The position numbers and the translations under genes are program-made. The notes beneath the pieces are model-generated. The model had not been told where the DNA came from, did no database searches, and saw nothing but the letters and a program-made list of their open reading frames with translations. Below, piece by piece: positions 1 through 64,000 of a stretch of DNA of 64,000 nucleotides (within the stretch, counting starts at the first letter, position 1; each line of letters starts with the position of its first letter). The DNA comes from Candidatus Eiseniibacteriota bacterium (GTDB lineage: Bacteria; Eisenbacteria; RBG-16-71-46; CAIMUX01; VGJL01): NCBI GenBank assembly GCA_963792585.1, contig CAWBWI010000006.1:416001-480000 (forward strand), in the 5' to 3' direction.

Positions 1-3000
1 CCTGTACGACGTCCCCCGACGCGATCGACTTCGGGACGGTGGCCGTAGGCGAGTCGGTCGACCGATCCTTCACGATTTCGAACGTGGGGTGCGAAGCGAT
101 CGCGGGGAACATCACCGAAGCATGCGCCGACGTCTCGATCCAGAGCGGAGGAGGACCGTACAGCCTCGCCCCCGGCGGATCGCGGACGGTCAGCGTGCGC
201 TTCCGACCGACCGGCGCCGGCGAGATCGCCTGCACGATCGAGACGGGCGCGCCGTCGTGTCCCGGGGTCGTCTGTACGGGCGAGGGCGGCGCGGCGACAT
301 GCAACCTCGATCCTCCCGCCCTCGAATTCGGGGCGGTTCAGAACGGCAGCTATCGGGACCTCGCGCTGCGGATCGAGAACAACGGAACGGAGACCCTGAG
401 CGGATCGATCCCTCCCTCCTGCGGGGACTTCGAGGTGATCGACGGCAGCGGCGACTACGCGATCCTCCCAGGAGAGGCGCGCAATCTGGTCGTCCGTTTC
501 CATGCGTCCGCCTGCGGCCCCTTTGCGTGCAGCCTCGATCTGGGCAACGCGCTCTGTGAGAGTGTCGAGTGCACGGGGACGAGCGGAGGGTCCGCCTGCT
601 CGGTGACTCCAAATCCGCTCGACTTCGGCGCCATCCCCGTCGGCTCATCGTTGGATCGATCCTTCACCATCACCAACGATGGGTGCGAGACCCTTGCCGG
701 CGCTGTTTCCGACACATGCGGCGCATTCGAGATCGTCGCGGGCGGCGGCGAACTCCAACTCGCTCCGGGCGCTTCGCGCGTGGTCACCGTGCGCTTCACA
801 CCCGCCGATTGCTCGATCCAAGCCTGTTCGATCGCGACCGGAAACGATCTCTGCGGCGCGGTCGCCTGCACGGGTTCAGGACTCGCGGCATCCTGTTCCC
901 TTACGCCCGCGACACTCGACTTCGGCGAGGTTCCACTCGGCGATCAGGCCGAGCTTCCGTTCCGGATCCGCAATACCGGCTGCGCCTCCCTTGATGGGAC
1001 GATCGCCCTTACCTGCCCCGACTACTCCCTCCCCGCCGGCGAGGGCGACTATTCCCTGGCCCCCGGCGAAGAAATGGAGGTGACCGTCCGGTTCCGCCCG
1101 AGCGAGTGCGGTCCGCAAGACTGCACCGTCACGACGGGCGTCACGGACTGCCCTGGGGTGGCGTGCTCAGGAGCGGGCAGCGGAACCGCGTGCGTCCTCG
1201 ACCCCGCGGAAATCTCGTTCGGGTCCGTCGCCGTCGGTCAGACGAAGGATCTCTCCTTCCAGATTCGCAACACGGGGTGCGACGCGATCTCGGGCTCCGT
1301 TTCCGAGGTCTGCGAAGCGTTCACGCTCGTCTCCGGCGGCGGCGACTACGAGCTCGCCCCGGGCGAGTCGCGCGACGTCACCGTCCGCTTCGCCCCGACG
1401 GATTGCGGCCCGAAGTCCTGTGACGTTCAGACGGGGTTCGCGAGCTGCCCGACCGTGGCGTGCTCGGGATCGAGCGATGTGCCGGATTGCTCCTTGTCGC
1501 TGCCGTCCCTCGAGTTCGGCACGGTCGCGCTGGGCCAGTCGGTGGACCGGAGCTTCTCGATCGCCAACGACGGCTGCGGGATCCTGACCGGCCAGGTCGC
1601 CGAGGGTTGCGCCGACTACGCGATCGTGGGCGGCGGAGGAAGCTTCCAGATTCCCGCCGGCCAGTCCCGCCAGGTGACCGTGCGGTTCACACCCACGGCA
1701 TGTGGTCCCCGTCCCTGCACGATTACGACCGGCGCGCCGGCATGCGGCGATGTGGCCTGCGCGGGCATCGGGGCCGGGCAGTCCTGCCAGGTGTTCCCGA
1801 CGACCCTCGACTTCGGCACGGTCGCGCTCGGTCGGTCGGCCGATCTGGATTTCAAGATCACCAACGCCGGGTGTGAATCGATCAGCGGCACGGTCGCGGA
1901 AACCTGCGCCGATTACTCTCTGGTCTCGGGCGGCGGAGCGTATCTGCTTTCGCCGGGGGAGGAGCGCACCGTGACCGTGCGCTTCGCGCCTGGAGGGTGC
2001 GGCACCCGGGGCTGCACGATCACCACCGGAGCGGCGGGGTGCGCAAACGTGAGCGCAACTGGAATCGGCGGCGGGACGGTCTGCTCGCTCGATCCACCGT
2101 CCCTCGCCTTCGGGGACATTCCCGTCGGCGGCTCGGCGACCCGGCAGTTCTCGATCCGGAACGACGGTTGCACGATCATCAGCGGAGCGGTCAGCGCGAC
2201 CTGCGTCGACTACACGATTGCAGCCGGCGACGGTGCCTTCGACCTCTCGCCCGGGGAGTCGCACGACGTCACCGTGCGCTTCTCCCCCACCGGTTGTGGA
2301 GCGCACCCGTGCACGATCGCCACGGGCTCGACCTCGTGCGAAGACGTACCGTGCACGGGCAGCGGCAGCGGCACCCTGTGTACCGTCACGCCAACTCTGC
2401 TCGACTTCGGATCCGCGCCGGTGGGCGACTTCGTGGATCGATCGTTCACGATACGAAACGACGGCTGTGATCGGATCCTGGGCGCGGTCGGCGAGTTGTG
2501 CGCCGACTTCTCAATTCCGTCGGGTGGTGGCCCGTACGACCTGGGAGCGGGCGAGAGCCTGCGAGTGACGGTCCGCTTCCAGCCGTCCACTCCCGGCGAA
2601 AAGGCCTGCACGGTGGAAACGGGTAGCGGCGCCTGCGCCGATGTTTCCTGCGTGGGGCTCGCCTGCCCAACCTCGCCGGTGACCCTCTTCGCGACCATGG
2701 ATGCGACGATCCGATCCGGCGCGCCCGATCAGAACGGTTGCCTCGAGCCCCTCCTCCATGTCGGCGTCGAGACCGGCGGAGGGGAGGAGGAGCGGGCGCT
2801 GTTTTCCTTTGATCTGGGCCAGATCCCGCCGGGCGCGATCGTGACCGACGTGTTACTGGCCGCCTACGAGGACGGCTGCGACCCCGTCCCCGTGACGGGG
2901 CGCGTGGCGAGCGACCTCTTGCTCCTGGAGGACGCGTGGGATGAGTGCTCCGTGACCTGGAGCAACGCGCCTGGAAGCGCGAGCCTGTCCTGCTCGGGCA

Positions 3001-3203
3001 CCTTCTTCTGCGACATCCCCGGGTACTATTTCTACACGTGCGGTTCGCTGGCGTCGGCGATCCAGGGCTGGATCGCCGATCCCTCCACGAATCACGGGCT
3101 CGCGATCGCGCCGACGAGCGCGCAGGACGGCGCCGCGACCCTGCTGTCGCGCCGTTTTGGCTCGAACGCGCCGCAATTGAAGGTCTGGTTCACCTGCCCG
3201 TGA
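1..3203 (+). CDS. Large extracellular Cys-rich protein: at least 9 tandem ~100-aa Ig-like (choice-of-anchor D/ASH-like) repeats plus C-terminal DNRLRE/CBM96-like domain; 5'-truncated by the window
   Basis: Repeating motif CxxxPxxLDFGxVxxG..F.I.NxGC..GGGxYxLxPGxSRxVTVRFxP. C-terminus DATIRS..N..RALFSFDL..IP.GA..WDE..VTW.NAP..PQL.V. The frame is open from base 3 (CTTSPTAIDFGTVAVG), so GTG 39 is not the true start. Confidence 0.85.
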   Translation, partial: CTTSPDAIDFGTVAVGESVDRSFTISNVGCEAIAGNITEACADVSIQSGGGPYSLAPGGSRTVSVRFRPTGAGEIACTIETGAPSCPGVVCTGEGGAATCNLDPPALEFGAVQNGSYRDLALRIENNGTETLSGSIPPSCGDFEVIDGSGDYAILPGEARNLVVRFHASACGPFACSLDLGNALCESVECTGTSGGSACSVTPNPLDFGAIPVGSSLDRSFTITNDGCETLAGAVSDTCGAFEIVAGGGELQLAPGASRVVTVRFTPADCSIQACSIATGNDLCGAVACTGSGLAASCSLTPATLDFGEVPLGDQAELPFRIRNTGCASLDGTIALTCPDYSLPAGEGDYSLAPGEEMEVTVRFRPSECGPQDCTVTTGVTDCPGVACSGAGSGTACVLDPAEISFGSVAVGQTKDLSFQIRNTGCDAISGSVSEVCEAFTLVSGGGDYELAPGESRDVTVRFAPTDCGPKSCDVQTGFASCPTVACSGSSDVPDCSLSLPSLEFGTVALGQSVDRSFSIANDGCGILTGQVAEGCADYAIVGGGGSFQIPAGQSRQVTVRFTPTACGPRPCTITTGAPACGDVACAGIGAGQSCQVFPTTLDFGTVALGRSADLDFKITNAGCESISGTVAETCADYSLVSGGGAYLLSPGEERTVTVRFAPGGCGTRGCTITTGAAGCANVSATGIGGGTVCSLDPPSLAFGDIPVGGSATRQFSIRNDGCTIISGAVSATCVDYTIAAGDGAFDLSPGESHDVTVRFSPTGCGAHPCTIATGSTSCEDVPCTGSGSGTLCTVTPTLLDFGSAPVGDFVDRSFTIRNDGCDRILGAVGELCADFSIPSGGGPYDLGAGESLRVTVRFQPSTPGEKACTVETGSGACADVSCVGLACPTSPVTLFATMDATIRSGAPDQNGCLEPLLHVGVETGGGEEERALFSFDLGQIPPGAIVTDVLLAAYEDGCDPVPVTGRVASDLLLLEDAWDECSVTWSNAPGSASLSCSGTFFCDIPGYYFYTCGSLASAIQGWIADPSTNHGLAIAPTSAQDGAATLLSRRFGSNAPQLKVWFTCP
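3..2670 (+). repeat. Nine imperfect ~300-bp intragenic tandem repeats
   Basis: Recurrent (C/G)TCGA(C/G)TTCGG and GT(C/G)AC(C/G)GT(C/G)CG(C/G)TTC blocks at ~300-bp period, matching the protein repeats. Confidence 0.85.
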
Positions 3204-3212
3204 GGCGGGAGG

Positions 3213-4031
3213 TCAATCGGTCAGGAGCTGCACGGCAATCGTCTTCTTCTCGCCGTTCCGGAAGTACTCGAGAGCGACCTTCTTGCCCTGATTTGCCACG
3301 ACAGCGTCGAAGAACTGGTCCGGGTCGAAAACGTCGAGGTCCGCAATGCGGGTGAGGATGTCGCCGCGAAGGATATCGCTCTGAAATGCGGGAGAGCGCC
3401 TGATCACCGCACGGACCGATACGCCCCGATTCGATTGCAATTGCTGTCTTTCCCTCTCATCGAGAGCGGCGACGAGAACGCCGAAGATCGGCGGTTTCGA
3501 CTTGGCCCAGTAGGTCGCAGCATAGTCGTAATAATCGGTCGTCTCCGGGATGTACTGGGTGCGGAACTCCCCCTCGATGACCTTCGTGGTTTCACGCTCC
3601 CACATCTGACCTGCATTCGGGCCGCCCTGGACCACACCGGTTTCCGTGGTCGTGATCTCGCGATCCGGAATCCACACGCTCATCGGCACCGCCTCGGTGA
3701 GGCTGGTCGCGTGCCTCTGCGCAACCAGGATGACCGAAGCGCCGATCTCCTCGGACACCTTGCGGGCCAGCTTCGGATCGACTTCCGGGCTCCGGAAGAC
3801 GGAACGCCCCAGAAGCAGGTAACCGTCCTCCATCATTCGGATCGCGTCTCTTCTCATATCGTTCGATGTGACGATCTTGGCCGGTCCTTCGGGCGCGAGG
3901 AGGCGCCCCACCTCACCGCTCGGCCACCTCTCCAGGCTGCTCGTGTACGACTTGCGGAATGGGTTCGCGCACGCGCAAACGACGAGCAGGATGAGCAGGC
4001 ACCCCCCCAGAAACTTCGGCGGTCTTGGCAT
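3213..4031 (-). CDS. PDZ-domain putative lipoprotein
   Basis: GGAGG 8 nt before ATG 4031; hydrophobic signal ending VVCAC; C-terminal PDZ (IFGV...GVSVRAVIRRSPA...ILRGDILTRI...RNGEKK). Confidence 0.75.
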   Translation of the reverse strand: MPRPPKFLGGCLLILLVVCACANPFRKSYTSSLERWPSGEVGRLLAPEGPAKIVTSNDMRRDAIRMMEDGYLLLGRSVFRSPEVDPKLARKVSEEIGASVILVAQRHATSLTEAVPMSVWIPDREITTTETGVVQGGPNAGQMWERETTKVIEGEFRTQYIPETTDYYDYAATYWAKSKPPIFGVLVAALDERERQQLQSNRGVSVRAVIRRSPAFQSDILRGDILTRIADLDVFDPDQFFDAVVANQGKKVALEYFRNGEKKTIAVQLLTD

Positions 4032-4388
4032 GGGGAAAACCTCCAGCTTCATCGGACGATCACCACGATCGGACCGAACCACGCGATAGTAGCAGCACGC
4101 CCATCTCCGTCAAGGCACGGGTTGGGGGCCCACGGGTCCGCGTTTGCGACGCTTTACGAGGCAGAGACGATCGCCGCGGCCGGCCCGGGAGGGGTTGCGC
4201 ACTCCCCGCTCCTCCCGGTAAACTTGACCTGGGTCGGTTTCGATCCCGCCTGGAGAACGAACCATGTCACGCCGCATCCAGATCATCCTGCGCGTTGTCG
4301 CGCTTGTCTTCGGGAGCACGTAAACCCGCTCCTTCCGCACCCCCGTATTCTGTAACTCATTTCGTTTCAAGCCGGAAGGAGATGCGTC

Positions 4389-5753
4389 ATGTTTCGCACA
4401 CGGATCCCGCCCCAGGACGTCCGCGCGACCCTGAAGAAGCACATGCTGGCCGACGGTTACGATCAGATCCTCGACCTCGACAGGAGCCATGGGTCCTGGA
4501 TCGTCGACGCCCGCGATGGGCGCGAGTACGTCGACCTGTTCACATTCTATGCGGCGATGCCGCTGGGCCTGAATCACCCTAAGATGAAGACCGACGAGGT
4601 GATCCGCCACCTCGGACACGTCGCCTTGAACAAGCCGACCAACTCCGACATCTATACGACCGTCATGGCCGAATTCGTGGAGACCTTCGCGCGCGTCGCG
4701 ATCCCGGACTCGCTTCCCTATCTCTTCCTCGTCGAGGGCGGCGCGGTCGCCGTCGAGAACCTGCTCAAGATGGCCTTCGACTGGAAGGTCCGGAAAAACT
4801 TCAAGAAGGGCCTCACGGAGGAGAAGGGGCAGAAGATCATCCACTTCCGCGAGTGCTTCCACGGGCGGACGGGATACACGATGTCGATGACCGACAGCCA
4901 CGATCCGCAGAAGACCCGTTACTTCCCGAAGTTCCCCTGGCCGCGGATCACCAACCCGAAGATCACCTTCCCACTGAACGCGCACAACCTGGAGAAGGTG
5001 ATCGCCCTCGAGGCTCAGGCGATCCAGGAGATCGAGCAGGCGGTCCATGACAATCCGGACGACATAGCGGGACTCCTGATCGAGCCGATTCAGGCGGAGG
5101 GGGGCGACAACCACTTCCGTCCCGAGTTCTTCCAGAAACTGCGCCAGTTGGCGGACAAGCACGAGTTCCTGCTGCTCGTCGACGAGGTGCAGACCGGGAC
5201 GTGCATCACCGGCACTTTCTGGGCGCACACCCAGATGGGCGTCGTGGTCGACGGGCTCGCCTTCGGCAAGAAGATGCAGGTCTGCGGGATCCTCGGCGGC
5301 AAGCGACTCGACGAGGTCGACGATCACGTCTTCAAGATTTCGAGCCGGATCAACTCGACTTGGGGCGGCAACCTCGTCGACATGGCGCGCAGCCGGCTGC
5401 ACCTGGAGATCATCGAGGAAGAGAAGATCATGGAGCACGTGCAGGTCGAGGGAACCTATCTCCTCTCCCGCCTTCACGAGATAGAGAAGGAGCTTCCCGG
5501 GGTGATCTCGAACGTGCGCGGGCGCGGCCTGGTCTGCGCGTTCGACCTCGAGGACGGAGCCGTACGAAAAGAAGTCCTGAACGCAGGGCTCGCCGAGGGG
5601 GTCTTCTGCCTCGGCTGCGGCAACCGCTCGATCCGATTCAGACCAGCGCTCAACATTCCCCATGACGTTCTCGAGGAGGGTCTCGTCCGCCTCACGCGCG
5701 CCCTGCACAAGGTCGCGAAGCTGCACCCCGCTGCGGGCGCAGTCAAGGGATGA
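4389..5753 (+). CDS. lat: L-lysine 6-aminotransferase (class III PLP enzyme)
   Basis: Lat-typical motifs KPTNSDIY, GGAVAVENLLKMAFDWK, FHGRTGYT, IEPIQAEGGD, DEVQTG, FGKK, SRINSTWGG; AAGGAG SD. Confidence 0.9.
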   Translation: MFRTRIPPQDVRATLKKHMLADGYDQILDLDRSHGSWIVDARDGREYVDLFTFYAAMPLGLNHPKMKTDEVIRHLGHVALNKPTNSDIYTTVMAEFVETFARVAIPDSLPYLFLVEGGAVAVENLLKMAFDWKVRKNFKKGLTEEKGQKIIHFRECFHGRTGYTMSMTDSHDPQKTRYFPKFPWPRITNPKITFPLNAHNLEKVIALEAQAIQEIEQAVHDNPDDIAGLLIEPIQAEGGDNHFRPEFFQKLRQLADKHEFLLLVDEVQTGTCITGTFWAHTQMGVVVDGLAFGKKMQVCGILGGKRLDEVDDHVFKISSRINSTWGGNLVDMARSRLHLEIIEEEKIMEHVQVEGTYLLSRLHEIEKELPGVISNVRGRGLVCAFDLEDGAVRKEVLNAGLAEGVFCLGCGNRSIRFRPALNIPHDVLEEGLVRLTRALHKVAKLHPAAGAVKG

Positions 5754-6799
5754 ACCTTCCGCCCGCAGGATCGACCGAGGTCCTGATCGAGGTGACGCGC
5801 GGCCCCGAGGTGGAGTCGATCCACCGCGGGGCCGTCGCCGTCTCCGACGCGCATGGGCGCATCGTCGCATTCGCGGGTGATCCGGAGTTGCCCGCATTCG
5901 TGCGATCCGCCGCGAAACCGTTCCAGGCGATGGGCCTCTTCGAGACTGGGGTCATGGAGCGCGCCGGGCTCACGGACGAGGAGTTGGCGATCGTCATCTC
6001 TTCGCACAGCGGCGAGCCGTTCCACCTGAAGCTCGTCGAGTCGGTGCAGCGGAAGACGGGCGTGCGGGCCGATTGGCTTCAGTGCGGCATCCATCCCCCG
6101 TTCGACCCGGTCACGCGGCGGGAGATGGCGCGCGCCGGCGTTTCGGCCACGCCGATGCACAACAACTGTTCCGGGAAACACACGGGGATGCTCGCCGTCT
6201 CGCTCGCGATGGGCGCCGCCATCGAGAGCTACATTGATCCGGACCATCCGGTGCAAGCCGGTAACCGGCGGAGGTTGGCGATGCTGGCCGGGATCCCGGC
6301 GGATGCCGTCGGTGTTGCGATCGACGGCTGCTCCGCCCCCGCATTCCGGCTCCCCCTGGGGCGCTTCGCCACGGCGATGGCGCGGCTCACGGCCGCGGGC
6401 GCGGCGGGCGCGGCGGAATCGGCGCCGGGACTCGCGGCCTGCTGGCGCGCGATGGTGGACCACCCGGATATCATCGCCGGCACACGCGAACGGCTCGACA
6501 CGCCGCTCATGCGCGCGGCGCGGGAGGCGGGCCTGCCGCTGGTCGCCAAGGCGGGAGCGGAAGGTACCTACACGATCGGCGTGCTCACTCCCGATGGACC
6601 GGTCGGGATCGCGCTGAAGGTGGAGGACGGAGGCGAGCGAGGACGCAATTCGGTCGCGATCGAGGCCCTGGCGCAACTCGGCCTCCTGACCGAATCGATG
6701 GCGGCGGCGATGCGAGAGTACCATCGCCCGCAGCTCCGCAATTTCGCAGGCCGGGATGTGGGCGAGCTTCGACCGCGCTTCGCCCTCCGTCGGCGGTGA
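5750..6799 (+). CDS. ansA: L-asparaginase II (Rhizobium AnsA type)
   Basis: RSAAKPFQA, SHSGEPFH, NNCSGKH, DGCSAP, KAGAEG, KVEDG motifs; ATGA overlap with the lat stop. Confidence 0.85.
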   Translation: MNLPPAGSTEVLIEVTRGPEVESIHRGAVAVSDAHGRIVAFAGDPELPAFVRSAAKPFQAMGLFETGVMERAGLTDEELAIVISSHSGEPFHLKLVESVQRKTGVRADWLQCGIHPPFDPVTRREMARAGVSATPMHNNCSGKHTGMLAVSLAMGAAIESYIDPDHPVQAGNRRRLAMLAGIPADAVGVAIDGCSAPAFRLPLGRFATAMARLTAAGAAGAAESAPGLAACWRAMVDHPDIIAGTRERLDTPLMRAAREAGLPLVAKAGAEGTYTIGVLTPDGPVGIALKVEDGGERGRNSVAIEALAQLGLLTESMAAAMREYHRPQLRNFAGRDVGELRPRFALRRR

Positions 6800-6843
6800 C
6801 ATTCGCCGACAATGATGGCGATTGCGAAGGAGATCCGTCGTCG

Positions 6844-6872
6844 TTGACATCCGCGCCGCGAAGTCGCAATCT
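6844..6872 (+). promoter_or_regulatory. Putative sigma70 promoter of the thiC leader
   Basis: TTGACA (6844-6849), 17 bp, CAATCT, directly upstream of the TPP aptamer. Confidence 0.45.
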
Positions 6873-6882
6873 AATAGGTCCA

Positions 6883-8446
<1,564 letters not shown>

Positions 8447-8506
8447 GGGCTGGCCTGAAAGGGCGGTCTCGGCGCATCATAGGTACGGGGTTGCCAAGGA
8501 GGACGC

Positions 8507-11236
8507 ATGTCACCTGCCGCTTGGCGTCGTCTGCCCGTCGCCATCCTGGTTCTCATCGCCTGCACGACTTCGCCCGCGGGTGCCGAGACGCCCGCGGGCC
8601 GTCTCGTGGTGCGCCTCACGGGGCAGCCGCCCGCCGGGATCGTCGCGCCCAGCATCACCGTGAGCGGTCCTACGGGTAGCCAGTCGACTCTGATCGGCGC
8701 CCTGGCACTGGCAACCGGTGAAGTGCGTTTCGATGCCCTCCGAGCGGGGACCTACGAGGTCCATCTCGAGGGATCCTCGTCCGGCCCGATTCGCGCCGAA
8801 GTGGGGGTGTTCGCGGGTTCGACGGCGGTCCTCGCCGCCGATCTCGAACGCGGCATTCTGCGGACCGACGCCCTTCGCCCCGATCCCTTCGGTGTGGACG
8901 ACGCGTGGGACGCTCCGTGGATCGAGGCCCTCCCGGGGGCAGGCGAGGACGCGCCCCGTGCCGCATCGACGGCTCCAGGTGGTCCCTATACGACGGCGAT
9001 CGACGGAGTCGGACTCGCGAGCGGCGGTTCGCGGCAGGATATCCGCGTGGGCGGAGCAGCAATGGCGCGCGCGTCGAGCGTTCCGCTGGGCCTCTCCTCC
9101 GCCGCGAGCAGCGGTGGGTCCCGCCGGACGTTATCGATGTCGGATCCCGCGTACGCGTCCTTCGAAGGGGCCACGGGCATGCTCGGCCGCTCCTCGTTCG
9201 AGGGGACGATCGCGCACGCCTTCCGGTCCACGGCCTGGCAACCGCAGCTGCTCATCACGACCCGCTCTCGAGACTACTTGAACGCCGGCGGAAGCGTCTT
9301 CCAGACATCCCGGCTGCCCCACGACGGCCTGGAGGCGCTCGAGCTCTATACGCGCGTGGAGGCCGCGCCGTCGGCGGCGACGCGCCTCTCCTTCCTGTTA
9401 TACGGTGAGGGTTCGAAACGCAATTACTTCATCGAATCGTATCGGCACGACCCGACCCATTCCCCGCGGCAGGATCGCGCCGACTTTCTCGCGACCCTTC
9501 GGCTCGACCGCGAGGTGCGCCGCGGCATGCAGGTCCGCGCCGAACTCGGCTGGCAGAGGTCCCTCGTCGCCATGGGCGATGGTCGCTACTTCGACGACCT
9601 GGAGAAATACGACCGATCGCTGTTCGGTAATCCGGGACCCGATCCTGCGCTGGGCGGTCTGTACTGGCTCGGAGACAATCGCTCCACACTCGCCGACGAG
9701 GGACACGTATACAATTCGTACCGGAAGAATGTTCAGGTCGACCTGAACGCGAAGGTGGAGATCTGGCGCAATCCCGGTACGGTCCGCACCGACGGCGCGG
9801 GGCTTTCGCTCCGTCGCGGGACCTACCGGAGCTACGAGCACTTCAACCCGGTTCAGGGAAGCACCACGAGCGTCCATGCGATCGGCTACGACGCGACGGG
9901 AGATCGACACAGCAACGCGGCGGATCGGGAACCGGGCCGTCCGATCGAGCTGGCCGGCTTCGGAACGGCGCGGCGTCCGGCGCTCGGCGGCGAGGTCGAG
10001 GTCGGAGCACGGCTAAGCGTCTATCGTGCGGGGCAACGGCCGCTGAAGGACCTGTCGAGGCCGCTGAGGCTGGTGGACGGCGAAGAGGTCGGACTCGATC
10101 TCGCGGACGCAGAGACCCGCGTGACCCTCGATCCACGGCTCGGATTCACCCGCGCGTTCGCCGGGAGCTATCGGTTCTGGCTGACCGGGGGAATCGAAAC
10201 GCAGGCACTCCCCTCTGAGGCGGTCTTCTACAGCGCGGCGTATCTCCGGCAGGCCGCGGCCGCGCAGGATGACGCGAATGCGGGCTTCGCCTTCGGGAAC
10301 CCAGCCCTGCGGCCGGAGAGGAACGCGAGCGTGCTCGCAGCCCTCGGGCGACCGCTGGGCCGAACTCTCACGCTGCGCGGGGGTGCAACGGCCGAACGAA
10401 CGACGGATGCGATCACCCCGCGTCGCTTCTATGTTCCCCGCGGGACCGCCGGGGCGATCGATTCGCTCGTCTACTACGTCAACGGGGACGCGCGGGACCG
10501 GGTCGGTCTCTTCGCGCGCGTCGAGTGGGAACCCTCCGGGCGTGTCCGGGCTCGGTTGTCCTACGACCTGTCCCGCGCGCGCACGCGCACCGTCGAACCC
10601 TCCGTTCTGGACGAAGGCTGGTTGGACCAGGACCTCCCGGGCAGAAGGGCCGACCTTCGCGAGGGACTCCCGTCGATCTTCCCCTCCAGCGATGATGGCA
10701 CATCGCGCGACCCGTACCCGTCCGACTTCGATCGCAGACATCGGGTCGCCGCCGCAATCGCGGTGCGAACCCCCCGGGACCTGATCGGCGAGACGGGGCG
10801 GTTCCTCTTCACCGATTTCGAGATCACCGCCCTGGCCCACGGGGCCTCCGGCGGCCCATTCTCCTGGACGCAGATCGATGAGCCGAGCGGCAGCGCAAGC
10901 CTTCCTCAGCCGATCGCGCTGGAGGCGACCGGCGTCACCCGCAACAGCGGCCGGCTGCCATGGACCGGGCAGCTCGATCTCCGCGTGGCCAAGAGCCTGG
11001 ACATCCGCAAGACGCGCGCCCAGATCTGGGTCGAGGGAACCAATCTGACGGATCACCGCAACGTCGTCCGCGTCTACAGCGCGACCGGAAAGGCGGACGA
11101 CGATGCGTGGCTGGACTACGGCGGGGCCGAGAGCACGGCAGCGGCCTCACAACTCTATCAGAATCGTTTGAAGGATCCGCGACACTACGGGGAGCCGCGG
11201 CTGTTCCGGGCGGGTATCCGGCTGGACCTGCCATAG
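8507..11236 (+). CDS. TonB-dependent receptor-like outer-membrane beta-barrel with N-terminal carboxypeptidase-regulatory-like domain
   Basis: Signal peptide; barrel motifs GNPALRPE, DFDRRHR, GGPFS, RLPWTGQLDLR, NLTDHRN, PRLFRAGIRLDL at the C-terminus; AAGGAGG SD. Confidence 0.75.
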   Translation: MSPAAWRRLPVAILVLIACTTSPAGAETPAGRLVVRLTGQPPAGIVAPSITVSGPTGSQSTLIGALALATGEVRFDALRAGTYEVHLEGSSSGPIRAEVGVFAGSTAVLAADLERGILRTDALRPDPFGVDDAWDAPWIEALPGAGEDAPRAASTAPGGPYTTAIDGVGLASGGSRQDIRVGGAAMARASSVPLGLSSAASSGGSRRTLSMSDPAYASFEGATGMLGRSSFEGTIAHAFRSTAWQPQLLITTRSRDYLNAGGSVFQTSRLPHDGLEALELYTRVEAAPSAATRLSFLLYGEGSKRNYFIESYRHDPTHSPRQDRADFLATLRLDREVRRGMQVRAELGWQRSLVAMGDGRYFDDLEKYDRSLFGNPGPDPALGGLYWLGDNRSTLADEGHVYNSYRKNVQVDLNAKVEIWRNPGTVRTDGAGLSLRRGTYRSYEHFNPVQGSTTSVHAIGYDATGDRHSNAADREPGRPIELAGFGTARRPALGGEVEVGARLSVYRAGQRPLKDLSRPLRLVDGEEVGLDLADAETRVTLDPRLGFTRAFAGSYRFWLTGGIETQALPSEAVFYSAAYLRQAAAAQDDANAGFAFGNPALRPERNASVLAALGRPLGRTLTLRGGATAERTTDAITPRRFYVPRGTAGAIDSLVYYVNGDARDRVGLFARVEWEPSGRVRARLSYDLSRARTRTVEPSVLDEGWLDQDLPGRRADLREGLPSIFPSSDDGTSRDPYPSDFDRRHRVAAAIAVRTPRDLIGETGRFLFTDFEITALAHGASGGPFSWTQIDEPSGSASLPQPIALEATGVTRNSGRLPWTGQLDLRVAKSLDIRKTRAQIWVEGTNLTDHRNVVRVYSATGKADDDAWLDYGGAESTAAASQLYQNRLKDPRHYGEPRLFRAGIRLDLP

Positions 11237-11245
11237 GGGAGGAGA

Positions 11246-12805
11246 ATGGCCGCGCGCTCGTCGATCGCTCCGCGTCGCCTCGCGATTCGGACCGCAACGC
11301 TGGCCTCGCTCGCCATCGCCTGCGTTGCCCAAGGGGGGGGAACCGTGCGCGAACCGATTCTCGCAGGGAGTTGGTATCCGGGGGAAGCCGTGGAGCTACG
11401 GACGACCGTCGAGGAGTTCCTTGCCGACGGCGGGGCGCCCGATGAGCGAACGATCGCGTTGATCGCGCCCCACGCCGGGTATGTCTACTCGGGAGCCACG
11501 GCCGGCAAGGCGTTCGCCGCGGTTCGCGGCCGGAAGGCCGAGCGCGTGATCTTGTTGGGTCCAAGCCATCGCGCTGCTTTCAACGGCGGCGCCCTGTCCA
11601 GTCAGGACGCATGGCGCACGCCGCTGGGCGAGGTTCCGCTGGACCGTGAGGCGATCGGCATGCTCGAGACGCGTCGAGGCTTTCGCGTCAACGACGCCGC
11701 GCATGGACGCGAGCACTCGCTCGAGATCGAGATCCCCTTCCTCCAGGTGGCGCTGCGGCCGGGTTGGAAGCTCGTCCCGATCATGGTCGGACAACTCGAC
11801 GACAAGACCGTGGGCGAACTCGCCGAGGGGATCGCTCCGCTCCTCGGCTCCGGAACCCTCGTCGTGGTCTCCTCCGACTTCACCCATTTCGGGCAGGACT
11901 ATGGATACGTGCCCTTCCGTGACTCGGTCGCGACACGGATCCGCAACCTCGACGAGGAGGGGATCGCCGCGATCCGTCGCATGTCGAGCGAGCAGTTCGA
12001 GGACTTTCGCGAACGCACTGGGGCGACGATCTGCGGGGCCGACCCGATCCGGGTGCTGCTGACCCTGATGGCGGGCCGCGCGCAGGAGGTCGTCCAGCGT
12101 GGTTACGATCAGTCGGGAGCGATGGTCGGGAGCTACACGAACTCGGTGAGCTACGCGGCGCTCACCTTCGCGCCGGCGACGTCGGAGGTCGCCGAAGGCG
12201 CGGAAGGCGCGACTGCGGCCGGCGCGAAGCGGGTCGGCCTGCACCGCCCCCTCGACACGGGCGAGCAGGAGGCGCTCCTCGCGCTCGCCCGCAATGCGAT
12301 CCGCGCCGCCGTGCGCGGGGCTGCCGCGCCGCCGGACCGCGTGCCCGATTCCTTCGCGCAGGACTCCCCCCTACGCCAGGAACGCGGCGTCTTCGTCACG
12401 CTCACCGAGGGAGGCGACCTCCGCGGCTGCATCGGAAGCATCATCGGCAAGGAGCCGCTCTACGCGGGCGTCCGGCGACAGGCGGTCCACGCCGCCCGGG
12501 AGGACCCGCGATTTCCGCCCGTCTCGTCAGGCGAACTGGAGAGGATCCACATCGAAATCTCGGTTCTCACGCCACCCGTTCCCGTGGCCGGGCCTCAGGA
12601 GATCGTTGTCGGGCGTCACGGCGTCCTGATCGAAAAGCGTGACCGCCGCGCCGTCTTCCTGCCACAGGTCGCCCCGGAGCAAGGATGGGATCGCGAGGAG
12701 ATGCTCCGGGCGTTGTGCCGCAAGGCCGGGCTCGCCGCCGACGACTGGAAGAGCGGAATGACCTTCGAGGTGTTCGAGGCCCAGATCTTCGAGGAGAAGG
12801 AGTAG
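11246..12805 (+). CDS. amrB: AmmeMemoRadiSam protein B (MEMO1-like)-protein A (AMMECR1-like) fusion with N-terminal signal-like segment
   Basis: AGSWYP, PHAGYVYSG, GPSH, EHSLE, SSDFTH, TICG, VSYAA (MEMO); GVFVTL, LRGCIG, DPRF, FLPQVA, LCRKAG (AMMECR1). Confidence 0.92.
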   Translation: MAARSSIAPRRLAIRTATLASLAIACVAQGGGTVREPILAGSWYPGEAVELRTTVEEFLADGGAPDERTIALIAPHAGYVYSGATAGKAFAAVRGRKAERVILLGPSHRAAFNGGALSSQDAWRTPLGEVPLDREAIGMLETRRGFRVNDAAHGREHSLEIEIPFLQVALRPGWKLVPIMVGQLDDKTVGELAEGIAPLLGSGTLVVVSSDFTHFGQDYGYVPFRDSVATRIRNLDEEGIAAIRRMSSEQFEDFRERTGATICGADPIRVLLTLMAGRAQEVVQRGYDQSGAMVGSYTNSVSYAALTFAPATSEVAEGAEGATAAGAKRVGLHRPLDTGEQEALLALARNAIRAAVRGAAAPPDRVPDSFAQDSPLRQERGVFVTLTEGGDLRGCIGSIIGKEPLYAGVRRQAVHAAREDPRFPPVSSGELERIHIEISVLTPPVPVAGPQEIVVGRHGVLIEKRDRRAVFLPQVAPEQGWDREEMLRALCRKAGLAADDWKSGMTFEVFEAQIFEEKE

Positions 12806-12812
12806 GAGGCGT

Positions 12813-13787
12813 GTGAGGCGACGGACCTTCCTCGGTCTGGCCGCCACCGCGGCGGTCGTGCGGCCCTCGTTCGGCGGAGAATCGGTGTTCGAGGGACGCG
12901 GTCGCGTCGCATCCGTCGTCGATGCCGCGGCGACGGACGGGAACGAAGCCGACACCCGATCCTCCCTTCAGCGCTGCCTGGAGCGTGGACTCGCCGCGAT
13001 CGCGGATCTCCCCGGCGCCGACGCATGGAGATCGATCTTTCGACCCGACGACCGCGTCGCGATCAAGCTGAATTGCCTCGCCGGCCCCCGGCTGGCGCCG
13101 CGCACGGAGTTGGTCGACGCGATCGTCCGCGGTCTCCACGGCGCCGGCGTCCGCGACGATGCGATCGTGATCTTCGACCGCACGTCGCGCGAGCTGGAAC
13201 GCGCGGGATTCCCGGTGCGGACCGCCGGGGGTTCCCTGCGTTGTTTCGGGACCGACGCCCTCGTTGGAGGCGGATACGGACCCGAGATCCTCGAGCACCG
13301 CTCGATTGGCTCGCTCTTCACGCGAATCGTCACCGAACACGCGACCGCTCTCATCAACGTCGGCGTCTGCAAGGATCACGATCTCGCGGGGGTCTCCGCC
13401 GGGGGCAAGAACCTGTACGGCCTCATCCACAACCCGAACCGGTATCACGCGAACGCTTGCGATCCCTACGTTGCCGATCTGCTCGATCACCCGGTCGTGA
13501 AGTCCAGGCTTCGCCTGACGATCATCGATGCGGAGACGATCCAGTGCCATGGCGGGCCCGCGTATCACGCGTCCTATACATTCCAGGCAGGCCGGATATT
13601 GCTCTCGCGCGATCCGGTCGCGGTCGATCGGATTGCGTGGGAGATGATCGAGGCGGAGCGGGCGCGACGCGGCCTCCCGTCACTCGCCGAAGAGGAGCGG
13701 GAGCCGAGGTGGATCATGACTGCGGAGGCGCTCGGGCTCGGCGTGGCCGACCGGGATCGGATCGACCTGCGGGAGGTGGCGGCATGA
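12813..13787 (+). CDS. DUF362 family putative Fe-S protein with Tat signal
   Basis: MRRRTFLGL twin-arginine leader; VAIKLN, KDH..AG...KNLYG, GGP, SRDPVAVD, LGLG motifs. Confidence 0.85.
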   Translation: MRRRTFLGLAATAAVVRPSFGGESVFEGRGRVASVVDAAATDGNEADTRSSLQRCLERGLAAIADLPGADAWRSIFRPDDRVAIKLNCLAGPRLAPRTELVDAIVRGLHGAGVRDDAIVIFDRTSRELERAGFPVRTAGGSLRCFGTDALVGGGYGPEILEHRSIGSLFTRIVTEHATALINVGVCKDHDLAGVSAGGKNLYGLIHNPNRYHANACDPYVADLLDHPVVKSRLRLTIIDAETIQCHGGPAYHASYTFQAGRILLSRDPVAVDRIAWEMIEAERARRGLPSLAEEEREPRWIMTAEALGLGVADRDRIDLREVAA

Positions 13788-13894
13788 GGATCGCGGGCTC
13801 GGGGCGGGTCGGCTTTCGGGTGGCACGGGGCGGCATACAGGGGGCGCGGACCTGCATGGGGGCGGCACAGGCGGATTCTTGGGAGACGCCATGA
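13784..13894 (+). CDS. Possible 36-aa peptide translationally coupled between DUF362 and amrS
   Basis: GGGAGGT SD; ATGA overlaps with both neighbouring genes; no recognisable homology. Confidence 0.25.
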   Translation: MRIAGSGRVGFRVARGGIQGARTCMGAAQADSWETP

Positions 13895-15051
13895 GCATCC
13901 CTGTCCCGGATCGACGAGACTTCCTCGCCCGCTGCGCGGGTTGCGCGGCCGCGATCGCCTTCGCCGATATCCTCGCCCGCCCAGCGTGGTCCGAAGACGT
14001 ATTCGAGTTCCAGAAACCGCAGGACGCGGCAGGAGGCGTCTCGGACGCGCGGGCTGCTTGGTGGGATGCGATGCCCGATGGACGGGTCACGTGCAGGCTC
14101 TGCCCCCGTGAGTGCCGCGTGGCGGATCAGGAACGGGGGTACTGCGGCGTGCGGGCGAACGAGGGGGGCGTCTACAAGACCCTGGTCCACGGACGGGTTG
14201 CGGCGGTTCACGTCGACCCGGTGGAAAAGAAGCCGTTCTTCCACGTCGTCCCGGGATCGGCCGCATACTCCCTCGCAACGGCCGGCTGCAACATGCAGTG
14301 CCGTTTTCGTCAGAACTGGGAGATCTCGCAATTCCGCCCCGAGCAGGTGCCGAGCGTCGAGGCGCCTCCGGAGCGGGTCGTCGCGGCGGCGCGTGCCGCC
14401 CGCGCGCCCTTCCTTGCCTATACCTACAGCGAGCCGGTCATCTTCTTCGAGTACATGCGAGAGATCGCGGATGCCGGAAACGCGGCCGGGATCCGGAGTC
14501 TCATGATCTCGAACGGGTATATTCAGGAAAAGCCGCTCCGCGAACTGCTGGGGCGCCTCGCCGCGGTGAAGATCGACCTGAAGGGATTCACCGAGGAGTA
14601 CTACCGGGACGTATGCGACGCGCAGCTGAAACCGGTGCTGGCCACTCTCGAGATCCTGAAGGATTCGGGCGTCTGGTTCGAGATCGTGGTTCTGGTCGTC
14701 CCTACGTTGAACGACGACGAGAAGTCGATGCGGGGCCTGTGTGCATGGATCGCCTCGCATCTCGGTCGCGAGGTGCCGATTCACTTCACACGGTTCCACC
14801 CCAACTACCGACTGCAGAACCTGCCCGTGACCCCGGTGAGAACCCTCGAACGGATCCATGGATACGCTCGCGAGGCGGGGTTGGCATTCGCCTACATCGG
14901 AAACGTTCCGGGTCATGCCGCGGAGAACACGATCTGTCCGGGGTGCGGGCATATCCTCGTTCGGCGGTCGGCTTATGCGGTTCTAGATATGTCCATCAAG
15001 GACGGGCGCTGTTCCAACTGCTCCCGCGTGATCCCAGGACTCTGGTCATAG
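13891..15051 (+). CDS. amrS: AmmeMemoRadiSam radical SAM enzyme with Tat-like leader; third cluster Cys reads Arg
   Basis: CRLCPREC..GYCGVR, DPVEKKPFFH, GCNMQCRFRQNWEISQ, AYTYSEP, IDLK, HFTRFHP, GNVPG..NT.CP.C; leader RRDFL. Confidence 0.9.
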   Translation: MSIPVPDRRDFLARCAGCAAAIAFADILARPAWSEDVFEFQKPQDAAGGVSDARAAWWDAMPDGRVTCRLCPRECRVADQERGYCGVRANEGGVYKTLVHGRVAAVHVDPVEKKPFFHVVPGSAAYSLATAGCNMQCRFRQNWEISQFRPEQVPSVEAPPERVVAAARAARAPFLAYTYSEPVIFFEYMREIADAGNAAGIRSLMISNGYIQEKPLRELLGRLAAVKIDLKGFTEEYYRDVCDAQLKPVLATLEILKDSGVWFEIVVLVVPTLNDDEKSMRGLCAWIASHLGREVPIHFTRFHPNYRLQNLPVTPVRTLERIHGYAREAGLAFAYIGNVPGHAAENTICPGCGHILVRRSAYAVLDMSIKDGRCSNCSRVIPGLWS

Positions 15052-17038
15052 CGGCCAGGGACGGGATCGCGAGGGCGAGCCCGACCGTCGCAAACCCCCG
15101 GGGCAGCAGGAAGAGAACCGCGACCGCGCCGATCACTCCGCCCACGGCATCCGCCGCCCAGGCGCGCGCCGCAGTCGCCTCCATCGAGACGATCGGGAAG
15201 GGAAGCCCGCATATGGCGCCGAGCGCGAGCGCGACGAGGGCATAGGCAGCGGTCAACGGCGGCAGGTGAGGTAGGGCCCAACCGCATCCGGCGGCGATCA
15301 GGATCTGCACGATCCCGATTGCGGGAAGCCAGCGCCAAGTCGCGCGGCGCATGACGGCGATCCAGGCCCCGATGGCCGTTCCGCCGAGGAAGGCGCCCAA
15401 GAGAACGCCCAATCCCGACTGCAGGATTCCGACCCGCGCCTGGAATGCCATGAGGACGAGGAGATCGAGCCCCATGGCAACGGCGCCGGCGGCAACGATC
15501 GGAGCTTCTCTCCGTTTCGCGCCGGCTGGGAGCGAAAGCAACAGGAGCGGTAACAACAAGCCCAGCCATGAGGGAAGACCGGTCGGGAATCCCATCATCT
15601 TCGACCAGCGACCCAGGGCGTAGGCGAAGGCGGCCGGTCGATCGTCTCGATTGGCAAGAGCCGGCGCCGGCGACGCGAGTCGGGATCGGGGATACTCGAC
15701 GACGAAGCGGGCGGCAGGATATGTCGCAAAGCGCCACGCGCCGCGGTCGTGCCGGGCTCTTAGGGAGTCGGGATCGAGTGATGCATCCCCCGCCTGCCGC
15801 GACGCGGCCAGGATGTAGCGATCCGCGTCGATCGCCGATACCGGCCCGACCGACACCCGCATCGCCGCCGCAACGCTCGATCGCCATGCCCGGGTCTCCT
15901 CCCCCGGCGCCGCCTCCCCGCCCGGCGCGATGGCAATCACGACGCCCTCGGGCGCGAGCGCCTTCGTCATGTCACGGAAGGCTTCCGCCGTCCAGAGCCG
16001 GTTCGCCGAAACACCGGTCGCTTCGCCGCCCGTGATCGCGATCGCATCCCAGGTCGCTTGTACATTTCGGATCGTTCTCCGCGGGTCACCGACTCCATAT
16101 GCCACGGCGCCGCCGGGCTGCGCGAAGAGCGTGTCCTCTCGCTCCGGGACCAGACACAGAACCCGCGCCGCACCCGCTCTGACGAGCGCGGCGGCGATGC
16201 CCTCGGTCCCGAAGTCAACCAGGAGGAACGCCCGGGCGCGCGGAGGGCAGGATGCGAGCAGCGCCGCAGTGGCTTCGGCGGTCGTCGGGTCGTCCAGGAT
16301 TGCCAACAGGCAATCGTCTGCGAAGAGCCAGCGCTGGCCTTCGCGCTCCGCGAGCGCGAGCGTGCGCTGGGGGGTGGCCGCATGTGCAATGAGGTGGAGT
16401 CCCGGGCGTCGGCTCTCCCAGGACGAGCGGAAGAGCCACTCATCGATGCGCGTCACCGGACCGCCCACGACGAGCAGAAGGACTGCAACCGCTCCAATGG
16501 TCCCTGTGGTTCGACGCCAGGCGAGGAGGACGCAAACGGCACCGCCCGCGAGAATCCCGATCGCGGGAACGCGAAGCACGAAGAGCACGGTCGTCAGCAC
16601 TCCCCCGACCACCGCGCCCAGCGCCTCGACGACATACGCGCGCCCGACTCTCTCCGCGGCGACCGGGAAGACACCCGCCGTGAAGAACGCCGCCGGGAAG
16701 AGAACGATGAACGCGAGCCAGGCGACCGCTGCCGGGCGTGGCAACTCGCCGGGCAGACTCCCCGGCAAGGCTGCGAACCGCGCGAGGACGAGTGAGCTGA
16801 CTGCAACCAGGAGCCCCAGGCTCAGCAACCGGATCGCGGAGGAAGGCCCGAGCGGCTTGATCCGACGCCAGGTGAGCGCGCCGATCGCGGAGCCGAGCAA
16901 CCAGAAGGAGAGGGCAAGCGTGAGGACGATCTCGTTTCCGCCACAGCGGGCGAGAAGTTCTCGTAAGAGGACCGCCTGCGCGGGCAAGGAGACCAGCCCG
17001 ATCAGAAACGGCGCGGCATCCCGATGGTCAATCCGCAT
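14996..17038 (-). CDS. Membrane protein of fused MFS-like/spermidine-synthase-like family (degenerate SAM-binding motifs)
   Basis: QAVLLRELL..GGNE..WLLGSAIG, YVVEALG, GDPRR, ANRLWTAEAF..L.PEG, NRDDRP, WAADAVGG; transmembrane blocks at both ends. Confidence 0.75.
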   Translation of the reverse strand: MRIDHRDAAPFLIGLVSLPAQAVLLRELLARCGGNEIVLTLALSFWLLGSAIGALTWRRIKPLGPSSAIRLLSLGLLVAVSSLVLARFAALPGSLPGELPRPAAVAWLAFIVLFPAAFFTAGVFPVAAERVGRAYVVEALGAVVGGVLTTVLFVLRVPAIGILAGGAVCVLLAWRRTTGTIGAVAVLLLVVGGPVTRIDEWLFRSSWESRRPGLHLIAHAATPQRTLALAEREGQRWLFADDCLLAILDDPTTAEATAALLASCPPRARAFLLVDFGTEGIAAALVRAGAARVLCLVPEREDTLFAQPGGAVAYGVGDPRRTIRNVQATWDAIAITGGEATGVSANRLWTAEAFRDMTKALAPEGVVIAIAPGGEAAPGEETRAWRSSVAAAMRVSVGPVSAIDADRYILAASRQAGDASLDPDSLRARHDRGAWRFATYPAARFVVEYPRSRLASPAPALANRDDRPAAFAYALGRWSKMMGFPTGLPSWLGLLLPLLLLSLPAGAKRREAPIVAAGAVAMGLDLLVLMAFQARVGILQSGLGVLLGAFLGGTAIGAWIAVMRRATWRWLPAIGIVQILIAAGCGWALPHLPPLTAAYALVALALGAICGLPFPIVSMEATAARAWAADAVGGVIGAVAVLFLLPRGFATVGLALAIPSLAAMTRVLGSRGSSWNSARP

Positions 17039-17465
17039 CGCGGGGATGATATCCCTAGGCGGCCGGATTGGCGAAGTTCGCGGGATCGTGTGCCCAGCGG
17101 ATCAGGATCGGAGTCAACGTCACCAATTCCCGAAGCTGGGCCCGGTGAAGATCGGACTCGGGGTGTATGTTCCCGACCCGTCATGGGCTCAGGCCATCCT
17201 GCCACGAGCAGCACGTTTCACGAGTTCAGGCTAAGAGCGATCTCTGGAGACGCTTCCGCGATGGATGCGCCCTGCCGCATTCGGGGCCCGGCCCATCAGA
17301 ATGGATCATTTATTCAAGACTCAAGAGAGCACATAACTAATCGTGACGACCCGCATTCGCCCGCACTGCGGCCCTTGTGGACACCATGGACCGCATCCTC
17401 TATGTCTTGCCGGCGACACGCGTCCGGGGTTTCCGAGGGGCCCTGGATGGGCAAAACAGGTTTTC

Positions 17466-17520
17466 TTGACACTCTCGACACGGAGAGGTTAGTCTCGCCT
17501 GTTTGTGAACTCATTTGCAT
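17466..17520 (+). promoter_or_regulatory. Putative sigma70 promoter of the act/cox operon with Rex-box-like operator
   Basis: TTGACA 17466-17471, 18 bp, TAGTCT 17490-17495; TTGTGAA-ctca-TTTGCAT 17503-17520. Confidence 0.5.
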
Positions 17521-18171
17521 ATGAATAGAACACCTTTTCCTGACTGGACCAACTCACTGCGGATCTGGCTGGGCGTCGCCCTGGCCGGTATCCCGGTTTA
17601 CCTATTCCTCCTGATCGCTTACGGCACGCACGCGAAGACGACCGCGGTCGGCTACATGCCGGAGCAGCCGGTTCCGTACAGCCATGCGCTGCACGCTGGC
17701 CAGCTCGGGATCGACTGCCGCTACTGCCACACCACGGTCGAGAACGCGGCGATGGCCGCCCTCCCGCCGACCCAGATCTGCATGAACTGCCATCAAAAAG
17801 TGCGCGCCGGCAGCGAGAAGCTGATTCCGGTTCGCGAGAGCTTCGCGACGGGAATGCCGATCCCGTGGATCAAGGTTCACGACCTGCCCGACTACGTCTA
17901 CTTCAACCACAGCGCGCACGTGACGCGCGGCGTCGGATGCGTTTCCTGCCACGGCCGGATCGACAAGATGGATGTCGTCTCCCAGGACCAGCCGCTCACG
18001 ATGGGCTGGTGCCTCGATTGCCACCGGCAACCGGAGAAGTACCTGCGGCCGGTCGAGGACGTGACCCGGATGGATTGGACGGCCGGCGAGGACCAGCTGG
18101 AACTCGGCCGGCGGCTCCGCACGGAGAGAAACATCAACCCTTCGACGGACTGTACGACATGTCATCGATAG
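17521..18171 (+). CDS. actA: Alternative complex III pentaheme cytochrome c subunit A
   Basis: N-terminal TM helix; QPVPYSHALH; five CxxCH (CRYCH, CMNCH, CVSCH, CLDCH, CTTCH); LPDYVYFNHSAH. Confidence 0.92.
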   Translation: MNRTPFPDWTNSLRIWLGVALAGIPVYLFLLIAYGTHAKTTAVGYMPEQPVPYSHALHAGQLGIDCRYCHTTVENAAMAALPPTQICMNCHQKVRAGSEKLIPVRESFATGMPIPWIKVHDLPDYVYFNHSAHVTRGVGCVSCHGRIDKMDVVSQDQPLTMGWCLDCHRQPEKYLRPVEDVTRMDWTAGEDQLELGRRLRTERNINPSTDCTTCHR

Positions 18172-21153
18172 ACCGCACCGACCGCTACTGGCGGAGTCTC
18201 GAGGAGCAGGCCGACACGCCGGAGTTCCGGCGATGCTGGCCCGTGAGTTCCCGAGCGAGCCCTGGGAGTCGCTCCCCCCAGCGACCCGTCGCCAGTTCCT
18301 CAAGGTGATGGGCGCCTCGCTCGCGCTGGCGGGACTCGCGGGGTGCCGCTGGCCGCGCGAAGAGATCGTCCCCTTCGCGCGACCGGCCGGCTACACACCG
18401 GGCGTGCCGCTGCAGTACGCGACGGCGATGGAACTCGGCGGCGCGGCGAGCGGCCTGCTGGTCACCAGCTACGACGGCCGGCCGATCAAGATCGAGGGCA
18501 ACCCGTCCCATCCGACCAACCTCGGCGCGGCGGACGCGATCACGCAGGCGAGCGTCCTCGACCTCTACGACCCCGCCCGCAGCCGCGCCGTGATCCGGCG
18601 CCAGGGCGGACAGAGGCTCGCGCCGGGCTGGGCAGACTTCGCCGGGTTCGCGAGCGAGCAGTTCGGCGCGCTCCGGAGTCGGGGCGGCCAGGGTCTGCAC
18701 ATCCTCAGCGAGGCGAGTTCCTCGTCGAGCCTCGACGCCCTGCGGGAACGCCTTCAGACCGTGTATCCTCGCGCGACGTGGCACGAGTACGAGCCGCTCT
18801 CCTGGGACAACGAGCGGGAAGGGACAGCGCTGGCCTTCGGCCGGCCGATGCGCGCGCACCTCGCCCTCGAGAAGGCCGACGTGATCGTCTGTCTCGACGC
18901 CGATCCTGCTCGCAGATCACCCGGCGGCGGTCCTGCATGCACGGGATTTCGCCGCGGGCCGTCGCAAGGCCGATTCAGGCTCGATGAACCGTCTCTACGC
19001 GGTCGAGAGCGCCTTCTCCGTCACGGGCACGATGGCCGACCATCGCTTCCCGGTGCAGTCGCGGCAGGTCGAGACGCTCGCGGCGGCAGATGGCGCCTGG
19101 CCGTCCTGCCCCGACGGGGCCGCGCTCGCGCGGTACGCGGAATCTTCCTTCCACGCCGCGCTTCGTCGAGACGATCACACAGGATCTGCTGGCCCACCGG
19201 GGCCGTTGCGTCGTCGTCGCGGGGCCGCGCCAGCCGGCGGAAGTCCATGCCCTCGTCCACCTGATGAACGCCGCGCTCGGGAACGTCGGCGCAACGGTCA
19301 CGTACACGGAGGATCCGCGGCCCGAACGGCCGGCGCACGTCCGGGCGATCTATAGCCTGACCGAGCAGATGCGCGCGGGCGGCGTCGACACGCTCTTGGT
19401 CCTCGGCGGCAACCCGGTCTACGACGCTCCCGCGGACCTCGATTTCGCCGGCGCGCTCGCGAAGGTCCCGAACAGCATCCACCTCAGTCTCGCCGACGAC
19501 GAGACCTCGCGCGCCTGCCAGTGGCACCTGCCGCGCGCCCACTATCTCGAGAGCTGGGGCGATGCGCGCGCCTTCGACGGAACGGTGAGCATCGTGCAGC
19601 CGCTCATCGAGCCGCTCTACGAGGGGAAGTCGCCGATCGAGGTCCTCTCGATCGTGCTGGACGATCCCCCCATGAAAGGCTACGACATCGTCCGCGCAGC
19701 TCTGGCCCCGATGGCCGGAGATGGCGACTTCGAGCGGTTCTGGAGGCGATCCCTCCACGACGGGATCATCGCGAACAGCGCGCTACCCGGTCGCGACGCC
19801 GACGGCCCGCGCTGCGGCCGAGCTTCGCTACACGTGAGCGGCGCGCCGATCGGCCGGCCTGGAGGTCGTCTTCGCACGCGATCCGAAGGTCTACGACGGC
19901 CGGTTCGCGAACAACGGGTGGCTCCAGGAAATGCCCGAGCCGTTGACCAAGATGACCTGGGACAATGCGGCGATCATGGGTCCTGCGACGGCCAAGGCGC
20001 TCGGCGTCAAGGCCGACGATCTCGTCACGTTACGCTGCGGCGGTCGCGAGATCGAGGCGGCCGGTCTATGTCCTGCCCGGGCAGACCGCAGCGGAATCGA
20101 TTACCATCCACCTCGGCTACGGCCGCACGGCGGCAGGCAAGGTCGGCGATCGACGCGGGCTTCGACGCCTACCGCCTGCGCACGAGCGCGACGCTGGGCT
20201 TTGCCGGGGACGCGACGATCCAGAAGACGGGCCGCACGTACCCGCTCTCCTGCACGCAGGACCATCACGCGATCGACCTGATCGGGCTGCGGGGCACGGA
20301 GAAGCGCCTGGGCGAACTGATCCGCGAGGCGGAGCTCGCCGAGTACAAGAATGGCCCCGAGTCGGTGCCAGGAGACGTTCCACGAGCCCGCGCTGCACCA
20401 GCTGTACGCGTCCCATCCTTACACCGAGGGCCACCAGTGGGGCATGTCGATCGACCTGAACTCCTGCACCGGCTGCAGCGCGTGCGTCGTCGCCTGCCAG
20501 GCGGAGAACAACATCCCGGTCGTCGGGCAAGGAGCAGGTCGGGCGCAGCCGCGAGATGCACTGGCTCCGCATCGACCGCTACTTCAAGGGCGATCCCGAA
20601 GCTCCTCGAGGTCGCGCACCAGCCGGTGGCCTGCGTGCAGTGCGAGAACGCGCCCGTGCGAGCAGGTCTGCCCGGTGGCCGCCACGGTGCACAGCGCGCG
20701 AGGGCCTCAACGAGATGGTCTACAACCGCTGCGTCGGCACGCGCTACTGCGCGAACAACTGCCCCTACAAGGTCCGGCGCTTCAACTGGTTCAACTTCCA
20801 CAAGGATCTGACGGAGACCGAGAAGATGGCCCACAACCCCGAGGTGACGGTCCGCAGCCGCGGCGTGATGGAGAAGTGCACCTACTGCGTGCAGCGGATC
20901 GAAGCGGTCAAGATCGCCGCGAAGAACGACGGGCCGGCCGATCGCGCGACGGCGAGATCGTCGCCCGCCTGCGCCCAGACCTGCCCGACGCCAGGCGATC
21001 GTCTTCGGCGACCTCGAACGACCCGACGAGCCGGGTCTCGCGAACTGCACGAGCACGCCGCGCGCCTACGCGCCTGCTCGACGAGCTGAACACGCGGCCG
21101 CGCACCGCGCTACCTGGCCAAGATCGCAACCCGGAACCACGGCTGGAAGGAGC

Positions 21154-21157
<4 letters not shown>
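18159..21157 (+). CDS. actB: ACIII subunit B (molybdopterin-oxidoreductase-like plus Fe-S domain); frameshifted in this assembly
   Basis: YWRSLEE, RRQFLKVMGAS..AGC, DGRPIKIEGNP, LYDP, HYLESWGD, WGMSIDLNSCTGCSACVVACQAENNIP, CVQCENAP, CVGTRYCANNCPY, RGVMEKCTYCVQRI, spread over different frames. Confidence 0.9.
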
Positions 21158-22635
<1,478 letters not shown>

Positions 22636-22639
<4 letters not shown>

Positions 22640-23185
22640 GCGCGCCGAGGCCGCGCCCGTGCTCGGCGCTGACTGGCCGAGTTCGACGACGGTCGAGCCC
22701 TTCCTCGCGGCCTGCGAGAAGGTGCGCGACGCCGGGCTTCACGCGCTGGGACGCCCACACGCCGTTCCCGGTCCACGGCCTGAACGACGCGATGGGCATC
22801 AGCACACGCGCCTGCCGCTGGCTCGTCCTGGGCGGCGGGCTCGACGGGCGGCGGCGTCGGCGTGCTGCTGCAGTGGTGGATGAACGCCGACGACTACCCG
22901 CTCGTGATCAGCGGCAAGCCGTTCTTCGGCCTCCCGGCGAACATCCCGGTCATCTTCGAGCTGACGATCCTCTTCGCGGCGCTCACGGCCTTCGTCGGGA
23001 TGCTGGCCTTGAACAACCTGCCGCTCTGGTACCATCCGCTCTTCACGAGCGAGCGGTTCCGGCGGGCGACGAGCGACCGGTTCTTCATCGTGATCGAGGC
23101 GGCCGACCCGAAGTTCGACGAGACGAGGACTGCCGCATTGCTGGCCTCCGTCGGCGGCGCCGACGTCGAGCGGGTGGAGGACTAG
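22636..23185 (+). CDS. actD: ACIII subunit D (DUF3341); frameshifted
   Basis: [54 protein letters not shown]. Confidence 0.88.
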
Positions 23186-23188
23186 ACG

Positions 23189-23834
23189 ATGCCGCGCTGG
23201 GTCCTCTATGTCATCCTGGTGCTGGTCACCCTCTCGTGGATTCCCGTTCGCCCTGATCGCGCGCGCGCGCACGACGAAGCATCCATACACCCGGATGCTG
23301 ATCATGCCGGACATGGACAAGCAGCCGAAGTATCAAGCCGCAGCGGACGAACCCCCTCTTCGCCGACAGCCGGGCCGACCGACGGCCGGTGGCGGGGACG
23401 GTGGCGCGCGGCCAGCTGAGGGACGACGACGCGTTCTACCGGGGCAAGGTGAACGGGCAGTGGATCACGGCGATGCCCGCTGCCGGTGACCGAGGCGCTC
23501 ATGCGGCGCGGCCAGGAGCGTTTCAACATCTACTGCGCCCCGTGCCACGGGCTGGCCGGCGCGGGCGACGGCATCGTCGCCAAGCGCGCCGACGCGCTGC
23601 AGGAGGGCACCTGGACGCCACCCTCGTCGCTGCACGATCCGACGGTCCGCGAGCGGCCGGTGGGACACCTCTTCAACACGATCACCAACGGAATCCGCAA
23701 CATGCCGGCCTACGGCGCGCAGATCCCCGAGGCGGATCGCTGGGCGATCGTCGCCTACGTGCGCGCCCTGCAGCGCAGCCAGAACGCGCCGCTCCAGGAC
23801 GTCCCGCCCGAGCTCCGGTCGACGCCTCCGCTAG
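23189..23834 (+). CDS. actE: ACIII subunit E, monoheme cytochrome c; frameshifted
   Basis: DMDKQPK, GTVARG, RGQERFNIYCAPCHG..G.GDG, ITNGIRNMPAY..QI..DRWAIVAYVRALQ. Confidence 0.88.
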
Positions 23835-23843
23835 GAGAACGCG

Positions 23844-25066
23844 ATGCATCGAACGGTCATCGACATCTTCAAGGAGAACCGGACGCTGGGCGGCGCCGCG
23901 CCCCGGATCTTGCGGGCGGCGCTCGTTCTCGGCGTCGCTCGGCCTCGTCGACCGCCATCGTGTTCGCCGGCCGGGACGACGGCAACCTGGCCCGCTTCTA
24001 CAGCGCCTATCTGACGAGCTTCGCCTATCTTCCTCAGCCTGTGCCTCGGCGCGCTCTTCTTCGTCCTGATCCAGCACGTGACGCGGGCGGGCTGGAGCGT
24101 GGTCGTGCGGCGCATCGCCGAGGCGATCGCCGCGAATACGCTGCCTCATGGCGGTGCTGGCGATTCCGCTCGTCCTCGGGATGCGCCACCTCTATCCCTG
24201 GACCAATCTGGAGCCCGTCGCCCACGATCCGCTCCTCCAGGGGAAGCAGCCGTACCTGAACGTCCCGTTCTTCGTGATCCGCTTGGCGGTCTACTTCATC
24301 GTCTGGGTGGGCCTCTGCCCAGTGGTTTCTCCGCCGCTCGCCGGCGCAGGACCGCAGCGGCGAGTCCGTCTGACCGCGCGGATGCAGCGCGCGAGTGCCC
24401 CGAGCCTGGTCGTCTTTGCGCTGACGATCAGCTTCGCCGCCTTCGACCTGCTGATGTCGCTCGATCCGCACTGGTACAGCACGATGTTCGGGGTCTACTA
24501 CTTCTCCGGCAGCGTCGTCGGGTTCTTCGCGCTCCTGCCGGTGATCACCATCCTGCTGCAGCGCTCGGGCCGCCTCGCGAATGCGATCACGCCCGAGCAC
24601 TACCACGACATGGGCAAGCTGGTCTTCGCCTTCACCGTCTTCTGGGCCTACATCGCGTTCTCCCAGTTCATGCTGATCTGGTACGCGAACATCCCGGAGG
24701 AGACCGGCTGGATGATCCGCCGCACCACGGGCGGGTGGGCCGGGGTGAGCTGGCTGCTGCTCTTCGGCCACTTCGTCGTGCCCTTCTTCGTGCTGCTCTC
24801 GCGATTCGTGAAGCGGCGGCGGCGGCTCCTGATCCTCCCCGCCATCTGGGTGCTCGCGATGCACTGGGTGGACATCTACTGGCTGGTGATGCCCGAAGCG
24901 CAGATGGGCCAGACGCGCGCCACCCTGCGGCCGGTCGACCTCACCTGTTTGATCGGCATGGGCGGTCTCTACGTCGGGCTGTCTCGCGCTCTGGTTGCGC
25001 GGCCGGTCGCTCGTTCCGGAGAAGGACCCGCGGCTGGACGAGTCGCTCTCCTTCGAGAACGCGTAA
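23844..25066 (+). CDS. actF: ACIII subunit F (membrane); frameshifted
   Basis: AGWSVVVRR, KQPYLNVPFF, FDLLMSLDPHWYSTMFG, HYHDMGKLVFAFTVFWAYIAFSQFMLIWYANIPEET. Confidence 0.88.
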
Positions 25067-25070
25067 GGGA

Positions 25071-25419
25071 ATGGCGATGAACGAGATGCCCACGGAAAAG
25101 CGGTATGACGACCCGAACCCCGTGCCGACGTTCGCGCTCGTTCTGATCGGCGCGATCCTCGTCACGCTGATCATCGTGGGTCTGCAGGCAGTCTACTACC
25201 ATGCTCAGAATGCGGAAGACCGACGGAAGATCGTCGCGCAGGCTCCGGAGGAGCTGCAGCTGCTGAAGTCGGAGCAGCTGGACAATCTGAACGGCTACCG
25301 CTGGGTCGAGCAAGGATAGGCATCGCCGCGATCCCGATCGACAGCGCCATGGAGATGACGGCGCGAAGGTTGAATGCGGCGCGGGCAACCACGTCCGACG
25401 ATCCGAGGCCCGTCCATGA
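25071..25419 (+). CDS. actG: ACIII subunit G-like single-TM protein; frameshifted, end approximate
   Basis: One TM helix then LNGYRWVE...IPIDSAM; lies between actF and SCO. Confidence 0.65.
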
Positions 25420-26260
25420 GAAGCTTCCTCGTGCATGCTGCTTGCCCTCGCGGTCCTCGCGGGCGCGGCGACGTGCGCCGCTTGCGCAGAGCGCGGCGAG
25501 CCGCTCCCGACGGAGCTGGAGGGGGTCGGGATCACCGAGCATCTCGACGCGCAGGTGCCTCTCGATCTCGCCTTCGACGACGAGACGGGCAAGCAGGTCG
25601 ACGCTCGGATCGTACTTCGTCAAGGACCGGCCGGTCATCCTGACCCTCAACTACTTCACCTGCCCGATGCTCTGCACCTTGATCCTGAACGGCATGATCG
25701 ACGCGCTGAAGGAGATCCCCTGGACGCCGGGCCGGCAGTTCGAGATCGTCACGGTGAGCATCGACCCGACCGAGACCCCGACGCTCGCCCGCCTGAAGAA
25801 GAAGTCGTATCTCGAAGCCTACGGGCGCCCCGACGCCGGGCGCAGGCTGGCACTTCCTGACCGGCGAGGAGGAGAGCATCCGCGCACTGACCGACGCGGT
25901 CGGCTTCAAGTACCGGTGGGACGAGGACGCAAAAGCAGTACGCCCACGCCGCGGCGATCTTCATCCTGACCCCCGACGGACACATCTCGCGCTATCTCTA
26001 CGGCGTGCAGTTCGAGCCGAAGGACGCTGCGCCTGTCGCTCCTGGAGGCATCCTCGGGAAAGATCGGCAGTCCGATCGATCAGGTGCTGCTGTACTGCTA
26101 TCACTACGACGCCAGCTCCGGGCGCTACTCCATCGCGGCGCAGCAGATCATGAAGCTCGGCGGGATCCTGACGGTCCTCGTCCTCGCGGGGTGGCTCATC
26201 GGTTCTGGTTGCGTGAGAGGTCGCCAGGGTCGCCGCCTCGCGCCCCGGCCGCAAACCTGA
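25416..26260 (+). CDS. SCO family copper chaperone; frameshifted, end approximate
   Basis: [25 protein letters not shown] (CxxxC), [25 protein letters not shown]. Confidence 0.85.
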
Positions 26261-26270
26261 AAGGAAGGCG

Positions 26271-27273
26271 TTGGATCGCGTGTTGAATCAGCTTGCTCCA
26301 TCGGATCGACCTGTCGCAATCGGGCGGCTCTTTCTGGATGCCGCCGCAGGCCTCCACGTCCGCGCCGGGCGTCGACAGGCTCTTCTACTTCATCTTCTGG
26401 ATCTCGCTCTTCTTCTTCGCGCTGATCGTCGGCCTGATGATCCGTCTTCGTCGTCCGCTACCGGCAGCGGCCGGCCGCAAGGCGGCGAAGGCGCCCACGC
26501 ACAACACGGCGCTCGAGCTGACCTGGACCGTGATCCCGCTGGTGCATCGTCTTCGTGATCTTCTACTTCGGGTTCCACGGGCTTCCTGGACATGCACGAC
26601 GCCGCCCGCCAACTCCTACGAGGTCCAGGTCGACCGCGCAGAAGTGGAAGTGGATGTTCACCTATCCGAACGGTTACGTGGACGAGAACCTGCACGTCCC
26701 CGTCGACACGCCCGGTCCGGCTGGTGATGACCTCCGAGGACGTGATCCACAGCTTCTACGTGCCCGACTTCCGGCTCAAGCAGGACGTCGTGCCGGGCCG
26801 CTACACCAAGGTCTGGTTCCGGGCCACGACGCCCGGGCGAGCCCACGACTCTTCTGCGCCGAGTACTGCGGCACGAGCCACTCCGACATGCTCGCGCAGG
26901 TGATCGTCCACGCCGCCGGGCGAGTTCGAGAAGTGGCTGGAGCGAGGCCGCGGACTTCGCTCGAGCAAGCTGCCCCCGGCCGAGGCGGGCGAGCGGCTCG
27001 TACAAGCACGCGCGGCTGCGCGCAGTGCCACTCGATCGACGGCAAGGCCGGGATCGGCCCGACGCTTCAAGGGCGTCTTCGGCCACTCGAGTGCCGCTGA
27101 AGGACGGCGACGACGGTCGCGGCGGACGAGAACTACATCCGCGAGTCGATCCTCGACCCGCAGGCGAAGGTCGTCGCCGGCTTCGAGCCGGTGATGCCGA
27201 CCTACCAGGGCCGGCTCAAGGACCAGGAGATCACGGCGATCATCGAGTACATGAAGACGCTTGAGGTCAGTGA
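26271..27273 (+). CDS. coxB: Cytochrome c oxidase subunit II with C-terminal cytochrome c (caa3 type); frameshifted
   Basis: [47 protein letters not shown] (CuA), CAQCHS, YIRESI, MPTYQG. Confidence 0.9.
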
Positions 27274-27289
27274 CGGGAGGGCGCGGCCA

Positions 27290-28987
<1,698 letters not shown>

Positions 28988-28988
28988 C

Positions 28989-29826
28989 ATGGCGAGAATC
29001 GAATCGAAGCGCGGCGCACGAGCACGGACGGCGCAGCGGCGCACGATCCGCACCTGGCGCACCACTTCGACACGCCGAAGCAGCAGTTCGAGTCGGGCAA
29101 GCTCGGCATGTGGCTCTTCCTGGCGACCGAGATCCTGCTCTTCGGCGGGCTGTTCTGCGCCTACGCGGTCTACCGCGTCCAACCACCCCGAGATCTTCGT
29201 CTACGCCCACCACTTCCTCGACAAGACGCTGGGCGGGCATCAACACGCTGGTCCTGATCTGCTCGAGCTTCACGATGGCCTGGGCGGTGCGCGCCGCGCA
29301 GCTCGGCGAACGCAGAAGCTCGTGACGCTGCTCGCCGCTGACGCTGCTCTGCGCCTTCGGGTTCCTCGGCATCAAGGGCGTCGAGTACGAGCACAAGTGG
29401 AAGCACGGGCTGCTCTGGGGCGCGCGCTACAACCCGACTCACGTTCATCACCCCACGACGGCTCCGCCGATGCCGGCGCATCCTCGCGCCCGCGGCATCG
29501 CACGGCGAAGACGCGCGCTACCGCCGGCGGCGATGGAACCGCAGGGGCTCGCGGGGCCTGCGGAAACGCACGCGGAGGCCGAGGCGGAGATGCCGCCGCC
29601 GAAGAACGTCCAGACCTTCTTCGGCATCTACTTCGTGATGACCGGCCTGCACGGCGTCCACGTGATCGCCGGCATGATCGTGATCGGCTGATCATGCTGC
29701 TCCGGGCGCTGCCGAGGCGAGTTCGGACCGGCGTACTTCGCTCCGGTCGACCTCGCCGGCCTCTACTGGCACCTGGTCGACCTGATCTGGATCTACCTCT
29801 TCCCGCTGCTGTACCTGATTCACTAG
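28989..29826 (+). CDS. coxC: Cytochrome c oxidase subunit III; frameshifted
   Basis: [80 protein letters not shown]. Confidence 0.9.
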
Positions 29827-29877
29827 CGCATTGACGCGCGGGCGAGCGGGGCCGACGATCGCTCAGAGGGGACGGCG

Positions 29878-30234
29878 ATGACAGATTCATCAACCACGAA
29901 CGGAGGCGCGCACGGGCTGGCGCACGTCATGCCGGTCAAGGTGCTCGCGGCGATCTGGGTGGCTCTCCTGGTCTTGACCTTCGTGACGGTCGCGGTCACC
30001 TGGGTCGACATCGGAAGCCTGAACCTCTGGGTCGCGCTGGCCATCGCCACGTTGAAGGCGACCCTCGTCGCCCTCTACTTCATGCACCTTCGCTACGATC
30101 GACCCATCAACGCGATCGTCTTCCTCACGGCCTTCGTCTTCGTGATGCTCTTCGTCGGGCTCGCCCTGACCGACACGGCGGCCTACAAACCGGAGATGAT
30201 CCCGGGCTACGCGCCGGGGATGCCGGCCAAATGA
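29878..30234 (+). CDS. coxD: Cytochrome c oxidase subunit IV family protein
   Basis: ALLVLTFVTV, LAIATLKATLVALYFMHL; three TM helices; intact ORF. Confidence 0.88.
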   Translation: MTDSSTTNGGAHGLAHVMPVKVLAAIWVALLVLTFVTVAVTWVDIGSLNLWVALAIATLKATLVALYFMHLRYDRPINAIVFLTAFVFVMLFVGLALTDTAAYKPEMIPGYAPGMPAK

Positions 30235-30803
30235 GCACCCCGGAGGGCGGGTCGGGACCGTCGGCCGGAAGGCTCGGCATGATCCTCCTGCTCGCGGCCC
30301 TCGCGATGCTCTTCGGTTCGACGATCGTCGGCTATCTGGTGATCCGCGCGCGGGCCCCGGTGTGGCCGCCTCCCGGAATGCCGGGACTGCCTCGGGGGCT
30401 ATGGATCTCGACGGCACTCATCCTCGTGAGCAGCGGCACCTTGGAGTTCGCGCGCTCTTCGCTCCGCAGCGCGGGGGGCCGTGGGCTGCGCGGCGGGATC
30501 CTGGTCACCCTCCTGCTCGGGATCGCATTCCTCGCGAATCAGACCGTCTGCTGGATGGGTCCGGTCGCCGCGAGGATCGCGGCCACGCCGAATGCGTACA
30601 CGTTTGGATTCTTCGTCCTCACGGGATTGCACGCGGCGCACGTGATCGGGGGTCTGATCCCGCTGGGAATCGTCACGGCGAACGCGGGCAAGGGGCGCTA
30701 CTCGGCCTCCTCCCACTCGGGCGTCGACTACGTCGCGATGTACTGGCACTTCCTCACGGTGGTCTGGATCATTCTGTTCGCGGTCTTATTGATCGGGGGG
30801 TGA
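30231..30803 (+). CDS. Second heme-copper oxidase subunit III-like protein
   Basis: LGMILLL..MLF, STALILVSS, FFVLTGLHAAHVIGG, YWHFL.VVW; ATGA overlap with coxD. Confidence 0.85.
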   Translation: MSTPEGGSGPSAGRLGMILLLAALAMLFGSTIVGYLVIRARAPVWPPPGMPGLPRGLWISTALILVSSGTLEFARSSLRSAGGRGLRGGILVTLLLGIAFLANQTVCWMGPVAARIAATPNAYTFGFFVLTGLHAAHVIGGLIPLGIVTANAGKGRYSASSHSGVDYVAMYWHFLTVVWIILFAVLLIGG

Positions 30804-30844
30804 GGCCGTAGGCGGCGCGCGGAACCCGGCAGAAGGTCTCTTCT

Positions 30845-31927
30845 CTACTTCCCATATCGCACGCGGCTGTCTTCCGGATGGAACGCGTGCCATGCGAACC
30901 AGAAGGCGTAGACCACGTCGCACGGCGGGTTGCTTGTCACACGAACCGTCGGGGGATCGACGCTCGCGCGCATGGAAATAGTGGCCTCGCCGACGACTCC
31001 GACAATGCCCCCCCCGCCTGTTGCGCTGATGGACACGATCTCCGGAACGGAACAGACCTCCCAACGCTGCGTAAGCTGCGGTATCCGGAAGGCGACGATC
31101 GGCGTCTTGGGCGCGAGACCACCCGGAGGCGGTAGCGGCCGCACCGGGAAGCGGAGCTTCGGCGTGCCGAAGTAGCTCCCGTAGGCGTCGGCCTTGTACT
31201 GATCCATCATCCCTGGTAAAGGTGCGAGGACGGTCGTCGCAGGATGCAACTCCCTCCACTCCCCCCACGAAATCTGGGCGATCGGGAGCAGATCGAGCCT
31301 GCGGCCGGCTGCCGGACCCGCGATCGCACGGAAACCGAGTTGGCTCCAGAGGCTCTCGCCGCCGCGATCGGGGCGGCGATCGTACATGAGCAGGTTCGAG
31401 TTGTACAAAAGACCGCTCACGCCGAATCGCAGGACCTCGCCTCCCATGCGGCGGTCGAACACGACGGCCGCATCGCAGAGCGGACTGTAGGTGACGGCGA
31501 TCGGACGACCATCGAGCGTGTCGTTGACGACTTCATGCCAGTTCAAGATACGGATGGGATAGGCGCGGGCCTGGTCGCCCACGACGACGCCGATGACGCG
31601 ATCGCTCGAGACGAGGAGTTTCTCCCGCCGACGCTGCGCATCCACCTGCTTCCCGGTGAGGATCGCCGGGTCCTGGATTGCGTGGATTCCGTCCTTCGGC
31701 AGGCCGCTCGCGACGATCTCGTCGGCGGGAATGACGGCGCTCGCGAGATCGAAGCCGTAGGTCGCCGGGTGCTTCCCGTCCCCGACGGCGCGTTCCCCCC
31801 TGGAGCTGAGGACCTCGATGACCCTCCAGGAGAAGATCCCGGTCGAGAGCACGATCGCAAGCAGGACGACCCAGCCTCCCCCGCGAAGGTCAAGGGTCCG
31901 TCGTTTGGATGCGGGTCCTATGGTCAC
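30845..31927 (-). CDS. DUF3179 family protein with N-terminal TM segment (start uncertain)
   Basis: PKDGIHAI, ARAYPIRILNWHEVVND, VTYSPLC, FGVSGLLYNSNLLMYD, ESLWSQ, FWFAWHAFHP. Confidence 0.85.
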   Translation of the reverse strand: MTIGPASKRRTLDLRGGGWVVLLAIVLSTGIFSWRVIEVLSSRGERAVGDGKHPATYGFDLASAVIPADEIVASGLPKDGIHAIQDPAILTGKQVDAQRRREKLLVSSDRVIGVVVGDQARAYPIRILNWHEVVNDTLDGRPIAVTYSPLCDAAVVFDRRMGGEVLRFGVSGLLYNSNLLMYDRRPDRGGESLWSQLGFRAIAGPAAGRRLDLLPIAQISWGEWRELHPATTVLAPLPGMMDQYKADAYGSYFGTPKLRFPVRPLPPPGGLAPKTPIVAFRIPQLTQRWEVCSVPEIVSISATGGGGIVGVVGEATISMRASVDPPTVRVTSNPPCDVVYAFWFAWHAFHPEDSRVRYGK

Positions 31928-32154
31928 GGTCCCGAGAATCACCCAAAAGGGGGGAAGGATCAAGGGACCTCCCGCGCGATCACTTGTGACGACGGTCGGT
32001 GTCAGGAGGTCCCTCGCCCACTTGCCGCAGGGGGCGCCCGGGGTCAGGTCCCGGTCCCCGATGGCCGATCCCCGATCGCCCGGTTTCCCGCCTCCGCCGG
32101 CTCGATTCCCGGACCGGACTTGCCTTCCTGCGTGTCCGGACGATCGCGGCGGTC

Positions 32155-32172
32155 TCTTACATCCTTCTTACA
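32155..32172. promoter_or_regulatory. Heptamer direct repeat TCTTACA-N4-TCTTACA, candidate SARP/OmpR-type wHTH site
   Basis: Two perfect copies at 11-bp period in the divergent intergenic region before a BTAD regulator. Confidence 0.5.
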
Positions 32173-32205
32173 AGAACGGTCCGAGCCTTCTAAGATCGGC
32201 GCACG

Positions 32206-35200
32206 ATGAGCCAAGCCAGAAGGACGCCGCGGGGGTCCTCTCTCGTTCCGCGCCCGCGGCTGATGCGTCACTTTTCCGGTCGCTGGAAAGTCGGCGTCCT
32301 CTCCGCGCCGGCCGGATACGGCAAGACGACCCTGGCCGCTCAGGTCACTGCCGGGCTGAACCCGGTATGGTGCCGGTTGAGTCCCGAGGACCGGGACACC
32401 GCCCACCTGCTCGGCAACCTGCTCGCGGCGGGGCTTCGTCTACACCCTCCGGTTGGCACACGCACCTCGCGCCTCTTCGTGTCGCGTCGCGACATGGAGC
32501 GCGACGGCGGACTCCTGACGGGAAGCCTGCTCGACGAGTTGATCCACCCGGGGGGCGAGCGGTTCGTCGTACTCGACGATCTCCACGTCCTCGCCGACGC
32601 GCGGGAGGCGCTCGGCTGGATCCGAAGATTGATCGAGGAGAGCGCGCCCAGCGTCCGGTTCCTCCTGACCTGCCGCGGGGATTGCCCTCTCCCGCTGGCC
32701 CGGCTCCGCGTCCGGGAGGGGCTGGTCCAGGTCGGGGCGCAGGAGCTCGATTTCACCGAACCCGAACAGCGGCGCCTCCTGGAGGCGGGGTCCGGGCACA
32801 GGCTGTCCCGGGGGGAGTCGACGCGCCTGCGCGGAATCGTGGGAGGTTGGGCCGCCGGCCTCGTCCTCGCTTCCCAGCACGTCGCACGCACGGGACATGC
32901 GCCTGCCGCGCCCGAGCTGGAAAAGACCGAGGAGCGCAATCAGCGCCTGGTCGCCTATCTCGCGGAGGAGGTCTACGCCCCCTTGCCGAGGCGACTCCAG
33001 CGCGATCTCTGCAGGGCCGCGCTGCTGGAGGATCTGGACCGTGAATCGCTTCGCGTACTCCTGGGTAGACGTGAGGGCGACGCGCTCCTGCACGAGATCA
33101 CCCGGCGTGACCTCTTCGTGCGTATGCTCCCGGACGGCGGCGCCGCGCCGCGATTCCACCCACTCCTGCGCGCCTATCTTCGGGGACGTCTCGAGGAACA
33201 CGTCGGGTCGGGCGCCCGCCAGAGGTTGGTGGCGCGCTTGTCCCGCTACTGGCTCCGCCGCGGCGAAGCGGGGAGGGCGGTGCGCGCCCTGCTCTCGGCA
33301 GGCGAACTCGAGGATGCGATCCGACTCTTCGAGCAGGCGGCCAGCGGAACTTCCGGCGGGCCGGAACAGTCCGCCCTCGCGCCCCTGGCGACGGAGATCC
33401 TGCGGCAAAGCCCCGATCGCGCGATCGCCTCCCCCTGGGTCTGCTACCACGCGACCGACACCGCCAGGCAGGCGAGCGACTACGATGAGGCAACCCGACT
33501 CCTCCATGCGGCGCAGGACCGGTTCCTGGAGCGACGCGCCTACGTGCAGGCGGCGCGAACCTACCGCAGAGAGGCCATCTCGGCGCAGCAAAGAGGACAG
33601 ATCCGCGAGGGGTTCGCCCGGGGCGTTGCGTTGCTCGACGTGCTCCCGAAGAAGTCGCCCCTCGCGCGAGGTCTCGTGACCCTTCGTCTGGGGGTCCTCT
33701 CCCTCGAGATGGGTCGCCCGGACGATGCGGAGCGATTCACCGTGGAAGCGATCCGGCTTCTGCGGCTCGCGGGCGACGAGGTCGAGATCGCGGACGCGTC
33801 GGTCCAGCGTGCGAGCATCGCCTACACGAAGGGGCGCTGGGATATCTACGTGCGGCTGGCGCGACAGGCGATGACCGTCTATCGCCGCGCCGGCTACACA
33901 CACAGGCTCGAGTCGCTCCTGATCAACTCGGCGGAAGCATTCACCTACCTCGGCGAGGAGGAGAAGGCGATCGCTCACCTCGACGAGGCCAGGGCCGTCC
34001 ACGCGAACACGGGATTGCCGGTCTACGCGGTCTTGGAGGCGATCGGAAGGGCGCGCGCCCGCTCCGAGAAGGGCGACCTCGCGCGCGCGACGGAGCATTT
34101 CGCCGAGGCGCGGACCTTGACGGAGCAGTGGGGGTCTTCGGCGATGGCGCTCCAGCTCGACGCCTGGACGGGAATCCACGAGCGCCGGTGCGGACGGCTT
34201 CGACCGGCACTCCGACTCCTTTCCAGGGCGCTCGTCGGCTTCGGTCGCGTCGAGTCGCCGCCCTGGATCGCGCTCACGCGCATGGAACGGGCTGTGGTGA
34301 TCGGGTTGCTGGGGCGAACCGACGAGGCCCTCGCGGAGTTGGACGTCGCCGCGGCAAGCTCGAAGCGGATGGGCGATCGGAAGGAACTCGCGCGGAACAC
34401 GCTTTTCCGCGCGCGTGTGCTTCAGCGAGGGAACCGCGCGTTCATTCCAACCTTCGAGGCCGCGTTGCGCGCCCTCACGCGCGAGCACTACATCGTCCTG
34501 CTGCGCAAGGAGGCCGACGTCTCGGTCCCGCTGCTTACCGGCGCCCTCGATGGTGCGGGGTCGCCGATTCTCCGGCGTGCGATCTTGGCGGCGCCCGAGG
34601 AGCTCCGAGCCCGTGTCGATCGAGGGCTGAGGAAGGCTCATAAGTCGGTCGACCACCCGCGAGCGGACAAGGATCACCGGGACGGTCGCGGCGATCGGGT
34701 GGGCATGGCCGCCCGTCGATCAGGAATCGGCGGCGACCGTCCGGGCATCGGCGTCGGTCGCCCCGGCGTGAAGGGCGTTCACGCGCGGCCGGGGATCATC
34801 GAGATCCGTCTGCTGGGCGACTTCGCCGTCGAGATCGACGGACGTCCGGTCCGGTTCCCGCGGCGCGCCTCCGAGGCGCTCGTCGCCTATCTCGCCATGA
34901 ACCGGAGGAACCCAGTTCCCCGCGAGGTGATCACGGAGGCGATCTGGCCCGGCGCCCCGGGCGCGACGGCCCGCAACCGTTTCGACGTCACCCTCTTTGC
35001 GGCGCGGAAGGCGCTGGAACCCGGGGCCGGTCGACGCGGGCCGTTCCACGTCCTCATCACCGATGCGGGATTGTGCAGGCTCGGCCCGGTCGAGGTCGGA
35101 CTCGATGTCGAATCGTTCGAAGCGCAGGCGCGCTCCTGCCGCGCGCTGCTCGAACGGCTCGCCCGCCGTCCATGGGCGGACCGGGCGGAGATCTCCCGAG

Positions 35201-35631
35201 CGGAAATACGCGAGGGGCGTGCGCGGATCGAGGCCGCGCTCGAGATCTATCGCGGCGACCTCCTGCCGGGCCTGCCCTACGCGGACTGGGTCCAGGCGGA
35301 GAGGGAGCGCCTGCGCGACACCCATCATCGGATCCTTCTCGGCAAGGGCATGCTGGCGTTGCACGAGGATCGCGCGACCGAGGCGGCGGAAGCGGCGCGC
35401 GCGATCCTCGCCGATGATCCCCTTCACGAGGAGGGGCAGCGGCTGTTGATGCCGGCGCTGGCGGCCCAAGGGGAATGGGATGCGCTCGCGCGCGGATACG
35501 CGCTCTTCGCCCGCAGATTCGTTCGCGAGATGGGGACCCTCCCGGGGCCCGAGACAGCTGCGCTCTACCGCGACCTTACCGCAGGTCGATCGGTCCCCGA
35601 TTCCCGACCAGCAGGATCAAGAAGACCGTGA
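32206..35631 (+). CDS. MalT-like STAND ATPase-TPR regulator with C-terminal SARP-type wHTH-BTAD
   Basis: VPRPRL, APAGYGKTTL, VLDDLH, GWAAG, YLAEEV, RFHPL; C-terminal IRLLGDF.V, EAIWP, LDVESFE, YRGDLLPG..W..ERERL, DPLHEE. Confidence 0.88.
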   Translation: MSQARRTPRGSSLVPRPRLMRHFSGRWKVGVLSAPAGYGKTTLAAQVTAGLNPVWCRLSPEDRDTAHLLGNLLAAGLRLHPPVGTRTSRLFVSRRDMERDGGLLTGSLLDELIHPGGERFVVLDDLHVLADAREALGWIRRLIEESAPSVRFLLTCRGDCPLPLARLRVREGLVQVGAQELDFTEPEQRRLLEAGSGHRLSRGESTRLRGIVGGWAAGLVLASQHVARTGHAPAAPELEKTEERNQRLVAYLAEEVYAPLPRRLQRDLCRAALLEDLDRESLRVLLGRREGDALLHEITRRDLFVRMLPDGGAAPRFHPLLRAYLRGRLEEHVGSGARQRLVARLSRYWLRRGEAGRAVRALLSAGELEDAIRLFEQAASGTSGGPEQSALAPLATEILRQSPDRAIASPWVCYHATDTARQASDYDEATRLLHAAQDRFLERRAYVQAARTYRREAISAQQRGQIREGFARGVALLDVLPKKSPLARGLVTLRLGVLSLEMGRPDDAERFTVEAIRLLRLAGDEVEIADASVQRASIAYTKGRWDIYVRLARQAMTVYRRAGYTHRLESLLINSAEAFTYLGEEEKAIAHLDEARAVHANTGLPVYAVLEAIGRARARSEKGDLARATEHFAEARTLTEQWGSSAMALQLDAWTGIHERRCGRLRPALRLLSRALVGFGRVESPPWIALTRMERAVVIGLLGRTDEALAELDVAAASSKRMGDRKELARNTLFRARVLQRGNRAFIPTFEAALRALTREHYIVLLRKEADVSVPLLTGALDGAGSPILRRAILAAPEELRARVDRGLRKAHKSVDHPRADKDHRDGRGDRVGMAARRSGIGGDRPGIGVGRPGVKGVHARPGIIEIRLLGDFAVEIDGRPVRFPRRASEALVAYLAMNRRNPVPREVITEAIWPGAPGATARNRFDVTLFAARKALEPGAGRRGPFHVLITDAGLCRLGPVEVGLDVESFEAQARSCRALLERLARRPWADRAEISRAEIREGRARIEAALEIYRGDLLPGLPYADWVQAERERLRDTHHRILLGKGMLALHEDRATEAAEAARAILADDPLHEEGQRLLMPALAAQGEWDALARGYALFARRFVREMGTLPGPETAALYRDLTAGRSVPDSRPAGSRRP

Positions 35632-36478
35632 GGTAGACGAGGCTCGCGACGAACAGCAGGCGCGCATTGGCGTCCGTTCGCCGGAGGTGGAGCCGGATCC
35701 CCTGCGCAAGCATCCCGAGTCCAAGCAGGAAAGAACCCACCAGGAAGACCGTGCCGGCCAGGCCCGCGAGCGTGATCGCGAGACCGATCGGCACGAGCGC
35801 GACGGTGTAGACGAGCGCGACCTGGCTGGTGAGGCTTCCGCTGCGATCCAGCACCGGGAGCATCCGGAAGCCTCCGCGCTCGTAATCGGTTCGGTAGAGC
35901 CATGCGAGGGCTAGGAAGTGGGGGATCTGCCAGACGAAGAGGATCGCACCCAGCACCCACGCACCGTAAGCGACGCGGCCGGTTGCGGCGGTCCACCCCA
36001 TCATCGGCGGGATCGCGCCGCAGATCGCTCCGACGAGCGTGCACAGCGGGCTGAGCGGCTTGAGCGGCGTATAGGCGAAGATGTAGATGCCGACCACGGC
36101 CAGCGAGAGCGCGGCGGTGAGCGGGTTGACGAGGATCGCGAGGACGGTGACGCCTGCAGCGACAAGGAGAACCGAGATCCGCACCGCCCGCGCGAGTCCG
36201 ATCTGGCCCATGGGGATCGGTCGCTCGCGGGTGCGGTCCATCCGGGCGTCGCGCGCGCGCTCCCAGGCCTGGTTTGCCGCCATGGATCCCGCTGCGGTCA
36301 TCGCGGTCCCGAGGAGCGTGAGCAGGAACCGCCCCCAATCGATTCGATCGGAGGCGACCACGAATCCGACCGCCGTCGTCATCACCACCAGGATCGTCAA
36401 GCGGACCTTGACGAGTTCCAGATAAGCGGCGAGACGACCGGGAAGCACGTCGGTTGCAGCGCGATGGGTCACTTGCAT
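35576..36478 (-). CDS. cyoE: Protoheme IX farnesyltransferase (heme O synthase)
   Basis: LVKVRL, NQAWE..DARMDRTRERPI, YTPLK, GAIPPMMGW, WQIPHF, DYERGGFRMLP. Confidence 0.93.
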   Translation of the reverse strand: MQVTHRAATDVLPGRLAAYLELVKVRLTILVVMTTAVGFVVASDRIDWGRFLLTLLGTAMTAAGSMAANQAWERARDARMDRTRERPIPMGQIGLARAVRISVLLVAAGVTVLAILVNPLTAALSLAVVGIYIFAYTPLKPLSPLCTLVGAICGAIPPMMGWTAATGRVAYGAWVLGAILFVWQIPHFLALAWLYRTDYERGGFRMLPVLDRSGSLTSQVALVYTVALVPIGLAITLAGLAGTVFLVGSFLLGLGMLAQGIRLHLRRTDANARLLFVASLVYLTVFLILLVGNRGPIDLR

Positions 36479-36627
36479 GACTTGTCATCTTAGAGGATGC
36501 TCGCCGATGCGACAACCCGATCCGAGGCCGGTTTTGGAGCCGGTCGCGGGGAGTGAATCCTCCCTTCACGGGGACGACACAGGCTGGGAGAGGGCGAGGA
36601 CCGAGGATTCGGGACAGGGGGCCGTCC

Positions 36628-37944
36628 ATGACGCGTTCATCGACTCACGAGCGGCTCGAGCGCTCGGCGATCCTGGCGACAGGCTTCGGCACGACGGTCG
36701 TGATGTGGGCGATCGGCTACGTTTGCAGGATTCCCCCCGCAATCGCACCCAGCTGGCTCCTGCTCCTGCTGCTCCTGGCCGTCCTGTTCGCGGGCGGAGC
36801 CGTCGCGGGTCGCAAGACCGGACGGGGCGCCGGCGCGGGTCTGGCCGCGGGGCTTCTCGCATCGCTCCTGAATCTCCTGATCCTGGGCAGTTTGCTCGCG
36901 GGACATGAGCCGAACCGGGTCGTCCCGACGGCCCTTCTGTGGCTCCCCGGTTCGATCTTGATCGGGTCGATTCTGGGGGCGCTGGGCGGCATGGCGGGAT
37001 CGGCCCTGGGAGACCGTCGGGAGACCTCGAGACCGACCGACTGGACCGCCGCGTTCGCGCTCGTCGCCGCGGCCGCGACCTACATGCTGCTCGTCGTGGG
37101 CGGCATCGTGACGAGTCAGAAGGCGGGCCTGGCCGTCGTCGACTGGCCGAACAGCTTCGGTTACTCGATGTTCCTCTACCCGCTCTCGCGGATGACGGGA
37201 GGGATCTACTACGAGCACGCCCATCGCCTGATGGGTTCGCTCGTTGGACTGACGACGCTGGTCCTTGCGATTCACCTGCAGCGGGCCGATCGACGGATCT
37301 GGCTCCGCCGCTTTTCCCTGCTCGCCGTCGTCGCGGTCGTGATTCAGGGGATCCTCGGAGGCCTGCGCGTCACCGGCCGCTTCACGACGAGCACTTCGCC
37401 GTCAGACACGACGCCCAGCATCGCCCTTGCCGTCGTCCACGGGGTATTCGCCCAGATCTTCTTCGGGATGATGGTCGCCATCGCCGTCTTCACGACACCG
37501 AAGTGGAAGAGCTCCGATGCGCCGACACCGTCGAGAGCCGCCTCCACCGACCGGGCCCTAACGGGGCTCCTCGTCGGCATCTTGGTCGTGCAGCTCGTGC
37601 TCGGGGCGATCCAGCGCCACCTGGCGGGCGGGCTCTTGATCCACATCACGATGGCGGCGTTCGTTCTGCTCACGGGGATTGCGTGCGGCGCGCGAGCATG
37701 GGGGATCCACAAGGAACAACCGCTGCTGCAGAAGATCGGTCGGGCGCTGCTCTTCGGCGTCATCCTCCAGGTGCTGCTGGGAGGATTGGCCCTGATGGGG
37801 CGTGGGATGGCGAAGGAACTGGCCGAGCCTCCGCTCTTCTCCGTGATCGTACGCACCGCGCACCAGGCGGTCGGCGCGGGGCTCATGGCGCTCGCGACGA
37901 TGCTCCTGCTCTGGACGCGAAAGCTCCTCGCCGAAGTCGATTGA
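36628..37944 (+). CDS. ctaA: Heme A synthase (COX15/CtaA family) with extra N-terminal TM region
   Basis: GGIVTS..AGLAVVDWP, YEHAHR, QGILGGLRV, VHG, IHI, QVLLG, AHQ. Confidence 0.85.
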   Translation: MTRSSTHERLERSAILATGFGTTVVMWAIGYVCRIPPAIAPSWLLLLLLLAVLFAGGAVAGRKTGRGAGAGLAAGLLASLLNLLILGSLLAGHEPNRVVPTALLWLPGSILIGSILGALGGMAGSALGDRRETSRPTDWTAAFALVAAAATYMLLVVGGIVTSQKAGLAVVDWPNSFGYSMFLYPLSRMTGGIYYEHAHRLMGSLVGLTTLVLAIHLQRADRRIWLRRFSLLAVVAVVIQGILGGLRVTGRFTTSTSPSDTTPSIALAVVHGVFAQIFFGMMVAIAVFTTPKWKSSDAPTPSRAASTDRALTGLLVGILVVQLVLGAIQRHLAGGLLIHITMAAFVLLTGIACGARAWGIHKEQPLLQKIGRALLFGVILQVLLGGLALMGRGMAKELAEPPLFSVIVRTAHQAVGAGLMALATMLLLWTRKLLAEVD

Positions 37945-37957
37945 CGCCGGCAGCCGT

Positions 37958-38662
37958 ATGCGCTTCCTGATCGCGCTCGCATTGCTTGGCCTTGCCGCCG
38001 GAGTGACCGGGGCGTTCGTCGCATTCGGAGGGGCGCTTCTGGGCACGGGTGCGATCGTCGTGCCCCTCGCCGCCGGCGTCGTGGCGGGGGTTCTCGCGGA
38101 CCAGCTCGTCCTGCGGCGCGCCCCCGTGATCGAGACGTTCGGCCACGAGTTGACGCACGCGCTGTGCGCGATGGTCTTCCTGCGGCGGATCGAAAGTTTC
38201 GTGGTCCGATGGGATGGGAATGGTGCGGTGCGGCATCGGGGCCGCTTCGGAGGTGTGGCGGGCGACGACTTCATCGGACTCGCGCCCTACTTCATGCCCA
38301 TCCTGACGGTCGCCGCGGTCCTCATCCGGCCGCTCCTCGACCGTCACTGGTTTCCCGCTTTCGACATCGGAATCGGAGGCGCCTTCGGTCACCACCTCTC
38401 CACGGCAATCCGTCAGGCGCGGGGCGGCTGGACGGGCACGGTCTTCCAGAGCGCCTTGTCGGGTCGATCCGTCCGATCGGACATCGCCGAGCGCGGATTC
38501 GTCTATTCCTTCGTATTCATCACGGTCTCCGGCTTGGCGGTCGCCGGAGTCTTGGCGGCCGTCGTCCTCGAGGGTTACCCTGGCGTCGGAGCCTGGGCAG
38601 GCAAAGTCTGGGAGACAACCTGGCGCCTGGGAGGCGTGGTCATCGGGACGACCCGCCCCTAG
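37958..38662 (+). CDS. M50(B) family membrane metallopeptidase
   Basis: HELTH zinc motif; IGLAPYF; SD motif; several TM helices. Confidence 0.72.
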   Translation: MRFLIALALLGLAAGVTGAFVAFGGALLGTGAIVVPLAAGVVAGVLADQLVLRRAPVIETFGHELTHALCAMVFLRRIESFVVRWDGNGAVRHRGRFGGVAGDDFIGLAPYFMPILTVAAVLIRPLLDRHWFPAFDIGIGGAFGHHLSTAIRQARGGWTGTVFQSALSGRSVRSDIAERGFVYSFVFITVSGLAVAGVLAAVVLEGYPGVGAWAGKVWETTWRLGGVVIGTTRP

Positions 38663-38800
38663 CCACGCTCAACTTACTTTCTATCAATAGGTTGCAGGAG
38701 CGGCCTTTCCTGCTGCGTTCCCGGCCCCCGGCGTCCTATGCTCCTCCGATGGGCTTCGATGGGGCCTTCGTACAGACCCGGCTCCAGAAGGGGAATGAAG

Positions 38801-40837
38801 ATGTCATCGTCCTATGCCACGACACCGGTGTCGATCCTCGACGGCGTCGAGATTGGTCCGAATATCTTGCTCGCGCTCTACGAGAAGATGCTCCGCACCT
38901 ACTACATCGAGGAGCGGATGAAGATCTTCGTCCGGGCGAACAAGTGCTCGTTCCACGCTTCGACCCGAGGGCACGAGAAGTTGCAGATCGCCGTCACGCT
39001 GGCAATGGAGGCGGGCAAGGACTGGTACTTCCCCTACTACCGCGAGAAGGCGTTGATGGTCGGTCTCGGGATGCCGCTGAAGGACATCTTCCTCCACATG
39101 CTCTCACGCGAAGGCGACCCTTGCGGAAACGGGCGTAACATGAGCGAGCACTTCTCGTCGAAGCGACTTCGCGTGATCTCCCCCACCGCCTGCACGGGTA
39201 CGCAGTATCTCGCGGCGGTCGGCATGGCGCGCGCGGTCAAGGCCGACGGGCGTGACGAGATCGTCTACGTGTCCTCGGGCGAAGGCGCGACGAGCGAGGG
39301 TGAGTTCTTCGAGGCGCTCAACTGGGCGAGCCGCGAGCAGCTCCCCGTGCTCTTCGTCGTGCAGAACAACGGCTATGCAATCAGCGTGCCGCAGGAAACC
39401 CAGACCGGCATCCACATCCACGAGATCGGGCGCGCGTTCAATATCCGCTCGATCGACGTCGACGGAACCCGCTTCACGCAGATGTACTCGACCTTGAAGC
39501 CGCTGGTCGATTCCATGCGGGTCGGGGCGGGGCCGCTCTTCGTCGAGGCGCACGTCGTCCGCCTCGATTCCCACTCGTCGTCGGACGATCACAAGAAGTA
39601 CAGGACGGACGAAGAACTCGCCGACGCGGCCCGTAAAGACCCTCTGGCGCACACCGAGGCTGCCCTGGTGAAGCGCGGAATCTTGTCCAGCGAACTGATC
39701 CACGAGTGGCGTGAGCGGATCAAAGCCGAGGTCGATGCCGCTGCCGAAGAAGCGGACGCGTATCCCGCGCCGGATCCGGCGACGGTTATGGACCACATCG
39801 TGAGCGATATCGTTCCGGTGGTGGATGAACCGGAACAGAAGCCGATTTCGCCGGAATCGGTCACGATGATCGATGCGATCAACCACGGTTTGCGCGAGGA
39901 GATGGAGCACAACCCGCGAATCGTCATGTGGGGAGAGGACGTAGCCGACCCGAAGGGAGGCGTCTTCGGGGTCACGCGTGGGCTCGGCACCGCCTTCCCG
40001 GGGCATGTCGAGAACTCCCCCCTGGCGGAGGCGAGCATCGTGGGGGTGGCGCAGGGTATGGCGATCGGCGGATGGAAGCCGGTCGTCGAGATCCAGTTCG
40101 GCGACTACTCCTATCCCGGTTACATGCAGATGCGCAACGAAATCCCCACGCTCCGGTGGCGGAGCCAGGGCGAGTGGACCTGTCCGATGGTCGTCCGCAT
40201 CGCGGTGGGAGGCTACATTCACGGCGGTCCGTTCCACAGCCAGTGCATCGAGGCGCTCTATGCGCACACGCCCGGGTGGAAGATCGTCTTCCCGTCCAAT
40301 GCGGCGGACGCGAAGGGGCTCATCAAGACGGCGTGTCGCGCGGACGATCCGGTTCTCTTCCTCGAGCACAAGGGACTCTACCGGCAGATTTACACGAAGA
40401 CCCCTGAGCCGAGCCCGGATTATCTGATCCCGTTCGGCAAGGCGCGCGTCGCCCGCGTCGGCACGGACGTGAGCGTGATCGCCTGGGGCAGCACGGTCAG
40501 TCGAAGCCTGCAGGCCGCGGCCGAGCTGGAGAAGGAGGGGATCTCGGTGGAGGTCGTCGACCTGAGGTCGATCGTGCCCTACGACAAGGAGGGGATCGCC
40601 GCGAGCGTCATGAAGACCGGCCGCGCGGTGGTCGCGCACGAGGCGATCGTGCTCGGCGGATTCGGGGGCGAGATTGCGGCCTTTATCGCGGATGCCTGCT
40701 TCCGAAACCTGGACGCGCCGGTCCGCCGCGTGGGCGCGCGCGACAGCTTCGTGCCATTCGCGCAGTCGCTCGAGACGGTGATTCTACCGTCGACGGAGGA
40801 GGTCCGGACCGCGATCCGAGAGGTCGCGACGTTCTAA
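38801..40837 (+). CDS. 2-oxoacid dehydrogenase E1 alpha/beta fusion (branched-chain type likely)
   Basis: PYYR, GEGATSEGEFFEALN..NN (ThDP motif), HSSSDD, GEDV..GGVFGVT, PLAE, EIQF.DY, GGPFHSQ, FLEHK, EVVDLRS. Confidence 0.92.
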   Translation: MSSSYATTPVSILDGVEIGPNILLALYEKMLRTYYIEERMKIFVRANKCSFHASTRGHEKLQIAVTLAMEAGKDWYFPYYREKALMVGLGMPLKDIFLHMLSREGDPCGNGRNMSEHFSSKRLRVISPTACTGTQYLAAVGMARAVKADGRDEIVYVSSGEGATSEGEFFEALNWASREQLPVLFVVQNNGYAISVPQETQTGIHIHEIGRAFNIRSIDVDGTRFTQMYSTLKPLVDSMRVGAGPLFVEAHVVRLDSHSSSDDHKKYRTDEELADAARKDPLAHTEAALVKRGILSSELIHEWRERIKAEVDAAAEEADAYPAPDPATVMDHIVSDIVPVVDEPEQKPISPESVTMIDAINHGLREEMEHNPRIVMWGEDVADPKGGVFGVTRGLGTAFPGHVENSPLAEASIVGVAQGMAIGGWKPVVEIQFGDYSYPGYMQMRNEIPTLRWRSQGEWTCPMVVRIAVGGYIHGGPFHSQCIEALYAHTPGWKIVFPSNAADAKGLIKTACRADDPVLFLEHKGLYRQIYTKTPEPSPDYLIPFGKARVARVGTDVSVIAWGSTVSRSLQAAAELEKEGISVEVVDLRSIVPYDKEGIAASVMKTGRAVVAHEAIVLGGFGGEIAAFIADACFRNLDAPVRRVGARDSFVPFAQSLETVILPSTEEVRTAIREVATF

Positions 40838-40845
40838 GTCGACCA

Positions 40846-41817
40846 CTACTGGAGCTTCACGTCCTTCACGAACCAGAAGCCGCCGTACTTCCCGGTCTCC
40901 CACCGCGAGATGACCCAGTCCGGAGGAACTTTCTCATCGGGGCCGATCGCGGCCACCGGCATCCACTGATCCGGATCGTGTGGAATATCGCGCTCATCCA
41001 CCCAGCCGGCCATGCAAAGCGAATCCGGAGGGACGGGCATCCAGGGCTCGAGGAGAATGTCGCGCGGCCCTCCCGCCTTTCGAACCCTCGTATGCAGCCG
41101 GAACGCGAGCGCGCGGCACTCCGGGGTTCCTTCCTTTCCCCGCAACACACCTCTCCGCGAGGTGAGCAGGCTGTTCCCGCGGAAGACCGGTACAAGGCCG
41201 TCGGGGCCCGGCGAGAGAATGACCGGGGACATGAACGTCCGGACGGTCGGCGACTGGGCCATGCGGCCGATCATCCAGACGACAATCTCCGACGCGCCAT
41301 CGCCCGTGATGTCCCCGCACGAGACGATCTCGACCGCGGGATAGAACTCGGGGACCCCGCTCTGAAACCCAAGGCTGTCCGCCTTGTCGCGGAGATTCTC
41401 GGGGCGTGGGTACTTCGCGAGGCGGGAGCGCTCCTCTGCATAGAACCAATAAAGGACCTGACTCAGTTTGCCGCCACCGTAGACGCCCCACCAGCACTCG
41501 GAGTAGTAGCCCATCGATGTGATTCTCGCGACCTGTGCAATCCGTTCCGAAGTGCCGTCGCCGTCCAGATCGACGTCGAAGAGGTCGTAACGGTTCTGTG
41601 GCCACATTGCGGTGCCTGCCTTGGCCTGGATCAAGGAGTCGGCCTGCAGGATGGTGAGCGGTTTGTCCTCGGGGAGCGGAATCCAGGGGGGCTCGGCCGG
41701 TCTCGCGGGCCGGGATCCACAGAACTGGATCGTTGGGATTCCGGGGCCGGAACGCGCCGGCAAGACGACGATCGCGAGCAAGACCGACAGGAACGCAACT
41801 GCGCGGCGGTTCGGCAT
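40846..41817 (-). CDS. Secreted hypothetical protein with two DxDxDG-like calcium-binding loops
   Basis: GGAGG SD; signal peptide; DVDLDGDGTSE and GDITGDGASE. Confidence 0.7.
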   Translation of the reverse strand: MPNRRAVAFLSVLLAIVVLPARSGPGIPTIQFCGSRPARPAEPPWIPLPEDKPLTILQADSLIQAKAGTAMWPQNRYDLFDVDLDGDGTSERIAQVARITSMGYYSECWWGVYGGGKLSQVLYWFYAEERSRLAKYPRPENLRDKADSLGFQSGVPEFYPAVEIVSCGDITGDGASEIVVWMIGRMAQSPTVRTFMSPVILSPGPDGLVPVFRGNSLLTSRRGVLRGKEGTPECRALAFRLHTRVRKAGGPRDILLEPWMPVPPDSLCMAGWVDERDIPHDPDQWMPVAAIGPDEKVPPDWVISRWETGKYGGFWFVKDVKLQ

Positions 41818-42106
41818 GTTTCCTCCAAGTAGGTTCTCCTAGGAGATTCGCACCCCCAAAAACAATCGGCAAGCGCAGGATGTTCCCCCCTGAAGGATGA
41901 TCCGGCTGAGGGTCTCCGCGGAAGGCGCTCCGCGGAGGCTATCCCCCTACGAAGACCGCCCGACATAAGCGCAGGAAGAGGGGTCCGCACGGCCGCCTCA
42001 CCCCCATCGACCTCTGGTAGGCCCTTTCCCATGGACCCGGAGGTCAATTCTGCCGAACATCTGGTGAGGTCCGCAAGGAACGGGAGCGGACCGGCGAGGA
42101 GCAGGG

Positions 42107-42991
42107 ATGCTGGAGCGCTATGAGAAGCTGATCCACCAAGGCGAATTGCCGCGGCTGCGGATCGTGCCGATATCGAATGTCCTCTTCCACGAAGAGATCG
42201 AGCCCGCGAGACTGCGGCGCGTCGCCGCCCGGCTCGAAGAGGACGGAGTGCTCCGCCATCCTCCGATCGTGGCCGGCACGCCCCGCGGGCGCAAACTCCT
42301 CCTCGTGGACGGGGCCCATCGAATCTCCGCGCTACGGGAACTGGGATTGAAGTACGCCCTCGTTCAGATCGTCCGTTACGACGATGATCTGATCGAGCTG
42401 CAGCGCTGGCATCATCTCCTGGACATGGAGAATCCGAAGGCCTTCCTCGCGGCCGTGCGCGCGATTCCCGGGGTGGAGCTTTCGTCCCACCACACGCCAC
42501 GCGATGCAGGCCCGATGCACTTGCGCAGGCACCAGTACGCCCAGATCATCCTGCCGGACCGGAGCAGCCTTCTCTTGAATCCGGCAGACGGGCGCGAGCG
42601 CACCGACGCACGCTGGCTCGACGGAGCGGCCGCGGTCCTCCGCCCCCTCTGCCATTTGTACAAGGAACGCGGTTTCCGGGACAGGATCAGCTATGACGAG
42701 TTCGACTGGATCGAAGCCAACTACGAGCGGTTCACCGGGCTGGTCGTCTTCCCACATTTCAGCAAGACCGAGATCGCCCGGGTCGCCCGTTCGAAGGAGA
42801 AGCTCCCGGCCGGCATCACGCGGCACCTGATCCCGAAACGCGCACTGCGTTTCGACCTGCCGCTCTGGATCCTGTCGCGGAAGCTACCGGTTGCGGAGTT
42901 GAATCGGCGTCTCGTCGAGACGATCCTGAGTCGAATCCAGGAGGGGCGCATCCGTTTCTACTCGGAGTCGACCTTCAGTTTCAACGAGTAG
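42107..42991 (+). CDS. ParB/Srx-fold SbnI/SerK-like protein (putative free-serine kinase)
   Basis: VP...FHEEIEPARL..DGVLRHP..VDGAHR..L..LG..VQ..WHH..EI..LPAGITRH.I..R.L...PL..RFYSE resembles, as recalled, S. aureus SbnI along its whole length. Confidence 0.75.
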   Translation: MLERYEKLIHQGELPRLRIVPISNVLFHEEIEPARLRRVAARLEEDGVLRHPPIVAGTPRGRKLLLVDGAHRISALRELGLKYALVQIVRYDDDLIELQRWHHLLDMENPKAFLAAVRAIPGVELSSHHTPRDAGPMHLRRHQYAQIILPDRSSLLLNPADGRERTDARWLDGAAAVLRPLCHLYKERGFRDRISYDEFDWIEANYERFTGLVVFPHFSKTEIARVARSKEKLPAGITRHLIPKRALRFDLPLWILSRKLPVAELNRRLVETILSRIQEGRIRFYSESTFSFNE

Positions 42992-43054
42992 GACTCGGAT
43001 CTCGGGCGCCGACGCGCACGGCCCGGCCCCTCGCATCCCGAGCGCCGCCGCCGC

Positions 43055-43783
43055 TCAGCGGAGGAGCGACGGATCGATCGCCTCCCCCGGCTCCGTCGAA
43101 TAGACCTGAGACAGACGCCCTCCTTCGGTCTTTCGCGCGAAGATGAAGAGCATCCTCCCTCTTGATGGAAGGGGGACGTGGAACAGCCCATCGAATCGAG
43201 CGGGATCCTGTAGGATCGATGGAATCGGATTTCCTCCGGCCCTCCGCGCGTACTCCCAGAACTCGGCGTACTTCCAATCCAGCCCGGAATCCGATTGCGT
43301 CGTCATCGCGGAGGCGCGAAGCACCGTCTCGGCAGGACCATAGAGAATGTAGACCCGCCCCGCGTCGCTCTTCCATCCCTCGCCGTGGTCGCGCAGGTTC
43401 GCATTCGCGTATCGGAAACGCTGGACCAGTTCGTCACGAAACTCGTTCTCCGGAGTCTCGGGGGTCGGATCGCGGGCGAGAAAGAAGCGGCTCAGAAAAG
43501 CACGCACATCGTCCTTCGATTCGAGGGCTTCGAGTTCCACGCGCTCTTCGGGGGTTGAAACGTACGCGATCAGGTCGAGCGTCGATTGCCTGGGCGACTT
43601 CCGCTCGGCCGCGCGATCGCCCCGCAGCTGGCTGTGCAGGTAGAGCAGCCCGCCGAGGGCCATGATTCCCCCGACCGTCCACGGGACCCATCCAGGGGTG
43701 CCATCGCCACCGCCGTCCGCCTTGCCGGGTCGGGGAATCGACAGGAAGCTCAGGGTGATGAGCATCACAATCGCGCGCCGCAT
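43055..43783 (-). CDS. GWxTD domain protein with signal/TM N-terminus
   Basis: RDPTPETPENEFRDE..RFRYAN..GWKSDAGRVYILYGP. Confidence 0.85.
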   Translation of the reverse strand: MRRAIVMLITLSFLSIPRPGKADGGGDGTPGWVPWTVGGIMALGGLLYLHSQLRGDRAAERKSPRQSTLDLIAYVSTPEERVELEALESKDDVRAFLSRFFLARDPTPETPENEFRDELVQRFRYANANLRDHGEGWKSDAGRVYILYGPAETVLRASAMTTQSDSGLDWKYAEFWEYARRAGGNPIPSILQDPARFDGLFHVPLPSRGRMLFIFARKTEGGRLSQVYSTEPGEAIDPSLLR

Positions 43784-43983
43784 GAGAACCTCCTCATGGC
43801 TCGGTCGCGGGAACAGTACGAGCGCGTCCGGGTCGCGTCAACGGCGCCCGCAAGTCATCTTGTCGATTTCGCAGTCGCCGACACACAGGGGCGACCCGAA
43901 CACGCCGCCCGGACGCTCTTTCTCCGACCCACCGCCATCGCGCAACTGGCGCGTTCGCGACTGCGTCGCTAGACTTCCCGGAG

Positions 43984-44658
43984 ATGAACGAGACGAAGTC
44001 CGCCGCCGCCTTCTTCGATGTCGATCGGACACTGCTCCCGGGGACCTCGACCGAGATGCTGCTCGTGCGGAGCATGTTGCGGCGCCGGCTCCCCGGTCGA
44101 TTCCGGTTGGTTCCGTATCTGATCGAAGCGCTCCGTCTCTTGCCGAAGGGACCCACGCTGATGCGCAAGGCGAACAAGGGTTTCCTCGCGGGCGCCGCTC
44201 CGGAGGAGGTGCGCGCATGGGGAGAGACGCTCTTCATCGATGCGGTCGAGCCGCGGCTCGCGGACGACCCGGGGCGCGGGTGGGTCGAGCGGGAGCGCGG
44301 CCTCGGGCGCGCGATCGTCCTCTTGAGCGGGATGCCGGAGCTCCTGCTCGCGCCCTTCGTCAGATTCTTCGACGCCGATCTCGGCGCCGGCACGCCGCTT
44401 CAGGTGGATGCGGACGGACGCCTGACCGGGGCACACATGGGCCTCCATCCATATGGCGCGGCGAAACTCACGATCGCCCGTGCGCTGTGCGAGAAGCACG
44501 GATGGGAAGCGCGCGCATGTTCCGCCTACGGCGACCACGAAAGCGACGCCGCGATTCTCGACTGGGTCGGAGAGCCGTTCGCGGTCGATCCCGATGACGG
44601 CCTCCGAAGGATTGCGCGGGCCCGCGGCTGGACGATCCTCGACCGGAACGAGCGTTGA
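43984..44658 (+). CDS. HAD-IB family hydrolase (SerB-like)
   Basis: AAFFDVDRTLL, LSG, G..K, AYGDHESD..L..VG.P.AVDPD..LR. Confidence 0.88.
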   Translation: MNETKSAAAFFDVDRTLLPGTSTEMLLVRSMLRRRLPGRFRLVPYLIEALRLLPKGPTLMRKANKGFLAGAAPEEVRAWGETLFIDAVEPRLADDPGRGWVERERGLGRAIVLLSGMPELLLAPFVRFFDADLGAGTPLQVDADGRLTGAHMGLHPYGAAKLTIARALCEKHGWEARACSAYGDHESDAAILDWVGEPFAVDPDDGLRRIARARGWTILDRNER

Positions 44659-44738
44659 GCGGACTGAGCACCAACGATCCCTCGCAAGAACGAGCATTGA
44701 GCAACCCGCCAACGGACGATTCCCCACCGGAGGGAGCA

Positions 44739-44768
44739 TTGACGGCCGCGCGACCGACGCCGTATTCT
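44739..44768 (+). promoter_or_regulatory. Putative sigma70 promoter of the thiO leader
   Basis: TTGACG, 18 bp, TATTCT, 9 nt before the TPP aptamer. Confidence 0.55.
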
Positions 44769-44777
44769 CCCGCTGTT

Positions 44778-44859
44778 GGTCGTTGGGGGTGTCCCGAGGG
44801 GGGACTGAGAAGAAACCCCGAGTACCTGATCTGGGTGATGCCAGCGTAGGGAAACGACC
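44778..44859 (+). ncRNA. TPP riboswitch upstream of thiOSGE
   Basis: P1 GGTCGTT/AACGACC; GGGGTG..CTGAGA..ACCCCG-AGTACCTGATCTGGGTGATGCCAGCGTAGGGA core. Confidence 0.95.
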
Positions 44860-44924
44860 CCTCCGCACGAGCCTACAGGCCCCCCCCTCCTCGGAGATCC
44901 GCGACCTTCCATGAAAGGAGCGAG

Positions 44925-45986
44925 ATGAGCGCTGCGGGACGCTCCACGCCCGATGTCATCGTCATCGGGGGAGGGATCGCCGGATTGGCATGCGCGCACG
45001 CCCTCGCGGGCGAGGGTCGCGCGGTCACGATTTTCGAGATGGCGCCGGGCCACGGCGCCTCCTGGGCGGCCGCGGGGATGCTCTCGCCGTGGGCCGAATC
45101 GCCGCACGGAATCGAGACCTGCGATCTCCGCGAGCGAGCCCTCGCCTCCTATCCGGAGTGGACTGCCGCACTGACGGACGAGACGGGGCTGACGATCGAT
45201 GTCGTGCGCTGCGGAAGCATCGTCGTGACCGAGATCGAGGACGAGGCGTCCGCCCCAGCCCGACTGAGCGCGATCGCCTCGCGCGCGCCGGGCTTCCGAG
45301 AGCTCTCGCCCGAACAGGCGCGATCCGAAGCGCCCCTTCTGGGGCCGGGAACCCTCGACGCGGTTCTGCTGCCAGAGGAAAGCTATGCCGACCCACCGAC
45401 GGTCGTGCGCGCCCTTCAGGAAGCGTGTCGCCGTAGGGGCGTGGTCACACGCGAGGAACCGGTCCACCGCTTGCGGATCGAGCAGGGACGCGCGATCGGC
45501 GTATCCACTCCGACCGGAGAGCTTCACGCGGGAGGAATCCTCGACGCCGCCGGCGCGTGGGCGGGCGCGTTCCTTGGCGATTCCGACATGCGACCGATCC
45601 GCGGCCAGCTCGTTTCCCTCCGACCGGCCGGAACCCACGCCCTGCGACCGAATCGGATCGTCCAGTCGACACGCGGTTACATCGTCCCCCGACGGGACGG
45701 CTCCGTGGTGATCGGCGGAACGAGCGAGGAGGTGGGTTTCGAAGGAGGAGTGACCACGGAGGGGATCCACAAAATCCTCACCTGGGCGATGCGCACGGCG
45801 CCGTCATTGGGATCCTGGCGTATCAGCGATACCTGGTCCGGCTTTCGTCCCTTCCGGCAGAAAGGGCTGTTCGTCGGGCCGGACGAGGGCGTCCCAGGTC
45901 TCTACCATGCGACCGGGCAGCACCGCCACGGCATCCTGCTCGCGCCGTATGTCGCCGGGAGGATCCGGGAGGCGATGGCGCGATGA
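44925..45986 (+). CDS. thiO: Glycine oxidase ThiO
   Basis: VIGGGIAG, ASWAAAGML, AAGAW, RPIRGQ, YIVPR, WSGFRP, TGQHRHGILLAP. Confidence 0.92.
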   Translation: MSAAGRSTPDVIVIGGGIAGLACAHALAGEGRAVTIFEMAPGHGASWAAAGMLSPWAESPHGIETCDLRERALASYPEWTAALTDETGLTIDVVRCGSIVVTEIEDEASAPARLSAIASRAPGFRELSPEQARSEAPLLGPGTLDAVLLPEESYADPPTVVRALQEACRRRGVVTREEPVHRLRIEQGRAIGVSTPTGELHAGGILDAAGAWAGAFLGDSDMRPIRGQLVSLRPAGTHALRPNRIVQSTRGYIVPRRDGSVVIGGTSEEVGFEGGVTTEGIHKILTWAMRTAPSLGSWRISDTWSGFRPFRQKGLFVGPDEGVPGLYHATGQHRHGILLAPYVAGRIREAMAR

Positions 45987-46189
45987 GAATCTTCGTCAAC
46001 GGCAAGGAACGAGAGGTCGCCACAGAGACGACGATCGATCTGTTCCTCCGGGAGATCGGAATCCCGCCCCAGAGGACGGGCACGGCGGTCGCCCGCAACG
46101 ATGAAGTCGTCCCCAGGAATCGATGGTCCGAGACCCTGCTCGCCGACGGCGACAGGATCGAGATCATCACGGCCGTACAAGGAGGCTAA
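45983..46189 (+). CDS. thiS: Sulfur carrier protein ThiS
   Basis: MRIFVNG...AVARN.EVVPR..W....L.DGDRIEIITAVQGG; C-terminal GG. Confidence 0.95.
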   Translation: MRIFVNGKEREVATETTIDLFLREIGIPPQRTGTAVARNDEVVPRNRWSETLLADGDRIEIITAVQGG

Positions 46190-46192
46190 GAG

Positions 46193-47011
46193 ATGAGCAC
46201 GACGACACCCAGCGCCGGGAACTCCCGACTCGCACCCCTTCGATTCGGCGGGCGTGAGTTCCAGAGCCGCCTTCTCGTCGGCACCGGGAAGTTCAAGGAC
46301 TTCGAGACGATGAAGCGCGCCCACGACGCGTCCGGAGCCGAGATCGTGACCGTGGCGATCCGGCGCGTGAACCTCGACGATCGCGGCAGCGGCAAGTGTC
46401 TGCTCGACCACATCGACACGAAGCGATACGCGCTGCTGCCGAATACGGCCGGTTGCTACACGGTCAAGGACGCCATCCTAACCTCACAGCTTGCGCGCGA
46501 GGCGCTCGGCACCGATCTGATCAAGCTCGAGGTGATCGGCGATGAGCGGACCCTCTTCCCCGACAACGAGGGGCTCCTCGAGGCGGCGAAGATCCTCGTC
46601 AAGGAAGGGTTCACGGTTCTCCCCTACACGATCGACGACCCGATCATCTGCAGGAAGCTCGAGGAGATCGGGTGCGCCGCGGTGATGCCGCTCGCCGCCC
46701 CGATCGGCTCCGGATTGGGTATCTGCAACCCGACGAACATCCGGATCATCCTGGAGACCGTGAAGGTCCCGGTCCTTGTCGACGCCGGCGTGGGGACCGC
46801 TTCCGACGTGACGATCGCAATGGAGCTGGGCTGCGATGCGGTGTTGCTCAACACGGCGATCGCCGGAGCGGACGACCCCGTCAAGATGGCGCGGGCAATG
46901 CGCCTCGGCGTGGAAGCGGGGCGGCTCGCCTACGAGGCGGGACGGATCCCGCGGAAGCTGTATGCGAGCGCGTCGAGCACGATCGACGGCGTCGTGCGGA
47001 CCGGAGCTTAG
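46193..47011 (+). CDS. thiG: Thiazole synthase ThiG
   Basis: [50 protein letters not shown]. Confidence 0.97.
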
Positions 47012-47012
47012 G

Positions 47013-47648
47013 ATGGAAGTTCCCCGCTTCCTGCTCGTCTCCGATCGACGGCGGATGGGGACTGATCCGATCGCATCGGTTCTCGGCCTGGCGCGGGCCG
47101 GCGTGCCGGCATTCCAGTGGCGCGAGAAGGATCTGCCCGCCGCCTCGAGTTACGACTGGCTCTGCCGGCTCGCCGTGCTGCTCCACGCGGCCGGTGCCTT
47201 CGCGACGCGCATCGTCGTCAACGATCGGATCGACATCGCAGCCTCCCTGCGACTCGGAGTCCACCTTCCCGAGGAGGGACTGCCCACGCGCGTGGCCCGA
47301 TCGATCCTGGGCGCGGATGCGTTGATCGGCCGTTCCACGCATTCCGTCGACGCCGCGGTGCGCGCGCAGGAAGATGGCGCCGATTACATCACCTTCGGTC
47401 CCGTGTTCGAGACTCCGTCGAAGGCAGCGTTCGGACCGCCCCAGGGCCTCGAGCTGCTCCAGGGAGTCGCGAACACCGTGCGCGGGCTGCCGGTATTGGC
47501 GATCGGCGGGATCACGCCGGACCGCGTCGGTCCTTGCATCGCGGCAGGCGCCCACGGGGTCGCCGTGATCGGCGCCATCTGGGATGCGCCGGACCCGGTC
47601 GCCGCCTGGCGCGGCATCGAGCGTGCGCTTGGAGCGGGAGCATCGTAG
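47013..47648 (+). CDS. thiE: Thiamine-phosphate synthase family protein (ThiE/TenI)
   Basis: QWREKD, NDRIDIA, GVHL, GRSTHS, GADY..FGPVFETPSK, AIGGI, GVAVI. Confidence 0.88.
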   Translation: MEVPRFLLVSDRRRMGTDPIASVLGLARAGVPAFQWREKDLPAASSYDWLCRLAVLLHAAGAFATRIVVNDRIDIAASLRLGVHLPEEGLPTRVARSILGADALIGRSTHSVDAAVRAQEDGADYITFGPVFETPSKAAFGPPQGLELLQGVANTVRGLPVLAIGGITPDRVGPCIAAGAHGVAVIGAIWDAPDPVAAWRGIERALGAGAS

Positions 47649-47685
47649 CCTCGATCCACGCCGGACCCGCGCCTGGGGAGACCGC

Positions 47686-48207
47686 ATGCCAGACCCGATC
47701 CGGACAGAGCGCCTCGTCCTGGTGCCGGCATCGATCGAACTCGCCGAGAGCGAGATCGAGGACCGCGCCCAATTCGCACACCTTCTCGACGCGGAAATCC
47801 CCGAGGGGTGGCCTCCCGAGATCCTGGCCGACGCCCTTCCCTTCTTCCGAGATCTTCTGCGTGAAGATCCGGGTCGGACAGGCTGGCTGGGTTGGTATGC
47901 CCTGCTCACGACCGAGCGCGGTCGCGTCCTCGTGGGGAGCGCCGGTTTCAGGGGTCCGCCGGATGGGCGCGGACGGGTGGAAACCGGCTATTCAATGGTC
48001 CCTGAATACCAAGGACGCGGTCTTGCGACCGAGATGGTGATCGCCCTGTGCGAATGGGCGTTTGGTCAGCCCGGCGTCTCGGGAATCGAGGCGGAGACGG
48101 TGTGGTCGAACCGCGCATCGATGCGGGCACTCGAGAAGGCGGGGTTCACGCGGATCGACGCAACTCCGGGGAAGCCCGAGGATGCCGTGCACTTCCTGAG
48201 GACTTGA
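47686..48207 (+). CDS. GNAT (RimJ/RimL-like) N-acetyltransferase
   Basis: IRTERL, GFRGPP..VETGY..YQGRGLATE..N.AS.R.LEKAGF. Confidence 0.88.
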   Translation: MPDPIRTERLVLVPASIELAESEIEDRAQFAHLLDAEIPEGWPPEILADALPFFRDLLREDPGRTGWLGWYALLTTERGRVLVGSAGFRGPPDGRGRVETGYSMVPEYQGRGLATEMVIALCEWAFGQPGVSGIEAETVWSNRASMRALEKAGFTRIDATPGKPEDAVHFLRT

Positions 48208-48445
48208 AGGCGAGTGGTCAGACGGCGACTGCCCGCCCGACCGTCTTGGGAGAAGCGCCCTGCCCGGCATCCATTGCCGATCGGATTTTCGGGAATCACC
48301 GGAACCGCCAAGGGTAGGAACGCGAGGGCGCCGCGGACGCACGTCTCGCCGGCGGGAACGCCCGCCGGGGATCGGATGGGCCGCGTCGCAGAACCCGGAC
48401 GCGCGCCCGGCGATCGCACAGACCTGGCGGGATCCGGCCTGGACA

Positions 48446-48474
48446 TTGACCAGCGACCGTTTCCTGCCTAGCCT
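48446..48474 (+). promoter_or_regulatory. Putative sigma70 promoter
   Basis: TTGACC, 17 bp, TAGCCT, then AAGGAG SD and ATG 48498. Confidence 0.5.
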
Positions 48475-48497
48475 CGGCATCGCGAAAGGAGAACACC

Positions 48498-50042
48498 ATG
48501 GCCGCCTCATGCCGGTTCCGGATCTTCGCCTTCTGCCTCGCGGTCACCCTCGGATTCATCCCCGGCTGCGGGGATGACGAAACACCACCCTGCCCTCCGG
48601 TCAATGTGGGCAGGATTCACGGCATGCTCCAAGCCGCGGGGCAGCCGATCCACGCACACGTGACGGCCTATGCGGTTCCCGAGGATTCCCATCCCGGTGA
48701 TGCCGCCTATGTTCAAACGCTGAGCGATTCGAGCGGGGCCTATTCAATGGAGGTTCCCAGCGGTCGGTATCTGCTGCTGATGGACGCGAGCATCTGCTAC
48801 CAGTTCTACGCACATGGTCGCCTCGTGTCCCCGAGCGAGGCCGAGACGCTCGTGGTCGGGCGCGGCGAGTCGATCGCAGCGGACGTCACGCTCGGCGCCG
48901 CCCGGCTCGAAGTCACCACCCCCGCGGAACTCGAGGGGTACCGGTGCACGGCGAGGCTCGTGGCGTCAACCCCTGAGCAATGCCGATCGACGTCCGGGAA
49001 TGCGCGGATCACGGACGGACACGCGACCATCACCTTTCCGCGAGTGATCCCGGGAACCTACCGGATGAGCTTCATCGTCGCCAGCGTCGGCGAGATCTGG
49101 TTGCCCGGGACCATGGACATCACCGAAGCGGACTCGATCGTTGTCCCCATGGGCGTCGAAGCGCAGTACCAGGCAACCTTGCCCCAGCCCGCGACGCTGC
49201 GCGGGACCGTGACGGGAAGCTGGCAGGAACTGGGTCAATACCCACCCCGACTGACTCTGACGGATCTCACGGGACGCGACCAGCTCGCATCGACACAAAC
49301 GAACTCCGTGGATGGATCCTACGAGATGCCGGTCTATGGGAGCGGGCAGGCGCTCCTGCAGATCGCGATCGGCTCGGTCCGGCGCTGGCATGGTGGAACC
49401 ACGTTCGACGAAGCGACCCCAATCGATCTCGAATCGGGGCGGACGGTCGAGTTGAATCTCCGAGAATCCGGCGTCGCCGGATGGCTGAATCGCGAGGGGC
49501 TCCCGTCCGGCGTCACCCTGTTGCTCGTGGACGACGATGGCGCCATGCGCGGGACTGGCTCTGCGGACGGGCCACGCGGATTCTTCCGGATATCGAACCT
49601 CGTGCCCGGAACGTACTACCTGCATATTCCGGCCGGGCCGACATGGATCGAGCAGTATTACGACAAAACGAATTCGCTCGCCCTCGCCACGCCTATCCAG
49701 ATCACAGAAGATGGGGAGGTCGTCTGGTTGAATCTCGATCTAGAGAACGGGGGTTCGATCGAGGGACGCTTGATGCGCGACGATGGCGCACCCGCCTACG
49801 GCGTGCCGATCGATCTCGTGGGCCCGAGCGGAACGCAACCGTTCCGTCGTGGACAATCGAACGGTCAGGAGGGTGGATTCACGTTTTCCGCATTACCGGA
49901 CGGCGATTATCGCATCGTCGCGCACCCAAATGAGATCGACATGCCGGTCTGGTATCCCGGCGTCACGGACACGGCACAGGCCGTCGTGATCTCGATTCGC
50001 GACCATGCGGAGGTGACAGGGATCTTCTTCGATCTCCCGTAG
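48498..50042 (+). CDS. Lipoprotein with repeated carboxypeptidase-regulatory-like beta-sandwich domains
   Basis: Lipobox-like IPGC then GDDE; repeated G.Y/F.....PG.Y.L...W/Y.G....A..I units. Confidence 0.75.
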   Translation: MAASCRFRIFAFCLAVTLGFIPGCGDDETPPCPPVNVGRIHGMLQAAGQPIHAHVTAYAVPEDSHPGDAAYVQTLSDSSGAYSMEVPSGRYLLLMDASICYQFYAHGRLVSPSEAETLVVGRGESIAADVTLGAARLEVTTPAELEGYRCTARLVASTPEQCRSTSGNARITDGHATITFPRVIPGTYRMSFIVASVGEIWLPGTMDITEADSIVVPMGVEAQYQATLPQPATLRGTVTGSWQELGQYPPRLTLTDLTGRDQLASTQTNSVDGSYEMPVYGSGQALLQIAIGSVRRWHGGTTFDEATPIDLESGRTVELNLRESGVAGWLNREGLPSGVTLLLVDDDGAMRGTGSADGPRGFFRISNLVPGTYYLHIPAGPTWIEQYYDKTNSLALATPIQITEDGEVVWLNLDLENGGSIEGRLMRDDGAPAYGVPIDLVGPSGTQPFRRGQSNGQEGGFTFSALPDGDYRIVAHPNEIDMPVWYPGVTDTAQAVVISIRDHAEVTGIFFDLP

Positions 50043-50120
50043 CCCTACGCAGAGAGGTTCAGACGGTTGTCCTTCGCGTGGCGCTGGATCTCGGGACGAT
50101 CCCGCGCCGCGCGCCCGCGA

Positions 50121-50192
50121 CTCTGCGCGTCGCTCTACCCGCACTCCTGCACGTCGCTGCATCCGCACCCCTGCGCGTCCCCGCGCCGTCAC
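50121..50192. repeat. Imperfect 24-bp tandem repeat (3 copies, degrading further right)
   Basis: CTCTGCGCGTCGCTCTACCCGCAC / TCCTGCACGTCGCTGCATCCGCAC / CCCTGCGCGTCCCCGCGCCGTCAC. Confidence 0.6.
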
Positions 50193-50318
50193 GTCTCCGC
50201 CGGCTCTGTGTTTCCATGTGTCTCCGCGCCCCAGGGCACCGCCCTGCCAATCCTTGCCGGAATCTGTGATGTCCGAAAATGGCGAGCCTCCCCCCGGCGC
50301 CCCTGTTATACCTATGTC

Positions 50319-51809
50319 ATGGAACTGGATCGCCAGCGCTGCTATCGGGCCGTCCTGAGCCGGGACGCCCGCTTCGACGGGCGGTTCTTCACGGCCGTCA
50401 CGACGACCGGAATCTACTGTCGGCCCGTCTGCCCCGCCCGTCCGCCTAAGCTCGAGAACGTCCGCTTCTATGCTTGCGCAGCGGCCGCGCAGGAGGCCGG
50501 TTTTCGGCCTTGCATGCGCTGCCGCCCCGAGACGTCCCCCGGCACGCCTGCTTGGCTCGGGACTTCGGCAACCGTCTCCCGCGCGCTCCGCCTGATCGCT
50601 TCCGGCGCCCTCGACACGGGGGACGTCGATGAACTCGCGGCGCGGCTCGGCGTCGGCTCGAGACACCTCCGCCGCCTGTTCGACGAGCACCTGGGCGCCA
50701 CGCCGGTCGCCATTGCGCAGACGCGGAGGACACATTTTGCTTCCCGTCTGATCGAGGAAACGGACCTCCCGATGACGGAAATCGCACTCGCTTCCGGCTT
50801 TTCTAGCCTGCGGAGATTCAACGCGAGCATTCGCGCCACTTTTGCGCGCACGCCGAGCGAGATCCGTGCCCATCGCCGCGCTCCGGCCTCGCGCGTGGAA
50901 GGCTGCCTGACGCTCAGACTTCCGTACCGTCCGCCCTATGACTGGACGGCGATGATCGAGTTCCTTCGCGCCCGCGCGATTCCGGGCGTGGAGGAGGTCG
51001 ACGCGGAGACCTACCGTCGCTCGATCTCGATCGGCCGCTCGACGAATGTGATCGAGGTGCGCCGATCCACCGAGAAGTCGCAGCTCATTCTTCGCCTCCT
51101 CCAGTCCGATGCGCAGCACTTGACCCGGATCGTAGATGGCGTACGCAAGATCTTCGATCTCGGCGCCGATCCGTTCGCGATCGCCGCGCACCTTCGGCAC
51201 GATCCGCGCCTTCGCGACTCCGTGCGCGCCCACCCCGGCCTCCGCGTTCCCGGGGCGTGGGATCCCTTCGAGTTGGCCGTCAGGGCCGTCCTCGGCCAGC
51301 AAGTCACGGTGAAGGGGGCGCGAACCCTCGCGTCCCGGCTCGTGGAGCGATTCGGCCGGGCGCTGCCGGCCCCACCCTCGCCGAGGATCACGCACCTCTT
51401 CCCCACCCCAGCCGACCTCGCGGACGCGCCGATCGAGAGGATCGGGATTCCGGCAGCCCGCGCGGAGGCGATCCGCGGGCTCGCCCGGGCCGTGCGCGCG
51501 GGACGCGTCACGCTGGATGCCGGAGGCGATGGCTCGGGAGCTCTCGAGAATCTGACCGGCCTACCGGGGATCGGCGCATGGACCGCGGCGTACGTCGCGA
51601 TGCGCGCGATGGGCGAACCGGACATTTTCCCGTCGGGCGATATCGTGCTGCGTCGGACACTTTCCGACGATTCGCGCCCGCTTTCCCCCCTCGAAACAGA
51701 GACGATCGCGGAGGCGTGGAGCCCCTGGCGGTCATATGCGGTTCTACATATTTGGATGCAGGCCGCGCCACGAAAGGAGAAGCATGCAGCTCCCCGTCGC
51801 CGAGCTTGA
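50319..51809 (+). CDS. alkA: Bifunctional AdaA (Zn/AraC)-AlkA 3-methyladenine glycosylase
   Basis: RDARFDGRFF..TTGIYCRPVC, GFRPCMRC, AraC HTH GFSSLRRFN, DPFELAVRAVLGQQV, LPGIGAWTA, W.PWRSYA. Confidence 0.93.
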   Translation: MELDRQRCYRAVLSRDARFDGRFFTAVTTTGIYCRPVCPARPPKLENVRFYACAAAAQEAGFRPCMRCRPETSPGTPAWLGTSATVSRALRLIASGALDTGDVDELAARLGVGSRHLRRLFDEHLGATPVAIAQTRRTHFASRLIEETDLPMTEIALASGFSSLRRFNASIRATFARTPSEIRAHRRAPASRVEGCLTLRLPYRPPYDWTAMIEFLRARAIPGVEEVDAETYRRSISIGRSTNVIEVRRSTEKSQLILRLLQSDAQHLTRIVDGVRKIFDLGADPFAIAAHLRHDPRLRDSVRAHPGLRVPGAWDPFELAVRAVLGQQVTVKGARTLASRLVERFGRALPAPPSPRITHLFPTPADLADAPIERIGIPAARAEAIRGLARAVRAGRVTLDAGGDGSGALENLTGLPGIGAWTAAYVAMRAMGEPDIFPSGDIVLRRTLSDDSRPLSPLETETIAEAWSPWRSYAVLHIWMQAAPRKEKHAAPRRRA

Positions 51810-52293
51810 GACCCCCATCGGCACCCTCACGACCGTCGCGGGACCGGAGGGACTGTGCGCCGTCACATTCGAGGGACAGGCCGCCGAGATCGAGCGCTGG
51901 CTGGAGCGCCGTTTTGGCCAGGTCGAGCTAAAGCCCGTCGCCTCGCTACCCAAGATCACGGCCCCGCTAAGAGCGTACTTCGCGGGAGATCTTGGAGCCC
52001 TCGATCGGATCGCCGTCGACATGGGCGGAACCGTGTTCCAGAAGCAGGTCTGGGCGCGCCTGCGGAAGGTCCGCGTGGGGACCACCGTCGCCTACGGCGA
52101 GCTCGCCCGCGCGATCGGGCGCCCCGCTGCAACCCGCGCGGTCGCCGCAGCGAACGCACACAATCCGGTCCCGATCGTCGTCCCCTGCCATCGCGTGATC
52201 GCTGCGGACGGCTCCCTCTGGGGATACGGCGGCGGGCTCGAGCGCAAGCGGTGGCTGCTCCGTCACGAAGGCGCCTTGGGCGACTTGCTCTGA
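51784..52293 (+). CDS. ogt: Methylated-DNA--protein-cysteine methyltransferase
   Basis: TPIG, GTVFQ, YGELA, RAVA.AN..NP..IVVPCHRVI, GYGGGL; AAGGAG SD. Confidence 0.94.
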   Translation: MQLPVAELETPIGTLTTVAGPEGLCAVTFEGQAAEIERWLERRFGQVELKPVASLPKITAPLRAYFAGDLGALDRIAVDMGGTVFQKQVWARLRKVRVGTTVAYGELARAIGRPAATRAVAAANAHNPVPIVVPCHRVIAADGSLWGYGGGLERKRWLLRHEGALGDLL

Positions 52294-52439
52294 GTTGGAT
52301 CGAAGTCGCCCGCGCATGCCCGGCGAGTTGGCGGAGTCCAAGTCCTGGACAGCGATGAAGAACTGAAGCCCCGCGCGCGACCACTGGGGTACATTCAGGG
52401 CATGTGCAGGAGCGCTGAAACGGCGGGGCCATCCCCTCG

Positions 52440-53690
52440 ATGACCCCGCTTTCCCTGTCCCTGGTGGCCCTACGGCACCGGAACTTCCGCCTGCTCTGGT
52501 CGGGACAACTGCTCTCCATCACCGGCTCGATGATGCAATCGGCCGCGATCCTCTGGCACGTTTCGCTCCTGGCGCCCCCGGATCGCAAGGGTCTCGCGCT
52601 CGGGATGGTCGGGCTCGTGCGGATCCTGCCGATCCTCGTCCTCGGAATGATCGGGGGCGTGATCGCGGACGCCCACGACCGCCGGCGTCTGATGCTCATC
52701 ACGCAGACCTTCATGGCGCTCGTGGCCGCCGCCTTGGCCTACCTGACGGCGACCCAGCAGATCCAGCTCTGGTCGGTCTACGTCCTGGCGGCGCTGGGCG
52801 CCGCCGGCGGCGCATTCGATGCGCCGGCTCGCCAGTCGCTCTTTCCGAACCTCGTCCCGCGGGAACACCTCCCAAACGCCATCAGCCTGAATACGATCAT
52901 GTTCCAGGTAGGCTCGGTCATCGGCCCGTCGCTCGGCGGGATCGTGATCGCCGCCCTAGGAGTCCCGTGGGCGTACGGTTTCAACGCCGTCTCCTTCGTC
53001 GCGGTCATCGCCGCCCTCGTCATGATGCGCGATCTTCCCGAACGCGCACCGGGCGAGGCGAGCCAGGTGAGCTGGAAGGCGGCGATGGAAGGGCTACGCT
53101 TCGTATTCAAGACGCCGATCATCCGCGGTTCGATGCTGGTCGACTTCTTCGCCACCTTCTTCTCGTCGGCAACGGCGCTGTTGCCGATCTTCGCGCAGGA
53201 CATCTTGAAGGTTGGACCCCTCGCCTACGGCTGGCTCTATGCCGCCACGTCGATCGGGGCGCTCACCACGAGCGTCATCATGCTTCGGGTGATCGACCGG
53301 ATCCACCGGCGCGGTCGGGTTCTGTTCATGGCGGTCTTCGCTTACGGGCTGGCGACCGTCCTATTCGGGCTCTCCCGGCAATTCTGGATTACCTTCATCT
53401 GCCTCGCGCTGGTGGGCGGGAGCGACATGGTCAGCACGGTCCTGCGCAACGTGATCCGGCAACTCACCACACCCGACGGGCTGCGGGGGAGGATGACGAG
53501 CATCAACATGGTCTTCTTCATGGGGGGACCGCAGCTCGGGGAGTTGGAGGCGGGGCTCCTCGCGCAGGGATTCGGGGCGCCGGCTTCAGTGGTGAGCGGA
53601 GGGCTCGCATGCCTCGCGGTCACTGGGTGGATTGCCGCGCGCACGCCCGATCTTTGGCGCTACGTTCGCGAAAGCAAGCTCGGTGTGTGA
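52440..53690 (+). CDS. MFS transporter (EntS/MFS_3-like)
   Basis: RHRNFRLLW.GQ, GGVIAD.HDRRR, PARQS, LRGRMTS; about 12 TM helices. Confidence 0.9.
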   Translation: MTPLSLSLVALRHRNFRLLWSGQLLSITGSMMQSAAILWHVSLLAPPDRKGLALGMVGLVRILPILVLGMIGGVIADAHDRRRLMLITQTFMALVAAALAYLTATQQIQLWSVYVLAALGAAGGAFDAPARQSLFPNLVPREHLPNAISLNTIMFQVGSVIGPSLGGIVIAALGVPWAYGFNAVSFVAVIAALVMMRDLPERAPGEASQVSWKAAMEGLRFVFKTPIIRGSMLVDFFATFFSSATALLPIFAQDILKVGPLAYGWLYAATSIGALTTSVIMLRVIDRIHRRGRVLFMAVFAYGLATVLFGLSRQFWITFICLALVGGSDMVSTVLRNVIRQLTTPDGLRGRMTSINMVFFMGGPQLGELEAGLLAQGFGAPASVVSGGLACLAVTGWIAARTPDLWRYVRESKLGV

Positions 53691-53736
53691 TGGAATCCGG
53701 GCCTGCGCGCGGCCATTTCGATTCGTTTCCGCGTTC

Positions 53737-55476
53737 CTAGATGCTGATCCCCATCGCCTTCGCCTTCAGGAGGAGCGTGTTTCGATGGATTCCCAGCAGC
53801 TTTGCCGCCTCGACCCTGTTGCCTTGGGTCCGCGCCAGGGCCTGGCGGATCGCCGTCTCCTCCAGCTCCCGAAGGGTCGGCACCCGATCCGGTGACGTCT
53901 CGGGGCCCGCATGCGAAGTGCGCCCAGCGGATTCAAGCGCCGTGGCCACCTGATCCGCCTCGATCTTGACCGAACTACCACGGAGAACGATCCTGCTAAC
54001 GACTTGGCGCAACTCCCGAACGTTTCCCGGCCATGGATGGACCTGAAGAAGGCTCATTCCTTCCGGGGTGAATGACACCCGATGACGGAGCTTCGACTGA
54101 GCACGACGTGCACGGATGAACTGGGTCGCCAGCGCGGGGATATCCTCGACGCGCTCCCGCAGGGGGGGCAGGATCAACTGCAGATCCGAAACCCGCTCCG
54201 CGAGCGCCGACGGCAACTCTCTGGCGGAGGCCCCGCGCGTCGCATCGGGAGCGGTCGCCACGATGAGACGCAGATCGATCCTCTCGTCTCGCCGCCCACC
54301 CAGCGGGCGAAGGAGACCATCGTCCAGGATCCCCGCGAGCCCGGCGGCCAGACCCTCGTCGATTTCCTCCGCATTGGTCAGGAAAAGCGTGCCCCTGTCG
54401 GCCTGCCGCGCGAGCCCGACTTCGGGGGCGCGCGCCCCGCGGGCGGCCGCGCCGCTTCGGCCGAGGATCAGCCCCTTGAGCAGTTCCCTCGGGGCCACGG
54501 CGCAGTCGCAGGCGACAAATGCCTCCCGGGATCGATGGCCGGCGTCATGAATCAGGCGCGCAAGGTGACGGCGTCCGCTCCCCGGCTCGCCCATGATGCG
54601 AACCGGGGACCGCAATGCCGCGGCAAGGGACGCCTGGCGGCGCACCCGCTCCATCGCGGGACCTTCCCCGATCCATGCATCCCAGATCGATTCCGGCGAT
54701 CCCCCAGCGCGCAGGCGAGTATTCTCGGCAACGACCTCCCCGTGGATGCGGGCGTTCTCGAGCGCCGTCGCCGCAACTGCGGCGATCGTCTCCATGAAGC
54801 GCACCGAATCGTTCGGGAAGGCGGCCGGACGGCCGGCATCGAGATAGAGCACACCGACCGGCCCCGACAAGGAGATCATGGGCGCACAGAGAACCGAACG
54901 CATTTGATGCAGCTTCACGCTCGGCACGCTCGCGAAACGGGGGTCCGCCAACGCGTCGGGGGTGATGACCAACGGCCCTCTCCGTCCCTGCGTCAGGATC
55001 GTGCGGCTGACCTTCTCGATCGTGCGCAGTTCCCTCCCGTGAACATTGAGCGCGAGCACAGGAACGAGCCCTGCGGCGTCGGTGTCTCCCAGGAACAGGA
55101 TGCCGCGATCGGCGCCCAGCCCCCGGACTGCCTGATCGAGGATGGTGTTCACAAGGCGGTGCAAATCGAGTTCGGCCGTGACCGTGCAGGTCAGGCCTTG
55201 CAGACGACTGAGGTCCTGCTCGGCCAGCCAGGCGACCCCTTGATCGTGGACATCGTCCGTTGCGGTCCGGGACGTCCACTCGCGACCGAGGTCATCGACG
55301 GCATCGAGGCCGGAGGGAGCTTTCGAAAGATCGGCTTGGATACCCTTGAGCTCATCGATGTCGGACCGGACTCGGCCACGACGCGATGTCCCTTTGGCAT
55401 TCCCCTTCGGGCGGCCGCGCTTCAATGCCCCTCCCATCTCGGTCGGCCTCGGGCCCGACCCCGGAACCTCTGCCAT
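53737..55476 (-). CDS. GAF-AAA+-Fis HTH sigma54-activator-like regulator, catalytically degenerate
   Basis: GAF (RSVLCAPM..GVLYLD..ALENA); AAA+ remnants LPPLRER.EDI, WPGNVREL; Fis HTH; Walker A GEPGSGRR, no GAFTGA, Walker B LFLTNA. Confidence 0.85.
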   Translation of the reverse strand: MAEVPGSGPRPTEMGGALKRGRPKGNAKGTSRRGRVRSDIDELKGIQADLSKAPSGLDAVDDLGREWTSRTATDDVHDQGVAWLAEQDLSRLQGLTCTVTAELDLHRLVNTILDQAVRGLGADRGILFLGDTDAAGLVPVLALNVHGRELRTIEKVSRTILTQGRRGPLVITPDALADPRFASVPSVKLHQMRSVLCAPMISLSGPVGVLYLDAGRPAAFPNDSVRFMETIAAVAATALENARIHGEVVAENTRLRAGGSPESIWDAWIGEGPAMERVRRQASLAAALRSPVRIMGEPGSGRRHLARLIHDAGHRSREAFVACDCAVAPRELLKGLILGRSGAAARGARAPEVGLARQADRGTLFLTNAEEIDEGLAAGLAGILDDGLLRPLGGRRDERIDLRLIVATAPDATRGASARELPSALAERVSDLQLILPPLRERVEDIPALATQFIRARRAQSKLRHRVSFTPEGMSLLQVHPWPGNVRELRQVVSRIVLRGSSVKIEADQVATALESAGRTSHAGPETSPDRVPTLRELEETAIRQALARTQGNRVEAAKLLGIHRNTLLLKAKAMGISI

Positions 55477-55583
55477 ATTTTAGTGCGTATATCGGTCGCT
55501 ATCAATCAGGATATGAACAAAATTATTGCGCCGCAATCACCCTACAATCAGGTTTCTGTTGGCCGGATGGAGTTCTAACTCGA

Positions 55584-58500
55584 GTGTTCGAAACAAGGTA
55601 CATCGTCAGCAGGACATTGAGCGCGCGGGACGGACACATCATCACCTGCGCTCGAGATTCGTGGACCGACCGCGACGTTGTCTTGAAGACCGCACCGACG
55701 TCTCTCGCCCTACGCGAGGCGCGCTGCCTCCTGGCGCTCCCGCATGGGGTCGCCCCCACACTCATCGATCTGTTCGCGAGGGGCACCGAGGAATGGACCC
55801 TCGTCGTCGAGCGCCTCGAGGGGACTACCCTCCGCGAGACGGCTGCGGAGCTCTCCCCTGAGCACCTGCCGCTGCTTGCGCGGACGATCTGCCAAGCCCT
55901 CGCGGAAGTCCACCGAACGGGGTGGCTGCACGCGGACCTCAAACCGGAGAACATCTTCCTCCCGCGCGTCGGGGAGGAGACGGACGTCAGACTGCTCGAC
56001 TTCGGCTTCGCGATCGATCTGTTCGGCGCCCCCGACATCGACGACCGTGGGGGGACGCCTCCCTATACAGCCCCCGAGCTGCTGAAAGGGTGGATCGTCG
56101 ATGGTCGAGCGGATCTCTACTCCCTGGGTGTGGTCCTCGAGGGAATCCTGCCGAACCACGGACGGGATCCTCGTTGGGACCCGATCATCGAGAGGCTGCT
56201 GCAGGAAGTCCCCGGCAAGCGTCCGCCATCCGCTGTTGCTCTCCGCGACGAGATCGACCAGGCATTCGGCCTCGTCGGGATCCCCCATCGGCATCCGCGC
56301 TTCGGAGCCGGCCCGATGCGAGGGCGCGCAGACGAGATCGCGCTCATCCGCAGCCGCGCCACCCCCGGCGCGCGAATCCTGATTCAGGCGCGACCTGGAA
56401 CAGGATTGTCGCGCTTCCTCAAGGAGGCGGTCATCGATATCGCGACCGCTGATGGGGGTCCTGTCCGCGCGATCGACCTCGGCGAAATCCGCACCGGGGA
56501 AGGATTGGATCGCGCCCTCGCATCGCTCGGTCGATCCGATAGAGGACAGGAAATCATCCTATGCGGGATCCCGGATCCCTCGCCGGGCCTTCACTGGGTC
56601 CAGGAGCCGGTCCGCTCGGCGCTCCAGCGACTCGTTTTCCACCAGCGATGGCGTCGTCAATCGCTCCCCCCCCTTGATGACGCAAGCTACCGGGAGATCA
56701 TCAACGCGAGCGTCGGCGCGGTCGACCCCGTCGGCGACGGGCTCTCGCGGGAACTCCACGATCGCACCGAGGGCGATCTGCCGCGGGCAGGGGAAGGCTT
56801 CCTCCATGCGGTACGTGGCGGCGGATCCGAGAATGGCCTCCGGTGGAAGTTCGACCGCGACTCCGCGCACGGCGCGCTGGCGCAATGGAATCCCGGCCCG
56901 ATTCCACCGTTGCTCCAGCGGATCTCCTCGCCCCTGATCACATCACTGCGCATCTGCGCCCGTGCGGGCCGTTCGTTTCCGGAGGATCTAGCGAGTGCCC
57001 TCTTCGATCGGTTCAGCGAAGTAGCGGCCTTGGAAGATCTGCTGGGCCACGGTCTCCTCATTGCGCGGGGAGAGGATCGCCTGGAGTTCGTCACAGCGAG
57101 TCTCTGGCGGGAGGCGTTTGGAGAGGATCCCTCCCAGGTTCGTGAGGTAGACGGCTGGTTGAACGAGCGATTCGATCCCTCGCCGGAGCAGGTCGGGGAC
57201 GTCCTTCAGGCATGCGCGCTCGCGCGACGCTCGGGCAGCGGCGCGAAGGAATCCGATCTGCTGTCCAGGGCACTGGCCAGCGCCGTCGCGCAGCGCCGGC
57301 ACCGCGACGTTCTCGCGCTCTTCGCCTACCCCGAAGCGCCGCCCCCCGTGTGGACGGCCGAAACGGCCCTCCATCATCTCGCCAAGCTCAGGACGATCCT
57401 TGGCCCTGAAACGAGCGAGGATTGGCTCCTCGCCGTCGCCGGCGGCGCGATCCGGTCGGTCGACGTCGCCCTCGGTGTCCAGCTCATGGAGAGGGCCGCA
57501 AACACACGCGACCCGAAGGCGGGGGTGTATGCCCTCTACCTGCTTGCGGAACGCGCGGCCGACCAACCCACCAGTCCGCTCTTCGACGGATACGTGGAGG
57601 CCCTCCAGAGATGGGAGGGTGTGCCGGAGGGAACCCCTCCGGGCGTCATCGACTATCTCAAGGCTCTGCGCGAATTCGCCACGGGACACGCCGCTGAAGC
57701 GGAGGACAGCGCGAGGAGGGCAACGCAGAAGCTGCGCGGCAGCGGCCACATTTTCGAAGCCTTGAGCCAGCAGATGAACGCCGTGATCCAGTTCGCGCGC
57801 GCGCCGGAGGAGGCCACGGCCGCCATGAGGAGCGCCATCGAGGTCGCCGGTGATCCGGAGACGGAAGCGCAGCTTCGCTACAACCTCGCCATCATGTACG
57901 ACCGGATCGGAGTGCCCGAACGGGGTCTCGACTGCACGGAACCGGGTATCCGGCGCCTCCTTGGCGGTGCGAATCCGGCGCGGATCAACTACCTGCGAAC
58001 ACAACGCTGCCATGAGCTGGTCTTGCTCGATCGGATCGATGAGGCGCAGGAAGAGATCCTGGCGCTCCTATCGCTTCCATCGAATCGATTCATGCCCATC
58101 AGGCTCGTCTCCCTCCGCTCGGACCTGAGTATCTGCCATCTTCACCGGGGCAATGAACGGGAGTGCCTCCGCCAGGCCGAGATGACGGTAACCGCCGCGG
58201 CCCAGGGAGCCCCGAACAACTTGATCTGGGGTGCGGCGGCGGACCTGGTCGATGTTCTGATCGATCTGGAGCGCCACGAGCGGATTCGCGATCATCTCCC
58301 CACTCTCCGGGAGCTTTCCATTGGGGGTGACGCATCGACTCGGATCGCTGCCGCACGTGTCGAAGCGGTTCGGGCACAAGCAGATGGGCATCTCGAGGAG
58401 GCGGCGCGTCATCTGGAGGCAACGATGTCGGATGTTCGCGAGTTCATCTATCCCCTCGAGCGCGCCAGGATCCTCCACCAACTGGGATCGGTCCGCCTTG

Positions 58501-58772
58501 CCCAGGGAACGCCCGCCAGCGATCCGGCATTCCTCGACCTCGCACGGGGTCACTTCGAGGAGGAGATCGCCGGATTGCCGGCGACCGGGTACGGCTACTA
58601 CCGCGCGCGCGCCCTGCTGGCGCTCGGCAGAACCCACTCCATTACGGGCGACCAGGACGGCGCCATCGACATCCTCACCGAGGCGATCGATCTTGGCCGC
58701 GATCTCAAGTGCCTTCGCCTCCTCGCGCTGGGACTCCAGGCCCGGGCCCGCGCAGACATGAACGCACTATAA
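55584..58772 (+). CDS. Ser/Thr protein kinase-degenerate P-loop-TPR-like protein (start uncertain; ORF open from 55386)
   Basis: VVLK, REA, HADLKPEN, DFG, GTPPYTAPE, DLYSLG; then RGRADEI..RPGTGLSR; helical TPR-like C-terminal half. Confidence 0.85.
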   Translation: MFETRYIVSRTLSARDGHIITCARDSWTDRDVVLKTAPTSLALREARCLLALPHGVAPTLIDLFARGTEEWTLVVERLEGTTLRETAAELSPEHLPLLARTICQALAEVHRTGWLHADLKPENIFLPRVGEETDVRLLDFGFAIDLFGAPDIDDRGGTPPYTAPELLKGWIVDGRADLYSLGVVLEGILPNHGRDPRWDPIIERLLQEVPGKRPPSAVALRDEIDQAFGLVGIPHRHPRFGAGPMRGRADEIALIRSRATPGARILIQARPGTGLSRFLKEAVIDIATADGGPVRAIDLGEIRTGEGLDRALASLGRSDRGQEIILCGIPDPSPGLHWVQEPVRSALQRLVFHQRWRRQSLPPLDDASYREIINASVGAVDPVGDGLSRELHDRTEGDLPRAGEGFLHAVRGGGSENGLRWKFDRDSAHGALAQWNPGPIPPLLQRISSPLITSLRICARAGRSFPEDLASALFDRFSEVAALEDLLGHGLLIARGEDRLEFVTASLWREAFGEDPSQVREVDGWLNERFDPSPEQVGDVLQACALARRSGSGAKESDLLSRALASAVAQRRHRDVLALFAYPEAPPPVWTAETALHHLAKLRTILGPETSEDWLLAVAGGAIRSVDVALGVQLMERAANTRDPKAGVYALYLLAERAADQPTSPLFDGYVEALQRWEGVPEGTPPGVIDYLKALREFATGHAAEAEDSARRATQKLRGSGHIFEALSQQMNAVIQFARAPEEATAAMRSAIEVAGDPETEAQLRYNLAIMYDRIGVPERGLDCTEPGIRRLLGGANPARINYLRTQRCHELVLLDRIDEAQEEILALLSLPSNRFMPIRLVSLRSDLSICHLHRGNERECLRQAEMTVTAAAQGAPNNLIWGAAADLVDVLIDLERHERIRDHLPTLRELSIGGDASTRIAAARVEAVRAQADGHLEEAARHLEATMSDVREFIYPLERARILHQLGSVRLAQGTPASDPAFLDLARGHFEEEIAGLPATGYGYYRARALLALGRTHSITGDQDGAIDILTEAIDLGRDLKCLRLLALGLQARARADMNAL

Positions 58773-58836
58773 GAGATTCGAGGGGCGATGGAGGATCGCC
58801 GTCCTGGGGTTGGAGCCTTGCCTCAAGGAGGACTCC

Positions 58837-59295
58837 ATGCAAGCTCGTACGCGTCGTGCAGTCGTCGTGGCCATGTGCGCCGTTCTGGGCGCCGCCATTC
58901 TGTGTTCCATGCTCGATCCCTCCCCCTGCCGAGCCGGGGAGACGGGCGTCCTGAAGCTCAAGGTCCGCCAGTGCCTCGGCAGCAACTGGATCAGTGGTGC
59001 GGACGTGGAGGTGTCGATCCAGCGGTCCGGCTCCGGGGAGGTCGACTCGGCAAAAGGCACAACGAACAGCACCGGTTATGTCGAATTCACGTTCTACGAT
59101 CTGGAGGGTGACGACGAAGCCCACGTCACGGTGACCCCGAGCGGGCTGAGTCCCGACGGAAGCCACCTCTACATCTGGAACGCGTCCCAAGCGCGTTCGG
59201 AAGGGCACTTCTCCCTCACTTCGGACTCCGACTCGATCTGCGACGACGAGTGGTACGACCTGGGGAATCGGATCTTCCTCTGCAAGTACCACTAG
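58837..59295 (+). CDS. Small secreted hypothetical beta-rich protein
   Basis: AAGGAGG SD; signal peptide; I.GADV.V...GTTNSTGYVEF; Cys pair near the C-terminus. Confidence 0.75.
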   Translation: MQARTRRAVVVAMCAVLGAAILCSMLDPSPCRAGETGVLKLKVRQCLGSNWISGADVEVSIQRSGSGEVDSAKGTTNSTGYVEFTFYDLEGDDEAHVTVTPSGLSPDGSHLYIWNASQARSEGHFSLTSDSDSICDDEWYDLGNRIFLCKYH

Positions 59296-59301
59296 CGCGG
59301 G

Positions 59302-60207
59302 TCAGAAGACGCTGACCTTGAAGTACTTCTTCGGGTCGGCCTTGATGTCGCCGATCAGCGCGCGCGTCTCGTTCAGGGTGCCCGTGAGTTCCCGGTAGAG
59401 GTCCTCGTCCCGCATCAGCTTGCCCATCGACCCTTCTCCGCGGTCGAGGCGGGACATGAGGGAATCGGCCCGGGCCACCGCAGCCTGGAGCGTGACGAGC
59501 GCGCTGTCGGCGCGCGCCGCGGCCCGTGTGGAGGCCGTCAGCAGGGTGCCGACCTGCTCGTCGCGGCCATTCAACGTCCGGTGCAGGTCGTCCATCGCCA
59601 CGCTGAAGTTGCGGACGGCCTGCGCCAGCTCCCCGTGGGTCTCCTTCATGAATCGCGCGAGGTCTTCCGTGATCGTCTCGGTGTTCCTCAGGGTGCGCCG
59701 GAGCGACCCTTGATCCGATTCGTCGAATGCGGCGAGCAACGTGTCGAGGCGAGTGGTCAGGCGATCGAACGAGGCGAGCACCGTCTCGAGATTCGACATG
59801 AACTCCGGAATCCCCGGCTGGTAGCCCCCTCGGAAGTTGCGGCCGGCAGGGTCGACAGGGGCGGTTTCGACCCCCGGGTAGATCGCGACGAGCTTCTGCC
59901 CCATGATTCCGACATTCTCGATCACGAAGCGGGTGTCGGCGTGGAGCTCCACCCCCTTGTCCAGATCGAGCGAGACGAGGGCGCGGCCGGACTCGAAGCG
60001 AATTCCCGACACCTGCCCGGAAGGCACGCCGCGAACCTCGACGGGATCCCCCTTCACCAATCCGCTCGTCGTCGGGAATTCGACGACGACCTTCACGTTC
60101 TGACCACCGAACTTGAAGTTCTTGAACCAGAGGATTCCCGCCACGAGGATGGCCACGGAGAGGATAAACACCAAGCCGACCCGAACCTGTTGCGCGCGCT
60201 CGGACAT
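59302..60207 (-). CDS. mlaD: MlaD/MCE family protein
   Basis: VRVGLV, SGL..GDPV..RGV..GQV, GIMGQK, GEGSMGKL..DEDLY, DIKADPKKY. Confidence 0.9.
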   Translation of the reverse strand: MSERAQQVRVGLVFILSVAILVAGILWFKNFKFGGQNVKVVVEFPTTSGLVKGDPVEVRGVPSGQVSGIRFESGRALVSLDLDKGVELHADTRFVIENVGIMGQKLVAIYPGVETAPVDPAGRNFRGGYQPGIPEFMSNLETVLASFDRLTTRLDTLLAAFDESDQGSLRRTLRNTETITEDLARFMKETHGELAQAVRNFSVAMDDLHRTLNGRDEQVGTLLTASTRAAARADSALVTLQAAVARADSLMSRLDRGEGSMGKLMRDEDLYRELTGTLNETRALIGDIKADPKKYFKVSVF

Positions 60208-60220
60208 CCGTCCTCCCGAA

Positions 60221-60997
60221 TCAGACCTTTCGGCCCGTCTGTGACGCCTCGACACCGTCGGTCAGCGGCCCCTTCGCCTCGCCGTTGATGAACTGCCGGA
60301 CGATCGGATCCTCGGTCGAGCGGATCGCGTCCGGGGTCCCCACGAACTGGATCTTCCCCTGATGCAGGAGACACAGCCGGTCCCCGACCGTGTACGCGCT
60401 CCTCATGTCGTGCGTGACCACGATGGAAGTGATCTTGAGCCTCGCCTGCAGATCCCGCATCAGAGTATTGATCTGCTCCGAAGTGATCGGGTCGAGGCCG
60501 GTCGTCGGCTCGTCGTAGAGGATGTAGGCCGCATCCATCGCGATCGCACGCGCGAGCCCGACCCGCTTGCGCATCCCCCCCGACAGATCGGAGGGTCTCT
60601 TCCCCTGGATGCCGGGCAGACCCACGAGCCCGAGCTTCTCCTCGCAGATCCGCACGATCTCCGCTTCGCTCTTCTTCGTGTGCTCCCGCAGGGCAAGCCC
60701 GACGTTCTCACCAACCGACATGGAATCGAAGAGCGCCGCGGTCTGGAACAGCATCCCGAAACGTCGGCGGAGATCGGCCAGACCATCGTAGGAGAGTTTG
60801 GTGACCTCGATCCCATCCACCCGGATCGAGCCGGCGTCCGGCCGGATCAGGCCGATGATGTTCTTCAGGAGCACACTCTTTCCGCTGCCCGACCGCCCGA
60901 GGATCACCACGCACTGTCCGGTCGGAATCTGGAGGTCGACCCCATCCAGGACCGTCATGCTCCCAAAGCGCTTCGTCAGGCCCTGGACCTCGATCAT
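60221..60997 (-). CDS. mlaF: MlaF-type ABC ATPase
   Basis: GRSGSGKS, FQ..ALFDSM, LSGGMRKRVGLARA, YDEPTTGLDP, VTHD. Confidence 0.92.
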   Translation of the reverse strand: MIEVQGLTKRFGSMTVLDGVDLQIPTGQCVVILGRSGSGKSVLLKNIIGLIRPDAGSIRVDGIEVTKLSYDGLADLRRRFGMLFQTAALFDSMSVGENVGLALREHTKKSEAEIVRICEEKLGLVGLPGIQGKRPSDLSGGMRKRVGLARAIAMDAAYILYDEPTTGLDPITSEQINTLMRDLQARLKITSIVVTHDMRSAYTVGDRLCLLHQGKIQFVGTPDAIRSTEDPIVRQFINGEAKGPLTDGVEASQTGRKV

Positions 60998-61052
60998 GGT
61001 CGTCTCAACCTGTCGCCCTTTCGATGGGATGCATTGCCAAATCGTCGCCCTC

Positions 61053-61859
61053 TCAGTTCGGCGCGAACAGGATGCGGAAGATCACCTCCGCAAGGAAGTA
61101 ATCGGCCACAAGGATCATGACGCAGCAGGCGACGACCGCCTTCATCGTCGCGGCGCCGACCCCCTCCGCCCCCCCCGACGTGCTGAATCCGAAGAAACAG
61201 CCCGAGATGGCGATGACGCCGCCGAAGACGAACGATTTGATCAGCCCACCGTAGATGTCATGGGGATCGAACATGATCCGCATCCCCCGCGTAAAGGTGT
61301 GAACCGAGATCCCCACCCGGGCGACGGCGACGACCATCCCACCGACGATCGCGATCGCATTGGCAAAGACCGTGATGACGGGGAGCATCACCACCGCCCC
61401 GACGAACCGAGGGACGGCGAGGTAGCGGATCGGGCGGATCGCGAGGGTCTCGAGCGCGTCGATCTGCTCGGTCACCTTCATCGTGCCGATCTCGGCGGCG
61501 ATCGAGGCGCCGACGCGCGCTCCTACGACGAGGGCGGTCAGGACCGGACCCAGTTCGATGAAGACCGACTTCGCCAGGACCGTCCCCACGTAGATCAGGG
61601 GAATCGCCCCCTGGAACTGATACGAACTCTGGAGGGCAGCCACGCCGCCTACGAAGACCGACGTGAGGACCACCAGCGGCATCGACTCGTTGCCCATGTG
61701 GAAGCACTGGCGCAGGATCAACCGGCGGTATCGAAGGCCGCCGGGGAACTCCGCGATGAAGCGGGCCATAAAGAGGGCGAAGCGGCCGGCGCCCGCGAGG
61801 GAATCGAGGACGATCTCCCCGGCGGCAACGAGGGGGTTTTGCAGGGCTCGGGTGCTCAC
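61053..61859 (-). CDS. mlaE: MlaE-type ABC permease
   Basis: ELGPVLTAL..RVGASIAAEIGTMKVTEQIDAL..YL.VPR, GGAEGVG.AT..AVV. Confidence 0.93.
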   Translation of the reverse strand: MSTRALQNPLVAAGEIVLDSLAGAGRFALFMARFIAEFPGGLRYRRLILRQCFHMGNESMPLVVLTSVFVGGVAALQSSYQFQGAIPLIYVGTVLAKSVFIELGPVLTALVVGARVGASIAAEIGTMKVTEQIDALETLAIRPIRYLAVPRFVGAVVMLPVITVFANAIAIVGGMVVAVARVGISVHTFTRGMRIMFDPHDIYGGLIKSFVFGGVIAISGCFFGFSTSGGAEGVGAATMKAVVACCVMILVADYFLAEVIFRILFAPN

Positions 61860-61991
61860 GCGGGGGTTCGACTCCTCTCCGGGAGACGGTGTGGACCGGC
61901 CGATCCAACTCGCTACCCACCGGAGAATAACCCGAACGCGCCCGAGGCGACAGACCCCGGGCGCGTTCGGAGGGACGAGCGGAGAAGGCGG

Positions 61992-62561
61992 CTACCCGCC
62001 GCAGCGGGCCGAGCCGACGACCGAACGGGGCGCGGGCGGCGACCCTACGGAGAGCACAAGGGCCGCCGGATGGCCGCAATCGTGCATGTGCACGCGATAA
62101 GCTGTGAGGTTCGCGAAGGGGACGCTGCAGTACGGGTCGTAATAGACGCTCCCGCGCGGCGGGCACTCGGCGTAGCGCGCCTCGATCCGCAGGTTCGGGA
62201 CATAGAGGCCGAGCGAGGCGCTCCAGTGGAACCGATCCGTTCCCAGGGAGATCATCGGAGAGCCAGTGAATCCGGGAACGACCGCGCAGTGCGGCGCGAC
62301 GCCCGCGGGCACGGCGACGCGATGAATCCGATGGCGGCGGCGCTCCTGTCGGTACTCCCTGCGCCTTTCCCGGCGATCCTCCCGGCGGAGCTGGCGGCGA
62401 TCCTGCCTGCGCTCCTGCCGAAGTTCGCGGCGATCTTCGCGCCGATCCCGGCGATCGCCTCGGTGCGCATTCGCGTCGACGGCGCTTGCGCCCGCGAATC
62501 CGATGACCAGGGCCGTGATGATGGTCAACCGGCGCGTCCAAGCTGCATGGGCGATTGTCAT
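61992..62561 (-). CDS. Secreted hypothetical protein with Arg/Asp/Glu low-complexity tract and zinc-finger-like C-terminal motif
   Basis: GGGAGG SD; signal peptide ending ANA; repeated RRExRQ; YYDPYC...F.....Y..H...C.H. Confidence 0.7.
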   Translation of the reverse strand: MTIAHAAWTRRLTIITALVIGFAGASAVDANAHRGDRRDRREDRRELRQERRQDRRQLRREDRRERRREYRQERRRHRIHRVAVPAGVAPHCAVVPGFTGSPMISLGTDRFHWSASLGLYVPNLRIEARYAECPPRGSVYYDPYCSVPFANLTAYRVHMHDCGHPAALVLSVGSPPAPRSVVGSARCGG

Positions 62562-62655
62562 CGTTTCCTCCCGGCCCTGCGTCGGGCCAAGCCCCTTGCC
62601 GCGTTTCTACAGCGGAGCGGGCCGCCGGTTCCCCGCCGCGCGGGCGGATTGGGGA

Positions 62656-63831
62656 CTAGAATCCGTCCGCCATCCAGGGCTGGGGGCCCGAGAAGATCCG
62701 CGCGGCCGTCGCGAGGGTCGTCGGATCCCCCTCGATCCAGCCGATACGGGCGAGTTCCTGCGGCACGAGCATCGATGAATAGAGCGGCGCCAAACCGCGG
62801 ACGCCGCAGCGCAGATCGCCCCGGCCGCCCCGAGTCACCTTTCCCGACCCATCCGCGACGTGGAGAATGAAACGCCCGGCGTTGCCCTGCAGGAGATCAT
62901 CCGCAACCTCGAGGTGCAGGTCCGCGGCGACCCCTTCGGGATATCCTCGCTGCTCGAGCGCGGCGGGGACGTCGACGATGCGCAGCATCCACCGCTCGCT
63001 TCCCCTGTGCTGAAACCGCTGCTCCTCGGGCGAGCAGAGGAGGGGGTCGACCGGGGGCCCTTTCCAGATCACGTCCTGCACGAGCGATCGGTGGTCCGCA
63101 ACCAGGGTCTGAAGCCGCGCAAAGGCGGCGGGCGTCCGCGCCACCCAATCACGGATGCGCATGTCATGACCGTGATCGCGTCGCTGTTGCACATAGACCA
63201 GATACCCGACAGGGTCGTCCGCGCTGCCGATCCGGTAGCCGAAGACCTGACTGTCGTCGGCCCGCACGGCCCGTTCCCAGATGGCCCGGTTGCGCGCGAG
63301 GCACCCGTTCATCGGCTTGACCCAGTCCTCGTAGAGTTCGTGGAACACCTCGTGCTTCGACGCGTCGATCGGCTCGACCGGCAGCGACCGATCCCCTCGC
63401 GCGAAAGCGGCGGCCGGCATCGAGTACAGGCAGAAGCAGCCCGCCTGCTCGTAGCCGACCGTCCGATAGAGGTGCTGCGTCGAGGCGTAGAGGGCCGATA
63501 GGGGAACCTCCTGCTCGCGCAGTTCCTCGAGAGTCCTCGCCATCAGCGTCTGGGCCACACCGCGTCCCCGCTCTTCGGGGGGGACGCCGACCGCGGCGAT
63601 TCCGCCCATAGGAATCGCCCGTCCACCGAACCACTGCCCCATGAAGAGGATCACGAGCCCGCCGACGACACGGCCGTCCCTGCGAACGGCGCGGAAGCTC
63701 TCCGGTCCCGTGAGTTCCAGGTAGGCCTGCCACTTCGCCGGCGGGAAATCGAAACACTGGGTCAGGATATCGCGCAGCGGGGCCTCTTCCGTCTCGAGGA
63801 CGAGAGGACCGTACTCGATCGCGGGATCCAT
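62656..63831 (-). CDS. Eis-family GNAT acetyltransferase with SCP2-like C-terminus
   Basis: GQWFGGR..MGGIAAVGVPPEERGRGVA, LY..LYR.VGYE, WMLRIVDV.AALE.RGY, P.PWMADGF. Confidence 0.9.
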   Translation of the reverse strand: MDPAIEYGPLVLETEEAPLRDILTQCFDFPPAKWQAYLELTGPESFRAVRRDGRVVGGLVILFMGQWFGGRAIPMGGIAAVGVPPEERGRGVAQTLMARTLEELREQEVPLSALYASTQHLYRTVGYEQAGCFCLYSMPAAAFARGDRSLPVEPIDASKHEVFHELYEDWVKPMNGCLARNRAIWERAVRADDSQVFGYRIGSADDPVGYLVYVQQRRDHGHDMRIRDWVARTPAAFARLQTLVADHRSLVQDVIWKGPPVDPLLCSPEEQRFQHRGSERWMLRIVDVPAALEQRGYPEGVAADLHLEVADDLLQGNAGRFILHVADGSGKVTRGGRGDLRCGVRGLAPLYSSMLVPQELARIGWIEGDPTTLATAARIFSGPQPWMADGF

Positions 63832-63843
63832 CGGATGCCTCCT

Positions 63844-64000
63844 CTACTCGGACTTCCGCTCTGCGGCGACGGCATGGCCGCGTCGCGCGCGAAGCCACTC
63901 GATCACCGGCGGCATGAACGACGCCAGAATGACGACACCGATCACGATGTGAATGTGCTTGTCGAGGTTCGGCACCAGGCGGGCCGAGCCGTAGCCGACG
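63844..64000 (-). CDS. C-terminal end of probable DedA/VTT family membrane protein (5'-truncated)
   Basis: Reverse strand reads VGYGSARLVPNLDKHIHIVIGVVILASFMPPVIEWLRARR...KSE*. Confidence 0.7.
   Translation of the reverse strand, partial: VGYGSARLVPNLDKHIHIVIGVVILASFMPPVIEWLRARRGHAVAAERKSE

Follow-up and report, generated by a model that had tools for sequence, protein, structure and literature searches.

Introduction

The AmmeMemoRadiSam triad consists of the radical SAM protein AmrS (TIGR04337), AmrA (AMMECR1, TIGR04335), and AmrB (Memo, TIGR04336). AMMECR1 and MEMO1, its non-radical parts, have human homologues. Known radical SAM chemistry requires SAM and low-potential electrons and, because both are found in the cytoplasm, the enzymes are assumed to work there. 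By sequence, the only AmrS relatives of solved structure are the glycyl-radical activating enzymes (PFL-AE, PDB 3c8f; E 1.6e-4, residues 135-302). Other described systems that resemble parts of the locus analyzed here are PRK03612 and NF037959, which are a membrane-fused aminopropyltransferase and a fused MFS-spermidine synthase; LarA and other nickel-pincer (NPN) enzymes, including NphT; and the NapH-like flavinylated systems, whose FMN domains are described as extracytosolic in a passage of PMC8238504. The main text of that paper does not mention the terms radical, Memo, or spermidine.

Here we describe a bacterial locus that scores above cut-off for all three models of the canonical triad. 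It differs from the triad in that export leaders are predicted on all of its parts, B and A are fused, a membrane protein with a SAM fold is added and, in related loci, there are outward-facing redox modules.

Results

The locus occupies positions 8507-17038 of the window, the 64,000-nucleotide stretch of Candidatus Eiseniibacteriota DNA that was analyzed, and the five clustered genes that a first-pass annotation had described are all where it had placed them. Four are on the forward strand: a TonB-dependent-receptor (TBDR)-like gene (8507-11236), an AmrB (Memo)-AmrA (AMMECR1) fusion (11246-12805), DUF362 (12813-13787), and the AmrS radical SAM gene (13891-15051, in an ORF that opens at 13879). 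The gaps between them are 9, 7, and 103 nt, respectively. The fifth gene, on the reverse strand (14996-17038), encodes a 14-helix membrane protein and converges on amrS, overlapping its 3′ end by 56 nt. We found no promoter or terminator signals beyond chance expectation and, within the cassette, no RNA families. Contigs from RNA runs overlap parts of all five genes, an overlap that is not proof of transcription. A plasmid search returned 6 uninformative records of ~41-43% identity, and a metagenome scan revealed no near strain (best identity, 60%).

AmrS scored 358.6 bits against TIGR04337 (cut-off, 220), and the single AmrB-AmrA ORF scored 176.5 bits against TIGR04335 (cut-off, 99) and 233.6 bits against TIGR04336 (cut-off, 26). 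As in the canonical system, the Memo metal-site and AMMECR1 residues are invariant: Memo H76, H108, E160, D211, H214, and C263 and AMMECR1 R393, C395, D420, and R422 were present in 59 of 59 proteins. In two genomes, G017 and G029 (86% and 68% complete), AmrS and the membrane protein were present and AmrA was not found. Compared with PFL-AE, AmrS has additional N- and C-terminal cysteine-rich modules and a twin-arginine (Tat) leader. No glycyl-radical enzyme recurred among the AmrS neighbors.

The AmrS product (P0136, 386 aa) probably starts at ATG 13891, which is preceded by GGAG. Although the first-pass annotation had allowed that the true start might lie downstream of the RRxFL motif, this start is still upstream of RRDFL. 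The leader (13891-13992, forward strand) contains the arginine pair at 13912-13917, RRDFL, an h-region, and an A-W-S cleavage-like site, and the DUF362 leader (12813-12875, forward strand) contains RRRTFL, a trait found throughout the DUF362 family; both stretches originally read as leaders, DRRDFL...PAWS and MRRRTFLGL, are in the sequence. The signal-like N terminus reported for AmrB-AmrA (11246-11335, forward strand) proved to be a family-wide, hydrophobic Sec-type signal, present in 39 of 41 proteins scored; the RR within the window's copy is not a conserved feature of the family. The TBDR-like protein also has a Sec-type signal.

The features expected of a Tat substrate (an RR-x-hydrophobic pair, an h-region, and a cleavage site) are conserved above chance in AmrS. 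With a home-made Tat rule, and chance estimated from 200 shuffles per sequence, 107 of 114 AmrS homologues passed, compared to 2.4 expected from the shuffles, and 94 of the 107 have AxA-like cleavage sites. At 100 AmrS genome loci, the leader was Tat-type in 84, Sec/anchor-type in 6, and split in 5. Further metagenome loci gave a similar picture (71/80 passed; 5 were cut by contig ends). In contrast, the rule was passed by none of 70 short representatives and none of 21 second AmrS paralogues. These leaderless paralogues, from the same genomes, also lack the B-A fusion, the membrane partner, and the redox modules; amrA, amrB, and DUF362 were neighbors of none, and a SpdS-like gene was a neighbor of one. 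The genome that contains the window encodes TatC (G000:C1:1202039-1202656). In the window itself, the AmrS leader scored 15.6 bits against TIGR01409 (residues 11-29), just below the 16.7 cut-off, and DUF362 had no Tat-HMM match at E<=0.01; the support for export therefore comes from family conservation, not from a single HMM pass. Anammox genera and Thermoanaerobaculum aquaticum are among the named carriers of the exported system. In the Kuenenia supplement, the sole entry named PFL-activating enzyme (kustd1804), which is not assignable to a paralogue, is listed without a signal.

Fusion proteins provide evidence that is independent of the leader. P0179 and P0183 each consist of a single helix, an FMN_bind domain with a flavinylation motif, and AmrS, with no helix between the domains. 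Other AmrS proteins are fused to NapH-like (P0171, P0173) or DsbD_2 (P0174, P0177) modules, or to both together (P0184); follow a signal and CBM11 (P0178) or a signal and a propeller (P0172); or form part of a single signal-Memo-AMMECR1-AmrS protein (P0191). Membrane modules that combine FMN_bind with Fer4_5, a feature shared with the NapH-like systems, lie beside AmrS or the membrane protein in relatives or form one polypeptide with either of them; the window cassette has no such module. Several fusions carry a Sec-like leader or anchor without a clean RR, so in these cases cluster assembly would be needed outside the cytoplasm.

In leaderless members, a tiny separate gene encodes the Tat leader together with the missing first strand. 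Among ~30,000 sequence windows, the strand motif ranked first in three loci (L061, L123, and L135) and second in a fourth (L138); in these loci, it is part of a small ORF that encodes a Tat leader or else closes a SpdS-NapH fusion. L255 has the same split-leader layout. We found no strand motif in L126, where the contig stops just after amrS; in both L061 and L126, small upstream ORFs have motif-like ends that fell outside the top 5 ranks. Together, conservation, controls, fusions, and split-leader genes provide good support for the first-pass proposal that AmrS, AmrB-AmrA, and DUF362 are exported, as a prediction.

The annotation had overlooked a change in the cluster motif of the window's AmrS. 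The radical SAM motif reads CNMQCRF-R-Q, i.e., CxxxCxxR, with CGT (Arg) at positions 14308-14310 (forward strand) in place of the third cluster cysteine; this copy thus differs from canonical AmrS and does not contain the CxxxCxxC motif required of an active radical SAM member. CxxxCxxC is kept in 294 of 296 AmrS proteins and is intact at 80 of 80 metagenome loci, and among the 296 the Arg form is common to the window copy and P0137 only. Since P0137 comes from a separate assembly, sequencing error is not the sole explanation; the reading frames are intact in both assemblies. Contigs from four runs (~90-96% identity) also cover amrS, with variants compared only before position 14308. With its third cysteine replaced, the window's own AmrS is likely to be impaired or atypical.

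The best-conserved partner of exported AmrS is the convergent membrane protein, which accompanies it at 68 of 97 loci and whose presence or absence matches that of AmrS in most relatives. The first-pass annotation had called for a survey of amrS homologues for Tat leaders, this protein, DUF362, and a TBDR; the leader and the membrane protein do recur, but DUF362 is optional and the TBDR is syntenic only within the order. The membrane protein contains two MFS-like 6-helix repeats that flank a helix-domain-helix insert, the domain being a spermidine-synthase-like SAM fold (residues 195-489; 15572-16456, reverse strand) that is predicted to be periplasmic. The two 6-helix halves are homologous (hhalign probability 97%, E 5e-11), and weak MFS_1 matches, below cut-off, occur in 2 family members. 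The window protein alone had no Pfam or NCBIfam match; the family profile matches Thermus SpeE (1uir) at E about 7e-41 to 8e-41, and PRK03612 and NF037959 are matched by 52/60 and 35/60 members, respectively. One feature that sets the family apart from all three is the placement of the SAM-fold domain between two 6-helix repeats, on the predicted periplasmic side.

Spermidine synthase activity was ruled out on motifs. GGG[DE]G, the decarboxylated-SAM motif of aminopropyltransferases, which also appears in PDB alignments, was found in 0/60 members, and the position after the IID strand, where these enzymes have their general-base Asp, is Asp in 6/60 and Thr in the window. Other positions of the domain are well kept (D318 and D331 in 59/60, R347 in 60/60). 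SAM-binding motif I is eroded to DFGTEG in the window, and is eroded in 13 of 13 rows from the window and the two closest sampled families. The earlier description of a converging membrane spermidine-synthase-like gene holds for orientation and fold, but the protein has an MFS-like repeat and is not a spermidine synthase. In one family, glycosyl- and methyltransferases lie beside the cassette, an arrangement specific to that family.

DUF362 is an optional part of the exported AmrS system. Residues H189, K199, and H212 are invariant (39/39). No cysteine is (best, C216 in 34/39 and C144 in 26/39), which rules out a ferredoxin-like Fe-S carrier. When DUF362 is aligned with the LarA N-domain (hhalign probability 58%, E 1e-4), H189 and K199 fall on the His and Lys of HxFAGFxGGxK; H212 follows the Lys by 13 residues, compared to 16 for the LarA nickel His, an offset of 3. 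A passage of PMC11770544 assigns LarA-type roles to His174, K184, and His200. The main text of PMC13524815 does not name DUF362, and the DUF362 profile matched no PDB sequence. DUF362 keeps the nickel-pincer His and Lys, with H212 as a candidate for the nickel His and the cofactor predicted from sequence, and differs from LarA in its Tat leader, the absence of the LarA C-domain, and the shifted H212. The window genome (G000, 84% complete) contains LarC, and LarB was not found above cut-off; in family f3, LarB and LarC were present in 15/15 genomes and LarA above cut-off in 0/15. DUF362 had been proposed to supply electrons. Its absence from 32 of 32 loci with NapH-fused, split-leader, or CxxCH-insert AmrS, which represent few clades and not independent events, is consistent with this role, but the lack of an invariant cysteine and the likeness to LarA are not those of a ferredoxin. 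Most likely, DUF362 resembles a LarA-type nickel-pincer enzyme, making it a candidate new member of that group.

The TBDR-like protein matched only PF25183 in Pfam (E 0.002, below cut-off), and its ESM Atlas neighbors were all TBDR clusters (0.97-0.98). Apparent TBDR matches in L115 and L136 were ThiC, the product of a contaminated profile. The gene is single copy throughout the order. Its synteny with amrBA is confined to two families: in 10/10 f1 and f2 genomes with AmrA, it lies within ~11 kb of amrBA, even when amrS is elsewhere, and is directly upstream in 6. This linkage fits the earlier suggestion that the receptor imports substrate, but the gene is near amrBA in 0/15 f3 genomes, no homologue was found in 160 further loci (a homology-limited search in which many loci were short), and it is kept in 6 genomes without AmrS, AmrA, and the membrane protein. 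Moreover, it moves in a lat-asnII-TBDR block in which lat and asnII accompany it equally. The TBDR is probably a lineage-level neighbor, not a required part.

Discussion

Judged from sequence, the locus likely belongs to a widespread clade of AmrS/AmrA/AmrB systems whose site of action is the inner membrane's outer face. As conserved export signals are joined by fusions to outward-facing electron carriers, the radical SAM chemistry is probably also outside the inner membrane. Leaving aside Burroughs et al. 2019 (JBC), which was outside our comparison, we found no report in print of an exported AmmeMemoRadiSam system.

We propose a scheme of five steps, which as a whole we consider tentative, at slightly less than an even chance. 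AmrS would acquire its iron-sulfur cluster before leaving the cytoplasm in folded form via Tat, as the conserved leader suggests. AmrB-AmrA, with all catalytic residues intact, would be exported via Sec. The membrane protein may deliver SAM to AmrS or swap it for spent products, a role consistent with its topology and co-conservation. Reducing power would come from interchangeable outward modules (NapH-like/FMN, DsbD/CcdA-like, a CxxCH insert, or DUF362), an electron path suggested by the observed fusions; DUF362 would most likely act here as a hydride-transfer enzyme of the nickel-pincer type, not as an Fe-S carrier. Finally, AmrS, whose nearest relatives are glycyl-radical activases, would direct a 5′-deoxyadenosyl radical to AmrA or to an envelope substrate held by AmrB-AmrA.

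The step that involves SAM invites the strongest alternatives. The idea that the membrane SAM-fold protein handles SAM or product, put forward in the first-pass annotation, gains from its position as a core member with a predicted periplasmic domain and loses from the eroded SAM motif in the window's lineage. Conceivably, the proteins are exported but AmrS performs no SAM radical chemistry outside, serving as a subunit with an Fe-S redox or a structural role, or completing one turnover on pre-bound SAM, with the membrane protein otherwise employed. That our searches found no periplasmic SAM pool or supply would fit such a role, as would the eroded motif and the tolerance of CxxxCxxR with intact frames in two assemblies. 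We nevertheless consider it unlikely, given the near-universal retention of CxxxCxxC and the recurrence of a SAM-fold membrane protein that tracks AmrS.

Equally unlikely, in our view, is that the membrane protein transports no SAM and instead faces the periplasm as a methyl- or aminoalkyl-transferase, completing a lipid, glycan, or protein of the envelope that AmrS and AmrBA have made. Its domain is homologous over its whole length to aminopropyltransferases and retains D318, D331, and R347, and transferases flank the cassette in one family. Against this stand the missing GGG[DE]G and general-base Asp, the transporter-like 6+6 repeat, and the restriction of the flanking transferases to that family; moreover, SAM would still be needed outside.

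Slightly less probable again is that the five genes form one functional unit in which the TBDR imports the substrate or is the modified target. The 9-nt TBDR-amrBA gap and the f1 and f2 linkage suggest a unit, but the absence of linkage in f3 and of homologues in further loci, retention in genomes without the system, and the equal company of lat and asnII all argue otherwise. Least probable, and improbable, is that the leaders serve as membrane tethers or are vestigial, with the enzymes remaining on the cytoplasmic side, where known chemistry finds SAM and low-potential electrons: a passage of PMC2881027 names NarG as a Tat-like false positive and the window's AmrS leader is sub-threshold, but AxA-like sites are widespread, the AmrBA signals are Sec-type and predicted to be cleavable, and, in fusions, no helix intervenes between AmrS and the flavinylated FMN, CBM11, or propeller domain directly before it.

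Returning to an exported triad with outside chemistry, it is possible, though we put this a little below the scheme itself, that many bacterial phyla carry out true periplasmic radical SAM catalysis, with SAM provided by an MFS-like exporter dedicated to it and electrons by interchangeable membrane conduits that include a Tat-exported nickel-pincer enzyme. Such an exported clade, equipped with a SAM-fold membrane protein and electron conduits of its own, would violate the cytoplasm-only rule and imply that SAM crosses the inner membrane. It would also narrow down the reaction of the long-unexplained AMMECR1/MEMO1/radical SAM triad: RNA and DNA would be improbable targets of a periplasmic version, and the reaction could be sought in a soluble system free of nucleic acids.

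A probably exported AmrS clade

All five open reading frames that the first-pass annotation had placed between 8507 and 17038 are present. They encode a TonB-dependent receptor (TBDR)-like protein (8507-11236, +), an AmrB-AmrA fusion (11246-12805, +), a DUF362 protein (12813-13787, +), AmrS (13891-15051, +), whose closest named homologues are from Candidatus Eisenbacteria, and a membrane protein (14996-17038, −). The 5.4-Mb host genome, which is 84% complete, has genes for TatC, one AmrA and a second, leaderless AmrS on a different contig (C3:248361-249365; L062), which is flanked by a restriction-modification methylase-like gene and a SpoU methylase, with no amrA or amrB nearby. Elsewhere in the window are a surface protein that combines about nine Ig repeats of the choice-of-anchor D type with a DNRLRE/CBM96 domain (39-3203, +), and a TPP riboswitch, the second of two, at 44775-44869 (+). 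Multiheme cytochrome and QrcB-like genes of the alternative complex III type follow the cassette (17515-20811, +), a linkage that recurs in three close relatives; the QrcB-like gene occupies at least two frames, and a relative has one 1048-aa ORF.

The cassette proteins had also been read as carrying export leaders, and family conservation together with a paralogue control argues that these are real. From the best 120 of 7,577 AmrS homologues, we dropped six that were too short; 107 of the remaining 114, which have full N-terminal extensions, passed a home-made Tat rule, versus 2.4 expected after shuffling each extension, and 94 of the 107 contain an AxA-like site. The window's own leader scores just under the TIGR01409 cut-off. 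Of the starts at 100 loci (20 from relatives, 80 from named genomes), four of them assigned by eye, 84 were Tat-type, six Sec/anchor-type, five split (the Tat leader and first strand lie on a separate small gene), two truncated and three leaderless. Another 80 independent metagenome loci yielded 71 Tat, three Sec-like, one split and five contig-end-cut starts. By the same home-made rule, none of 21 second AmrS paralogues passed, and none of them has amrA, amrB or DUF362 nearby. In a FastTree tree, 97 signal-bearing or split sequences cluster (support 0.81), as do 19 paralogues (support 1.0), with which one Sec-type sequence groups. A hydrophobic signal was found on 39 of 41 AmrB-AmrA proteins scored (20 of 61 were unscored, the anchor motif having been missed), and an RR motif in 43 of 53 DUF362 proteins. 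Because most DUF362 proteins of the window's genome also bear this motif, the DUF362 leader is a family trait. Carriers of signal-bearing AmrS include Planctomycetota (among them anammox genera), Acidobacteriota, Zixibacteria, deltaproteobacteria, Ignavibacteria, Omnitrophota and others.

Evidence independent of the leaders came from gene fusions. We took the best 150 representatives of an AmrS profile search and scanned the 48 long ones. Two proteins (P0179 and P0183) consist of a single helix and an FMN-binding domain with a flavinylation motif, then AmrS, with no further helix; such FMN domains are described as extracytosolic in the portion consulted of PMC8238504. AmrS also follows NapH-like modules (P0171, P0173), DsbD/CcdA-like modules (P0174, P0177), both (P0184), a signal peptide plus Memo-AMMECR1 (P0191), a CBM11 domain (P0178) or a propeller domain (P0172). 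Leaderless AmrS-AMMECR1-Memo triple fusions are common among the representatives (P0210, P0217, P0219 and others), and inteins with LAGLIDADG domains occur near the cluster motif in P0220, P0228, P0256 and P0298.

In the split clade (tree support 0.935), the AmrS start lies a few residues ahead of the first Cys, and a tiny ORF downstream of amrS supplies an RRxF leader together with the strand motif with which the enzyme usually starts. Out of ~30,000 windows, this motif takes the top rank in L061 and L135 and the second rank in L138. It also ranks first in L123, at the end of a fusion of the membrane protein (SpdS-like) with NapH, and a separate small Tat-leader ORF lies downstream of amrS. 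The metagenome locus L255 has the same split-leader layout. Such genes suggest hitchhiker export of AmrS by strand complementation. One further clade of 19 loci (L057, L060, L086-L088, L090, L094-L097, L104, L105, L107, L111, L112, L116, L117, L119, L140) carries an insert, CxxCH plus a His-rich part, that separates the first strand from the Cys module and is possibly either a heme c or a metal site.

The window's AmrS has the cluster motif CxxxCxxR. Among 296 AmrS proteins, Arg at the third position occurs only in this one (P0136) and in P0137, which comes from another assembly, and relatives at 95% identity retain the Cys; the substitution is thus probably real and of recent date. As the window's enzyme may be impaired, we claim periplasmic radical chemistry for the clade and not for this copy.

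A membrane SAM-fold partner

The membrane protein adjoins AmrS at 68 of the 97 signal-type loci, at 65 of them within 3.5 kb and in either orientation, and it occurs in 29 of 41 relatives, all 29 with AmrS. By hydropathy the protein has 14 helices, of which helices 1-6 are homologous to helices 9-14 (probability 97%). From the alternation of Lys/Arg-rich loops, the domain set after helix 7 and before helix 8 is predicted to face outward, with the caveat that this domain's own flanks are basic. In fusions at L123 and L135, one extra helix places an FMN domain outside, consistent with the same helix parity.

Profile comparison identified the domain as SpeE-like, and the first-pass annotation had proposed a spermidine-synthase-like partner. 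The SAM fold and the proximity to AmrS stand; spermidine synthase does not, because none of 60 family members has GGG[DE]G and 54 of the 60 lack the general-base Asp. D318 is kept in 59 of 60, and most of the family could plausibly bind SAM; SAM motif I is eroded in the window's protein and its close families. Our best guess is a SAM exporter or exchanger, the rival being a periplasmic transferase.

DUF362 and the receptor

DUF362 is present at 38 of 65 plain Tat loci and at none of 32 others, and is therefore optional. It alternates with the CxxCH insert and NapH fusions, a pattern of only a few evolutionary events. Across 39 aligned sequences, K85, K187, H189, K199 and H212 are invariant, and no Cys is. 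In a modest profile match to LarA homologues (probability 58%), H189 and K199 fall on the His and Lys to which a passage of PMC11770544 assigns catalysis and cofactor attachment. In family f3, all 15 genomes have LarB and LarC, 13 have this DUF362 type, and none has LarA above the cut-off. Two genomes (G018, G028) have larBC with neither LarA nor this DUF362 type, G023 lacks LarC but shows a DUF362-like match, and the 84% complete genome of the window yielded no LarB. Non-LarA clients exist, according to the part consulted of PMC13524815, whose main text does not name DUF362. A second DUF362 type is paired with a membrane polyferredoxin at 10 loci. A second Tat-DUF362 near the cassette (L050:14584-15993, with equivalents in L047 and L055) is fused in L050 to a FlgD-Ig sorting-type domain. 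Nitroreductase-domain genes lie near the cassette in L102 (cluster at 8570-10588), L126, L134 and L142.

The receptor had been proposed as the substrate importer. Homologues occur in 36 of 41 relatives; in families f1 and f2, all 10 genomes with AmrA have one within ~11 kb of amrBA on the same strand, directly upstream in six. Receptor and amrBA are unlinked in 15 of 15 f3 genomes, no homologue was found in 160 further loci, and six genomes without the system retain it, usually beside asnII and lat. Conserved gene order explains the linkage more simply than shared function. In five f2 genomes (G011, G015, G019, G023, G027), amrBA lies beside the receptor gene, with amrS and the membrane gene elsewhere; in G017 and G029, which have the latter two, AmrA was not found. 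In the window, a TPP riboswitch (6880-7018) and thiC (6968-8446, +) directly precede the receptor gene, with a 60-nt gap in which no terminator was found. thiC is missing at the equivalent position in relatives; in L115 and L136, a thiC-like gene closely precedes Tat-AmrS.

Discussion

The evidence consists of sequences, conservation, fusions and controls; from these we infer AmrS export, SAM supply, electron path and substrate. AmrS would act like an activase whose target is AmrA or a substrate that AmrB-AmrA holds; we favor this reading because the glycyl-radical activating enzyme PFL activase is the only solved relative found by sequence. Burroughs reportedly proposed in 2019 that nucleic acids or lipids are what the triad modifies; only the lipid half would be compatible with an exported triad. 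In article listings and the openings of abstracts, mostly of open-access papers, we found neither an exported AmrS nor a periplasmic radical SAM enzyme described, and Memo-Ammecr1 systems receive a passing mention in the part consulted of PMC7159879. The cassette, its own AmrS possibly damaged, is a member of a real, widespread and apparently undescribed exported variant of the known triad, with AmrS, AmrB-AmrA and the SAM-fold membrane protein as its core, DUF362 as an option and the receptor at the periphery.
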